From assembly GCA_951406725.2 (NCBI GenBank), contig OX597822.1:85870001-85934000 (forward strand): a stretch of 64,000 nt of DNA, read 5' to 3'. Below, in pieces: positions 1-64,000 of this stretch; the first letter of the stretch is position 1, and each line of letters opens with the position of its first letter. This stretch comes from Octopus vulgaris. Its lineage: Eukaryota. Under the pieces are notes generated by a model. That model was not told the origin of the DNA. It saw only the letters and a list, made by a program, of their open reading frames with translations, and searched no databases. Both the position numbers and the translations under genes were made by a program.

Positions 1-327
1 GGCTGAAACAGTTTGAATGGGAAATGATGCCCCACCCACCATATTTGCCGGACATTACCCCATCTGATTATTATTTATTCTGCAGTCTTCAAAATCATTT
101 GGAAGGAAAAAAATATGAATTCTGCAGATGCGGTCAGAACAGTATTGGAGGAGTATTTTTCATCACAGACAAGTGAATTTTGGCAGAGGAGCCTTGCAAG
201 TCTGTCAGATAGATGGAAGAGCATTGTAGAAAATGAAGGAGAGTATATTTTAGATTAAAAAAGAACTTTATCTTAATTTTGAAAAATAAAAAGTATAAAA
301 AACTACATTATTTATGTGATGAGCCAA
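1..327 (+). mobile_element. Mariner transposon 3' end (decayed transposase C-terminus + right TIR), truncated by window edge
   Basis: Translates as LKQFEWEMMPHPPYLPDITPSDYYLFCSLQNHLEGK...GEYILD*, matching the mariner HPPYSPDLAPSDY motif. Ends in a TIR-like AAAACTACATTATTTATGTGATGAGCCAA followed by TA. Confidence 0.9.
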
Positions 328-351
328 TACATGTACATGCATATATATATA

Positions 352-574
352 GCGAAGTCATTGCCAGTACCACCTGACTGGCCCCAGTGTCGGTGGCACG
401 TAAAAAGCACCCACTACACTCTCGGAGTGGTTGGCGTTAGGAAGGGCATCCAGTTGTAGAAACTCTGCCAGATCAAGATTGGAGCCTGGTGCAGTCATCT
501 GGTTCGCCAGCCCTCAGTCAAAATCGTCCAACCCATGCTAGCATGGAAAGCGAACATCAAACGATGATGATGAT
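352..574 (+). mobile_element. SINE family B ((GAT)n tail)
   Basis: Body GGAGTGGTTGGCGTTAGGAAGGGCATCCAG...CCAACCCATGCTAGCATGGAAAG ending in (GAT)n. Many dispersed copies in the window. Confidence 0.8.
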
Positions 575-580
575 GACACA

Positions 581-632
<52 letters not shown>

Positions 633-895
633 CATGTATGTATAGATTATTTTTTCTTTTACTTGCTTCAGTCATTAGACTGCGGCCATGTTGGGGCACA
701 ATCGTGTGAGTGTGTGTTTATATAGATATAGATATATATATACAATATGTATATGAGTGTGTGTGTGTGTGTGTATACACACACACACAAGCCGTTATTG
801 AGTAACGAGCCTAGAAAATAATATTCTCAATACCAAAGTAGAGTGAATTAGTTTATTAAAGTGGGTCCATAACATGCCACTGAACTGGCTTCAAT

Positions 896-951
<56 letters not shown>

Positions 952-1016
952 GGTCCCGGGTTGAGTCGGGGTTAACCACAGTAAATAAGGTACTCAATAC
1001 ATGGCAGAGTAAATTA

Positions 1017-1149
1017 ATTTATTTTATAGAAGGAGTTTACAGGACTAGAACTGTTTCATTCAAATGAAATCATCAAGAAACCAGGCTTCCTGATGATTTC
1101 ATTTGAATGAAACAGTTCTAGTCCTGTAGAAGCTCCTTCTATAAAATAA

Positions 1150-1151
<2 letters not shown>
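1017..1151. repeat. Near-perfect inverted repeat with hammerhead-like cores on both arms (Penelope-like terminal remnant)
   Basis: Arms ~1017-1078 and ~1088-1151 are reverse complements. The + arm has CTGATGA (1090-1096), a TTCA/TGAA stem and GAAACAGTT (1109-1117). Embedded between (TA)n tracts. Confidence 0.7.
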
Positions 1152-1204
<53 letters not shown>

Positions 1205-2413
1205 GAGAGATAGAGAGAGAGAGAGATGGTTGCATGTCTCAGTGTGGCCAACGCGAATGACCCGAAACTTCGAAATCACTTTCAATGTTTCTCTACATAA
1301 ATTCCTTGAATGATCCTTGAAGTATTGTTTCGAAAAAAAAAACAAACAAACATTAAAACACACATATTCATTCAATAACACGAGCACACACACGAACACG
1401 TATAAACACATTTACATATATTCCACCCCTCTCTTTTCCTGAGCGTGCGTGTGTACACACACAGACATACATACATACATACATACATACATACGCACAT
1501 GCAGACATTTCTCGTATTTTCATCTGTATTTTTACTTGGCTGCATGAAAATATGTTTAGTTTGATCCACCTAGTGAAGTTCCTTCTTGCAATTATTTCGT
1601 TGCCATTCTTGTTGTTACGGAATTCTTGGGTCATTTGTAGTTTTAAACCTTATGGTTTTATCACTTTTTGCAACCAGCTGGGAGCCATGCAATTCTGAAT
1701 TTTCTAAACTTTACAAATGCTGGCGCTTCCATCCAGCTGTTGTTAGATTGTGTAATAATATATATTCATAATTGATTGCTTCAAACAGTAAAAGAGAGGT
1801 TTGTATTAAGCGAAAGAGGTTGGAGGAAGTATAATGTGAATGAATAAAGTATATACAATATGTTCGTCTGTGAATGCTGTGTGTTTGTATTGAGGATGAG
1901 AGCTGTAAGGGTCAGTAGTAGATATACGTGTGTTTAGAGGAAGTGTGAGGAGAAAACGGAGATTGAGTGAAGAGTGAGAGAGAAGGAGAGTTAGAAAATG
2001 TGTGTGTGTGTGTTTAGGCAAAGATAATTTGTGAGATATAGCGTGAGAATCTGTTTGACCGGAGACAGAGTATGTTTATGTGAGTGTATAGAGAGGAAGA
2101 AAGGGTGAGATTTCATGCTCAGAAAGTATGTGGAAGAGAGAGAGAGAGAATGAGAAATTAGAGTACTTTTTATGTCTTAATTGTTCAGTTAAAGTCAACC
2201 AGGGAACTGCGTGAACAGATGCTTTAGTTATGTACATTCACAGTCTGAATAGTTAGAGGTGATGGTCAGGGAATTAGTGAATGCATGTTACAGGGCCGTT
2301 TCCTTATCTAGACGTAAAAAAAGGTGCCATATCGTCCTATAACACATAGAGATAGATTGAAAAGAAGGGAGGTAGATAGCCGTGGTGTAAGTGATAGAGA
2401 AATAAATTTCAAC

Positions 2414-2840
2414 ACTTACCAATGGGCTGTTTGCTAAGATAGTTTTGTTTTCTTTTAATTCCGATCAGGTCGAGCCTTGACTATGACTTGTTCGTCCACA
2501 GAAAATCAACACAGTGCCATCAGCCGACTACTATAACATCATGAAAAGTCTTACAGTCGCTCAACAAACAACACTTGGCCTAAACATTAACAACCGATCG
2601 TGTGAAAACGTTTCATTTTCTGTTAAATACGTCAGCGCCGTTATCATGTCAACAACACAAAGCCTTGTGACGTAAAGCACAACCTGCGAACTATTAAGTA
2701 ACCGAGCTTTCTTCTGGACGTCTTAATAGTGTTTGGGGTTTATTTTCTGTAGGTACAACGCTGTTCATTCCACTTATATCTTACTAATTTGTTTTAAGAA
2801 CCCTCGGAGAAATGAAAAGTGAAGTCGATGCCGGTAAGAA
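2414..2840. promoter_or_regulatory. Candidate bidirectional promoter with divergent first exons
   Basis: Local CpG enrichment in unique sequence. Minus-strand donor TTG|GTAAGT at 2420/2419, plus-strand donor CCG|GTAAGA at 2833/2834, CRE/ATF-like TGACGTAA at 2668-2675. Confidence 0.45.
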
Positions 2841-3765
2841 CTAAAGGAAAATATTTTAAATGGTCCGACTGCAATATTTCTTACGCATATATTCAACAAA
2901 TACATTGAGATTAAAAAATTCGTCGTCATACAAATTATTGCATAGCTCTGGTTAAGTGTGATCAAGCAGACCTATACACACGGGTAATCGGTCGCAAAAG
3001 ATAGGGTGGAATTTTAAGAAGATTTAGCTGCCGTTTCTAGCACATCTGATGGTTACATAGAGTAGGCATGGGCTACCTTTTTCGGTGAGTGGGCCGCATG
3101 ACACATGGCTCGTCGTAAGGTGGCCCGCATTACTAGAAAAAGGAAGGAAAATGTTCGTTTGGCGCGCCATTCGGAGAGTCCCGCGAACCAGACTACCAAG
3201 TAATTTTTGAAGTCACGCGAGCTGCTGTGGCTGCCTTGTTGGCTTCATAGGTTATTATAATTTAAATGAAAAAAGATTTTTTTAATTCTTTCTTCTTTCA
3301 AGTTTGTTTCCATTTCTTGGCGAATGTCTAAACCGACAGAATCGTTGGCGCGTGGGCATATCGTCCGTCTTTACGTTCTGAGTTCAAATTCCGCCGAGGT
3401 CGATAAAGTATCTGTCGATGGGATCGTCCGGGCCCCCTACCACCAAATTTCAGGCCTTGTGACTAAAGTAGAAAGGATTATTGTTATTATTATTTGATGA
3501 AAACTTTCAGCTTACTTTGTTGGTTGTACTGGAAAGTGCCAGCTGCCCTCAACCACCGACACTTGTTTACTGATCATGCTTCAGGAACCCTGCGGAGAAC
3601 CACTACAGTTCCAAACAATGATGATTTTTGTAGGCGTTCTATCTTTTCATTTGTACCAATGTTTTTTAAGTCCTGTTAGTAGTTGAGTATTGATACTTTC
3701 AAGCGCGCCAATCACTTGGTATCATCACGTCCACTTTCTTCATTGCCCACAACATGCGTATTATT

Positions 3766-3975
3766 GAACTGGCAGAATCGTTAGCACGCCGGGCGAAATG
3801 CTTAACAGTATTTCATCTACCGCTACGTTCTGAGTTCAAATTCCGCCGAGGTCCACTTTGCCTTTCATCCTTTCGGGTTAAAAAATTAAGTACCAGTTGA
3901 CTACTGGGGTCGATGTAATCGACTTAATCCAATCCCCCAAAATTTCAGGCTGTGTGCTTTTAGTAGAAAGGATTA
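3766..3975 (+). mobile_element. tRNA-derived SINE family A
   Basis: TGGCAGAATCG A-box and GAGTTCAAATTCC B-box, followed by GCCTTTCATCCTTTCGGG...AAGTACCAG core. Further copies at ~3334, 6950, 7180, 7430, 10805, 17490, 21682, 56310, 56585, 63390. Confidence 0.85.
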
Positions 3976-4398
3976 TAATTATTTAAATGTGGCCCTTTTT
4001 CTCATTTTGTCATAGTTACCATTTCACCCAATACGCAGGTTTATTTTCTTTGTTTTAAAACAGGGGTTGAATTTTCTGTGATATTCAGTTTGGTTCTCTC
4101 TCTTGTTGGTCGTCTCTCACCCTTCTATTTTTGACACAACAGCTTCTGCTCCTTTAAACTAGGTAATTGCATATCCTTTCATTAAGGCTCACTCGTCTGC
4201 CACCCACCTCTCATCACCCTGTTCTTGCACGAAGTACTTACCTCAGTAACAACTATTTGCTGTGGACATGGAGATATTCCAATTGAGCATAAATCATAAT
4301 AATACCCTCCACCCCTTTGTGAGAACTTACAAGATCATGATTAACCCCTTAAAAAGAAAAAGATTGACCTTCGATTCTGACATGCTTTTACACTCATA

Positions 4399-6093
4399 CC
4401 GTATTTCCCCAAAAATAAAACCTACTCTGAAAATAAGCCCCACCATAATTTTTCAGGATGTTTTTAATATAAGCCCTATCCCAAAAATAAGACCTAGTCA
4501 AAAATGCATCGGCTTGTTAGCAAGACCATTTGATGTTTGCGAAATAAACCAACTATCGCATCTTGGCTTAAGTCTGCACTAAGCACGCATGCACGGAGTT
4601 GACTCCCTTGCACCTCCCTCCAGGTAAGATGAGTGCAAAAAGAAAGAGTCCTGGAGTACAAGAAAAGAATTGTGGAAGAGTCACATAACAAGAGTCTTGT
4701 GGCTTTCTGTAAGGAGAAGATGTTGGATCTCTGAATGGTTTGCAAATGGCAAGCGGTGTACGATAATCTCAGCAGACAAGTTAATGAGGGAAATGCGAAG
4801 AAGTACAAGTGTAGATCAGGTTGACAACAGTTATTTTCGGAGCTGGAAGCTCTCACCTTGGGATGGATTGCTGACAGAAGAACAAAGGCTTTGGTTGTAC
4901 ATAGGGCTGATATTCAAGAATTTGCTCTTGAAACGGCACTACAGTTGGATATACTCCCAGGGATATTCAAAGCATCACCTCATTGGTTGGATAACTTCCT
5001 TCAGCAACACTATTCAAGCTGGAGGGTGCTGAAGTGATTCAACGTGCACTTGCATTCAAGTCCTTCATTGATGGCATCGACTTTTCTAAATACAATCTCT
5101 CCAATATAATTGCTACAGATGCGATTGCAGTATTTATGGGCCAAGGATCTAAAACGACAATTGGACAGGTGCCTCATCAATCAACGTCGGTTCAGCAGGT
5201 TACAAAAATGCAAGAGTTACTTGTATTTTAGCAATTCGTCTTGATGGAACAAGTCCCACCGCTTATCAGCACAAAAGGCAAAAAAGAGAAAATAGAACAA
5301 GTTTCAGGTATTCATGTCCGTAAAATGGAAAAGGTTTGATACACACAAGCTGTTATAAGAAAATGGGTTGATTTAATTATGCCACTTGTTTTATGTGGTT
5401 CTCAAAGAGTTCTTTTAGTCTGGGATTCAACCACTGCTCATCATGCAAAAGATATGAAAACCTTCCTTTCTAAAAGAAGAATTGACCACATAATAATTCC
5501 TGCAGGGATGACTTCATATTTACAAACATTAGATCTTGTAAAAAAACAAGCCCTTCAAGGATTATTCACGGATGGAAGTGAATGAATATATTGAACATAG
5601 AATGGAGAGAAATCAGTGTGGAAACTTTGTCAAACCCAACCTCCAAGAAGTCATGAATTGGGTGAAGAATTCATGGAATAGAATTACCAACAGTTGCATT
5701 GCCACTGCACTACAAGCAGGGTACCGGGACAAAAAGTGTTCATTTAAGGAAAGTTGCCAAATATGAGAGACTGGAATCCATGATTCTGCAGGAAATGGAT
5801 TTGCAAGAAATTCAATGTGAAGTTTGGGGTTTGATGATTTATGATGATGTTCCAGAAGAGGACGAAATGTTTGTACTTGACTAAAAACAATAAACAAATA
5901 AATAAACTTTTGATAACTAAAAACATAAGTTTCCTTTTTATGACTTTTTCCTTTTACACGAGGACATGAGACTTTTTAGTCTTTCATGGAGTTTTTCCAC
6001 AAAAATATAAGACATCCCCTGCAAATAAGCCCTACTGCATTTTTTAGATGTAGAATTAATATAAGACCAGGTCTTATTTTCAGGGAAACATGG
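4399..6093 (+). mobile_element. Full-length but decayed pogo/Tigger-like DNA transposon
   Basis: 24-bp TIRs (CCGTATTTCCCCAAAAATAAAACC vs rc CCATGTTTCCCTGAAAATAAGACC, 19/24) with TA on both flanks. Subterminal AAATAAGNCC repeats. Frameshifted DDE_1 transposase (VWDSTTAHH...IPAGMTSYLQTLD; WVKNSWNRIT). Confidence 0.9.
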
Positions 6094-6454
6094 TAGAATA
6101 ACAGAACACAATCAACTGTTTCCCGTTAAAATCAGTTTACTCCAAATTGATATCAGAAATCATTTTGCTCCATGGACTAAATACATGTTTTTTTTTTATC
6201 TTCTTTTGAAGGAAGGCTACAGTCCCTAGAATATTACTGGTATATTTTTTAAAGATCAAGGCTTGAAGATAAAGTTGACTCAAAACAATGAATTGCTAAG
6301 TCATCTCCTACAAATTCTACAATATAGTAAGATGTCCAGAAACAATATTTCCATGGCACAGAGGGTACTTGTACTCTGATATTCATCTTAGCTCTCAATG
6401 TGATATTGTGATATTCATTCTTTACAGTGGCACAGTAATGACATAGGGAACTTG

Positions 6455-6712
6455 GTACAGTTCTATATTAAGAACCACTATACCATATGCCCGTGGGCAT
6501 ATGGCGTAGTAGTTAAGAGCGTGGACTACTAACCCCAAGATTCCGAGTTTGATTCCAGGCAGTGACCTTAATAATAATACCGGAAAATACCTTAGGAATG
6601 AGAACCTGGGTTCAAAATTTCCCAAATACACCTGATGAAGGCTGGAGGGTATATCAGCCAAAACATTGTGTTAACAACAAACAAGATGAGGACAAATATC
6701 CATCAAATGTAA
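6455..6712 (+). mobile_element. tRNA-headed short element carrying a minimal hammerhead ribozyme motif, 12-bp TSD
   Basis: TSD ATAGGGAACTTG at 6443-6454 and 6713-6724. tRNA-like head ~6494-6568 (TGGCGTAGTAG A-box, GAGTTTGATTCC B-box). ACAC-CTGATGA(6632-6638)-aGGCTG..CAGCC-(G>A)AAACATT-GTGT. Confidence 0.8.
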
Positions 6713-7719
6713 ATAGGGAACTTGAACTGAAAATCCAAGCTTATCACAAGCTCAACTCATTAAGAGCTGACCCCTACAACCATTTCTTGATGCCATGTGA
6801 AGGTTTTAGCATGTGAGGGCTTTGTGGTATTGAATGAAGAGAAATGGCACCAACATTTTATCTATAAAGTAGCAAGAGGACATTAAAAAAGATCTGTTTT
6901 TATTGCTTCTCATGGATTTCGAGTCTTTTCCCAATGAAAAAATAAAAATTAATGGTTTCTAACTTAGGCACTATGCCACCAGTTTTGAGGGGAACTGTAA
7001 GTCAATATCATCTTTCTCAGTACTTGACTGGTACATCTTCAATCAACTCCAGGGAGTGAAAGGCAGAGTTAATCTTGATAGGAATTGAACTCAGAACATA
7101 AAGAGCTGGAAGAGACATTTTTCCTGATGCTCAAGTCATTCTGCCAGCTTTCTACCATAAGAATAAGAAAAATAATATGGTTTCAAATTTTGGTGCAAGC
7201 CCAGCAGTTTTATGGGAGGAAGTTGGTTGATTACATTGACACCAGTACATGACTGGTACTTTATTCACCCTCAGAAGGTTGGAAGACTGTCGACCTCAAT
7301 TGTATTTGTTCTCAGAACATAACGAATTGCTAAAAAACTGCTGCTAAGCATTTTGTCCAATGCTAATCATTATTTCAATAAAGCACCTCAATAACCATTC
7401 TCATCACTTAGCATCTATTTTCCATCCTTTCTTCTTCAGGTACAAAGCTTGAAATTTCTTTTTGCAGCATGGGGATGCTAGTCAATTACATTGACCCCAG
7501 TGCATAACTGGTACTTATTTCATCCATCCTGAAAGAATGAAAAGCAAAGTCGTCCTCAGCAGAATTTGAACTCAAAACTTGAAGGTGGACGAAATGCCCC
7601 TAAGCATTTTGTTGGGCATGCTAACCATTTTGCCAGCTCACCAAATATCTCTTCCCCCTGTGCTGTTGATGTCATGATTTCTCCTCTGCAGATTTTGCCT
7701 GGGAAGTTAGATATTAGGT

Positions 7720-8200
7720 TACACACACATGGAAATTATTGCAATATCTGCAGAGGAGAAATACGAGAACTGCTTTAGTTTCTGTCCTACAAAAAAATTG
7801 ATGTGAATAGCAGTGAACCATTTGCTGTAGAAAATATCACCTGGGCCAATGGCGGTGAGGCCACTGGGGTTTTGGTGGTATAGACAAAGGACCTGGAAAA
7901 TGTTTCTTTATTCAAGTACCAGTTTAAAGAGAAGGCGCTTTATCTCAACTAATGGAACAGTAAACTCTACCTTTTATCCCACTGAATCAATGGCTGGAAA
8001 GCTTTCAATAAGACTGAAGAATAAGTGAACAGTTTAATCATTGTCCCCAGGTGAAATTTTGTGGACTCCAAAAGTGATGAGATTCAAACATAAAGAGTTG
8101 GAAACATAAATTTGAGTCAAAGAAAAATTCCAAGACAGTGTGGAATGAATGATTAGTGCTTTAAAAGTCATCTGCATAAGTTTCACTGGAGAAATTCTCT
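7720..8200 (+). mobile_element. Merlin (IS1016/ISXO2-like) transposase remnant
   Basis: Broken frames read RKYHLGQWR*GHWGFGGIDKGPGKCFFIQV, GWKAFN and NFVDSKS...QT*RV...RKIPRQCG. These match the Merlin motifs RKYHRGR..WVFGG.ER..GKCF, D.WKAY and NFVDP..HTQ.IE. Confidence 0.7.
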
Positions 8201-9752
8201 CAAACATAAATTGATGTCTTTTTATTATTTTTTTAGTTATTCTGGGTGCTGGCATGATTGCAGCCACATAGTTTCAAAATGTCTTCTATTATTGTCCCTT
8301 CTGACCAAAGCATTGTAAGTGGACTCTTTGAATTGGTGGAAACTGAAAGTGGCCTGTAATATGTGTGTGCTTAAATTTGCTCTTTTCCGAGGTCAAGTGG
8401 TGACATTGTTCTTTGTCGTCAAACTCCTCTCTGGCTTTGCACCTTTGAAGACATGTGGCATAAGAGATCCTTTGCTTGAAAAGCAGGTAAAAGTCGGTGA
8501 CAGGAAGAGCATCCAGCTGTAAAACCCTGTCTCGATAATAGATTTGTTTAATCCATACAAACGGAAAAAAAACAGACTTATTACAAATAAAAATATGTAC
8601 ATATTCATTTATTTCTTTAACATCCATTTTTCCATGCTCACATGAGTTTGGGTAGGGAATTACTTGAGGCAGACTCATATAGCTGGATCCCTTTCTTATT
8701 GCCAACCCTGTTTTTAAGTAAGAGATTTTTTTTTCTTATTCCAACAGTCTTGAAAGCACAGAGCAATGAATGTCACCATTACTGCTGCAGTCAACCAGTG
8801 ACAAGTGTACAATATCAATAACCGCACACTTTTGTTTGGTCGTTAAATTTAGCTGCTTATTAACTCCTCTTCCACTCCTAACTTCACATTAGTGCTTTTG
8901 CCCTGAAATTTATTTTAACAACCTTTTCACAGTAATACAAGAAGTGTACTTAATTACACAAGTGTACTTAGCAAAACTAATTACAGAGATGTGCTTAGTT
9001 GATTTATGGTTTTTAAGAATACTTTTCTCATTTGCTTTTACAGAATCATTTCTTTGACTTCATATATTAAAACAAAAGTCCTTTCTTTCCATGATTTTCT
9101 TTAAAATCGCTTTTTGACTCAGAAATTCTTCAGTGATCTGCCTCAAGGTCCAGCAACTATTTGCAAGGACCAAGAGAAATGCCAGTTCATCAATACAGAT
9201 ATAACCATACACACACAAACGCACATTGAGAAAGGAATAGTTTATTGTGACAATGATGTCAATAAGGTGTTAGTAACAGAGGTGGTGGTGGTGGTGGTTT
9301 TGGCTTTTGTTTTGTGGTAAGTTGACAGAACAATTTATTTTTGTGAGCTGAAATTTAAAATAAACATACCTTATGTTTGAATACCTGCATGTTAGTGCTA
9401 GTAGTTATTTTTGTGCAACGATGTCACCACTACCATCACCACCACTGCTGTCACCATTTACCATGAATGTATGTCTCTCTTTTATTTTCTCTTGCTCTCC
9501 TTTGAGTTCCTTCGTGTAAAATGATGCAAAACCTAAGTAGAAACATATTGTAGGAATGGATTCGACTTATTGTCACTGCAAAGGCAAAGACAGAAGCCAA
9601 ATTCCTTAAGGATAGAGTCCTTTGGTGACATGATTAGATACAATCTTTAGGTAAGGGTCTGTAGTGTGAAGCATTGGTTGTCATGATGTATAGTGGAGTG
9701 AAACATCAAATAGGTTTAGGGTTAGCAGGTAAGGGTCAAATAGGTGAGGTAA

Positions 9753-9985
9753 GGCGGCGAGCTGGCAGAAACGTTAGCACGCCGGGTGAAATGCGTAGCC
9801 ATATTTCGTCTGTCGTTACGTTCTGAGTTCAAATTCCGCCGAGGTCGACTTTGCCTTTCATCCTTTCGGGGTCGATTAAATAAGTACCAGTTACGCACTG
9901 GGGTCGTTAAAATCGACTTAATCCATCTGTCTATCCTTGTTTGTCCTCTCTGTGTTTAGCCCCTTGTGGGTAGTAAAGAAATAGG
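9753..9985 (+). mobile_element. tRNA-derived SINE family A, young CpG-rich copy
   Basis: GGCGGCGAGCTGGCAGAAACGTTAGCACGCCGGG...GAGTTCAAATTCCGCCGAGGTCGAC, flanked by the short direct repeat AGGTAAGG. Confidence 0.85.
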
Positions 9986-11564
9986 TAAGGGTCTACACAG
10001 AATCTCAGTTCTAACAAGAGAAACCAGGCCATAGGGATTGGAAGAAAGAGCAAAAGAACCCAGCCAGAGAGATTAAAGACCAGTTCATGTCACCATTTTG
10101 CTGTCAAGTAAAGAATGAATAATTGAGATGGTAGGCAGATGTTGCAGACATTGTTAATGTCTATACATTCACACATAAGGCAATCAAAAAGTTATTGATG
10201 CAGATATTTGTCTGGGGAGTCTTTTTATTTTTTCCGCATTTCCAAATAAAGTGTGACATTTACACAAAACGCAAAATCAAAATTTAATTTTATGGAACCA
10301 ACTGACATTTAATCTTTCCATACAGTCTTTGAAATATTTTCTGACAATGTAACATATTGCTTCACACACAAAATACAAATCTTATTCTCAAGAGACGAAT
10401 AAAGTAAAAGAGAAATATAGCAGCGTTATAGCTTCAATAAAGCGATTAAGTACAAACGAGGGAAAGTGCCAAAGGCAATTAATGATGGGTGCAATGCAGT
10501 GGAGGAAGCTGGTTGCAGAAACACTTCTCACAAATATTTGATGCCTTCCATTCATTGAAATATGAATATCAAATACTATTTACTTATATTTTTTAGGTGG
10601 AGGAGGAGGGGGCAGCATCCTGACCTTTGTAATTTTTGCCCAGACTAATGCGATGAATGCAGTTGATGTTCATCTTGAATTTCTACAGGTTGACATTTGT
10701 AGGGAAAACGTGGGAAAGGAGAACTGGGAGCTCTTAAAAGGAATGGCAGCAAAAAATATGTAATGTGGACCAGAAGTGAGACAGAGTTTGCTTGTATATA
10801 TCTGATCCTTTCTACTATAGGCATGAAGCCTGAAAAATTTTAGGGGAGTATACTAGTCCATTACGATGACCCCAGTACTTATTTTCTACACCCGCAAAAG
10901 GATGAAAGACAAAGTCGACCTTGGCAGAATTTGAAATCAGAACATAAAGAGGTTAACAGTTCTGCCAGCTCGCCACCTATATATTTAATGAGAACATTAA
11001 CAAGAAAGTGAAAAAGGCCCCGTATATCCTGATTAATAGCCAAGTCCATTACTATTGCTATTGGTCATATATCAATCCTCAGTTAAATTACATAGCTTTA
11101 TAATATGTCATAGATGTTTTAATTGATCCTAACATTGTCAACTTTAGAACACGGAAGTGTAGAGTGAAGAACTGATTTCTATATGAAACAGGAAAAAATA
11201 GCTTGCAATATCTTTAAGTAGCATCTGCAGTTTCTGCTTGGGGCAAAGCATCTTTAATGTTTATTTCTTGTTAATCCTATTTCATGTTGTAAAGCTGTTG
11301 GTAATAAGAAAGGCATCCAGCTATTAAAAAAAAAAGCCCAAAACCCTGGCATACACAACAAAAACGATTGGTTTCTTTTACTGCTGAGTATGCCAGATGT
11401 GAAAAAATTAAGAGCACAGCAGGAAACAGATCTGTTCATTCTGTCAGCAAATGGACATTAAATGCTGTTCTCTTATTTTACCTAATGTCAGAGTGGACAG
11501 ACTGTACAATGACTAACAATCTTCTAGCTGAACTTTATAAGTATTCTCTTAATTTATATTTCAG

Positions 11565-12290
11565 AGTGAGGACTATCTACCACTTAATGTACCTACCAGC
11601 TAGTAAGACTACCTATCAGGTAGTGATATTATCTGTCACTTAATATATCTACCAGATAGTGAGATTATCTAGCAGTTAATGAGACTATCTACCACTTAGG
11701 ATATCAAATAGTTATTAAACCTACATACCAGTTGGTGAGACAACTTAATTGCTTTGGAGACTACCAGTTAATAAGACTATCTACAAGTTAGTAAGAGTAT
11801 CCACTCAGTGAGACTACTAGTTGGCATATCTACCAGGTAGTGAGACTACCATTTAATGAGGTTGTCTACCAATAAGTGAGACTGTCTGCTTGATGGTGTA
11901 TCTATTAGACTACCTGTTGGTGTGTCTATCAATTAGTGAGACTATTGACCAGTTAGTGACACTATCTACCAATTCTTGAGACTATCTGCAAGTTAGTATG
12001 GTTATCTACCATTTAGTGATACTATCTACCACTTGGTGAGGCTATCTACTACATGGTGCATCTTTCAGTTAATGAGACTAGCAGTTAGACTAATATATAT
12101 TGAGACTATAAATCAGTTGGCACCTCTTAATGAGACTCTATTAGTCAATATACCTACTAATTAGTGAGATCCTCTACCAGTTATTGAAACTCTATCAGTA
12201 AGGCTGCCCACAAATTAGTGTTTCAGTTAATGAGACCATCTACTAGAATGTGTATCTACCAGTTAGTGAGGCTTCCAGTTGGTGTATCAG
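11565..12290. repeat. Degenerate minisatellite (~20-25 bp unit GAGACTATCTACCAGTTAGT)
   Basis: Many imperfect tandem copies of gagactatctaccagttagt. Confidence 0.8.
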
Positions 12291-12544
12291 ATGATTCAAA
12301 ATTGCCTGTATTCCTAACATTTTTGTTTCTGATATATAACAATTCTTCAGCCTCAAGTTGCAATTATAGTAAATTTATTTCTTTGTGCATTTATATGTAT
12401 TAACAATAATGTTCTCCACATAAATACCTGAATTCGGATCTGATGCTTATTTGTTGCCCTTCTATTGCATTATATGACTGTAAAGTGCATTGTTGTTAGA
12501 GATCTCTACATATAGTATCAGTGATATATACACACACGTAAAAA

Positions 12545-12775
12545 ACACCCTTTGAGCATGGCCGTTGCCAGTACCGCCTGACTGGCCCTCATGCTGGTGG
12601 CATGTAAAAGCACCGACTACATTCTCGGAGTAGTTGGCATTAGGAAGGGCATCCAGCTGTAGAAACTCTGCCAGATCAGATTGGAGCCTGGTGCAGCCAT
12701 CTGGTTCGCCAGTCCTCAGTCAAATCGTCCGACCCATGCTAGCATGGAAAGCGGACATTAAACGATGATGATGAT
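12545..12775 (+). mobile_element. SINE family B
   Basis: Near-identical to 352-574, with (GAT)n tail. Others at ~15070-15310 (+), 15955-16130 (-), 26792-26980 (-), 63885-64000 (+). Confidence 0.8.
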
Positions 12776-14039
12776 TATTTGTTTCCATTGTCTATAACTC
12801 TAGCATACGACTGTATTATATTTCCTCAAATCATGTAAGTGGAAAACTTATAACACAAGTTAAAATCTTGGTAATGAATTCAAGACGTTTCAATTCCCAT
12901 TTTATATTTTTAGTGTATTAATCTTGCTCTATAAAAGTACACCTTACAACTCCTTGTCCTCCAATGTAAGTTAAAGTCTTGAGGATCTGCGTTCATGACC
13001 CAGTTTCTTTCAGTTTACTTTTAGCTTTCTCTCTCTTTTATATTGCTGTACATAAAAGTAGAAATAACTTGAATTTCATTGTTCTCCAATATCAGTTGGG
13101 TCAACATAAATTAAAATTTAGGTGCAGCTTCCTTGTTCGCCAGTTCTCAGTCAAACCGTCCAACCTATGCCAGCCTGGAAAGCGGACATTAAATGAGGTG
13201 AGCCAAGTTCATTATTCAGCTGTAATAAATAGTTTAAAATTATTCATGTGTTCGTCGTACTGTACAGACAATTATTAATGCTACAACTTTCAAGTCATTG
13301 CTCTCCAATGTACTGGGCTGAACAGTATGGAGGCATGCACTGTAACTGTGTGTTTGCTGCATCCACCATTTGTTGGTGGTTCCCTACTCCTGGTGGATGA
13401 CATCTTTGCGCCACTCCGGTGACAACCCTCCGACCCATGTGTCTGTTTCGGGTAGCCATTGTTGGTGAGGGTTTTATGAGGTCAAAGTGCAGATCCTACA
13501 TCAGCCTCTTTTATTCACTTTTGTGACATGCAGAGGAAACATTTGGTCTGTTCTTTGGTATGCCTGTCCCCACATAAGAAAATATCAGTAGGGCCAACAT
13601 GAATTAAAATTTAGGGGAACCAAGTTCATTATCCAATTTCAACACAGTTTTAAATGCTTAAATATGTCCATTTTGCTATACAAACAATTATAAATGTTAC
13701 GACTTAGAGTCCATTTTTCAAAATCATTGGAGTTAATTCTCTATTGATGCGTGTTTATGTCTGGGGAAAAATCAAACAAAGCACTTTTCTTTGTTTCTGC
13801 TCAATCTCTGCCAGTAAGTGGACATTAAATGCTGTTCTTTTATTATATTTAATACCAGAGTGGACACTGTCCATTTATGACTACAGAAAGCTGTGACAGT
13901 TTTCTCTATTTATTATACAAGCTCTAGATAAATAAGATATTGATTATCTCCATTATGTATGGATCTACATAATTGGTGAAACAGCTGGTCAAGTGACAAG
14001 GTCTTATAATTCCATTCCCACTAGTATCCATTATAACAA

Positions 14040-14288
14040 CAATGGTTCTTGATTGGAGTCCATATGGACCTTGGAGATCCACGTAAGATTTTGTTAAAAT
14101 TTATCCCCAATAAATAGGTTATACTTCTACTGTAACAAAATATTTTAACAATTTTTTAATACAATTTCTAATAATATTTAATTATAAAAATATAGGATTA
14201 TTTTAAATATTGAATGGCTTGGAGGTTCCCCCTCGATTAAAATGGGAATCAAGGGGTCCGGAGATAAAAAATGGTTTGAGAACCACTG
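14040..14288. mobile_element. hAT-type MITE
   Basis: Ends CAATGGTTCTT... and ...TTGAGAACCACTG (CAGTGGTTCTCAA-type TIR), with GGGGTCC subterminal motifs. Confidence 0.6.
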
Positions 14289-14559
14289 CATTAGAGGAAT
14301 ATAGATTACCATTAGTTCTTTACTGATATTTTATTGTCTTGGTCCAGAGGAAAGTTGATAAAGCTGACACCAGTGAGATTTGAACTTAGAATATAAAAGT
14401 CCATAAGTAAATACCGCTAGAGAATATGTCCACCATTCTTACAATTTTATTGATTACCATCTGAAATACTGAGAAGAGCTTGAATACTGAACCTGCAATG
14501 CACAGTTTGAGGTTAAAGGGACTTTGAGTGGGTGTAGCTCACTACTATAACCACATGTG

Positions 14560-14900
14560 AAAGCACATGGCTTAGGGGTTAGAGTGTTGAGTTTGCAATC
14601 ACAAGTAGATTGTGAACCCAAAGAGTTCAATTCCTGGACTGTGCTGTGTTCTTGAGCAAGGCACTTTATTTCACAATGCTCCAGTTCACTCAGCTGTAGA
14701 AATGAGTTGCAATGTCACAGGTGCCAGGCTGTATCGATCCCTTTGCTTTTCCCTTGGATAACACTGGTGGCATGGGGAGGCTGGTATGCATGGGTGACTG
14801 CTGGTCTTCCATAAAACAACCTTGCCCAGACTTGTGCCTCAGAGGGGAACTTTCTAGGTGCAATCCCATGGGTTATTCATGACTGAAGGGAATCTTTATA
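14560..14900 (+). mobile_element. tRNA-derived SINE family D
   Basis: TGGCTTAGGGGTTAG A-box and GAGTTCAATTCC B-box, followed by TGTTCTTGAGCAAGGCACTTTATTTCA. Related copy at ~54120-54420. Confidence 0.65.
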
Positions 14901-15876
14901 ATCATTACAATTACAATATAATTAATGTTTCTAATGTAATAATTGAGGATTTATTCAGTCTACACTAAATAGCATCCACTGGCACAAAGCCGCCACCACC
15001 ACCCTCACTACTACACCCTCCTCCCAACTCAGGGGTCTTTTTTGTCTTGCAACTTACTTAGTAACCCTGTCAGTGCTGGTGCCACATATAAAGCACTGCC
15101 GCTGGTGTCATGTAAAAGCACTGGTGCCGGTGCCACGTACAAAGCACCCAATACACTCTGTGGCATGGTAGGTGTTAGGCAGGACATCCAATCATAGAAA
15201 CCATGCCATAGCAGACAATTGAAGCCTGGTGTGGCCCCTGGCCTTACCAGCACCTGAGAAACTGTCCAACCCATGTCAGCATAGAAAACGGACGTTAAAT
15301 GATGATGATTCAGTCCATCGTGAATAAGGAATTAAATCTGCCTTTGAGTCAGCAGTTACGAAATAAGGAATAATACCCAGGGGATGTGCTCTGCTGAAAA
15401 CCAAACAGTAAGGTTGATGCTAACAAGTGTAGTCTGCCAAGGAAGGAGATTCTTATTCATTTAAGCTCCTCCCCTCCGCCACATCCCCTCCTCACTGTAA
15501 CGTTTTTATGCCTTTTATTTTTTTATTTAGAGAAAAGCAGTTGGAGGTTTTTATATCAGGTTCAGAATCTATACAATTTTTTTATTTGTTTTTTCTCTTT
15601 TAAACAATAAAAAGTACATTTTAAAAAAATAAACAAAGAAATCAGTAATATGGAATCTTAATCTAATGTTTTATATTGTTTTATTTCTGTATTGTTATGT
15701 ATATTGATGTATTAATGGTTAACTGGATAAAGAATTTATGTATTAATGGTTACCTGAATAAAGAAGATGGAATATATTGTCAGCGCTGGATTAGTTTTGA
15801 AATAAGGATATTAATGGGCAGTCAATAATGATAGCATTAGTGTTGCTCTGTTTCACTTTCTTAGCATCGGCTATCT

Positions 15877-15915
<39 letters not shown>

Positions 15916-16659
15916 TCTCACATGTGTATGTATATATATATATATATATATATATCATCATTTAATGTTCATTTTCGATACTAGCAAGGATTGGATGGTT
16001 TGACAGGAGCTGGCATGGCTGGAGAGTTGCACCAGGCTCCATTTGTCTGTTCTGGCATGATTTCTATGGCTAGATGCCTTTTCTAATGCCAACCACTTTA
16101 TAGAGTGGAGTAGGTGTTTTTTTACGTGGTAGCAGGTGTACGTATATACACATATATTTCATATCTATAAAAGTATGCATATTTTCTTTTTTTTTTAAGA
16201 TGGAAAGCAGCTGCCACTTCTACCAAATTCAAATAAATTTCTGATTACAAGATTCCATGAAATGGCTCAGACTTGGATTCTTAGAATGTTTTTTAAAATG
16301 TTTAATTCATGCATATATATATATAGAATATAATACGTGTGTGTGTGTATAATCTTGCTTGTTCATTCCTTTTGCACTTGTTTTCCCAGGTTAGTAAACG
16401 TTAGATGAATACACATTGTTGATCCATTAGTTTTAGCTGGATGCTCTTCCTGCTGTTAAACTTTTCCTGTTTTTCAAGTAAGGAAGTTTTCATTCTTGTC
16501 GTTGCCAATACAGAACCAGTGGACAATTGGTTGGCAGTGGAATGACAACAGAGAACACTACCATAGTTCAGCAACTTTTTTATGCAATTTCAGGACATGA
16601 ATGACAAACACACACACACACCCATTCTCTTCATTCATCTACATCTTATATGTTCATGC

Positions 16660-17260
16660 TACTCACTTCTGGCCATCAATCAGGATGGAGACACTCCTAT
16701 TGTTGCTGATGGTCTCTTCACCAATATTGTTCTGATTTACCCAGACAAAACATGCCATACCACTTATCCTCTTCTCACAAAACATTGGTAAAACTCTTCC
16801 ATTTTTTTTTCTTTTGCTAGATTTACCTCTCAAGTTTCTCTTTTAACAACTTTTTATCAATCCTATTTTCCCCTCCAATTCTTCTTTCTGGTTAAGCCTT
16901 CCTCTTGGCATTTGTGGTGTTGTCTGTTGTACCATTTCCCTACAGTTTCACCCCCACATGCCAAGAGCCTTTCTCCAACAACAGGTCTGGTGTGAGCTCC
17001 ATATGACAAAGAAATATTTCAGTTTTCATACCTTTCTTCTACCCTTTGTCTTGTTTTATCTATCCACCCAACTTTCATTCTGAAGTCGCTAACCGATATC
17101 CAGTGTTTTTTTTTTTTTTTCTTCACTTGATGCTGCAGCATGGCTTGCACTTGTGCAGGCAAGTTGCAGTCAGTGAGCTTGGTTCTCGACTGGACAGTGG
17201 TGGAAGATTTCAGGGATCAGAAAGTGTGTACTACGGCAATTGGCACCTGGATTAAAAGAG
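16660..17260 (-). mobile_element. Highly decayed RTE-like LINE ORF fragment
   Basis: Minus-strand translation fragments (AKRKA...GG; V..N...GEETISNN) resemble the RTE linker upstream of RT. Many stops. Confidence 0.4.
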
Positions 17261-18599
17261 AGAATGAACCAAGTCCTCCCTGATCTGCTGGAAGTGTTTG
17301 AAGCCAACGAAGACATTTTTTTTTTTTTTTTTTTTTTTTTATCAGTTTGACAATAGAGGATGAAACGTGACCGTCTCTTTAGAAATCTAGAAGCAGTTCT
17401 TTATTAGTTGTAATAAAAAAAAAACATCTTTAAACACAGTTGATGAAAGCCTCTGACAATAATCCAGGTTTCCTACTTAGTAACGAGGCCACACAATTCG
17501 AGAGATCGATTTGATCATTGAATAAGATTAGTATTCATCGATCTGTTAAGGATGAAAGATAAAATCGATATCAGCAAGAATTGAGCTCGGAATGCAAAGA
17601 GACGACATAGCTAAATGCCAAAATGAAATTTGTACGGCACCCTACAGATTCTGTCATTCATGATTGACTAAAATGATTTTTAAATTATGAGAAGATAAGA
17701 GAGTGGCGGAAATTAAAACGAAATGGATTGTGAAAACAAGGGGAGTCACTCTGTCGTATATTAAACAAGGGAGCTAACTATTAGATACTTTAAAACTGCC
17801 ACAACCAAACACGCATGTGTTGTATCGTCTGCAAGACAGTAACTTCTACATGGTCTCTTGATCGGCTAGAAATAACAGCAAAATCTCTCAGATTACACCC
17901 GACCATCTAAAAACGAGAAAAGAAAGAGATATCAGATAATTAAATTCTAGATGCACTACGTGTATTAAAGAGGAAATAATCACAGCAGGAAAATCTTAGA
18001 TCTGCTACTGTCACTAATGAGATATAACCAAATATCAACAATATAGAGAAATAAGTACATAAACAATGAATTTATGTGCACCAGAAGTAATAACATACTG
18101 TAACTTAGACGTGGTGCTACTGATTGTAGGGTTCCTAATATAGGAACCGAAGTGTTAAGCAGCGAGCGGGCAGAATCATTTGCACGCCAGACGAAATATT
18201 TAGCAGTATTCTATTTGTCTTGATGTTGTGACTTCAAATTCTGCCGAGGTCGACTTTGCCCTTCATCTTTTGGGGGCGATAAAATAAGCACCAGCTGAGA
18301 ACTGGGGTCGATGTTACTGACCCCTTCCCCAAAACTGCTGGCCTTGAACCAAAATTTGAAACCAGTATTGGAACATGCTTGGCTGCCTATAGAAACCATT
18401 TGACGTGAGTTCATTTAATAATATTTAATTGTGTCTGGCCAGGCACTGTGGATCCATTACTAAGGAAGTTCACACGTTTCCTATCTTCCCTGAAGACTAG
18501 GAGAGGTATGGCACTACTTGGATTCTATTTTATCTATCTATCTATCTATCTGTCTGTTTCTATCTCTCTACATATATACATATGTGTGTGTATGTATGC

Positions 18600-19130
18600 A
18601 TAAGGACTACTATAAAGTCACTTGGAATGGCTCCAGAAGACATAGAAACCCTTGCTTCAGATCGAGTTGGATGGCAAACAAAAGTGTGGAGTGAAAGGAA
18701 AGCATTTGAAGAGGCCAAGATAATGCATGTAAGATTCAAAAGATATCTAAGGTAGAATATAACGATTGAGAAGGTGAATGACAATGACCTTTTTGTGTGC
18801 AGTCTGTGACAGACCATGCCTGTCTTTTGCTGAGTTCAAATCTCATCTGTGAACCCATGGAAAACAAATCTCCACCAACTATTCTACCTATATGTCTGTG
18901 CACTTTGAATGCAATGTATGCCAGAAGGTTTGCAAATCCAACGGAGGCCTCAAAAGTCATTTTAAGATCCACAAGGATCAGAACTTAACTGCTGTTCTTG
19001 GTGGTCCAATTCGGATGTACAATCTGTGTGCATGTCTTTTCAGAACATTATCTGGTTTAAAAAGCCACATCAGATGCCATGATGGTACAGGTGGTGGTCA
19101 AACTCTGCATGAGGAGTAGACAACCACTAG
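18600..19130 (+). mobile_element. RTE-like LINE 3' end with three C2H2 zinc fingers
   Basis: ETLASDRVGWQTKV..KAFEE (RTE C-terminal A.DR..W motif), then CAVC..KSHL*TH, CNVC..KSHFKIH and (Y)NLC..KSHIRCH. Confidence 0.7.
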
Positions 19131-20150
19131 CATGTGTGTATGTATGTATTATTCTTTAACAAGAATAATATTGTCAGTGACTTCGAAACTTCAGTCTACT
19201 AAGCTGTCATTGGAATACCTCAAAGCTTTATGTAGTCTCAGGTTAATTTGTTTTTATTGGGTTTGGTTCAGCCTAACCCAATAAAAACTGAAGGATAATA
19301 TGGTTGTAAGGCAGACTGAGATGAAAAGATATTATGGAAGATTTTTATGGACTAAATTTGGTGTTGTGTTATTGTTCAGAATTCAGTGTATCAGCTTTAG
19401 TTCTTGGTGCTGTTTTGTAGGGGTTCACAAAAGGGTGTTGGTAGGAGATAAGGTTAGTTGGTCAGTAGATTTGTAGCAAGCTCAAGTTGTAGATCTTATT
19501 TTGACATTAATGGGAGATTTAACCTTTTGTTTTGTTTTCGGAATGTGGAGGTTATAGATCAGTGTTCAGTCCCACAGGTAAAACTTTGTAATTAGGTGTG
19601 TTTATTTGGGTGCGTCAAAGGAGCTGGAAAGGTTAGTTGGTCAGCAGATTTATTTACTTCTTGTTTGTGCTACTTAGGAAATTTAACCTGTTTGTTTTGG
19701 GAAGGTAAAGGCCATTGTTCAGGGTTCAACCAAGTAAAGCTCTGTGATTAAGTGTGTTTATTTAGTGTATTAGCTTTAGGTCATGGTGTTGTCAGTACAG
19801 AAATTTATTAATTTTGTGCTTTAACAGAGACTATATACCACTCAGATGAATTGCTATGTACCACAGTCCAATGATGGCTCACCAGACCAAACTTTCAGGG
19901 TCGCTGTCAATACTGTTCTTTTTCAAGAATAATAAACCTTGTACTCTGCGAACTGTATTGATTAATTCTTCAGTTTAATGTAAAGTTATTTTATTATAAC
20001 TTGACATAAAAACAAACATTAATAAATATATATCTATCTATGTATATTTGTATGTGTGTGTGTGTAAATAGATATGAATCTATATATATATATACATGAG
20101 TGTTTATGTGTCTGTGTGTATTAATATATGTAGCTGTGTATATGTAAGTC

Positions 20151-20207
<57 letters not shown>

Positions 20208-20259
20208 GATGTATATGTTTATATTTAGGCTTTATATATATATGCATGTGTGTGTGTAT

Positions 20260-21510
20260 CTTAGAGGTGTACTTGTCAAGGGCACATATTCAATAGGTTC
20301 AGGAAGGACCTCACCAACACCATGAGATCCCTCCACCACAACATCACATCAGAAATCAATCTGAAGGCAGTGGATTTCCTTGACGTGACCTTGGACTTGG
20401 AATTCAGTGCCAATAGGGAGCCAAATGAGAAGCTGCTATGCATCAACACAGCTTCCTCTCATCCAGCCATTGTGTTCAGGAACATGGCAAAGAGAGTCAG
20501 CAGAAGAATCTACAACCTGTCTTCAAGTAATGAGAGTTTTGATGCCTCTGCCCTGCACTCAGATGAGGTCCTGGCTGCCAGCAGTTTTAAGGACAGGATT
20601 AGTTAGATGCTGGACCCAAACCCTACTGAGAGAAAATATCACTGGAGTGTGTTGTAGTTCACGCCCTGTTTCTCTTTAAACATAAACACTTGTGCAGGTA
20701 AGATATTAGTGGAGAATCACTTTCCCTGTATGAATAGGTTCAGTAAAATTTGTTGCGGGCACACCTCAAGAGATTCCTTTAATGTGTGTCAAAAAGATAG
20801 TAGGCAGGCCTGAGATAGTAGCAAGATGCTCGTATAGATACACCACCACATGTCCTATTTTAGGCCACTGTAAACATGGAGACTATCGTATATGAGGCAG
20901 AAGTAACATCAGAGGGTCTCAATGGACAGTCAAACAGGTGGCAGTATTTCAGTGAGAGAGAAGGTCCTATCAGGAACAGATTCAACAGCATAAATCCTCC
21001 TTTAGTATTCAAGAAATGCACAATGTCGCAGCCTTATCTAGATATGTATGGTCATCAATGAAAGTACTAAGAAGTACTACAGCAAATCTTAAAGAATTGT
21101 GAGCCTTATTTTAATAGCAGTAGAAAATGCAGGTAGTATTTAGCAGGGAAATGGATCATATAGATAAATTTTGGGGACCCAGACATCTACCAAAATGTAC
21201 CGTATTTGCAACTGCACAATTATTCGTTAATTAGTGATCTCACTGACGATCTACAGATTCCAAATTAGTTTATTTGGCAATTAATAGAGAAACTTCAGTT
21301 TGGGATTAACTAATTCATTTTGTATTCGTTCTGGTGTTATAACAGTGTTCCTCATGAATTTTTTCTGTGGTTTGGGTTTTAACTGCCCTTTTAGCATGTA
21401 AGGAGTCCTGTGTATTTTATACACTCTTGTATTTTTAAAAATATATCTTCTGACTTTTATCTATGAATACTAACCACTAGTAATAAATTATGTTAATTTA
21501 TTACCCTCAT
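20260..21510 (+). mobile_element. Penelope-like element remnant (RT C-terminus, GIY-YIG endonuclease, 3' region with hammerhead)
   Basis: VDFLDVTLDL..PNEKLLCINTASSHPAIVFRNMAKRVSRRIYNLSS (PLE RT thumb) and IVYEAEVT...WQY..EGPIRNRF (GIY-YIG). Hammerhead at 21229-21315. Confidence 0.85.
21229..21315 (+). ncRNA. Type I hammerhead ribozyme, core apparently intact
   Basis: Stem I AATTAGTGATCTCA(21229-21242)/TGGGATTAACTAATT(21301-21315). CTGACGA 21243-21249. Stem II TCTA/TAGA. GAAAC 21289-21293, loop TTCA, GTT cleavage triplet 21298-21300. Confidence 0.8.
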
Positions 21511-22435
21511 ATTTATGATACACACACACATATACACGTGTATGTATATGTATTTCATTGAAACTGAAAAGCTTTCACAAACTGCAACTCAGAGTTTCAC
21601 ATAATTGATCATCAGGTAACTGTGAGTTCTTTGAGCAATACGATGGTTTCTAAACAGTTCTATATGGTACAGTTTAAGACAGGGAGCTGGCAGAATCATT
21701 TGCATGCTTAGTGGCAATTCCTCCATCTTTATGTTCTGAGTTCAAATTCAGTTGAGGCTGTCTTTGATTTCATTCTTTCAGGGTTGATAAAATAAGTACC
21801 AGTTGCACTCTAGGGTCGATTTCATCGACTTATTCAGCCCACCACCACACACACACATACCCCACCCCATCCCCACAGCACCCACCCACACAACACCCCC
21901 ACCACAAAAAAACCTGCTAGCATTGTGACAAAATTTGTAACCAATAATTAAGCAATCAAACAGACATTTAATGCTGACCAGAGAGGACATTATTTCATTA
22001 CAGGAATCTGTGAGGTTAAAATGTGTGTCCATCATGGGAAAAATTAAAACATTTTCAGTTGAAATTCAATTAAAACTGAACGACATAAACTGCCTGTAAA
22101 CATGGAAGTAAGTTTAACCATCACAGGTTGGGTGGGGAGGGGACCAGTCGAGAAATGAAAAATTTCAGAAAAATATGTTGGGAAAGATGCAAATGATATT
22201 TAAAAATTAAGACAATGGAAAATGAATTTTGCCAAAACAAGAATTTAATATAAAAATAAATGAATAAATAAGTTTATTATAAAGAAGACATGTCTAACAC
22301 ATTGCAACATGGAAAGAAATGTATCTTAAATTATGATGATGATGAAGATGGTGATATATGTGTGTGCATGTGTATGTATGTTGTCTTGATTAATAAAAAT
22401 TCTCATGTCTTCCATCTTCTGTTTTTCAATTACCA

Positions 22436-22436
22436 T

Positions 22437-22531
<95 letters not shown>

Positions 22532-24305
22532 ACACTTACATTCATACACACACACACCTACACAGCCATACCCTCACTCAGACACACACACCTACCTACA
22601 CACACACAAAAACACACACCCATACATACATACATCTACACACACACGCCTACACACATACATACACACATAAACACACACACATACACATACACACACA
22701 TACGTACACACACATATACTTATGCACACACACACACACACACATGCACACACACACACACACACACATACATACTCCTATACGCACATACATACATACA
22801 GACATACACACACACACACACACTCACACAAACATACACACTCACACAAACATACACACACACATACTTACACACACACTCGCCTGCACGCGCACACACA
22901 TGCATGACAAACACCCATACACTCACACTCACACACACCAACATAAACACGCACACGCACACACACACCTACACTCCCACACACATACATACGCACCTAC
23001 ATACACACACGCACGCATACACACGCACACACACGCATACACACATACATTACACACGTACACACACACCTACATACACATGCATACATACACACACACA
23101 AACATGCACGGACACACCCAGACATACATACATACACCTATATACACACGCCCACACACCTACATACACACACATACATACACACACATACACGGACACA
23201 CCCATACATACTTACATACATACACCTATACACACACGCCTACACACCTACATACACACACATGCATACACACACACACATGTACGCACATACACACACA
23301 TATACACACATACATATATACCCACACACATGCACACACACACACATACGCACATGCATGCATGCATGCACACGCACACACCTACACGCATACACACACA
23401 CACACGCACGTACACATACATACATACACACACACATACATACACCCATACACATACATGCATCCTACACACACATACACACTCACACATACATACACAC
23501 ACACACACTCACTCACACACCTGTATGTACGCGCACACACATGCACATACACACACTTCCACACACCCACACGTACATACATACACACTCATACACATAC
23601 ACACACACACACACACGGACATACATCTATGCACACACATATATACACACATACTCACATACATTCATCGGACACACTGACACCCAGACATACACACAGA
23701 CACACTCACACATCCACACACATACATACTTATGCGCATACTCGCAGGCGCGCGCACACACGCACTTGCGCCGGTTCGCGCACGCATACGCGCTGCATGC
23801 ACCTCGCACTTGGACCCGACGAGACCTCCCGCTCGTTCCTGGGACCGTCGCTTGTCGTTGGGTTCTCCCACGCCCGTCTCCGCGGAACCACTCTTCCATC
23901 TTCCCCTCAGCTGGAGTCCTTTTTCCTTAACCCCACCCTTTTTTGTTACACACACGCGCACACATATACACACCCACTCACACACACACATTGCTTAAAT
24001 ATATACATTACTCTTACACACATTCAATCTACTCGCCATTAATACTACCACGACACTGGACACACACACACACTACTACTCAACACGCTACATACCGCCC
24101 CCACCCCTTCCCTCCCTCCCTTCCTCCTTCCTTCATTTTCTTACTACTGACCACTGTCTGCTATGCCTACTACTGTCTCGCCCTACCTCACACGCCTACA
24201 CACAGACGCACACACTAACACATACATATATTTTTTGTTTTTTTATCTCGCCTCACACACACATACACACACGCACATGCACACACTCACACATACACAC
24301 ACATC
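22436..24305. repeat. (TA)n tract followed by ~1.8 kb degenerate (CA/CATA)n array with a GC-rich island at ~23740-23940
   Basis: Direct inspection. All ORFs here are H/T/Y or C/V/M low-complexity artefacts. Confidence 0.9.
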
Positions 24306-24476
24306 TGTTGCGTTACCAACCCTGTCTCCACTCTTTTGGCTTTAAAAACCTACTTTGCTCTTGTTATCGTAAACTTCCGCCTTTCACCATGTGTACTTCG
24401 TAAACACCAGTCGTTTTTTTCTCCATCTCCTGTTGCCCGCTTTGGGATCTTTCTTTCCTCTCTCTTCCTTCTTTAT

Positions 24477-24511
24477 GTTTCCGACGAAGAGCTCCGCTCG
24501 AAACGTCATAC
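24477..24511 (+). ncRNA. Minimal hammerhead-like motif (U4>C variant)
   Basis: GTTT-CCGACGA-a-GAGC tcc GCTC-GAAACGTC-ATAC. Stem III ACGT is palindromic, as in dimer-forming minimal hammerheads. Confidence 0.6.
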
Positions 24512-24600
24512 CTTCCTGCTTCCATATTTCCTGAGCGCCTATTAATAATAATACTGTAATTGTTCCACTGTTGTTGTTTTTTTGTTTTCCCGTTTGGATT

Positions 24601-24632
<32 letters not shown>

Positions 24633-24670
24633 GAGTTCATTGATTAAACCTCACTAAGTTAAATATTTAA

Positions 24671-24737
24671 ACCACCTGAAAAATGACTGTAACTCGAAAT
24701 TTCAAGAATTGGACAGCCATGAAATGATCGTAGTGTT
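24671..24737 (+). ncRNA. Degenerate hammerhead-like motif between (TA)n tracts
   Basis: ACCAC-CTGAAAA-ATGACTGT..ACAGCCAT-GAAATGATCGTA-GTGTT. Core G8>A; stem III derives from palindromic ACGATCGT. Confidence 0.5.
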
Positions 24738-24860
24738 ATACTAATTATCTTTTTTAATAATTTTGATATATATTTAAATAATATAAATTAATTAATCTTA
24801 TGTATTGGCTTAAGTTTTTCATTGTATGATTTACCTAATAGTGGTTTTATCTCTAATTTA

Positions 24861-24920
<60 letters not shown>

Positions 24921-25012
24921 TATAAGATCCTTAATTTAAGAATAAAATAGCAATTTTATCAAGTGGTCAGCATGGAAAAAAATAACCTTCAAAGGTAATA
25001 ATTATTAAAATT

Positions 25013-25194
25013 ATAAATTAGGATATCTACGAGATACCACCATGCTGAAAATAGCAGCCATGATCAGACTCTAAAACCACCTTAATTGTCCATATATCCA
25101 CACGTATTGATATATGGATAAATAAGGTCGTTTTAGAGTCTGATCATGGCTGCTATTTTCAGCATGGTGGTATCTCGTAGATAACCTAATTTAT
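25013..25194. repeat. Near-perfect ~180-bp palindrome (fold-back element)
   Basis: ATAAATTAGGATATCTACGAGATACCACCATGCTGAAAATAGCAGCC... and its reverse complement, centred at ~25103, within (TA)n tracts. Confidence 0.85.
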
Positions 25195-25736
25195 TTATAA
25201 TTATATATATATATATATATATGTATATACGTATGTATGTATGTATGTATAAATAAATAAAATTCTGAAATTCAGAGAGACAGACAAACAGACAGGCAGG
25301 CAGGCAGAGTAAAAGTGCAATGAAGAATGTGGAATAATTTGAATGATTCTCTAACTGAATTAAGCAAGCATGCTAATTAGCCATTACAGAATTACATCGG
25401 CCTTTGAACATGAGTGCCACAATGGCAGGAAAGAGTAATTAGGAAAATAAAGAAATCAACAATTAATTATATTGTTTGTGGAATTCAATATTCATGAACA
25501 TTGTTATCAGAACTTTTAATTTGTAATCCCCTTTCAAAGCAATCCTTGGTTTATAGTTTCAAAGATGTCCTTTCTTCATGTTAGCTACATTCCAAAATCC
25601 AAGAAAATCAACAAAAATTTATTCATGGTCAGACAAACATTTTCTTAAACTGATAAACTTGTGTGTTTAGCACATATTTTCTTCAGTTTCAGGGTTTGTT
25701 TTATTAACAATGTGTGTGTGTGTGTGTGTGTGTATA

Positions 25737-26736
25737 CATCTCATCTAGGTCATCCCATATATATATTTCCTTTGAAAAAAAATCCACATCACCTCGCCCA
25801 GATCAACCAGGGTCTTCTGACAGGACCCTTCTCTTTGATAAGAGAATTGTGGAACATAATCCTCATTGCAAGGTCTCAGACATAGCAGAACAAGTTGATG
25901 TCAGTCCCAGAACAACTGTCAGGTATCTCCACAAACTTGGTTACTATGGCAGAGCAGAAAGAAGGAAGTCATTTCTTCGACCAGCTGACATCTAGCAGAG
26001 AAAAGATAAGGCCAGTGAGATGGTGGAGGGCCACTAGCATTTTAGGACACTGTCATATTCTCTGATAAGTCCAGATTTGCTGTATTTCCTGATAGTGATA
26101 GAATGTGGGTCTGGAGGATCTGTGATCAAGAATTTGATATGAAAAGATTGCAGCCAACAATGAAACAAGGCAGATATTCTGTGATTATCTGGGGAGCAAT
26201 TTGGAGCAATGGTTGATTAGAACTGGTGGAGTGTGAGAGAAACATAAACTCAGATAAATATGTGTCCATATTGCAGAAAGGGCCCCTTCCAATCTTCTCC
26301 AGTGGTGAAATGACAAAAGAAGACTCTTTATTTATGGGGCTCCTTATCACATGGCTAAAATGACCCAAGATTTGTTGAATGAGAATAGCATTAAAAAGCT
26401 TTCATGACCAAGCCAGTCGCCAGATATGAACCCTATTGAACACCTCTGGGGCATAATGGACAGGACACTTCATAAAAAGAACAAGAAAGCATCTTCAAAG
26501 CCAGATCTTTTGATATTACTGCATGAAATTTGGCAAGAAATTCCACAAGAGAATATTCATCATCTGATGAGTAACATGCCTAATAGGGTCTTTGCATTGA
26601 AAAATGTAAAGGGCATGTCTACTAAATATTAAATATTCACATTATAATGATTAATAAATAATTTGAATGTATAATTTCAGATTTAAAGAAATTTTTATGA
26701 TTATAAGGGTGTCTATTTACTTTTGTCACGTTTGTG
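25737..26736 (+). mobile_element. Tc1-like transposon, 5'-truncated and decayed
   Basis: HTH region (VSPRTTVRYLHKLGY), IFSDKSRF-like and SVIIWGAI motifs, SPDMNPIEHLW...KGMSTKY* C-terminus. Right end ...TTTACTTTTGTCACGTTTGTG followed by TA. Confidence 0.9.
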
Positions 26737-27004
26737 TACATATGTACATATATATACACATATATATATGGAGGTGTGTGTGTGTGTATGTATCATCATC
26801 ATCATTTAATGTCCATCTTTCATGCATGCATGGGTAGGACAGTGACAGGAGCCGGCCAGGTAGAAAATCTACCCAAGGCTGCTATATCTTTTTAAGCAAG
26901 GGTTTTACAGGTGGATGCCCTTCCAGATGCCAACCATGTAACAGTGTAGACTGAATGCTTTTCATGTGGCACCAGCACTGTATTCATATATTCATATACA
27001 TATA

Positions 27005-27340
27005 TCATCATCATCATCGTTTAACGTCTGTTTTCCGCGCTAGCACGGGTTGGACGGTTCGACTGGGGTCTGGGAAGCCAGGAGGCTGCACCAGGCTCCA
27101 GTCTGATCTGGCAGTATTTCTACAGCTGGATGCCATTCCTAACGCCAACCACTCCGCGAGTGTAGTGGGTGCTTTTTACATGCCACCGGCACAGGTGCCA
27201 GGGGAGTCTGGCAGTGGCCACGATTGGTTGGTGCTTTTAACGTGCCACTAGCACAGAAGCCAGTCAAGGCGGCGCTGGCATCGGCCACGTTCGGATGGTG
27301 CTTTTTACGTGCCACCGGCACAGAAGCCAGTCGAGGCGGT
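27005..27340 (-). mobile_element. SINE family B (young, CpG-rich)
   Basis: Reverse complement of the family B body, with (ATC)n tail at the left. Confidence 0.8.
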
Positions 27341-27460
27341 GCATGCATACATATATGTGTTTGTGTGTATGTATGTATATATATATATATATATGTATGT
27401 ATATATATATACATATATATATATAGGTGAGAGAGTTGGTGTGTGAAAGCACGTGGTTGG

Positions 27461-27806
27461 ATGTATAAAAAATTAAAAAAGAGTGAAAAAACTACAGAAG
27501 GCTTGTGTTATAAGGTTAAAGAATATATTTAAGTCGTTATATTAGAAAAATGTTATAAAATTTTGTGTATAGTAACATAGTTTTTGGAGAAATAACCGGT
27601 TTCCTATTTTCTTTTCAAATTTCTCAAATTTGTTTACCTACATCATGTCATGTCTTGGACACAATGTAGGTAAAGAAATTTGAGAAATTTAAAAAGAAAA
27701 TACGAAACTGGTTATTTCTCCAAAAACTATGTTACTATACACAAAAGTTTATAACATTTTTCTAATATAACGACTTAAGTAGATTTTCACTCTTTTTTAT
27801 TTTTTT

Positions 27807-27812
<6 letters not shown>
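27461..27812. repeat. Long inverted repeat (~150-bp arms) in (TA)n context
   Basis: TAAGTCGTTATATTAGAAAAATGTTATAAA.../...TTTATAACATTTTTCTAATATAACGACTTA. Arms contain GAAAC(C/T)GGTT, the 3' half of a minimal hammerhead. Confidence 0.8.
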
Positions 27813-27858
<46 letters not shown>

Positions 27859-28409
27859 TTTTTATACATACATATATATATATATATATATATCCTACTT
27901 AATGTGGATATATTGTAAGAATGCCTCAGTTCTGGAGTATTTGTCATGAGAAAGCTTCTCATATATTCATATGATACTAAAAAGCACAAAAATGTCCAAC
28001 ACCCGTGGTGGAACTGCTGAACATGTGATTTCTGCAATGTTTGCACATCATCAGCAGTAGATATCCACTATCAGTATTCTATGGTCATATAACTTTCTTG
28101 TCACCAACTTTTACTTGCTTTGCACAAGATACCAGTGGAATCAATTTCGAAAACCTGTCATTGCAAAACAAATTCCTTAACCATTCAGCCAGGTGTGCAT
28201 CTATAGCAACAAGAAGGAAATCAGGTTACATATCTGTAACATATCTGTTACCTATTTGTAACATAATGTAACATTACTGTCAAAGTAAGGCTTCGTTATT
28301 GTTTTCAGCCCAGTTGTGGCCCCAAGTGTGCACTTACACTTCACCCTTACAACTAAAAGGAGTTTCCTGCTACATATTAAGAGAAAAAAGATAAAAGCCA
28401 TTGTCAACT

Positions 28410-28790
28410 GGGTCTCAGGTTCAATCTTATTAGGTGGCACCTTGGGCAAGTGTCTTCTACTGTAGCCTTGTGTCAACCAAAGCCTTGTCAGTAGATTTGG
28501 TAAATGGAAACTGAAAGAAGCCTGTCATATATATATATATATATATATAAATGTGTGTGTGTGAGTGTCTTTGTGCCTGTGTTTGCTCCCTGCCACACAC
28601 ACTGCTTGACAACTGGTGTTGGTGTATTTATGTCCCTGTAACTTGGCAGTTTGGCAAAAGAAACCAACAGAATAAGTACCAGGCTAAAAAAAATATTAAG
28701 TTTTGGGAGCACTTCTTTTAGCTAAAACTTCTTTAAGGTGATGCCCCAGCATGGCCATAGTCTAATGACTGAAACAAGTAAAAGCTGAAA
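28410..28790 (+). mobile_element. tRNA-derived SINE family C (CCTTGGGCAAGT core)
   Basis: GGCACCTTGGGCAAGTGTCTTCTAC...GGAAACTGAAAGAAGCC, internal microsatellite, CCCCAGCATGGCC..TGACTGAAACAAGTAAAAG tail. Copies at 29865-30255 (-), 46464-46835 (+), 63520-63670 (+). Confidence 0.8.
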
Positions 28791-30544
28791 AAAAGCAATG
28801 ATAAACCATATAACAGAATGTTTTCAGTGTAAACCAAAACTATTGTCTAATTTGCTCTTCGTTGTCAGTCACATTATCAACACTTTATACAGAAGTTGAT
28901 AAACAGGACATGTCTTGGAGACAGCAGTCTCTTTCAAGATTTATAATCTAAATTTTGTGGCTGTTATTTAAACCCAAAACATTATCAATTTCTACCATTA
29001 TAAATATTAAATTTATATTATACAATAAATTAGCTATCTTGTTATATAACGAGAAGCATTGACATCCTCAATGAAATAGTTTCATCTATGAAAATATCTG
29101 ATAGTCTTTGACAAGATATTGTGCTCTATTTGTCTTGAACTTTCCAAGATAATATGGCTGGTGTAAAGCAAGAGTTATAAATTCAAATATAAAATTATTT
29201 TCTCTTACGAAAATGGATGAAATATTTGAGATGAGGTTAGACTGACAATTCAGATTTAACTCTTAATAGTCATTCTGCAATAAATGGTATATCATTGTTT
29301 CACTAATAATTTTGCATGTTTTCGTGTGAATAGGACTATTTAAGATGGTGGCTATTTTGGTTATCCAGTTGGATATAGCCTCTACGAGAAAAAGGATTGA
29401 GTGCTACCAACTACACCACACAAAATAATGATGTTGTTTTGGTTCACAACTGATCTCAGATTTACCTGCCAAGTTACTCATGCAGGCGAAATAGCTTCAC
29501 CTCACCTACTTATCCTTTGTCAGTTGTCATTTTACTGGCTGACAAAGCTGTGTTCCTACAAATATACAAAAACTTAAATTTTCTTCACTTTGATTTTTTC
29601 CTCACTTCACCACCAGTCTGGAGCACACTAAATTTATTTCAAGAGGTCGTCTTGAAAAACTACAAAAATTACATTGGAACGTGTCGCTGGTCAGTCTCTT
29701 GTGTCCACTGATTATTCTTAGCCATATCCAGCTTTACTTGGGCTTGTTATATTTATAAAAGGTTCCATGGTCTTCTGTCAAAGAAAATTTCCATAACTTC
29801 TACTTCTTTGCTCCAACCAAAATAAAAACTATTTGGCACCAAATTCTGCTTGTTTCTTGGATCTATTATCTTTTGTTTCAGTCATTAGATTGTGGCCATG
29901 CTGGAGTACTGCCTTGAAGAATTTTGATCAAATGAATTGCCTTCAGTACTTATTTTTTAAGCCTGGGACTTTCTCTATTGGCCCCTTTTGCAGAACCACT
30001 AGGTTTCAGGGTCATAAACACACCAACACCAGTTTTCAAGTGGTGGGGAGGGGGGCAAAAAGACACAAAATACATACACACACACACATGTATGACAAGC
30101 TTCTTTTGGTTTCCATCTACCAAATCCACTCCACAAAGCTTTGGTCAGCACTGAACTATAGTAGAAGACACTTGCCCAAGGTGCCACACAGTAGAACATG
30201 AACCCAGAACCATGTGGTTGGGAAACAAGCTTCATACCACACAGCTATGCCTACTTTGCATATGGGGAATAGACCAGTGGCTACTTTTTTTTATGCTAAA
30301 GTGCCCACCTTCAATCTTTGTCTGTGGAATGTAAGCACCTCAAGAATTTTAAGAATACAATGTAGCACAATCAGAATGCAACAATTTTTACTCTAAAATT
30401 ACAGTTTTCCAGTTTTTTTAAAATTATTATATTATTGTATCATTGTATTGTTGTACGTGTGGTATTGTTGTATGTTGGCCATTTGCCTGAGCAGGTGTAA
30501 CTGTTTTTGAATAAAGACTAAAAAAGAAAAAGAAAAAGCAAGAA

Positions 30545-30590
<46 letters not shown>

Positions 30591-30969
30591 CTGACTATGA
30601 CTGCATTAACATCAACCTTCTCTGATAAGATACAAAAGGTGACTCTTTATCTTCATATGTCACAGCTGTTTGTCATTTACAAATGTCCTTGCATATCTTC
30701 TTTTCCTTTCCTTTTTTTTTCTTTCTTTCTTTTTCTTCTTTTTTGTTAATCAATTTGTAAAAGATTTTGTAAGGTAGCATGCACCAGTTGATAAAGAAGT
30801 TGATAATCAACTTTCTTAATTTAATTTCATTGGTCAATTATTAAACTCAGTTTGGTTTGTCAATTATTAGAAAATTTTATTCAGTAAATTAATTCTCTTT
30901 TGTCTCATTGTTATCAGCACCAAAGAAAGGAACAGAAACAAATCTCTTTCTACAGGGTTCTACAGAAAA

Positions 30970-31032
30970 ATGTTTGCCAATGAAAAAATAATTGAATGTG
31001 TTCCAAACTTTTCAGAAGGTTCTGATCAAAAA
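30970..31032 (+). CDS. FTCD: Formimidoyltransferase-cyclodeaminase, coding exon 1
   Basis: ATG in aaaaATG context. MFANEKIIECVPNFSEGSDQK matches the FTCD N-terminal ECVPNFSEG motif. Donor GTGAGT, phase 0. Confidence 0.93.
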
Positions 31033-32704
31033 GTGAGTATTTCATTTGTTCCCTTTAATTACTTCCAATGAAGGGGTCTTTGTGTTGTTGTTTTTTTATA
31101 CATATATATTTTTTATTGATATGTTTATCATAAATAACAAGATTATTCCAACATGATCATGATTCTGATGACAATGGCAACACTGTCAACAATGGTGATG
31201 CCATCACTAATGATGATGATGATGATGATGATGACGACGACAATGATGATGAAGAGTTTATTGATGATGACAGTGATGTTAGTGATGATGTCAGCAATGT
31301 TTTATTAAACTCCCACATACAAGTAAAAAATCCCTAACTCAATGAATAAACCATTCCACCTGCCCATAAATGTCTCTCGCAGACCCCATAGATCTTCCCC
31401 TGTCTTTATAGAGTCAGGTGTGATGATTCTTTGAATCTTGATACATGTGTAGTTTGTGTTTTAACTGTGAACATTCTGACTTTTTATTTTTGTATTTCAA
31501 CTTGATTTCATTCTCATAATCCTTTGCCACAGTATTTAATGCTAACAGGGATAAACTTTATTAAATGAGATAATTTCTAAGAAATATGTTTCCAATTTTC
31601 TTAATCTCCAGTCTGACAAGAATAGCAAACATATTGTCTTTTATTGTGACTCTCCCATCATCACTGCTGCAACTACAATGAAATCTGTTTTGCCAATAAC
31701 ATCATAATAAGACTGAAATATGTCAGAAGTTATCTACCATACTTACCAAAATAATTGAAACAATATTAGTCCCACCAGTTGTATACTGAGGTCAATCTAA
31801 TCGACTGACCCCAGGGATCTTTTCAGTCTAACCAACAGATTTTTTGATTAATTGAAGCAGCTAAAGTTAAAGAAAAGTTGAAAGAATAAAAGACAGCAAG
31901 TATCCATATTCCAAATATTGGGATTCCCATATAAAATAATATAAACTTATAAACTTGCATTATTTATTTTTTTCCTTGAAGACAGAAATTTCATTTTTCT
32001 TTTTGTCAGGAAGATTTGGTTGCTCTTTCTAGCAACTCGAGCAACCAGGTACTTATTTCCAAAGTAAAAACTTGTGGAAATTCCACCCTCACCAGATTAG
32101 ATACAGTTTAACACACTTTAACTTTCTCCTCCATTCAACAACACTCCGGCAGGAAGAATTTTTTTCCCTTATTTTTAGATGTAAACATTCAAATTTACCA
32201 TTATTCTTCATTTAATGGGTTAAAGGAAAATAACCCTAACCCTTGCTCCCTTTTCTTTAATGTTGTCTTCTCCCTCTGTTTTAGATTCCCTCATGAAGTA
32301 GCCATGTTATCTGAATCTGAACAATTGCAGAAGAATGTCTGTGATTACTGCACTATCTTAACATGAAACTTGAAGTAGCTTATGTATAACTCCTGTATTT
32401 GTTAAATGATATTCATCACTTGCTGGATTGAGTACTTCCTTGCTCGTCTACAAACAAGTGAACAGTAAATTCATACATGCACGCATGCATGCAACACACA
32501 TACACACATACACATACATACATACACACATACATACATGCGTACATACATACACATACATACATACATCATTTCATATCCATTTTCCATGCTGGCATGT
32601 GTTAGACATACGTATATATATTTATCCTTTTCTTTCTCTCAGATCTTTCTCTTTGCAATAGCTTGTTATGTCATGAGTTGTTCTTTTACTAATTTCCTTA
32701 CCAG

Positions 32705-32888
32705 ATCATTGATGCCATTTCCAATGCTATAGCTGAGACTAATGGCTGTTCTTTGCTTGACGTTGACAATGGTCCATCAGCAAACAGAACTGTCTACACA
32801 TTTGTTGGTTCCCCGGAAGCAGTAGTGGAAGGTGCCCTTAGAGCATCCAGAGAAGCCTTCAAACTTATTGATCTGAGTCAACAACATG
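32705..32888 (+). CDS. FTCD: FTCD coding exon 2
   Basis: CAG|[61 protein letters not shown](G)|GTAAG; 184 nt. Confidence 0.96.
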
Positions 32889-33540
32889 GTAAGGAACTGT
32901 TACAGGATCACTCTATTTCTTTGATTCCCAATGTGGGGCATGGTAATATTTTGGTGAGGTATGTATAGGGTTATGCTGAATTTTTATAACTTTTGTACAC
33001 AATGTTTAGTATACCAATTGAGAAAGGGGGTAATTCAAGAATGAGTTATTAAAAAAAAAAATTCTTTACATCCCTTCTGTGGACAATTTTATCAACTTTT
33101 GGACACTTTAGAGACAACAGGTCGTTTTCATCTTATTCATAAGATTTGATGGAGCTGGAGCCTGATGCAGCTCTCTGGATAGCCAGCTCCTGTCAAAGCA
33201 TCCAACCCATGCCAACAGAAGCATAAAGCAGTAAAATAAATTCTTAACCACTCAGTTACACCTGCACTTAAAACATTCATTTCTAGTCTTTTATTTTAAT
33301 TTCATCTTGAGACTAAATTTGGTCAGTTGACTCTACTATATTGCTTAATCTTAATCCTTTAGCATCTTAATCTTTTAGCATTTGGATTACTCTATCAAAT
33401 GTGATGCTTATTTATTCACATTGTCTTCAATTATGCATTATTTCATAACTTTGCAATTTCAATGATGTGATTGTTTTATTCTTCAGTTTAGTGGTGTGTG
33501 AAAACATGTAGGTTATTACAAATGCGTATGTGCGTGTGTG

Positions 33541-33576
<36 letters not shown>

Positions 33577-33682
33577 TCAGTGAAAGCAATGCCATCTTAA
33601 TTCCCTATGGAGAAATGTGTGTTTTGTTTTGTTTTGTTTTTCCAGTTTCAGTGTGTGGCCATGCTGGGGCACCGCCATTGTG

Positions 33683-33840
33683 GTGAAAGAGTACAGCAGG
33701 GATCACCACCCCCTGCCGGAGCCTCGTAGAGCTTTTAGGTGTTTTCGCTCAATAAACACTCACAACGCCCGGTCTGAGAATCGAAACCGCGATCCTGCGA
33801 CCGCGAGTCCGCTGCCCTAACCACTAGGCCATTGCGCCTC
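33683..33840 (-). mobile_element. Young tRNA-derived SINE (CpG-intact head)
   Basis: Reverse complement: GGCGCAATGGCCTAGTGGTTAGGGCAGCGGACTCGCGGTCGCAGGATCGCGGTTTCGATTCTC, with A/B boxes followed by a non-tRNA body. Confidence 0.7.
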
Positions 33841-34733
33841 TACCGGATGTGTCTAAGAGTACTGAGTTTTTTTTATCTCTGATGAGAATGAGGGATGAAA
33901 GAATTGAATGTGAGTGATAAGAAATGGGTTGAAATGGAGTGGAAGGAAGTAAGGGGTAGCATCAATGAAGGAAGAGAAAGAGGCAGAAAGAGAGAAAGAG
34001 AGAAAGTGAGAAGACAGAGAGGGCATAAATTATATTAATTTTATGTTAATATAATTACTTCTACCAACATTGTTATGAAGAACTGGTATGTTCTCAGTGG
34101 GAACAGAGCTGGGGATGATCTTAAAGTTCCTGCAGACAAAATAACTGCAATATTTTCTCTTTACCAAATAGTGATGGAACTTAAGATTTTTAGAAGAGCA
34201 GAAAATGAGGAACTGTACAATTTGTATCAGTCCTAAAACATAAGAAATGAATATGAAGGAGTCCAGTTTTTTCTTGCAATTAAAGTAAGATTCTTGAACT
34301 CTGCTCCCCAAGAATTTACCATTAATTTACCATCTGGTTTTTCATTTCTACTGATTTAATTTTTGCAATCTCTGACTTGTGCGTTTTTTCACATTTCTTT
34401 TTTTTTTCAAAGTCTTCTTATTGTATTTGACAGAATATAAAATTTATTCAAGGACACATTATTACAGCTAGTAAGGAAAATAGGCTGCCCAAATTGCATG
34501 AAATAGCAGCAAAATTTCCCATCAAAATTCTGTTAAACCATCCTAAAAATAGTTAACTGAGTCCTGATTGTAAAACATGAAAAAAGTAGGAAAGACTCAC
34601 AGATGGAATACCATTTAGGTAAATGAAATATCTAATTAGTGACGAATATAATTAGCAGAATTGTATGATGAAAAAGTTATCTCTAAATGCCAAGGCAAGA
34701 TTACACCTGTTATTAATTTTATTCATTTTGAAG

Positions 34734-34862
34734 GAGAACATCCAAGAATTGGCTCCCTGGATGTGTGTCCATTCATTCCTGTACGTGGTGCCACCATGGA
34801 CGACTGTGTCAAATGCTCAGAAGAATTTGCTGATAAATTATCAAAGGAATTCAATGTACCAG
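34734..34862 (+). CDS. FTCD: FTCD coding exon 3 (contains the catalytic GEHPR histidine)
   Basis: AAG|(G)EHPRIGSLDVCPFIPVRGATMDDCVKCSEEFADKLSKEFNVP(V)|GTAAT; 129 nt. Confidence 0.96.
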
Positions 34863-36039
34863 GTAATTAATGAAATTAGAAATACCAAGTAATTAAAATT
34901 TGTTTTTCTTTCTTTCTATATTTGTTTATTGCTTATTTTTTTTATTTCCTTTTGCATCTGTTTTTAAATTGTACTTAACTTTTGCAAGTGTCATTGGCAT
35001 TGTTACTGCTAATGTTGTCCAGGAGATCGATGGAATATTAATGCCTGTCACTTTTTTATGTATTGTAGTGTTGTAAGTGCTATGTAGCAGTTTGTATATA
35101 TTAATGCAGCAGTTGACATGTGGCCATGGCTAGTCATTCCGCTTAGCTCGTCCTTCAGGATATCCAGAAATACCCCCCTCCTTAACAAACAAACAGCATT
35201 GAGTCACCAGTTGAGTTACTGAGGGCTCAACCATGCAGAGCTATACTACATTACACAGTTACCTTTTTTAAGTGATATCACCCACTAGAAACAGTAGCTT
35301 CATTCCCTCAAATCACACCCTACAGCCGACATATATATATATATATATATATAGTATTAATAATGATAAGGAGAATGGAGATTTTTCACATCCATAATTT
35401 TATTTACAGCATTCTTTTCTGGACCTACATGCATTTCAACTGCATTGATTGCACACTGTAGGATATGCAGACTGGTGTCATGTTCAGTGCAGTTCCTCTC
35501 TGCTATTTCAAAGTGAAACTGAAGGAATCAACAAACTGAATGAATAAAGTGTTTTTTAGGAGGTATGGGTGCTACAAAAGGACCAATGGGGTTAGCCAGC
35601 ATCTGAAAGTGAATTTAGAGAAAACATGGTAACTGCCAAGATAATATATCCCTTTAAGCTCGCTTTTGGATATATATATATGTATATATTTCCAAGAAAG
35701 TTAGAGGTTGTGAATCCAACCAACTAAGGGATAATATCTATCCAATATACTGCTGGTAGAAAACCCGATTATTAATACACAATTAACTACCGAGTGTCCT
35801 AAATTGCTATTACATTACAGAGTGTCCTAAATAGGTGAGGGTAAAGAGATATTTTACCATTAAATTATAGAGCAATAAGAAAATGGAGGGATCAATAGGT
35901 GTTTCATCAATTTTTAGACATTATATTATGTCAATTTATTTATTTATTTATTTATTTACTAAAATGACAATTACAAGAATATACATACATGTATAACATA
36001 TTATGCTTTACATATAAAATATAAAATATATAAAGATAC

Positions 36040-36540
36040 CAGTAATTATTAAATTACTGGTTAGTAGTTGAGCTGAAACTGATTTTTAAGTTATGTCTAT
36101 TGAAGAGCTTTCTGTAACTATGGTTGACTGGAAAATGTCTATCTATCAGTGCTAAGAAATGCTTGCCTATATTAAAGGTCACCTCGGGTGAGTAGGGGTG
36201 TGTGAACCAGATAGTTTTCCTGTTCCTATGTTTCCTCTTCTTTATAGTTGGACTGGTGGCAGGTGTATAGGTTCCTCGCTAAAACCACTATCTTTTAGAT
36301 CCTTATTATATACTGGGGCAACGCTATTAAAAATGTCCCAATCAGAGGAGAGGCTAGAAATTCCTTTGCTAATGTTTTTAACTAAATTTTTAAACACTAT
36401 GGGGGGATGGCAGGAACCTACATTAATATAACTAAGTCTATCATCAGGCTTCCTATAAGCTTTATAAATATTCTTATTTAGATCTAAGGATTTATTGCTC
36501 ATATAATTTTTTTTTAAATAATTTTTCTGTATTCTACCTT
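36040..36540 (-). mobile_element. Penelope-like element RT C-terminal remnant
   Basis: LDLNKNIYKAYRKPDDRLSYINVGSCHPPIVFKNLVKNISKGISSLSS..IFNSVAPVYNKDLKDSGF, homologous to 20322-20606. Confidence 0.85.
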
Positions 36541-37273
36541 CCACCCTGTATTTTTTCTGTGCGTATATAGATCTGCATATGGAATTTTTTGCACGCACAT
36601 GTGGATGTGTGCACCTGTGCAGGTATGTGCGTATATAGACATGTGTGTGCATGCATGCGAGTATGTGTGTATATAGACATGTTTTACTCTTATTGCTTAT
36701 TTTTAAAACTTTTTTTACATATTTTTCCATATTTTGCTTTTAGCCCTGTTTTTTCTTGTGTATGTGCGTATATAGACGTGTATATGAACCTTTTCTGTGC
36801 ACATGTGTGTGTGTGTGCAAGCGTGTATGCGAGTATGTATATATTTTTTGGTGAATGTGTAGGTGAGCATGTGTGTGTTTAAAGTCAGGGTGGATAAGTA
36901 TATACATATAGGCGCATGTACTTGGGTGTGACGGCACGCATGTGTATGTATGGACATGCGCACTTACACGATTACTATGAAGATTTTTACTCCCTTACCT
37001 TTACTCCCTCCTCTTACTTAGTGGTCATTCTAATAGCTCTTTTGTCTTAATAACGGTCAATCACACAGTAATTTCCCTTTGTTTTAATGAACATTTTCAT
37101 AGCTTTTTTTTGATGGCCCAATACTTGAAGAGATGCCGGCGTGGGTTTCCGCCCTGACATCCGAATCTCAGAGTTTTTTCATGGCTACCGAATAATTGTC
37201 ACATATTATATTTACAAATAAATTCCTCTATTTACATAATATCAACGTCTCTTTCATTCTTTTGTTGAAAACC

Positions 37274-37328
<55 letters not shown>

Positions 37329-37329
<1 letters not shown>

Positions 37330-37511
37330 GGGGTTACCCTGGATTTCCTGTTCATGGCATATCATCAGACCCCAAGATCTGTTGGCCTAAGACCTCTTTA
37401 AAATATCCTCTTTGAAATATTTTAAAGAGGTTTTATGCCAACAGGTCTTGGGGTCTGACAATATGCCATAAAGTTAAACCCTTTATGAACAGGAAACCCA
37501 AGGTAACCCCA
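37329..37511. ncRNA. Palindromic cassette of two outward-facing type I hammerhead motifs
   Basis: + arm: TGGGGT-CTGACAA(37455-37461)-stem II-GAAACCCAAGGTA-ACCCCA. - arm: TGGGGT-CTGATGA(rc 37362-37368)-..-GAAATCCAGGGTA-ACCCCA. The whole unit is an inverted repeat flanked by TA. Confidence 0.75.
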
Positions 37512-38083
37512 TAAACCTGCCTTCCTCAGTAAAATATCCATGTGTATATATATATATATATATATATATTCTTTTATTTTTTTACTTGTTTCAGTCATTT
37601 GGACTTACTATTTCTTACTCTACTATGCACACACACACACATGTGTGTGTGCATTGACTTGGCAGTTACTATAACGACATCAGCCACAATCATCTCACTG
37701 TTCTATCAAATTAATTGTCAAGTTGTCATCACTTCAACCAAGAGTTTTCTTATTTGGAGGTGATCAAAATGACAGTTACATATTCAACTAGTCACTGACT
37801 GAATTTTTTTCTTGGTGTCTCATTGGTTATTTTCCACCAATCACAACTTAAATGGTCTTTAGGTGCAACGTATTTGAATTGAAACCTGGAACATCTTGCG
37901 TCAGTGGAACAACAATAAATTGCAAAGGAGGTTACCTGGCAATTAAGGAATTTCAACTGGTCTAATTGAATCCATGGCACACATTCTCTCAACAGCTCCT
38001 GTTCCATTCTCTCTTTCTCTGTTTGTATTTAATGTCACACACACACACTAATGCAAATGAAATCTTTTTCATAATTTACATTA

Positions 38084-38241
38084 TTTACATTTGATGGATA
38101 TTTGTCCTCATCTTGTTTGTTGTTAACACAATGTTTCGGCTGATATACCCTCCAGTTGTTAATGACAAACAAGATGAGGACAAATATCTGTCAAATGTAA
38201 ACATTGTACATAATTCCACATCTCTTAAATATAGAACTGTA
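38084..38241. mobile_element. Inverted, rearranged copy of the tRNA-hammerhead element of 6455-6712
   Basis: Reverse complement of CTGGAGGGTATATCAGCCGAAACATTGTGTTAACAACAAACAAGATGAGGACAAATATC, followed by a forward copy of the same tail (hairpin 38084-38201) ending TAAATATAGAACTGTA. Confidence 0.8.
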
Positions 38242-38439
38242 AAATCTTATTTCACATTCATTCAAAGAGACTTTCCACATGTTATTCCTTACTTTTCTTT
38301 GAATGAACTATTTTTACTTCCCATACCAATTCTTTGAAATTCCAGCCACTTGGACATTTTATCCATTTCCTGTTCGTTCCTCATAATATTTAATTGCTCA
38401 TATTTCTTATATTAAATTCTTCAGCCTTTTTGTACATCT

Positions 38440-38727
<288 letters not shown>

Positions 38728-38775
38728 TTTACATTTTCTTTATAATTGAAAAAAATTATGTTTTACACCTTTCAG

Positions 38776-38864
38776 TTTATCTTTATGGTGCTTCTGCCAA
38801 GAAGCCTGAACGGACATTACTGGCAAATATTAGGGCAGGAGAATATGAAGGCCTCCAGGCCAAG
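38776..38864 (+). CDS. FTCD: FTCD coding exon 4
   Basis: CAG|(V)YLYGASAKKPERTLLANIRAGEYEGLQAK|GTAAA; 89 nt. Confidence 0.96.
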
Positions 38865-39608
38865 GTAAACACTGTTTCTATTTTAAAGTTGTTCTTTTGT
38901 AGCCTTCAATTGAATCACACCAAGTTGTCTGAAAGATTTTTTTTAAAAATGGGATTTAAACACCTGATGATTGATGGTACTAGACCAGCCAACCATTGTA
39001 GGGTACTCTCAGAAAAGATCAGTTTCTGCAAACTCAATCATAGACCAATTTCAAATCATAAAGCAGCAACAAAACTGATAGAAAATAATTAAAGCAGTGC
39101 TCCAGCATGGTTGCAGTAACCATTCAAAGAATAAAAAGCTTCCTTTACATGTGTCTTAATATTTGTAACTGTAACAACCAATCGTTTCAATGGGAATTAG
39201 TGATGTTCATCAACGGAATGATGACAGAAGAACTGAGAGAAAAGGGAAAAAAAGGAAACTTTTTTTTTTAAATCTTAAATTGAGATTTAGTCAAAGAAGT
39301 CTTATATGTAGAAACACATAAATGTCATCAAATCTAGATTTGCTGCTTCCCAATTTGTGAAAGAGTTTTACTAATCTTTGAAGTAAAATGAAGTGTTTCA
39401 GGATAGAGTTGAAACCTGTAAACGATAAAATCTGCAAACTGAGGGTTCAATCCCTATTATGTCAATGCAATTAATTTGATCTCATGTTTCCTAAATGGGA
39501 AAAACTCAAACACAGAGAAAATCGCATAATTTTCTCTGTGAAGTCAGCTTTACATAGTTATTAATGACCTTGATTGATATAATTTCTGTTTTCTTTTTTT
39601 TTTTTTAG

Positions 39609-39785
39609 TTGAAAGATCCAGAATGGAAACCAGATTATGGTCCAGCAGCATTTGTAGAACGATGGGGTGCCACTGTGACTGGGGCACGCAAGTATCTAAT
39701 TGCATTCAATGTCAACCTGATTAGTACAAAGGAACAAGCACATAGGATTGCTCTGATGGTTAGAGAACAAGGACGGAAAGACAGG
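39609..39785 (+). CDS. FTCD: FTCD coding exon 5
   Basis: TAG|[59 protein letters not shown]|GTAAC; 177 nt. Confidence 0.96.
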
Positions 39786-40080
39786 GTAACACTCTTTTAT
39801 TTCCCATGCAGTCAACTTGTAAAAAGTTCCGCAATAAAAAGAGATTCAGTTTTCAAATGGTGATGGGGATGATATTCATGTTGTTTAACCCCAGGTCAAT
39901 CCAGATCAAGTAAATGTATGATCAACCTGTGGTGGGGTATCTAGGATAATATTATCTTATGTGTTTTCAAAATTTAAGAGAATAAGGTGGGATTTGAGGG
40001 AGATTTGACTGCTATTTCTAGCAATCATGTAAAAGTTTCTTTGTTAGTGTTGTTGTTGTGGGGATGAGGAGAAGGAGGAG

Positions 40081-40130
40081 GAGAAAAATAAAAGACATAA
40101 AAAAACTGCATTATTTATGGGATGACCCAA
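40081..40130 (+). mobile_element. Isolated mariner right end/TIR, same family as 1-327
   Basis: GAAAAATAAAAG..AAAAAACTGCATTATTTATGGGATGACCCAA-TA matches 281-329. Confidence 0.7.
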
Positions 40131-40459
40131 TATATATATATATATCATGTGTGTGTGTGTGTGTATGTATGTGTGTGTGTGTGTATGTATGTGTGTGTGT
40201 GTGTATATACATATAAATAAAAACAACAACCTTCTTGTTTTTTCTCATGAATCCTCATGTATCAGTGTCCTGATTTTCGAATAGAACAAACCATATACTT
40301 AGGACCTGAGGTTGTTTGGAGACATAAAACCCTGCCGAAACACATGTCTCCAAAGCATGAAACTAGCAATGCTCTTATTTTTATACGGTGTACATTAAAT
40401 TATATAAATAAATATTTATATATCTATGATGCTATCATGTTTTCCCAACATATTTTCAG

Positions 40460-40597
40460 CCTCATAGCCTGAAGAAGCTGCAAGGAATTGGATGGTATCT
40501 TCAGGAAAACAACTTGGCTCAAGTTTCCATGAATATCTTAGATTATGAAGTAACTTCGTTGCATACAGTTTTCGAAGAAGTGAAAAAGTGTGCAGAT
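40460..40597 (+). CDS. FTCD: FTCD coding exon 6
   Basis: CAG|[46 protein letters not shown]|GTAAGT; 138 nt. Not in the ORF track; read manually. Confidence 0.96.
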
Positions 40598-41014
40598 GTA
40601 AGTATATAACATCTATTTCTACATGTTTGCCTGCGTATATATATATATATATGAGTTGAAAAATTTGCTTCAATTCATGGACTTTTGAATACATGTGTAT
40701 ATGTGTAAATCTATGCACGTGTGTGTATGTGTAGATGGATGGTTGCATCAACTGCTTCTTTAAGAGATTATTGTTTTCATGTCTGCACATCGACACATGC
40801 TCTTGTCATTTACTGAACATCACAAAGACCTATAAAAATCTTATGCTTTTAACCAAGAGACAGAGACACCTTTTCAGTCCATTAAGACAAAGTATTGTGC
40901 TTTCTATTATAATCCAGCTTATTGATGTTGACAATTGCATTCTCTGTCAACCTGAAATAAAGAAAATGCACTGAGATAAGGAAGCATGATTTTGTTTTCT
41001 TTCTGCTTCTGAAG

Positions 41015-41066
<52 letters not shown>

Positions 41067-41646
41067 GTGTGTGTGCGCATGCGTGTGTGTGAACATGTGT
41101 CTGCTTTTAAGCGTGTTTTCAGTGAACATCATACAATTCCTTTTGATGCCTTCACTACACAGGATGTTCTACCTTTTTCTGATATTTTCCATTGAATGGA
41201 CAGGGTGTATATACATACACACACACACATGCGTATGTGCATACATACATGCACACCCACACACATACACAATACATATATTGTTTTGTTTATTTTGACA
41301 TAGGAAAGCATAAAAGTGTACACAGCAGACGACCAAAATATGTTGAGCTTAATCCATGCTCAGCATATATAAAAACAGGATTACTTAACTGAACCAAGGT
41401 TTTATCCAATCTGTCTTTGGGTCAAATTTATGCATCAGCCGAATATCATTTAAATTGCACTCAATGTAATTCTTCTCTCTTTCTCCCTCCTTCTCTCTCT
41501 CTCTCCTTCTTGTTCTGTACATCTGTCTGTCAGTCCATACATACGTCCATCCATAGCACTGCCTGCCTGTTTGTCCTGGTCCTTGTGTCTGTGCCCTTTT
41601 GAATATATTTATATCCTTTCTTATATATGATTATTTATGTTTTCAG

Positions 41647-41778
41647 GGGCTAAAGCTTCCTGTGGTTGGATCTCAGATTGTGGGGCTGATTCCACTCCAA
41701 GCAGTACTCTCGGCAGCTGAGTACTATATGAAAACAGAACAACTGTTTGTCTTGGATGAAGACCAGAAGGTTTCTTTG
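41647..41778 (+). CDS. FTCD: FTCD coding exon 7
   Basis: CAG|GLKLPVVGSQIVGLIPLQAVLSAAEYYMKTEQLFVLDEDQKVSL|GTAAGA; 132 nt. Confidence 0.96.
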
Positions 41779-41869
41779 GTAAGACATCAGAGTAAATGCT
41801 GTGTTTATTAAACATGACAGCTGGGTAGAATCACCCAGGAAAAGGACTGGTTTTGAAGTCAGTCAAGCA

Positions 41870-42350
41870 TTTGATCACATGAGTCAGCTAGTTTATCATT
41901 TCTTCACTCGATCAGACATTGTTTTAATCAGTCAATGAATGTATGATTGATTCAGTTCCTCAATTCTGTCAATCAGTGATTATCCAACACTTTTTCAATC
42001 TGTCATTTAGACATTATTTTAATCAGTCATGTTAGGAATTCTGTTGATTAATCTAGCTATCAGTCACTCGTTCTATCTGTTAGTCATGAAGATTAGTCAA
42101 CTGAATAACTCAATCAACTAACTCATCACATACTGTTTCTATAAATCTGTGAATTCATTAAAGAACAAATCAGTTAATCAATCACAAATCTAATTAATTG
42201 AATGGAGTCACTAGTCAATCTGTCAGTTAAACTATCAGTCAGATTAACATTTCAGACAGACAATTGATCAATCAATCAATCGATCACTTAATCAGTTAGT
42301 CAGCTGTTCAGTCATTTAGTGAATCAGTCAAACCAGCCAATGAAACAATT
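41870..42350. repeat. Degenerate (TCAG/TCAA)n low-complexity array
   Basis: Repeated tcagtcaatcaa-like tetramers. Confidence 0.7.
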
Positions 42351-43084
42351 TCTATCTATTTTATATTTCCTACACTCTTTATAAAACTTAGAGTCAATCA
42401 ATTGAGCAGGAGTCACCATACAAATGGATTCCCCTTGACTCCAGCCAGAAATATTATGTAAATATCCTAACACTATTTTCACTCTTTCAAAATTGATTCT
42501 AGTCTCACAGAAAACAATTCCAGATTTCTAAATTCTTTGTTCTTTGGATGATTTCAGTGATACTAAAAGGATTTTTTTTCTTTATAGACATGAAATAATT
42601 GTTACATCAGCTGAACAATTAAAATATCCTGTAAATGGTGGAATTAGTAAAACAGCCTGACTTTTTCCAGCCATTTCTGTCATTGACCTTTAGGAAACTG
42701 GCTGATTCTATCAGCTGACTCATTTAAACATGATTATATTTGGCGAGGGGCCTGATCCTTGAGAGTGAAACTGAGAAAAAGGGAATTACTTGGAAGGAAA
42801 TGTTATTCTAAGAACCAGCCTTGTCATACATTGTCTTATGTCGTTTCTGCCTGAGAATTAGGTTCAAGATACAAGTGACTGTGGAATACTCAACCACAAT
42901 ACACTAATCTGACAAACAGGTATTTCAATTCATTCAACGACTGGAGACTCCATCTTCTTAATTAATAGAGATACATTTATATTTTAAAATAGTATTATAT
43001 TCAGCATGCCCAGTTCTTAGAGCCCCCAGTATATTACTGGTGACAGCATTTCTAATTCTTTTGTTTATATCTATGTTTTACCAG

Positions 43085-43146
43085 GTGATCAACAGACTCG
43101 GCCTCAATTCACTCGGACCATTCAACCCAAAGGAAAAAATTATAGA
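43085..43146 (+). CDS. FTCD: FTCD coding exon 8
   Basis: CAG|VINRLGLNSLGPFNPKEKII(E)|GTAAGA; 62 nt. Confidence 0.95.
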
Positions 43147-45067
43147 GTAAGAGTTGATCTCATGTTCTTTCCTCAGTTTCATCATATCATAAATTGAATT
43201 GACCAATCTGAACTAACTTTATGGTACCTTAGTTATTGCTGCTGTTGTTATTTAGATTCATGGCAGTCCTGACTGATTAAAGACATTCCAGCTTTGACCA
43301 CCTTGTACTGTTGCATACAGAGGGATTACAGCTTCCAATGAGTACTTCATTTATAAAATGGTAGGATGTAATTTGAGGGAGATTTGGTTGCTATTTCTCA
43401 CAGGCTGAATGACTGACACTGATGTTCTACCAACTACACTCAAGGAAGCAAACCTCTCTGTCTTGCTTCCTTGAGTTGGTAACACATCAGCATCAGAATC
43501 ACAGACATGTAACTCTTTTTACTTGTTTTAATTGTAATTTATTCATTTAAACAATTTTATTAACAGAAAAAAACCCCATTTATTTTATTGATTCCTATAA
43601 ATATTTTATTGATCTGCACCAATTTTTTGCTTTTAAGTATTTATTCTAAAGAACTTCCATGCACCTGCTTGAACAGATCTTCAAAATGGTCATGGCATAC
43701 TGCAAGAAGAAAATGTCCAAATAATACTCAGAATTCATTTTAAATTAGAGAGACCCTATATTGGCAGTCCAGCCATGTAATCTCCATCAGAAACATCAAA
43801 ACCCTGACATTTTACAGGTCAAACGTTTCTACTCCTCTCTGCACCAAATTCACAAACAGCACATGTTTAACAGCCTTGCACTTCTCTAATTAATTAGTCA
43901 ATTAAGGAGTCACTTTATGGCTGTTTGCCCTGCAAGAAATAGATTTCAAATCACACCCAACCATCTTAGAATAATCTGATGCTTTGAATAATTAGATAAT
44001 CTGATGCTGGCTTACCTGCACATAAAAATGTGGGTTGATCATGGCTGAAATACCTTTGACCATAGGTCTGCTCAACCAGGGCTGACCTTGGGCTAAACAA
44101 CAACAGCAACATATAAGAGCCTAACCATCTCTAAAAGTGGTAACCAATAAGGGAGATTCTACCTGATTGTTTGACCTGCTTGAAATAGCTCCTAAATCTC
44201 TCAGATCATACCCTATCATCTGAAAAATAGGACACTTTGAACAACGTAGTCCTAGATATGCAAATAATGGAGAGGGGGTAACTTTGGAGTAAATAACAGC
44301 ATAGTAAGAATTTATAGTTTCTTTGGACCTGCCTTATTCAAGGTCAGAAAATAATTCCCCTCTCAATCTCACAACTGACCGTTATTCTATATTTAAGTTG
44401 ACCCTTCATAAGTGGACTGGTCAAGTATCTGTGATGGATGAGCTACATACTATTACATACACACATGGATCCATCAAAAAGGTCAAACATCTGAGAGGTC
44501 AACACTCTATAACCATTTTCCTAAAACTTAAGTGTGCTCTTTCTAAGTCACTATTGTAATGGTCTCCATTTCCTTTCCATCCAGTAGCCTACAGGAACAT
44601 AGACACCACCATTATAAGTATCAACCAATTATCTCTACCTCATTGTTTAATACATGTAAATTCCCTCAAAGATCCAAAGAGTTCTTTGAGGGTTAGTGCT
44701 TAGTTCTAATTTCACAATGTTATGGAAAGAGATAAATTTCCTGCTTTGTCAGGAAATCGGTCTCTTGTCTTGCAGAGTTATGTTACCTCTTCAAACCATT
44801 TGAACGAACTGATGTAATGCATAAAAAGGGAAAAAAGAAAAATGGAAGAAAGAAAAAAAGTTATGCCTCTAGCAGATCAATGGTTCCTAAAAAAACTGAT
44901 GGACTGCATTCCTCTTCCATAAGAGGAAATGATAAAAATAAAACTTCAGTTTCTACAGTTCTTGAATGTCTACATCTCATGTATTTTTGTAGCAGTTGAA
45001 CATTTTGAATATTTGTGTCATGTGATTCCTAAAATGTTGATGACAACAGATGACTTTATCATTTTAG

Positions 45068-45191
45068 GTTTATGCTAAAGGATGAGAGCAATCCCCTTCT
45101 GGACTTAAAACTGTCTTCATTTATAGAGAGTGTAGGGAGCAGAACTGCTGTGCCTGGTGGTGGATCAGTGGCAGCACTTTGTGCATCTCTG
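45068..45191 (+). CDS. FTCD: FTCD coding exon 9 (start of cyclodeaminase domain)
   Basis: TAG|(E)FMLKDESNPLLDLKLSSFIESVGSRTAVPGGGSVAALCASL|GTGAGA; contains the PGGGSVAA motif; 124 nt. Confidence 0.95.
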
Positions 45192-45642
45192 GTGAGAAAA
45201 AGACTCTTCTCTTGAATTTTACATTTTATTTTGTTCATTGTCCAGTTTATGGAAGTTTTTAAATTTTGGAGGGAACTTCTTGTAAGAAGCTGTTTTAATA
45301 CCGGCCATTAGCATATCGGAATATTTATGTCTCCAAACATAGGACAGAGAAGAATCATATCTTCCTTTATAACCTTAAATAATTGAAATACAGACTGGCA
45401 CCTTTATTTTTCTGGTCTCACAGTTTAAATAATATATTTTAGCTTTGTATATCCAATAAATTGGATTTTCCATCTCTTTGGACAAGAGTTGTCCTAACCA
45501 TTTAGTCCATTGTAATTAAATAATATGAAATTATATCAACCACCTAATTGATATTTCTTGTTCAAGATCTCTTTAAGATTTATCAGCTTTGACAATGCAT
45601 TTCCAAGTCTAAATCAACCAGTCAATCATTCAATAAGCTATG

Positions 45643-45679
<37 letters not shown>

Positions 45680-47232
45680 TGTCAATAAATTAATTTAATC
45701 AATCAGTCAATGAAATATCAACACAGAAAGCTGTTGTAGAGCCTGGAAAGACCTGATTAATGGGATTCTGGTAAAGCAGCCATTTATCTTTTTTCCAGTG
45801 ACAGCTGATGCAAATATTGTTGCAGACAAAGGAAGACAAAGAATCCTTATCTGAAGGCAATGCTCCAGCATGGTCTTGCCTACCATGGCTAAACAAAAAA
45901 ACTGAACAACATTAACAAACTCTATACATTTTAGATGGATATTTTAGAATATTTTAATTGTCTTTGTTTGAACTGGACATCAAAATTCTTTAAATGTTTT
46001 TCTCTTTTAATGGTTAAAATTTGTCTCTTTTAAGATGCAGTGTTGTGGAACTGTGTCATTTTGGTATTTCTTTATTCTTTCTCATTCAGCAATTGTACAG
46101 GATCTATATCAATAAATATATTCTATTTCTTTATCTGTAACACTAAAAACTTAGAAAACAACATAACCATTTTCTAGGGAATTTTACTCAAAGACTTATC
46201 AGTTCAGTTTCTGAAGGAAAGAAGCAGAGACACCAAACCAAAAATGGAGAGATAAATGGTTGTTGTGGTTAAGGAATAGTTTCAAAATTATTCCTTGTTT
46301 GTTTTATTGACAAAGAGCTTGGAAGCTGAGTGCTGAAAAGAGAAGAATGTTTGGCTAAATATGCTGCAGTATTTAGATTCATATCTCCCCATACTTGGTT
46401 CAAATCCAAACTGATGTCAGTTTTGCCTTACATTCCTCCAAGTTAATAATACTAAACATGTACAGGTGCAGGAGTGGCTGTGTGGTAAGTAGCTTGCTTA
46501 CCAACCATATGGTTCTGGGTTCAGGACCACTACATGACACCTTGGGCAAGTGTCTTCTATAATAGCCTTGGGCTGACCAAATCCATGTGAGTGAATTTGG
46601 TAGACGGAAACTGAAAGAAGCCCATCATATGTATATGTTTGTGTGTGTCCCCACCACCTTCACTTGACAACTGATGTTGGTGTGTTTATGTCCCCATAAC
46701 TTAGCGGTTTGGTAAAAGAGATTGATAGAATAAGTACAAGGCTTACAAAGAGTAAGTCTTGGAATCGATTTGTTCGACTAAAGGTGGTACTCCAGCATGG
46801 CCACAGCCAAATGACTGAAACAAATAAAAGAATAAAATAATACTAAACATGTATTTGTCATTGGCAAAAATGAGCAAGCCTGCGATAGACTAGCATCCCA
46901 TCCAGGGGTTTGGGGATATATGCATCACAAGAACCAGGAAACCAGCTCTATGAGTTTATATGACTTTGGAATAATCTTTATCCTTTATCTAATCCTAATT
47001 TATACATATTTTGTAGAAATTATACATTATTTGTGGCTTTGTGTCAGAAGAAATCGTAAATTAATCCAGGCTCTACACACAGACACCTTCATATTTGCAT
47101 ACGATTCGATCTGTGACACACAGCTTTTTCACTTTTTCACTTACTCTTCCCTATTCCTTGCTATCCTCTACTAAAAACTTCCAAAAGATTGTTAGCATTT
47201 ACACTGCAATGTCAGTTTCCAACATATTGCAG

Positions 47233-47394
47233 GGTGTCGGACTCTTCAAGATGGTTGGTTTATTGACTTATGGAAAGAAGCAATTTGATGAAGTGGATCC
47301 TATCATGAGGCGGTTAATTCCACAACTTCACGAGAAGATTCTGGAATTGAAGAAATACATTGATGCAGATTCTGCAGCTTTCAATAAATATATG
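47233..47394 (+). CDS. FTCD: FTCD coding exon 10
   Basis: CAG|GVGLFKMVGLLTYGKKQFDEVDPIMRRLIPQLHEKILELKKYIDADSAAFNKYM|GTGAGA; 162 nt. Confidence 0.96.
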
Positions 47395-47753
47395 GTGAGA
47401 CCTGAGTTGTTTACAATTTTATTATTATTTCATTTGTTTTTTTGTTCTTACTATATTGACAGGACCTCAAAAGGGTTCATATATTCTGTAACCTCCAATA
47501 AATGGCTGAGTTATACCTAAAGGGGTTTTTTAAGTAGTGTGTTAAAGAGTGAAAATTGGTAGAGTTTCTCTGCCTCTCCCTTACAGAATTAGGAATGACA
47601 CTTGAAGTGACATGGCTCAACTAAGAAGTGAACCTTGATTACAGAATCACTTTGTCAAGAATTTACCCCAACTAAATGGCATTCATATTTATAGAATGCT
47701 GTCACCATGTTTAAATTCACAAAAAAAAAAAACTATAACACAATGATGAAATA

Positions 47754-48117
47754 TTAGAAAATTACTATTTTTAAATCTCACAATGAGAGATATTTATAGT
47801 AAAAATTGCTTTCCAACATAACATGGCAGTCCTGGTTTAGGATGAATGTTGCTGTAATTTAGCCCCAGGAGACATCGTCTCCAGCTGGCTATACAACACG
47901 ATCTGTGTTCTTATATTTTCAAACAAGGGAATCTAGCACCCCCACTCAGCTCAAAACAACATCTGTGTATCAATATTGTTAGATTCCCTTGTTTGAAAAT
48001 ATAAGGACACAGATCATGCCATATAGCCAGCTGGAGACAATGTCTCCTGGGGCTAAATTACAACAACATTAGTCCTAAACCAGAACTGCCATGTTATGTT
48101 GGCAAACAATCTTTACT
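47754..48117. mobile_element. Fold-back insertion (~140-bp inverted arms) flanked by a 14-bp direct repeat
   Basis: Arms ~47797-47938 and ~47977-48118 are highly similar reverse complements. ACAATGATGAAATA occurs at 47740-47753 and 48118-48131. Confidence 0.8.
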
Positions 48118-49074
48118 ACAATGATGAAATAGCTGAACATATGATATATTTTATGATTCAAAGAATGTACATGATATGAAGTGGAGGTAAATTCCAGCTG
48201 AACCAAGTCTGGGATGGTCTGGGATGGTCTGGGATGGTTTCAATTCCAAGCTGAAGCCTTTATTTGTCATAAAGAAGTGGATTCTTCCACATTGGTTTGT
48301 CTTTGAAATGTTCATGGAAGATAGTATCAATGACAGAAATAACTCAAAGACAAATTAGAGGTTACATGGCATTTTGTTATCAAAGAACTGGTGTTCACTT
48401 CCAAACAAGTAAATTCTCATAAAGTATCAAATACTTGATGTGTTGATTAAGTAAATCAAACTGAGAAAGAGTGTCTGGTCACCCTTCTCACTCACTTCAG
48501 TCAGATATTAAAACACAAAACACAAAGTTACAACATCAAGAATTTTATTATCCTCAAACACTGTGAAGGGATGTTCAATACCAATCAACAATGAGGTGTT
48601 GTGGAACAGCAACTGTCACAGTCTGTGCAGGTCTTATAAGATCAGAAAAACAGACTAAATAATGGACAAAAAGCAAGATGCCAAGATTGGAGATTGTTGA
48701 AGTTGTCTCAGTGAAACAGCTGAGTGTTTGAGGTTGTAAAAGGGCCATTCATTTAGCAGACTGGAATAATGGGTCTATGAATCATATCACAACATTGGAC
48801 CGATAACCTATAAGTCATTAGTCTGCTTGATTGATGCTGACTTGGAATTAAACAGCATGAATTTATAATCCCTGGATGTCCAACAACAATGAGTCAGACA
48901 GGGAATTGATTGAATAATCAGTTTCTTGTGCAAAGTGAGCAATTATTTTGGTTTTTGGTGGAAAATTTATATTGAATTGTTGAAATGTTAAAATGTTGGG
49001 TAAAATGACTGGGAAATAAAACCTAGAACATCATATATTCATTCATTATCTCTTCTTATCTCTTTCTCTTTTAG

Positions 49075-49118
49075 GCAGCTCTGAAAATGCCAGAATCAAG
49101 TGAAAAAGAAAAAGAAAG
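49075..49118 (+). CDS. FTCD: FTCD coding exon 11
   Basis: Long pyrimidine tract, TAG|AALKMPESSEKEKE(S)|GTTTGT; 44 nt. Phase fits the neighbouring exons. Confidence 0.92.
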
Positions 49119-49145
49119 GTTTGTATTCACACACACATAATGTAA

Positions 49146-50008
49146 ATGACTGAGCCATGTGTTTTTAACACAGCATGTCTATATGAGATGTTATCCCAGG
49201 AAGAATACTATAGTATTTGGCCTATCAATGGTGTATATATATTAAGTATGATACACAGATGCCATACAGGATTAAAGGGAAACTCCTGGAACAACCTGGA
49301 CCTTACCTCAATGGGAGCAGACAATGCAAACTTTGCTTGGCTGAGAGGATAAGGATCCTAAAAAACTTTCTTGATCCGGTGGAGGGGGGCTTCTTAACCC
49401 CAAAGGTGAATTGTTTAGTTGGAGAGAAGATTCGTGTTGGGGACATGGAATTCCCCACTTACTGACTAGTCAATAGAAATCATACAAAAACTGATCTTTT
49501 GGGGGCACAACTAGAACCAGTCAAATGGAGATGACACCATCTCGCCCAGAAGGGGTTTCACTTCAAACAATTTCATTCCAAGGGATTTGTCACAACCTTA
49601 GCTGACCAAGACTGTATTCCAGCCTTCATTTGTAATGCAGATATGTGTCTCTGGCCAGTAGGTCTGATGACTAACTAGTATTACTAAGAGCATAAGAGGC
49701 ATGAAACCAATGGTAACTTTCTGACTAGCCATAACCTCACAGCATACCCAACCCAAGAGACATAACTCCTAACCTAATCACCTGGCCCTTTTTCGTTTCA
49801 CCACCTTTTCACAGCAACTGCAAACCAGTTGTGTTAAGTCACCTCCAACAATAGAAAGCAATCACCATATTCCCTTCCATATCGACTAACTCTGATGAGC
49901 GTAAGGTTATATAATTGGATTGTTACCTAACACTCTATTATATTCCTTGTACGAAACCGATTGGTATGATCAGCCATGATGGATATATAATGCTGTACAT
50001 TTTGGATA

Positions 50009-50010
<2 letters not shown>
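49146..50010 (+). mobile_element. Penelope-like element 3' remnant (GIY-YIG C-terminus + two degenerate hammerheads)
   Basis: GPYLNGSRQCKLCLAERIRIL is the PLE C..LC..EK motif. Hammerhead cores CTGATGA(49664)...GAAACCAATGGTA and CTGATGA(49892)...GAAACCGATTGGTA. Ends at (TA)n. Confidence 0.8.
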
Positions 50011-50039
<29 letters not shown>

Positions 50040-50470
50040 GGGAGTATAACTCCACACTTACAAGGAACAATTCAATTTAGTATTAAATCAAATTTCACAA
50101 TATAAATATATAAAATATAAAGTTTTTTTTACTTATTATATATTGATTATTCATTTTTATACTTTTTGTGATCTAGTTATATGTTTTATAAAAATATATT
50201 TCATTTGTTATTTATGATTTGGTATATGTGTATCACTGTTTGAATTGCACAATAGTGGCTTTATCTCTAATTTATATATATATATATGTCATCATCATCA
50301 TCATCATCACCATCATCATTGTCGTTTAATGTCTGCCTTCCATACCAACATGGGTAATGTTTGTGTGTGTGTGTGGCGTAATGTATATGTTTGACCAAGA
50401 AAGTGATGGAGAGATAGAGAGAATTCTTCATCTGTTTCACATCAACACCAATTCTATATTCCACAACCAG

Positions 50471-50609
50471 CAAAGAAAAAGCAAAAGAGGAGAGCCTTGC
50501 CAATGCCATTGGTGTTCCTATGAATCTGGCACGTATAATCAGTGAAGTGTGGCCCCTGCTCCAAGAGTTGTCTCTCTATGGAAACGTCAACTGCTTGTCT
50601 GACCTCCAG
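50471..50609 (+). CDS. FTCD: FTCD coding exon 12
   Basis: CAG|(S)KEKAKEESLANAIGVPMNLARIISEVWPLLQELSLYGNVNCLSDLQ|GTAAGT; 139 nt. Confidence 0.95.
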
Positions 50610-50915
50610 GTAAGTTTACCCTGGATTTAGCTTGCATTTCATCCTTATTCATACATGCATCCAATATAAAGCAAAGAGGCTTGTTACATGTGTGTCTGTT
50701 CTGGGTTCCAGTGTGGTCCGGAGAAGGTTTTTGACAGGTTATTTTTATTGTTGTTGTTTAATTCCAGATTAAATAAATTCTGGGATCAAATAATTCTTGC
50801 CTTATCCTCCCATTTTATATATTTCTCAGACATTCCATATCTCAGCCTCTGCTATCTAACATATATTAATAACAGAGACAGGATTAATGCCGAGAGATGA
50901 TATCTATCCCCACTC

Positions 50916-51412
50916 AAATATGGATGTTCTGTTAGATCAAACACTACTGCGGTCGGTAGATATGAAGAGAGAAGCTCTCATATTGGCTTTTGGTGCAGAA
51001 TGGACTCTTGCTTATATCACTAGCGGGGAGATAAATCCTTGCCATCTCCAGCATGGAGGCCACCAGATCCCGTGATTTCAACCTTCTTTGATCTTATCAA
51101 TGATGGACACTTGATTACTTGAGATAGCAGTGACTCATCTCTCTGCCAGTGATATATAGAAAAACAGTGCCAGAACAGGTGCAGCTATCCAGATTAGCCA
51201 CTGAACTTGTTAACAAAATATACATCAGTGACAGAGGCAGTATTAACACCAAACATCCATCATTAAAGAAGCCAAGGAAGGTTGAAATCACATGATCTGG
51301 TGATCCCACTAGTGATATAAATGAGTGTGTTTTGAACCAAAAATGAATATAAGAGGTTTTTTTTCGTGGTATCTCCCACTGTATACTTTGTTCAAACAGA
51401 ACACCCATATTT
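50916..51412. repeat. Old ~500-bp fold-back element (degenerate inverted arms ~190 bp)
   Basis: AAATATGGATGTTCTGTT/AACAGAACACCCATATTT termini. CACCAGATCCCGTGATTTCAACCTTC (51061) vs GAAGGTTGAAATCACATGATCTGGTG (~51277). TTATATCACTAG/CTAGTGATATAA. Confidence 0.75.
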
Positions 51413-51957
51413 AAATCATCACCATCATCATCATCGTTTATTGTCTGCTTTCCATGCTGGCATGGGTTGAACAGTTTAACTGAGGACTGACTAAGTAAAC
51501 CTGTTTCCTAGCTTCCCTTCTGGTGATTTGATACTCTCACTATCAGAAAGGCAAAGAACCAACGATCGCCCTGTTGGGTATCTTTAACCAATGATGATGG
51601 TGTTAATAAAATCCACTGCATACTAACATGTCACATCTCTGAAAAATACTCATGCATTTCCTTTCAACCTAAATTATGTCTCTTCTTACAAATGTTCCTT
51701 ATTTCTAGAAGCTGAGACACGCCACTCAATGAATTAACTAATTATTCAAAAACTTGATCACTCTTTTTACATTTTATTAATTGAAAACAGAACTATATTG
51801 AATTTTAAATGTTTTTATTTTACTTTATAATTAACTTTTTAATGACTATAGGAAATTAAAATGTGTGTATACAGATATGGAAAACTGTTGTTGTCTTTTT
51901 ATTTATCCTATTCTTTGTTAAATGTTCTTAGATTCTTATTCCATTTTCTATTTCCAG

Positions 51958-52053
51958 ACAGGTATTAGAATGCTGGAAGCTGCCACGTGGGGAGCCAACT
52001 ACAATATCAAGATCAACCTTAAAAATATCACAGATACAGACAAACAAACCAAG
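51958..52053 (+). CDS. FTCD: FTCD coding exon 13
   Basis: CAG|TGIRMLEAATWGANYNIKINLKNITDTDKQTK|GTCAGT; 96 nt. Confidence 0.94.
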
Positions 52054-52206
52054 GTCAGTTGAAAACCTCCAGACAACATTTTTATCTCAGCTTCCTTTAG
52101 TTTTGAACTATATATATATGACTTATATAACAATTATATAATATAAATATTTATATAAAAATTCCATATGATCAATGCTAAAATGTTTTCTTCCATTTTT
52201 TTCCAG

Positions 52207-52287
52207 ATCCTTGAAGAGATTGATGGTTACCAAAAATTAGCAGAACAAGAAACAATCAAAATACTTAGTCTGATGGAAAATAAATAG
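52207..52287 (+). CDS. FTCD: FTCD coding exon 14 (last, stop TAG)
   Basis: CAG|ILEEIDGYQKLAEQETIKILSLMENK*. Completes a 1620-nt CDS of 539 aa, close to the ~541 aa of vertebrate FTCD. Confidence 0.9.
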   Translation: MLEEIDGYQKLAEQETIKILSLMENK

Positions 52288-52539
52288 TTTTACAATTCTT
52301 TATTTAAATAGGAATTGGTATCTTTATGTCAGATTATAAATTAGAATATTTTGAAGGTCAACTCAACTGGAAATACTCAAGGAGGTTATAACATGAAAAA
52401 AATATTGAAAATGGAAAAAGCAAACAGTATTCTGAGGGTCAGACTTGCAGCAAATTGAGCTGGCAACAGAGTTAAGTTCATTCTTGAAGCCAATTCCTTT
52501 CACTCAAACCATTTTTAGTTATTCTGGAGAACATTCTTT

Positions 52540-52742
52540 TCTACTCTAGGCACAAGGCCCAACATTTTTGGAGAGGGGGTACCAGTAGATCGACCCCAGT
52601 ACACAACTGGCACTTAATTTATCTACCACGAAAGGATAAAAGGCAAAGTCGACCTCGGTGGAATTTGAACTCAGAAAGTAAAGACAGACAAAATACCACT
52701 AAGCATTTTGCCTGGCATTCTAAAATTTCTGCCAGCTTGCCT
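52540..52742 (-). mobile_element. SINE family A, antisense, in probable FTCD 3' UTR
   Basis: Reverse complement of family A (GAAAGGATAAAAGGCAAAGTCGACCTCGGTGGAATTTGAACTC), 250 nt after the stop. Candidate AATAAA at 53409-53414. Confidence 0.8.
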
Positions 52743-53056
52743 ATTCTTGAGAACATTACACAATCTCTTTATGCTACAAATCTGTTGAGCCAGCGACAGA
52801 GTCTCTGCATGATCACTTGATCTGTTAAAAATAACAGCCAAATCTCCTTGATCAAAGATCTGCTTCATCAGAGTTGTTTCAAGGCTAAACATCAACCAGA
52901 TATATCTCAGTAAGAAGCAAATAGTCTAACTACAGATTCTCTACTAAATCTCACTGTCTCTTTGGGTCATTCCAACAAGCTTCAGTCATCAAGAATCTTC
53001 CTGCTCCATACACAACTTATCGGCACACATCAGCTAGTTAGTAAGAGCATCACGTG

Positions 53057-53096
<40 letters not shown>

Positions 53097-54456
53097 CTTC
53101 CTTCTTTGGTTCCTTCTTTCTTTCAGCTCCCTGGTCTTCACCAAATGTTCAAAGCTGTTTTCTTCTCATATGATATCCAATGATCTAAGCCTGTTGTTTC
53201 TTCATGTTGTTAAGAAACTTCGTGGTGACCTTTGCTCATTTAACATTCTCTGATCTTTGTCACTCAATCTAAGTCAACTGAAGCATAAAAACAAGAATAT
53301 TTGTTTCGAAGAAATTCTCTGAGAATTTTTACATTTATTGTTCTTTGATATCACCAGAAGCCATCAGAGTTTATCCCACTTTCCAAAGCAAAAATAGTTT
53401 TATAATTGAATAAAATGTAAGTTTATTGCATGGTTTTCTATAAGAGCTTGCCACTGGAAACTAGCAAAACATTTATAAATTGCACTGTATTAACCCAAGC
53501 TACCAATTATTAAACAGTAGTGTGAGCAAGATGAGGTTTTAGTGTGTTGGGTATATATGTAGCATAACATCAACAGCAAGAGATAAACTATTGATATTTT
53601 GGTTGGTTGTTTAACACCTAAGTAACTCATCCAGACACAGATCTCTTCTTTGCAAAGTGACTGGTGGACAAATCAGTAAATCATTTGTTGAATCAAAGCA
53701 AGTTAACTATATGGAAGTTTTAAGGTCTTATCAAATAGGTGGGAGCAATACTTTAGTAACTCATTATGCTTAGTAATTAGACGACGGAGGATTTCTAAGC
53801 CTCTGCCAAGCACAAATTATAGCTACCATGCACTATTTGTACATCCCCACTGTCCTTTGTGTTGTATTGTCCTTTGTTTTTGTGCATGGACCTTGAGGCC
53901 AATAAAGAAAGAATTATCATTTTTTTCTTTTTCTTCTTTCCATTTTGTTTCCATTTCTTGTCGAGTCTCTTTCCCGGCACCTATTTTAATGACTTATCAC
54001 TGTTGACATTGATTGGCCGTGAAAATAAATACACCAGATTGTTCATTTACAAAATCAAATAAAATTATGTAGAAAAAGAAAGAAAAAAAAAACATTTACA
54101 AGGGTGGTAATTGTTTAGGGAAGGTGCATGGCCTAGTGGTTTGGGTATTGTACTCACAATCGCTAGATCATGGGTTCGATTCCCATACCGAGCAGTGTGT
54201 TGTGTTCTTAAGCAAAACACTTTATTTCATGTTGTTCTACAATTATTTCCAATACCTGATATGGGGCACACTTGTGTACCTGTACAGGTAATATCAATAT
54301 GATGGAGGAAGTAATGTACAGCTCATACATTTGATTGCTATAAGTAATTCATTTGTGCAGGTCTTTTAACAAAAACTGAACTCTCATACATCATCTTTGA
54401 TGGGAGAGTCCATCAATGGTTTAGTCCATTGATCGTTTATTATTATTGAGGTAATT

Positions 54457-54668
54457 AGCTGGCAGAATCGTTAGCATGCCAGACAAAATACTTAGAGACT
54501 TTCCATCCATCTTTACATTCTCAGTTCAAATTCCACCAAGGTCGACTTTGCCTTTCATCCTTTTGGGGGTTGATAAAATAAGTACCAGTTATGCACTGGA
54601 GGTCGATGTAATCAACTCATCTCCTCCCCCAGACTTGCTGCCCTTGTTTGCAAAATTTCAAACCATTA
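54457..54668 (+). mobile_element. SINE family A
   Basis: AGCTGGCAGAATCGTTAGC...GTCGACTTTGCCTTTCATCC...AAGTACCAG. Confidence 0.8.
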
Positions 54669-54860
54669 TTACCTCCACCTTAGTGAAGGTGGAGGTATTG
54701 TTTTCAGTCGTGTTTGTTTGCCCATAGGCAGGATATCCCAAGTACCGCTGGATGGATTCGGATGAAACTTTCAAGGATGTTTGGTCTCATGACTGACACA
54801 AACTAATAAGATTTTGGGATCGATCCGGTACCAGACAAGGATTCTGGATTATTTGTTATA
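54668..54860 (+). mobile_element. Helentron-associated non-autonomous element (HINE/DINE-1-like) 5' part
   Basis: Starts ATTACCTCCACCTT-AGTG-AAGGTGGAGGTA (terminal hairpin), then GTTTGTTTG microsatellite and GATGGATTCGGATGAAACTTT core. A partial repeat of the body lies at ~55366-55515. Confidence 0.55.
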
Positions 54861-56850
54861 TTTACTTTACATGATTACGATCTTACGTTCACTTTCAAGC
54901 CTTTCTCAATTATCTCCCTTTAGGCTGTTTCCAAAGTTTTATTTTCATTTCTCTATTATTAATTTTACTCGCCTCTCTATCTTAGTAGAAGCTGATGGAT
55001 AAATAAATCAAACTACATAAATAAACAGCAGCAAAACCGTTCAGAAATTAAATAACACTAACATATTTTTATTATAAATACATATTAACACTTTACAGTA
55101 TATTTACATATATACATACATCTATCTATCGATCTAAAACAACAAGAATACTAAAGGAAGGCAGGAATTTAAGCGAAGAGAAAACCAAAAGGTCTCATGC
55201 TATTCATTTAAAAATTCCTGAGTAGAACTTATTGTTATTACCTCTGCCTTTGAAACTGTTTTGAATGGTGAATTGGTTAACTTTGGCTTGTATTAGATAA
55301 GGATAAACTATTTATTACTGTTACTAAATTTTCTACAGCCATCTTCACATTCCATGACTACCATTGGGATCGATTAGGTACCGGACAAGGATTCTGGATT
55401 ATTTTTCCAGTTTTTTACTTAATTTTTGAGAGCTGTTGGGTTCATTTTTCATATTCTCGTTTGTGAGAGCAGTTGAGTTTATTTCAGATATTCTCATTTT
55501 AAAAATCATCTCCAGTGGTAAAAATTTCGGAACTATCGAAGTGAGATTTGGTTCAGATAAAGAGGCAGCAACAAGAGCAAAGCATCATAAACTACACGGT
55601 GGTGAACAAGACTGGATTTAAACCATGGTGGGGCCCGGGGCACTTGAAATTTGGTGGGCCCCTTATATACAAGAAATGAAATCTTAGAAAATTACCAAAT
55701 TTAAACCTCAAAACCCATCTATTTCATGTAATTGAATTTGATGAATTAGCAGAGAAAGTTTAAACAATGACTGAAAATGTCGCTTTTAGATAGATTTTTC
55801 CAAATTCCAATTTTATTTTCCACACTTTCACCTACAGTATTTGAATTTTCTTTCATTGTGAAAAGTACAAAGAAGTGGGGAAGAAGGGGTAAGATTGTTT
55901 TTTGTTCTTTTAATGAGAGTTACAAATGTTTCAGAATGTGGAATAAGATAACATGACAAAATTACAAAAAAGAAAAAAAAAATCATTTTTGTGGTTGTTG
56001 CTGTTCCACGCATGATGTGTGTGTTTGTGAGTGAAGGGGTGGGTAGAGACACCAACATTTAAAAGACATGGATTCTGTTCCTTTTAAAACGGTTTCCCTT
56101 CATTGTTATGCAATGCGTGAAAAACAAAGTGGAGGGAAATCCTGATAAAGATGGGAAAATTCAAACAGCTATTTTCGAAAGTCTGTTTTTCCAATTTCCA
56201 GTTGGGGTAGGCGGGGCACAGTGAGTAATATTTACAGCATTTTTGACTTTGAAAAATGTTTTTCACAAATGTTTCCTACGTTGCAAAAACTATATCAACA
56301 GTATAGTGGTAACCCCAGTGCTCAACTGGTACTTATTTTATTGAACCCAAAAGGGCTCAAGTCAAAGTCGACCATGGTATAATTTTAACTCAGAATGTAA
56401 AGCCGGAAAAGACGCTGCTGAGCATTTTGTCTAGCATACTAACTATTCTGCCAGGTTGCTGTCATCAAAAAACAATGATAGCAATTCTATCTGTTATAGG
56501 CATAATGACATGGTGCTTATTCTGACATTCAACCAAGCCATCTCGTCCCTTTTCCATACTTATGTGGACAATATAAAAACATAGTTGGCACATGTAAGGA
56601 TATGACTAGTGCAGACTTTATGACAAGAATTCAGTATTTCGTCCATCTTTATGTTAAAATTCTGCCATGGTCAATTTTGCCTTTTATCCTTTTGGGATCG
56701 ATAAGTAACATTTGAATATTTCCTAGAGAAATATGCTGCTTGTTTCATTCTAGGGCACTGCATTGAAGGTTTTAGCCAAATAAATGTCCTCCCACTCCAG
56801 AACAAAACAATACAGGAAGGACAAGTTTTACCTTGGCACAGCACAAGAAG

Positions 56851-58002
56851 GAGCATTGACTTGGCATGGTACAGCACAACGAGAAGAAGCCTTAACACAG
56901 AACAGCACAGCATGAAGGGAAAGACAAGTTTTAGCAAACTGCCTTAATTCAGTATGGCATGGCATGACAGGAAGGAGCCTTAACCCATATCTCTCTCTAT
57001 ATAAACGGCAGTTTGTCTGTGCGTGTTTCTGTGTGTCTGTTTGCTTGTACCCTCACCCTGACCACGGCTTTCAACCGATTCTGATGAAACTTGACACACA
57101 CATAGCCCAATGTCATAATTCAAAACTAACGCAGCGAAAATTTTGAAAAGTTGCCCCAGTTCTGAAAAAAATCGATAAATTCGACATGGGGTCGAGAATG
57201 AGAAACACAAACCGCAAATTGTCTAGGGGACGCAACTCCACCTTTTTTTACTCTCAAAAAAATTTACCATCATTTTTTTCCATTTTTTTGATATTTTTTG
57301 GCTATAACTCTCTAAAAATGCTTTATAGTTATTTCCCTTACAAACCTGAGCAACGCCGGGCGATACTGCTAGTATGTCCATAAAAATATGAAGTCTTTTA
57401 AAATTTAACTGTATATAGATTAAACATTCTGGTAAGCTTTCACAATCTGGAAGAGAAGGATAATATGTAGTTGTTAGCTACAGGTGTCAACTACCTATTG
57501 AACATTTTGTATGCTCAGTCAAATGCTTCCTAGTGAGTTCATGTCCAAACAAGTAGGAGCTGGTTTCCATTGCAAAAACACAGCCAGTTAACACAGCATG
57601 GCACAGCACGACAGGGAGCATTGACTTGGCATGGTACAGCACAACGAGAAGAAGCCTTAACACAGAACAGCACAGCATGAAGGGAAAGACAAGTTTTAGC
57701 AAACTGCCTTAATTCAGTATGGCATGGCATGACAGGAAGGAGCCTTAACCCATATATGTCCATAAAAATATGAAATCTTTTAAAATTTAACTGTATATAG
57801 ATTAAACATTCTGGTAAGCTTTCACAATCTGGAAGAGAAGGATAATATGTAGTTGTTAGCTACAGGTGTCAACTACCTATTGAACATTTTGTATGCTCAG
57901 TCAAATGCTTCCTAGTGAGTTCATGTCCAAACAAGTAGGAGCTGGTTTCCATTGCAAAAACACAGCCAGTTAACACAGCATGGCACAGCACGACAGGGAG
58001 CA
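56851..58002. repeat. 382-bp tandem duplication (copy A interrupted by a Helitron) within a degenerate ~30-bp minisatellite
   Basis: GAGCA.. starts at 56851, 57616 and 57998. I saw only one substitution between the copies (GAAGTC vs GAAATC). Confidence 0.9.
56990..57372 (+). mobile_element. Non-autonomous Helitron (383 bp)
   Basis: 5' TC...3' CTAG, with subterminal GC hairpin CCTGAGCAACGCCGGG ~12 nt before the end. Inserted between A|T with no TSD, shown by the empty site CCCATA|TATGTCC in the adjacent duplicate. Confidence 0.92.
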
Positions 58003-58404
58003 ACATTAACTCAGCATGGCACGAAATGACGGGAAGGAGACTTAACTCAGTATGACAAGTTTTAACAAACTCCCTTCAGTCAGTAGAACAGAATGACGGG
58101 AAGAAACCTTAACTCAGCAGAATGGAACGAGGGGAAGAAACTTTAATTTGGTATCGCACGAACATATGGTAGGATGGAACCAGACAAGTTTTAAATGGGT
58201 ATGGAATGATGAGAAGGTAGTATTTCTACCCATTACTATATATATAGGCATAGTTATTATAATAATTTTCTTTTGAAACACAAAGAAGTGCTCGAGTTGA
58301 ACCTGCAGCGTTAGATAAGTATAATGGATACAATTTAAAAAGTTCAAATCAGTCAAACTACTTTTAACATATTGATATGGAGGTCAGTTGAGAAACAGAG
58401 TGCT

Positions 58405-59832
58405 TGTGGCCTGGTTTTCTGGTTTGGTGCCAGGCAGACGGATAAAGCCTTTGTCCTGTCGGTTTCTGGAGAGATTAATGGGTTTGGAAGAGACCTCTGA
58501 CCCTTTTCCGGTCAGGGAAAGTTTAAGAAACCACCCTTTAAAATGTGACGCGCGGGGTTAGTTTGGCAGTTCTGCCTGAGACAGTGAGATGGCAACAGGG
58601 CAGTTTGGCAGTTCTGCCTGAGACAGCAAAAGGGCCGGAAGAGACAGTCAGCTGGCAAGGGACAGCAGTTGATGCGAAGGTGGTGATGGGAGAGGCAGCG
58701 ACAACGTTGAGAAAGACATACACAGATGATTGAGGAGGTGAGGGAGATTACGGCATGAAGGCATTGGCTATTTGTAGTAGGAGCTCATAACGGTATGTTT
58801 GTTTATGTTTTGATGTGTTAAAGAAGGAAAAAGAATTGTTGAACTAAAAAAAGAATAGTGTTAAAAAAAAGAGAAAGAACATTGTGTTAAGGAAGAAAAG
58901 AAATGAGATTATAAAGAACATTGTGAATTGTGTTGAAGAGAAAAAGAAAGAAAGAACTGAATTGAGGAAAAGAGGAAGGAAAAAAAAGAAAGAGAAGGTC
59001 TTTAATGTAGAACATTGTTTCGAACTATATTGCATCAATTTGAACTGTTTTGACCGAAACAAGTAGAAAGTAAAGGCTTTATTGGTACTAGTATCGTAGA
59101 CTGGTACCGGTTTGTGCACGCGTGCACACTAGCCAGCGCGCGTGCACACTAGCCAGACGTAGGTAGTCGATACACGATCCTACGAGCTGACTGGCGCATG
59201 CGCGATATATTCTTGCATTGCACGTGCGCGATTCACGCATGCGCGTTACTCTCCCCACCGCAATTTTCACTAAGGAAAAATTTTTTTTTTAAATTCAGAT
59301 TTTATGTTCCTTATAGCGGTTTAAAGGACACGATTAAAATATTCAACATACATGGTCGTTGAGTTAGCGCCCCCCCCCCCGCAATTTTCACTAAGGAAAA
59401 ATTTTTTTTTTTAAATTCGGATTTTGTGTTTCTTATAGTGGTTTAAAGGACATGATTAAAATATTCAACATACATGGTCGTTGAGTTAGCGCCCCCCCGC
59501 CCCGCAATTTTCACTAAGGAAAATTTTTTTTTTTAAATTCGGATTTTTTGCGTGGAATCAAGTACTTTGACCTCCTTACCCTAATATGCTACAAATCCCA
59601 TATTTTGGTTCGGAAAAGGGGGTGGCGAATTGGATTTTTTGTTTTTTTTTCATTGAATGAATTACGGTTCGAAAAATGGAGTGGGGTGATATAGAAAGAC
59701 TGTATAATTGTGTATTTGTGTCTGTGCAACAATTTCAATGATTTATATGAATAAACAGAAAGTACAGAAATATATGTTGTACATACCTGTTATATATATG
59801 TCCTTCATTTTCTTTTTTAAGACATTTCCGCA
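58405..59832 (+). mobile_element. Probable solo LTR (~816 bp net) interrupted by a Helitron
   Basis: TGTGG...CCGCA ends, 5-bp flanks GTGCT/GGGCT (1 mismatch), AATAAA at ~59750, internal duplication AGTTTGGCAGTTCTGCCTGAGACAG. Confidence 0.5.
59088..59699 (-). mobile_element. Probable non-autonomous Helitron with internal ~122-bp tandem repeat
   Basis: Minus strand begins TCTTTCTATAT and ends CTAG|T, with palindrome ACTGGTACCGGT ~10 nt from the end. Repeat units start at 59258, 59379 and 59502. CpG-rich. The 5' flank is G rather than the canonical A. Confidence 0.6.
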
Positions 59833-62084
59833 GGGCTATGAGTGTAGCAAAATAGTAGTCAATTAGATAAATACCGGTACTATACCCGATTGATTCAGTT
59901 GATTGTACAGACTTCCGTACATTGTATCCCAGTAATAAACCAATATTTCAACTAACAAAAGAGATCAGTGTTTCCCAACCATTTTTTCCGGCGAGCCACT
60001 TTTTAATAACAAAAAATCTGGTACCCATCAACATTTTTTTTCAAATATAGAAACACAATTTTTAATTTAATTACCTGGCCAACGGACACTGACTCATTTA
60101 GTGAGAACCCTGTGCCTGGTGCATACGGCACAGATCCTTGATTTGAGGAGACAATTTTGTTAACTTCAGCCGTAGATCGCCACATGTTCCAATTTCAAGC
60201 CGGTTTCTCTTGACCTCCAGCAAATTGTCAACTGTACTGAATTCACATTAGACCAAATAAGACGAAGGAAAATGAATCAATATTAGAATTACTTATACAA
60301 TTTGCTTCTATAGACAGTTGTTTCCTTATAGAAAAAAAGACATTTGTGGCTGCTTCACCTCTCAAAACTTACAATAAATTTCATTCCAAAACTTCTTTAT
60401 CCAAGCATCAAAAATGGATCTAAAATAGCTGCACAGACAACACATTTGTAAATGTTGTGAATAATTTGTTGGGTTCCCACTTCTGAATCTGTGTTCATGA
60501 TCAATATTTTCTTTAGTTCCAGTTCAAGAAACCAATAATCAAAGACCTCCTCACTGTGGTCGTCTCGTCCATTTTTCTTTTCTTTCTTTTGGAGGTAAAG
60601 TGGATATTAGACTACTTTATTCAATGTGTCTTTCCTGAATTAGACAGCAGTGTGTGCTTTGAGGATATTTGGCTACTATTTTTAGCAGGTTGGTCAACCA
60701 AGTAGAGACTGTCTCATTATCAATTTGTATATCTGTGATGGCGATCATCTGCCAACAGATTATTGACAAAAGCTCAAAATTAGAGGCTTGAAACTAAGCA
60801 AAAGATCTGACTCACTCAGAACAGACAAGACAAAAGATGCCATGAAGTTTTGTCTTTTAAAAAAATGTTTTGGAATATTTTAATTTGTCCTTATTTTTGG
60901 GTTTTTGCACCTTTTATCTGTTTTGTCCAGCTTGAACAGGATAGCTTTAGTTTGATGTAGTGTTTTGACAAGCAGATCATGAAACAAAACTGGAATTTGT
61001 TTTGTACTTGGCTAGAGGAAGAATTAACAGCAAAATATATTTTGTTACATACATTAGCAACATCTAATTAATCAGATCGTTAAGAGAATGTGGAACACTT
61101 TTGACGAATATTGCATAGTGTGAAATGAACAGCCGTTCCTTTAAGTATGTACATTGGTAGAGTTGAGAGTTCTACAAAATACAGAAATGTCCATCAAATA
61201 TCAACACTAACCACTTCTTCATATTCTTTGGTGCTTATTTACTGATGGGCGGATGAAGCTGAGACAAGCATCTCAGATGTTTGTATCTTGAGGCACAACT
61301 GTTTCCAATACCTCAACACTTCACTGAAATACTTCTCTCATGTCACTGATACAATAAAACACACAACAAAAACACTTCTCAATTGTGTGTGTGTGTGCAC
61401 CATGTAGGTTGTAATGAGTGATAGTCTGTTTAACTTTTGTTTCTATAGAAAACCAGACATGGATGATGATGATGATGATGACATTCAATTACAAAGTTAT
61501 GATTTTCATCTGAAATACTTTAGAAAGCTGAACACCTACAAAACATGAATTTCTTAAGAAAATGAAAGGAAGTAAGGAGGGTCACTTTAAGAAGATGAGA
61601 AACATTAGCAAAAGGTGGGGGGTGGATTTGTTAAGAAGCAAAGAGTTTAGAAGTTGGTCATTTAGTCCCTGGTCAGCATTGATTGTGGAGTCCTATAACC
61701 CCACCCCAAGACACGCCAACCAACCATGATCACGCTCTTCCATTCTCAGACACAGCCTATCAAAGATTACATTATCCAATTTGCCTTACTTTTCTCTAAG
61801 ACAGTAAGGTAGGATTTTATGGTGATTTAGCTGCTATTTCTAACAGGCCAGGCATTGAGATTCCCTTGCTCAGCTCATTTAAAGATCAGTTGACAGAAGA
61901 GATAGCTGAAACAGTATCAGGGGATGATAAGGGGTCAGTCAAAGACTACAAAATGCTAATATTAGAAGAGGGTCAGAAAATAACCAATGGTTAGGTTAAG
62001 GGTCAAATAGAGGAAGTAGTTCTCTGATATTTAGTAAATATTTTGATGAAGTGTATTATTATTATTATTATTATTATTTATTAC

Positions 62085-63072
62085 CATGCAAAATGTTTTG
62101 CAGCATTTCATCTGTCATTAGATTCTGAGTTCAAATTCTGCCAAGGTCGGCTTTGCTTTTCATCCTTTCAGGATCGATAAATTAAGTACCAGTGAAATAC
62201 TGGGGTTGATGTATTCGACTAGTCCCCTTCCTCAAAATTTCAGGCCTTGTGCCTTTAGTAAAAAGGATTATTGTTGTTCATAAGGTGGCAAACTGGCAGA
62301 CTGGTTAACATGCCGGGCAAAATGCTCAGAGGCATTTCATTTGCCTTTACATTCTGAGTTCAAATTCGACCCAGGTCAACTGTGTCTTTTGTCTGTTCAG
62401 GGTTGATAAAATAAGAACCAGCTAAGTACTGAGGTTGATATACTTGACAATGTGCTCCCCCAAAATTTCAGGTCCGAGTGAAATCATAGTCATGGCTGAT
62501 GCCAGCGCCATCTGACTGGTACCCATGCCAGTAGCATGTAAAAAGCACTGTTCATGCGTTGGGCCTCATGGAGGCAAAGGCATCAAGCCAAGTGGGACCA
62601 TAGTCATGGCTGATACCAGTGTCATGTAACTGGCCCGTTAAAAGGACCCTTCAATTCTTGGGTGATATGCTGTGTTTGTGAAGACCTGTAGAACTGAGTG
62701 AAATCACAGTTGTGGCCCAATGTCAGTGCCATCTGACTGCCACCTGTGCCAGTGGCTTGTAAAAAGCACCATTCGAGCACTGGGCCTCATGGAGGCACTG
62801 ACGGGTGACCAAGACTCTAGGCAATATACTGTGCTTGTGTTGACCTGTCAAGCCAAGTGGGACCGTAGTTATGGCCGATGCCAGTGTCAGGTCAATGGTG
62901 CCCATTACGTTCTTGGAGTGGTTGGCTTTAAGAAGAGCATCCAGCCGTAGAAACCTTGCCGAATCAGACTGGAACCTGGTGCAGACCCCCCACCCCCCCG
63001 CCTTACCACTTTTCAGTCAAACTGTCCAACCCATACCAGGTATGGAAAGCAGACGTAAAATTATGATGATGT
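62085..63072 (+). mobile_element. Cluster of SINEs: two family A copies followed by an internally repetitive family B copy
   Basis: Family A cores at ~62085-62270 and 62283-62470. Family B at 62480-63072 with repeated CATAGTCATGGCTGATGCCAG modules and (GAT)n tail. Confidence 0.75.
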
Positions 63073-63670
63073 ACATCTAGTAGAAAGGATTAATATTATT
63101 ATTCATCTCCCTTAAGAGTTAACAATGTTGGTAACAATTTAAATCTTGACAGGTTAGTAACAGTAATATACTTGGGTCTGTTCAATCAATTATTATACCT
63201 TTCCCCAACAATCATTGTCAGTTGCCACAGCAGCAACTACCATAATATTTTGGTAAATTCTTCAGGAGCTGATTCTCCGTTCCAGGATCAAATCCCAGTT
63301 GCAATTGGATTTACTTCCCCCACTAAGGCCATGGAAAAAGGATGAAAGCCATTACTTCCCTTTAGATACTATCACTACCCACATAATTTCTTAGGCATAA
63401 GGCTAATTGATGAGGAGGGATTAATCAATTAAATTGATCCCAGTTCTTGATTAATGCACTTTGACCCCAGAAGGATAAAAGGTAAAGCTGACCTCAGCAT
63501 GATTTGAAACTAGAACATAGGCACAGGCAAGGCTGTGTGTTAAGAAGTTTGCTTCCCAGCCACATGGTTTTGTTGTTCAGTTGGTCAAGTGTCTTTTACT
63601 ATAAGCCTTGGGCTGACCAAAGCTTTGTGAGTGGATTTGGTAGACGGAAACTGAAAGAAGCCTGTCATAC

Positions 63671-63712
<42 letters not shown>

Positions 63713-64000
63713 AAACAAGTCAAAATAAGAAAATGCTGAAAACAATTTTATCCGTGAACATTTCAGTACCTCGTCTGGCACCTTTCGGTTATTTTGCCAG
63801 CCTTTCTGGCAACTTGTAACGGCGGCACATAAAAAATCCGAATTTAGAAAGCCTCGTCTAGCACCTGTGTCGAAAAAATTTTTCTCGGAGTGGTTGGCGT
63901 TAAGGGCATCCATTTCTGTAGAAACACTGCCACATCTGACTGGCCTGGTGCAGCCTTCGGGCTTCCCAGACCCCAGTTGAACCGTCCAACCCATGCTAGC

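What the first reader, a model, noticed from the sequence alone, without database searches (positions are those of the whole stretch)
37329..37511. MITE-looking palindrome that is actually two head-to-head hammerhead ribozymes
Seen: the 183-bp unit is one inverted repeat flanked by TA. Each arm is a type I hammerhead with a perfect 6-bp stem I (TGGGGT/ACCCCA) and a GUA triplet, and the element ends exactly at the end of stem I'. The sense arm (in FTCD intron 3) has G8>A. The antisense arm keeps CTGATGA but lost the stem II loop; the stem II base is imperfect in both. Inference: a minimal ribozyme-only mobile unit able to cut transcripts from either strand, or an inverted pseudo-LTR footprint that repeat annotators would mislabel as a MITE.
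Basis: partly seen in the sequence, partly recalled or inferred. Interest (0 to 1): 0.75.

Follow-up and report, generated by a model that had tools for sequence, protein, structure and literature searches.

The report
Decayed Penelope retrotransposon stub, head-to-head
The hairpin and its two mirror-image hammerhead ribozyme motifs are really there, but they are two cut-down 3' ends of a Penelope-like jumping gene joined back to back, a pattern already described for that class, and both ribozymes are damaged and predicted to be locked in the hairpin, so this is likely an ordinary dead repeat.

Summary
The palindrome (fold z about -18) and both type I hammerhead motifs are confirmed, in FTCD intron 3. 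The unit is not ribozyme-only and does not end at stem I'. Family arms run on past stem I' (365 pattern hits versus 1 ending there), and so does this copy's right arm. The arm is the 3' end of a Penelope-like retrotransposon: it follows a GIY-YIG endonuclease fragment in 28 of 30 loci, and two loci hold RT, linker, endonuclease and ribozyme in a row. Motifs point to the Hydra clade. Head-to-head pairs span a continuum from stubs to kilobase copies, carry the 3' tail on one arm only (42 of 53), and usually abut (TA)n. This is the published insertion anatomy. Cores decay randomly (41 of 105 intact, 41.5 expected); G8>A is CpG decay. The hairpin beats the ribozyme fold by 46-66 kcal/mol. The left end here looks secondarily rearranged. 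One modest extra: 5' breakpoints cluster at an AT palindrome just upstream of the ribozyme. The scan noted the same kind of stub three times before, once in this genome.

The parts
37329..37406 (-). Left arm: 5'-truncated 3' end (pLTR) of a Penelope-like element, read outwards; model positions 466-562; lacks everything beyond stem I'
37329..37374 (-). Damaged hammerhead, - strand: stem I 37369-37374, core CTGATGA 37362-37368, stem II hairpin deleted (17 nt), GAAA 37344-37347, GUA 37335-37337, stem I' 37329-37334
37407..37418 (+). Centre junction: a short second copy of the end of the left arm, likely a repeated self-priming step
   Evidence: (D8); mechanism inferred
37417..37537 (+). Right arm: 5'-truncated pLTR without the 3' tail; family sequence continues ~26 nt past stem I'
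37449..37511 (+). Damaged hammerhead, + strand: stem I 37449-37454, core CTGACAA (G8>A) 37455-37461, stem II hairpin 37467-37487, GAAA 37493-37496, GUA 37503-37505, stem I' 37506-37511
37277..37328 (.). (TA)n tract at the left end (likely target site)
37546..37569 (.). (TA)n tract near the right end
37270..37278 (+). 9-nt inverted copy of the element's left end across the (TA)n; absent from the neighbouring family's other copies; likely scar of a local rearrangement
   Evidence: (I9)
34863..38774 (+). Host intron: third intron (coding exons) of formimidoyltransferase-cyclodeaminase (FTCD)

Best explanation
This is the shortest form of a Penelope-like retrotransposon insertion, likely of the Hydra clade: two 5'-truncated copies of the element's ribozyme-bearing 3' end joined head to head beside (TA)n, likely made in one integration event by fold-back self-priming and since decayed, with neither ribozyme predicted to cut. 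[quoted passage not shown] Inferred: the element's protein nicks (TA)n and reverse-transcribes from the 3' end; synthesis stops early; the strand folds back at an AT-rich palindrome ~35 nt upstream of stem I and is copied into an inverted arm. In the active parent the hammerhead, with a palindromic stem III, would work as a dimer between tandem pLTRs. At this locus a later rearrangement at the left (TA)n likely removed the left outer part, which is why that end happens to meet stem I'.
For: Sense arm downstream of the endonuclease fragment in 28 of 30 loci, tail behind it in 11, inverted arm upstream in 7 (three of the 30 are near-duplicates of one sequence). RT (YRDD), CxCX5C linker, endonuclease and ribozyme contiguous in L127 and L134. 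Head-to-head pair in 16 of 30 tail-selected and 11 of 20 core-selected loci. Of 53 pairs, 42 have the tail on one arm, 9 on none, 2 on both. (TA)3 at one or both outer ends in 45 of 53 versus 11% per random window. Arms of a pair agree at 223 of 265 subfamily-diagnostic sites (84%, 50% expected). Intact core in 41 of 105 arms versus 41.5 expected under independent decay. Contigs of four other runs show family copies continuing past the centre into the element's 3' UTR (table 7). Published anatomy matches: PMC8557442, PMC3846280, PMC4209133.
Against: No intact full-length parent or upstream direct pLTR flanking an ORF was found in the 15 longer stretches fetched; all ORFs were broken. This copy shows no tail on either arm, so which arm was primary is not shown. 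Non-CpG A/T core columns are slightly more conserved than non-core ones (0.96 vs 0.92, p=0.01; G/C columns p=0.07), and G8 is kept in 78% of arms versus 60-72% for G at three other CpG sites; I read this as constraint in the source lineages, but it is not zero. Only 22 of 53 pairs have (TA)3 at both ends. Four of 22 minimal stubs share the same simple centre junction.
Confidence: 0.92

Rival explanations
1. The stubs began as Penelope-like insertions, but some palindromic stubs were then re-copied as units (by the Penelope protein in trans or by a DNA transposase), forming a non-autonomous family.
For: 5' ends cluster at model positions 462-472: 15 of 50 arms with ends in 401-500, from 9 loci, in the two sets not selected for being palindromic (nominal p=2e-4, arms not independent). 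L002, L017, L018 and L105 share one simple junction. PMC3846280 reports pLTRs mobilising unrelated sequence in trans (passages).
Against: 15 of 22 minimal stubs carry individually different inserts or deletions at the centre and 3 more differ by 2 nt (read by eye). The shared junction is the plain fold-back at a natural AT palindrome, so it can recur. Ends are asymmetric. Breakpoints range from model 2 to 564.
Confidence: 0.05
2. A ribozyme-only unit that cleaves host transcripts from either strand and is kept for that at FTCD.
For: Both motifs are real; the right arm alone can adopt stems I-III at nearly no cost (-28.1 vs -28.2 kcal/mol); an intact family arm folds as a three-way junction at minimum energy (L049).
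Against: G8>A in one core, stem II deleted in the other. Hairpin favoured by 46.5 and 65.8 kcal/mol. No excess of intact cores. Published minimal PLE hammerheads did not cut as monomers in vitro (PMC4209133).
Confidence: 0.01
3. A true MITE of a Tc1/mariner-type DNA transposon with chance ribozyme-like motifs.
For: Long inverted repeat, TA-rich flanks, high copy number (1208 first-look candidates).
Against: The repeat's inner ends lead into RT and GIY-YIG sequence; outer ends are unequal; stems I and III show paired changes; 0 of 3000 shuffles match the descriptor.
Confidence: 0.01

Closest known systems
Hydra-clade Penelope-like elements (Craig et al. 2021, PMC8557442), e.g. Hydra-1_Obim and Penelope-13_HM
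   Same: C-terminal GIY-YIG endonuclease, CxCX5C linker, CxxC and CxH motifs, (TA)n targets, 3' hammerhead with palindromic stem III and 1-nt loop. Penelope-13_HM is listed with a 5'-truncated inverted copy and a hammerhead on both strands (supplement part 2).
   Different: The hammerhead sequence differs from that listed for Hydra-1_Obim, so this is another family. It has a low-complexity insert inside the endonuclease domain and a longer, bulged stem II. The copy here is only the ~210-bp end.
Inverted pLTR plus one-sided tail of endonuclease-positive Penelope elements (Arkhipova et al. 2013, PMC3846280)
   Same: Head-to-head inverted pLTR, tail on one pLTR only, palindromes at the inverted junction read as self-priming (passages).
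   Different: Here the ORF between the repeats is absent altogether; the tail is ~60-70 nt rather than ~31; no target duplication can be read in (TA)n.
Minimal hammerheads of metazoan PLEs (Cervera and de la Pena 2014, PMC4209133)
   Same: Type I, large helix II, extra base after A9, palindromic helix III, mostly in truncated copies; close pairs on opposite strands already reported in Schistosoma.
   Different: Lacks the conserved G10.1-C11.1 pair; stem I is 6 bp and extends through bulges.
Non-LTR retrozymes (bioRxiv 10.64898/2026.07.22.740005)
   Same: Short, non-coding, type I hammerhead, derived from PLE pLTRs (first fifth of the text read).
   Different: Retrozymes are direct tandem repeats; direct tandem arms were seen in only 5 of 98 loci here.

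Membership tests
Penelope-like element insertion (EN+) | Repeat is the 3' end of an RT plus GIY-YIG ORF | tested here: met
   28 of 30 endonuclease-anchored loci; RT to ribozyme contiguous in L127, L134. Assignment rests on motifs and homologs; Pfam gave no hit.
Penelope-like element insertion (EN+) | Variable 5' truncation with an inverted 5'-truncated copy at the 5' end | tested here: met
   53 head-to-head pairs with 5' ends from model 2 to 564
Penelope-like element insertion (EN+) | Tail extension at one end only | tested here: met
   42 of 53 pairs; this copy itself has no tail
Penelope-like element insertion (EN+) | Full-length copy with direct pLTRs flanking an intact ORF | tested here: inconclusive
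   None among 15 longer stretches; genome not searched exhaustively
Hydra clade | CxCX5C linker; CxxC and CxH around the conserved E and N; no CCHH | tested here: met
   Read in L127, L134, L074, L048 translations
Hydra clade | RWK and DKT motifs N-terminal of the RT | tested here: inconclusive
   Present in the intact homologs P0001 (54% identical over the query), P0004, P0010; in this family only a decayed DKT-position stretch in L127, which is truncated before RWK
Hydra clade | Placement in an RT tree with reference Hydra elements | not tested
   Reference sequences not held
Hydra clade | Insertion into (TA)n | tested here: met
   45 of 53 pairs at one or both ends; control 11%
Type I hammerhead ribozyme (family ancestor) | CUGANGA, GAAA, UH core with stems I-III | tested here: met
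   Majority letters at all core columns; paired changes in stem III (C-G 53, T-A 57, C-A 13, T-G 2) and stem I (A-T 61, G-C 29, G-T 29, A-C 6) among 136 arms, but these sites are linked by subfamily, so they count as about two events
Type I hammerhead ribozyme (this copy) | Intact core and stem II | tested here: not met
   G8>A on +, stem II deleted on -
Type I hammerhead ribozyme | Match to an Rfam hammerhead model | tested here: not met
Type I hammerhead ribozyme | Self-cleavage | not testable with these tools
   needs an assay
MITE (Tc1/mariner type) | Symmetric fixed termini and a uniform unit | tested here: not met
MITE (Tc1/mariner type) | Termini shared with a DDE transposase element | tested here: not met
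   Inner continuation is RT and GIY-YIG; no direct transposase search run
Non-LTR retrozyme | Direct tandem array of hammerhead units | tested here: not met
   5 of 98 loci with direct tandem arms; this copy is inverted

The most novel reading that the evidence does not exclude
An AT palindrome ~35 nt upstream of the ribozyme is a built-in fold-back site of this Penelope family. It stamps out many near-identical ~300-bp hairpin stubs, with templated re-priming scars at the centre that record the self-priming step directly. Some stubs may then be re-mobilised as a MITE-mimicking, hairpin-forming retro-family, and intronic ones such as this would be long dsRNA substrates for RNA editing or small-RNA silencing.
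Probability: 0.2. Interest if true: 0.5.

Novelty: new member of a known kind. Interest (0 to 1): 0.2.

Why it matters
Mainly as annotation: repeat pipelines would likely file these stubs as DNA-transposon MITEs, though they are retroelement ends. The formation of inverted pLTRs is called unresolved in PMC8557442 and PMC3846280. A family with many old independent junctions and a breakpoint hotspot is a ready dataset for testing self-priming models. The single copy in FTCD is probably inert.

Tried and rejected
Rfam: no hammerhead model hit this copy or four other loci; only sub-threshold miRNA-like hairpin hits. Pfam: no family for the RT or endonuclease fragments or for three intact homologs. 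BLASTP of the endonuclease fragment to P0001 was weak (E 0.003) because P0001 ends early in that domain. Sequencing runs: no RNA holder listed; one guessed-RNA run laid nothing; neither bears on expression. Laying DNA contigs could not show whether this exact insertion exists in related organisms, since paralogous copies and the (TA)n tracts broke the pieces. No intact parent in 15 stretches. 'Partner arm is the nearest arm' held in only 2 of 40 pairs; after ~8% decay per arm this test is weak, so diagnostic sites were used. Look-up of earlier findings by sequence gave nothing. Paper searches found no paper on this family or on such stubs in this lineage; the library lacks most subscription papers and Repbase/Dfam were not available, so the family may already be catalogued.

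Full report
Observation. Window 37329-37511 is one inverted repeat. It folds at -118.7 and -127.9 kcal/mol on the two strands, z -18.0 and -17.3, with 0 of 200 shuffles as stable. Each arm, read outwards from the centre, has a type I hammerhead layout. The + arm has core CTGACAA (G8>A); the - arm has CTGATGA but lacks 17 nt including the stem II hairpin. My descriptor matched 0 of 3000 shuffles of the right arm. The unit lies in the third coding intron of FTCD, 34863-38774. Rfam hammerhead models did not hit it or four other loci.

The ends are not as described. A DNA search of the own genome gave 1208 first-look candidates, 40 scored, 30 loci fetched, 21 distinct. The inverted repeat of the family runs about 25 nt past stem I' on both sides, and one arm carries a further tail of 60-70 nt before (TA)n. 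A pattern that continues past stem I' has 365 exact hits; the same pattern going into (TA)n has 1. Of 155 arm 3' ends, 3 fall at model 556-566, 56 at 586-612 and 64 at 636-660 (alignment ends can slide into TA tracts). In the window the right arm continues to ~37537 and only the left arm stops at stem I'. There a 9-nt inverted copy of the arm's end sits across the (TA)n (I9), and the neighbouring repeat has lost its last ~17 nt relative to most of its relatives. I infer a later local rearrangement; this is not shown.

The parent. A tail pattern had 115 exact hits; 30 loci were fetched in genome order. Three of them (L048, L049, L057) ran upstream into a GIY-YIG endonuclease C-terminus. Searching with that fragment gave 5707 candidates, 150 scored, 30 fetched. 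The window's arm lay in sense orientation downstream in 28 of 30, the tail in 11, an inverted arm upstream in 7, a direct arm upstream in 1 (L067, L068 and L073 are near-duplicates). L127 and L134 hold RT with YRDD, thumb, CxCX5C linker, endonuclease and ribozyme in a row, all broken. The RT fragment found 48 longer homologs among 1312 candidates; the best (54% identity) and two others viewed have RWK, DKT and CxCX5C, the Hydra-clade marks given in PMC8557442 (section 11 read). The second hit is an Octopus bimaculoides entry at 60% identity, so the host is likely an octopus (inference). Pfam recognised neither the fragments nor the homologs. No intact parent was found in 15 longer stretches.

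A continuum, not a unit. After dropping 27 overlapping or duplicate loci, 99 remained; L126 was left out of the counts. Head-to-head pairs occurred in 20 of 21 loci chosen by likeness to the window (biased), 16 of 30 chosen by tail, 5 of 27 chosen by endonuclease and 11 of 20 chosen by core. 5' ends range from model 2 to 564. Of 53 pairs, 42 have the tail on one arm, 9 on none, 2 on both. (TA)3 lies at one or both outer ends in 45 of 53 and at both in 22, against 11% for a random window. The arms of a pair agree at 223 of 265 diagnostic sites (50% expected) and are 84% identical versus 78% to other arms in 40 pairs: one template per insertion, though gene conversion would look the same. Among 22 minimal stubs, 4 share a plain fold-back junction, 3 differ from it by 2 nt, and 15 carry individual inserts or deletions, several being short re-copies of the arm end as in the window (read by eye). 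Loose ends in contigs of four other runs show copies continuing past the centre into the 3' UTR.

The ribozyme is real in the ancestor and decayed in the copies. All core columns have the canonical majority letter. Stem III is a palindrome with a 1-nt loop and switches C-G to T-A in step; stem I switches G-C to A-T via G-T. These sites are linked by subfamily, so they are about two events. An intact arm folds as a three-way junction with an extended, bulged stem I (L049; L111 folded stem III differently), which accounts for part of the sequence beyond stem I'. Intact cores number 41 of 105, 41.5 expected by independent decay. N7-G8 is a CpG: CG 39, TG 29, CA 18, AG 11 among those arms; by hand count of the first 100 of 286 pattern hits, CG 33, TG 38, CA 15. 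So the two window cores are the two deamination products of one CpG (inference). Against a purely neutral reading: G8 is kept somewhat more often than G at three other CpGs, and A/T core columns are slightly more conserved (p=0.01).

It is unlikely to cut. Forcing the hammerhead fold in the whole unit costs 46.5 (+) and 65.8 (-) kcal/mol. In a head-to-head pair each transcript makes the complement first, so folding order also favours the hairpin (follows from the layout). G8 is a catalytic core base (established knowledge; a G8C mutant is treated as catalytic in PMC11167929, passages).

Prior art. PMC8557442 (passages, section 11, supplement part 2 and a supplement search) describes inverted 5'-truncated copies, one-sided tails, (TA)n targeting and Hydra hammerheads, including an octopus family with a different hammerhead. 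PMC3846280 (passages) describes head-to-head pLTRs with junction palindromes and reads them as self-priming. PMC4209133 (parts 1-2 of 4) reports close opposite-strand hammerhead pairs and low activity. PMC8969392 (passages) lists inverted pLTRs as a PLE trait. Supplements of the retrozyme preprint were not seen. Three earlier notes of this scan reached the same reading on other DNA; I saw them after forming mine and count them as no support.

What is left. 5' breakpoints cluster at model 462-472, an AT palindrome ~35 nt upstream of stem I: 15 of 50 arms with ends in 401-500, from 9 loci, of 78 arms in the two unbiased sets. That explains why many stubs look alike and MITE-like. It is a modest, testable detail. 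Verdict: a new member of a known kind, interest 0.2.

Noticed in passing
window 36491-37267 (+), motif at ~37122-37185: 3' end of a second high-copy family (3255 first-look candidates, ~90% identity) with its own type I hammerhead and palindromic stem III, intact in many copies and decayed here; it also forms head-to-head pairs and ends in (TA)n. Likely another Penelope-like pLTR; no ORF link was shown.
   Followed up: partly
window 36054-36499 (-): Broken RT-thumb fragment of a Penelope-like element, 60% identical over 73 aa to P0001. Not shown to belong to the finding's insertion.
   Followed up: partly
window 38071-38214: Another long inverted repeat (58-nt arms) of a very high-copy family, with a degenerate hammerhead-core-like stretch in its loop on the - strand (seen by eye).
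   Followed up: no
window 49258-49402 (+): Fragment of the same family's endonuclease region, model 172-311.
   Followed up: no
L074, L088, L094, L130, L131 (endonuclease domain): A long, variable N/S/T-rich insert sits between the two halves of the GIY-YIG motif in this family, recalling the N-rich inserts described in rotifer Penelope ORFs.
   Followed up: no
P0002: A UniRef Octopus bimaculoides 'PH domain-containing protein' begins with ~170 aa of this element's RT; likely a gene-model fusion or an exonised copy.
   Followed up: no
L136 3666-6500 (+): An open frame of at least 945 aa with endonuclease and RT-like motifs of a LINE-type element, apparently young.
   Followed up: no
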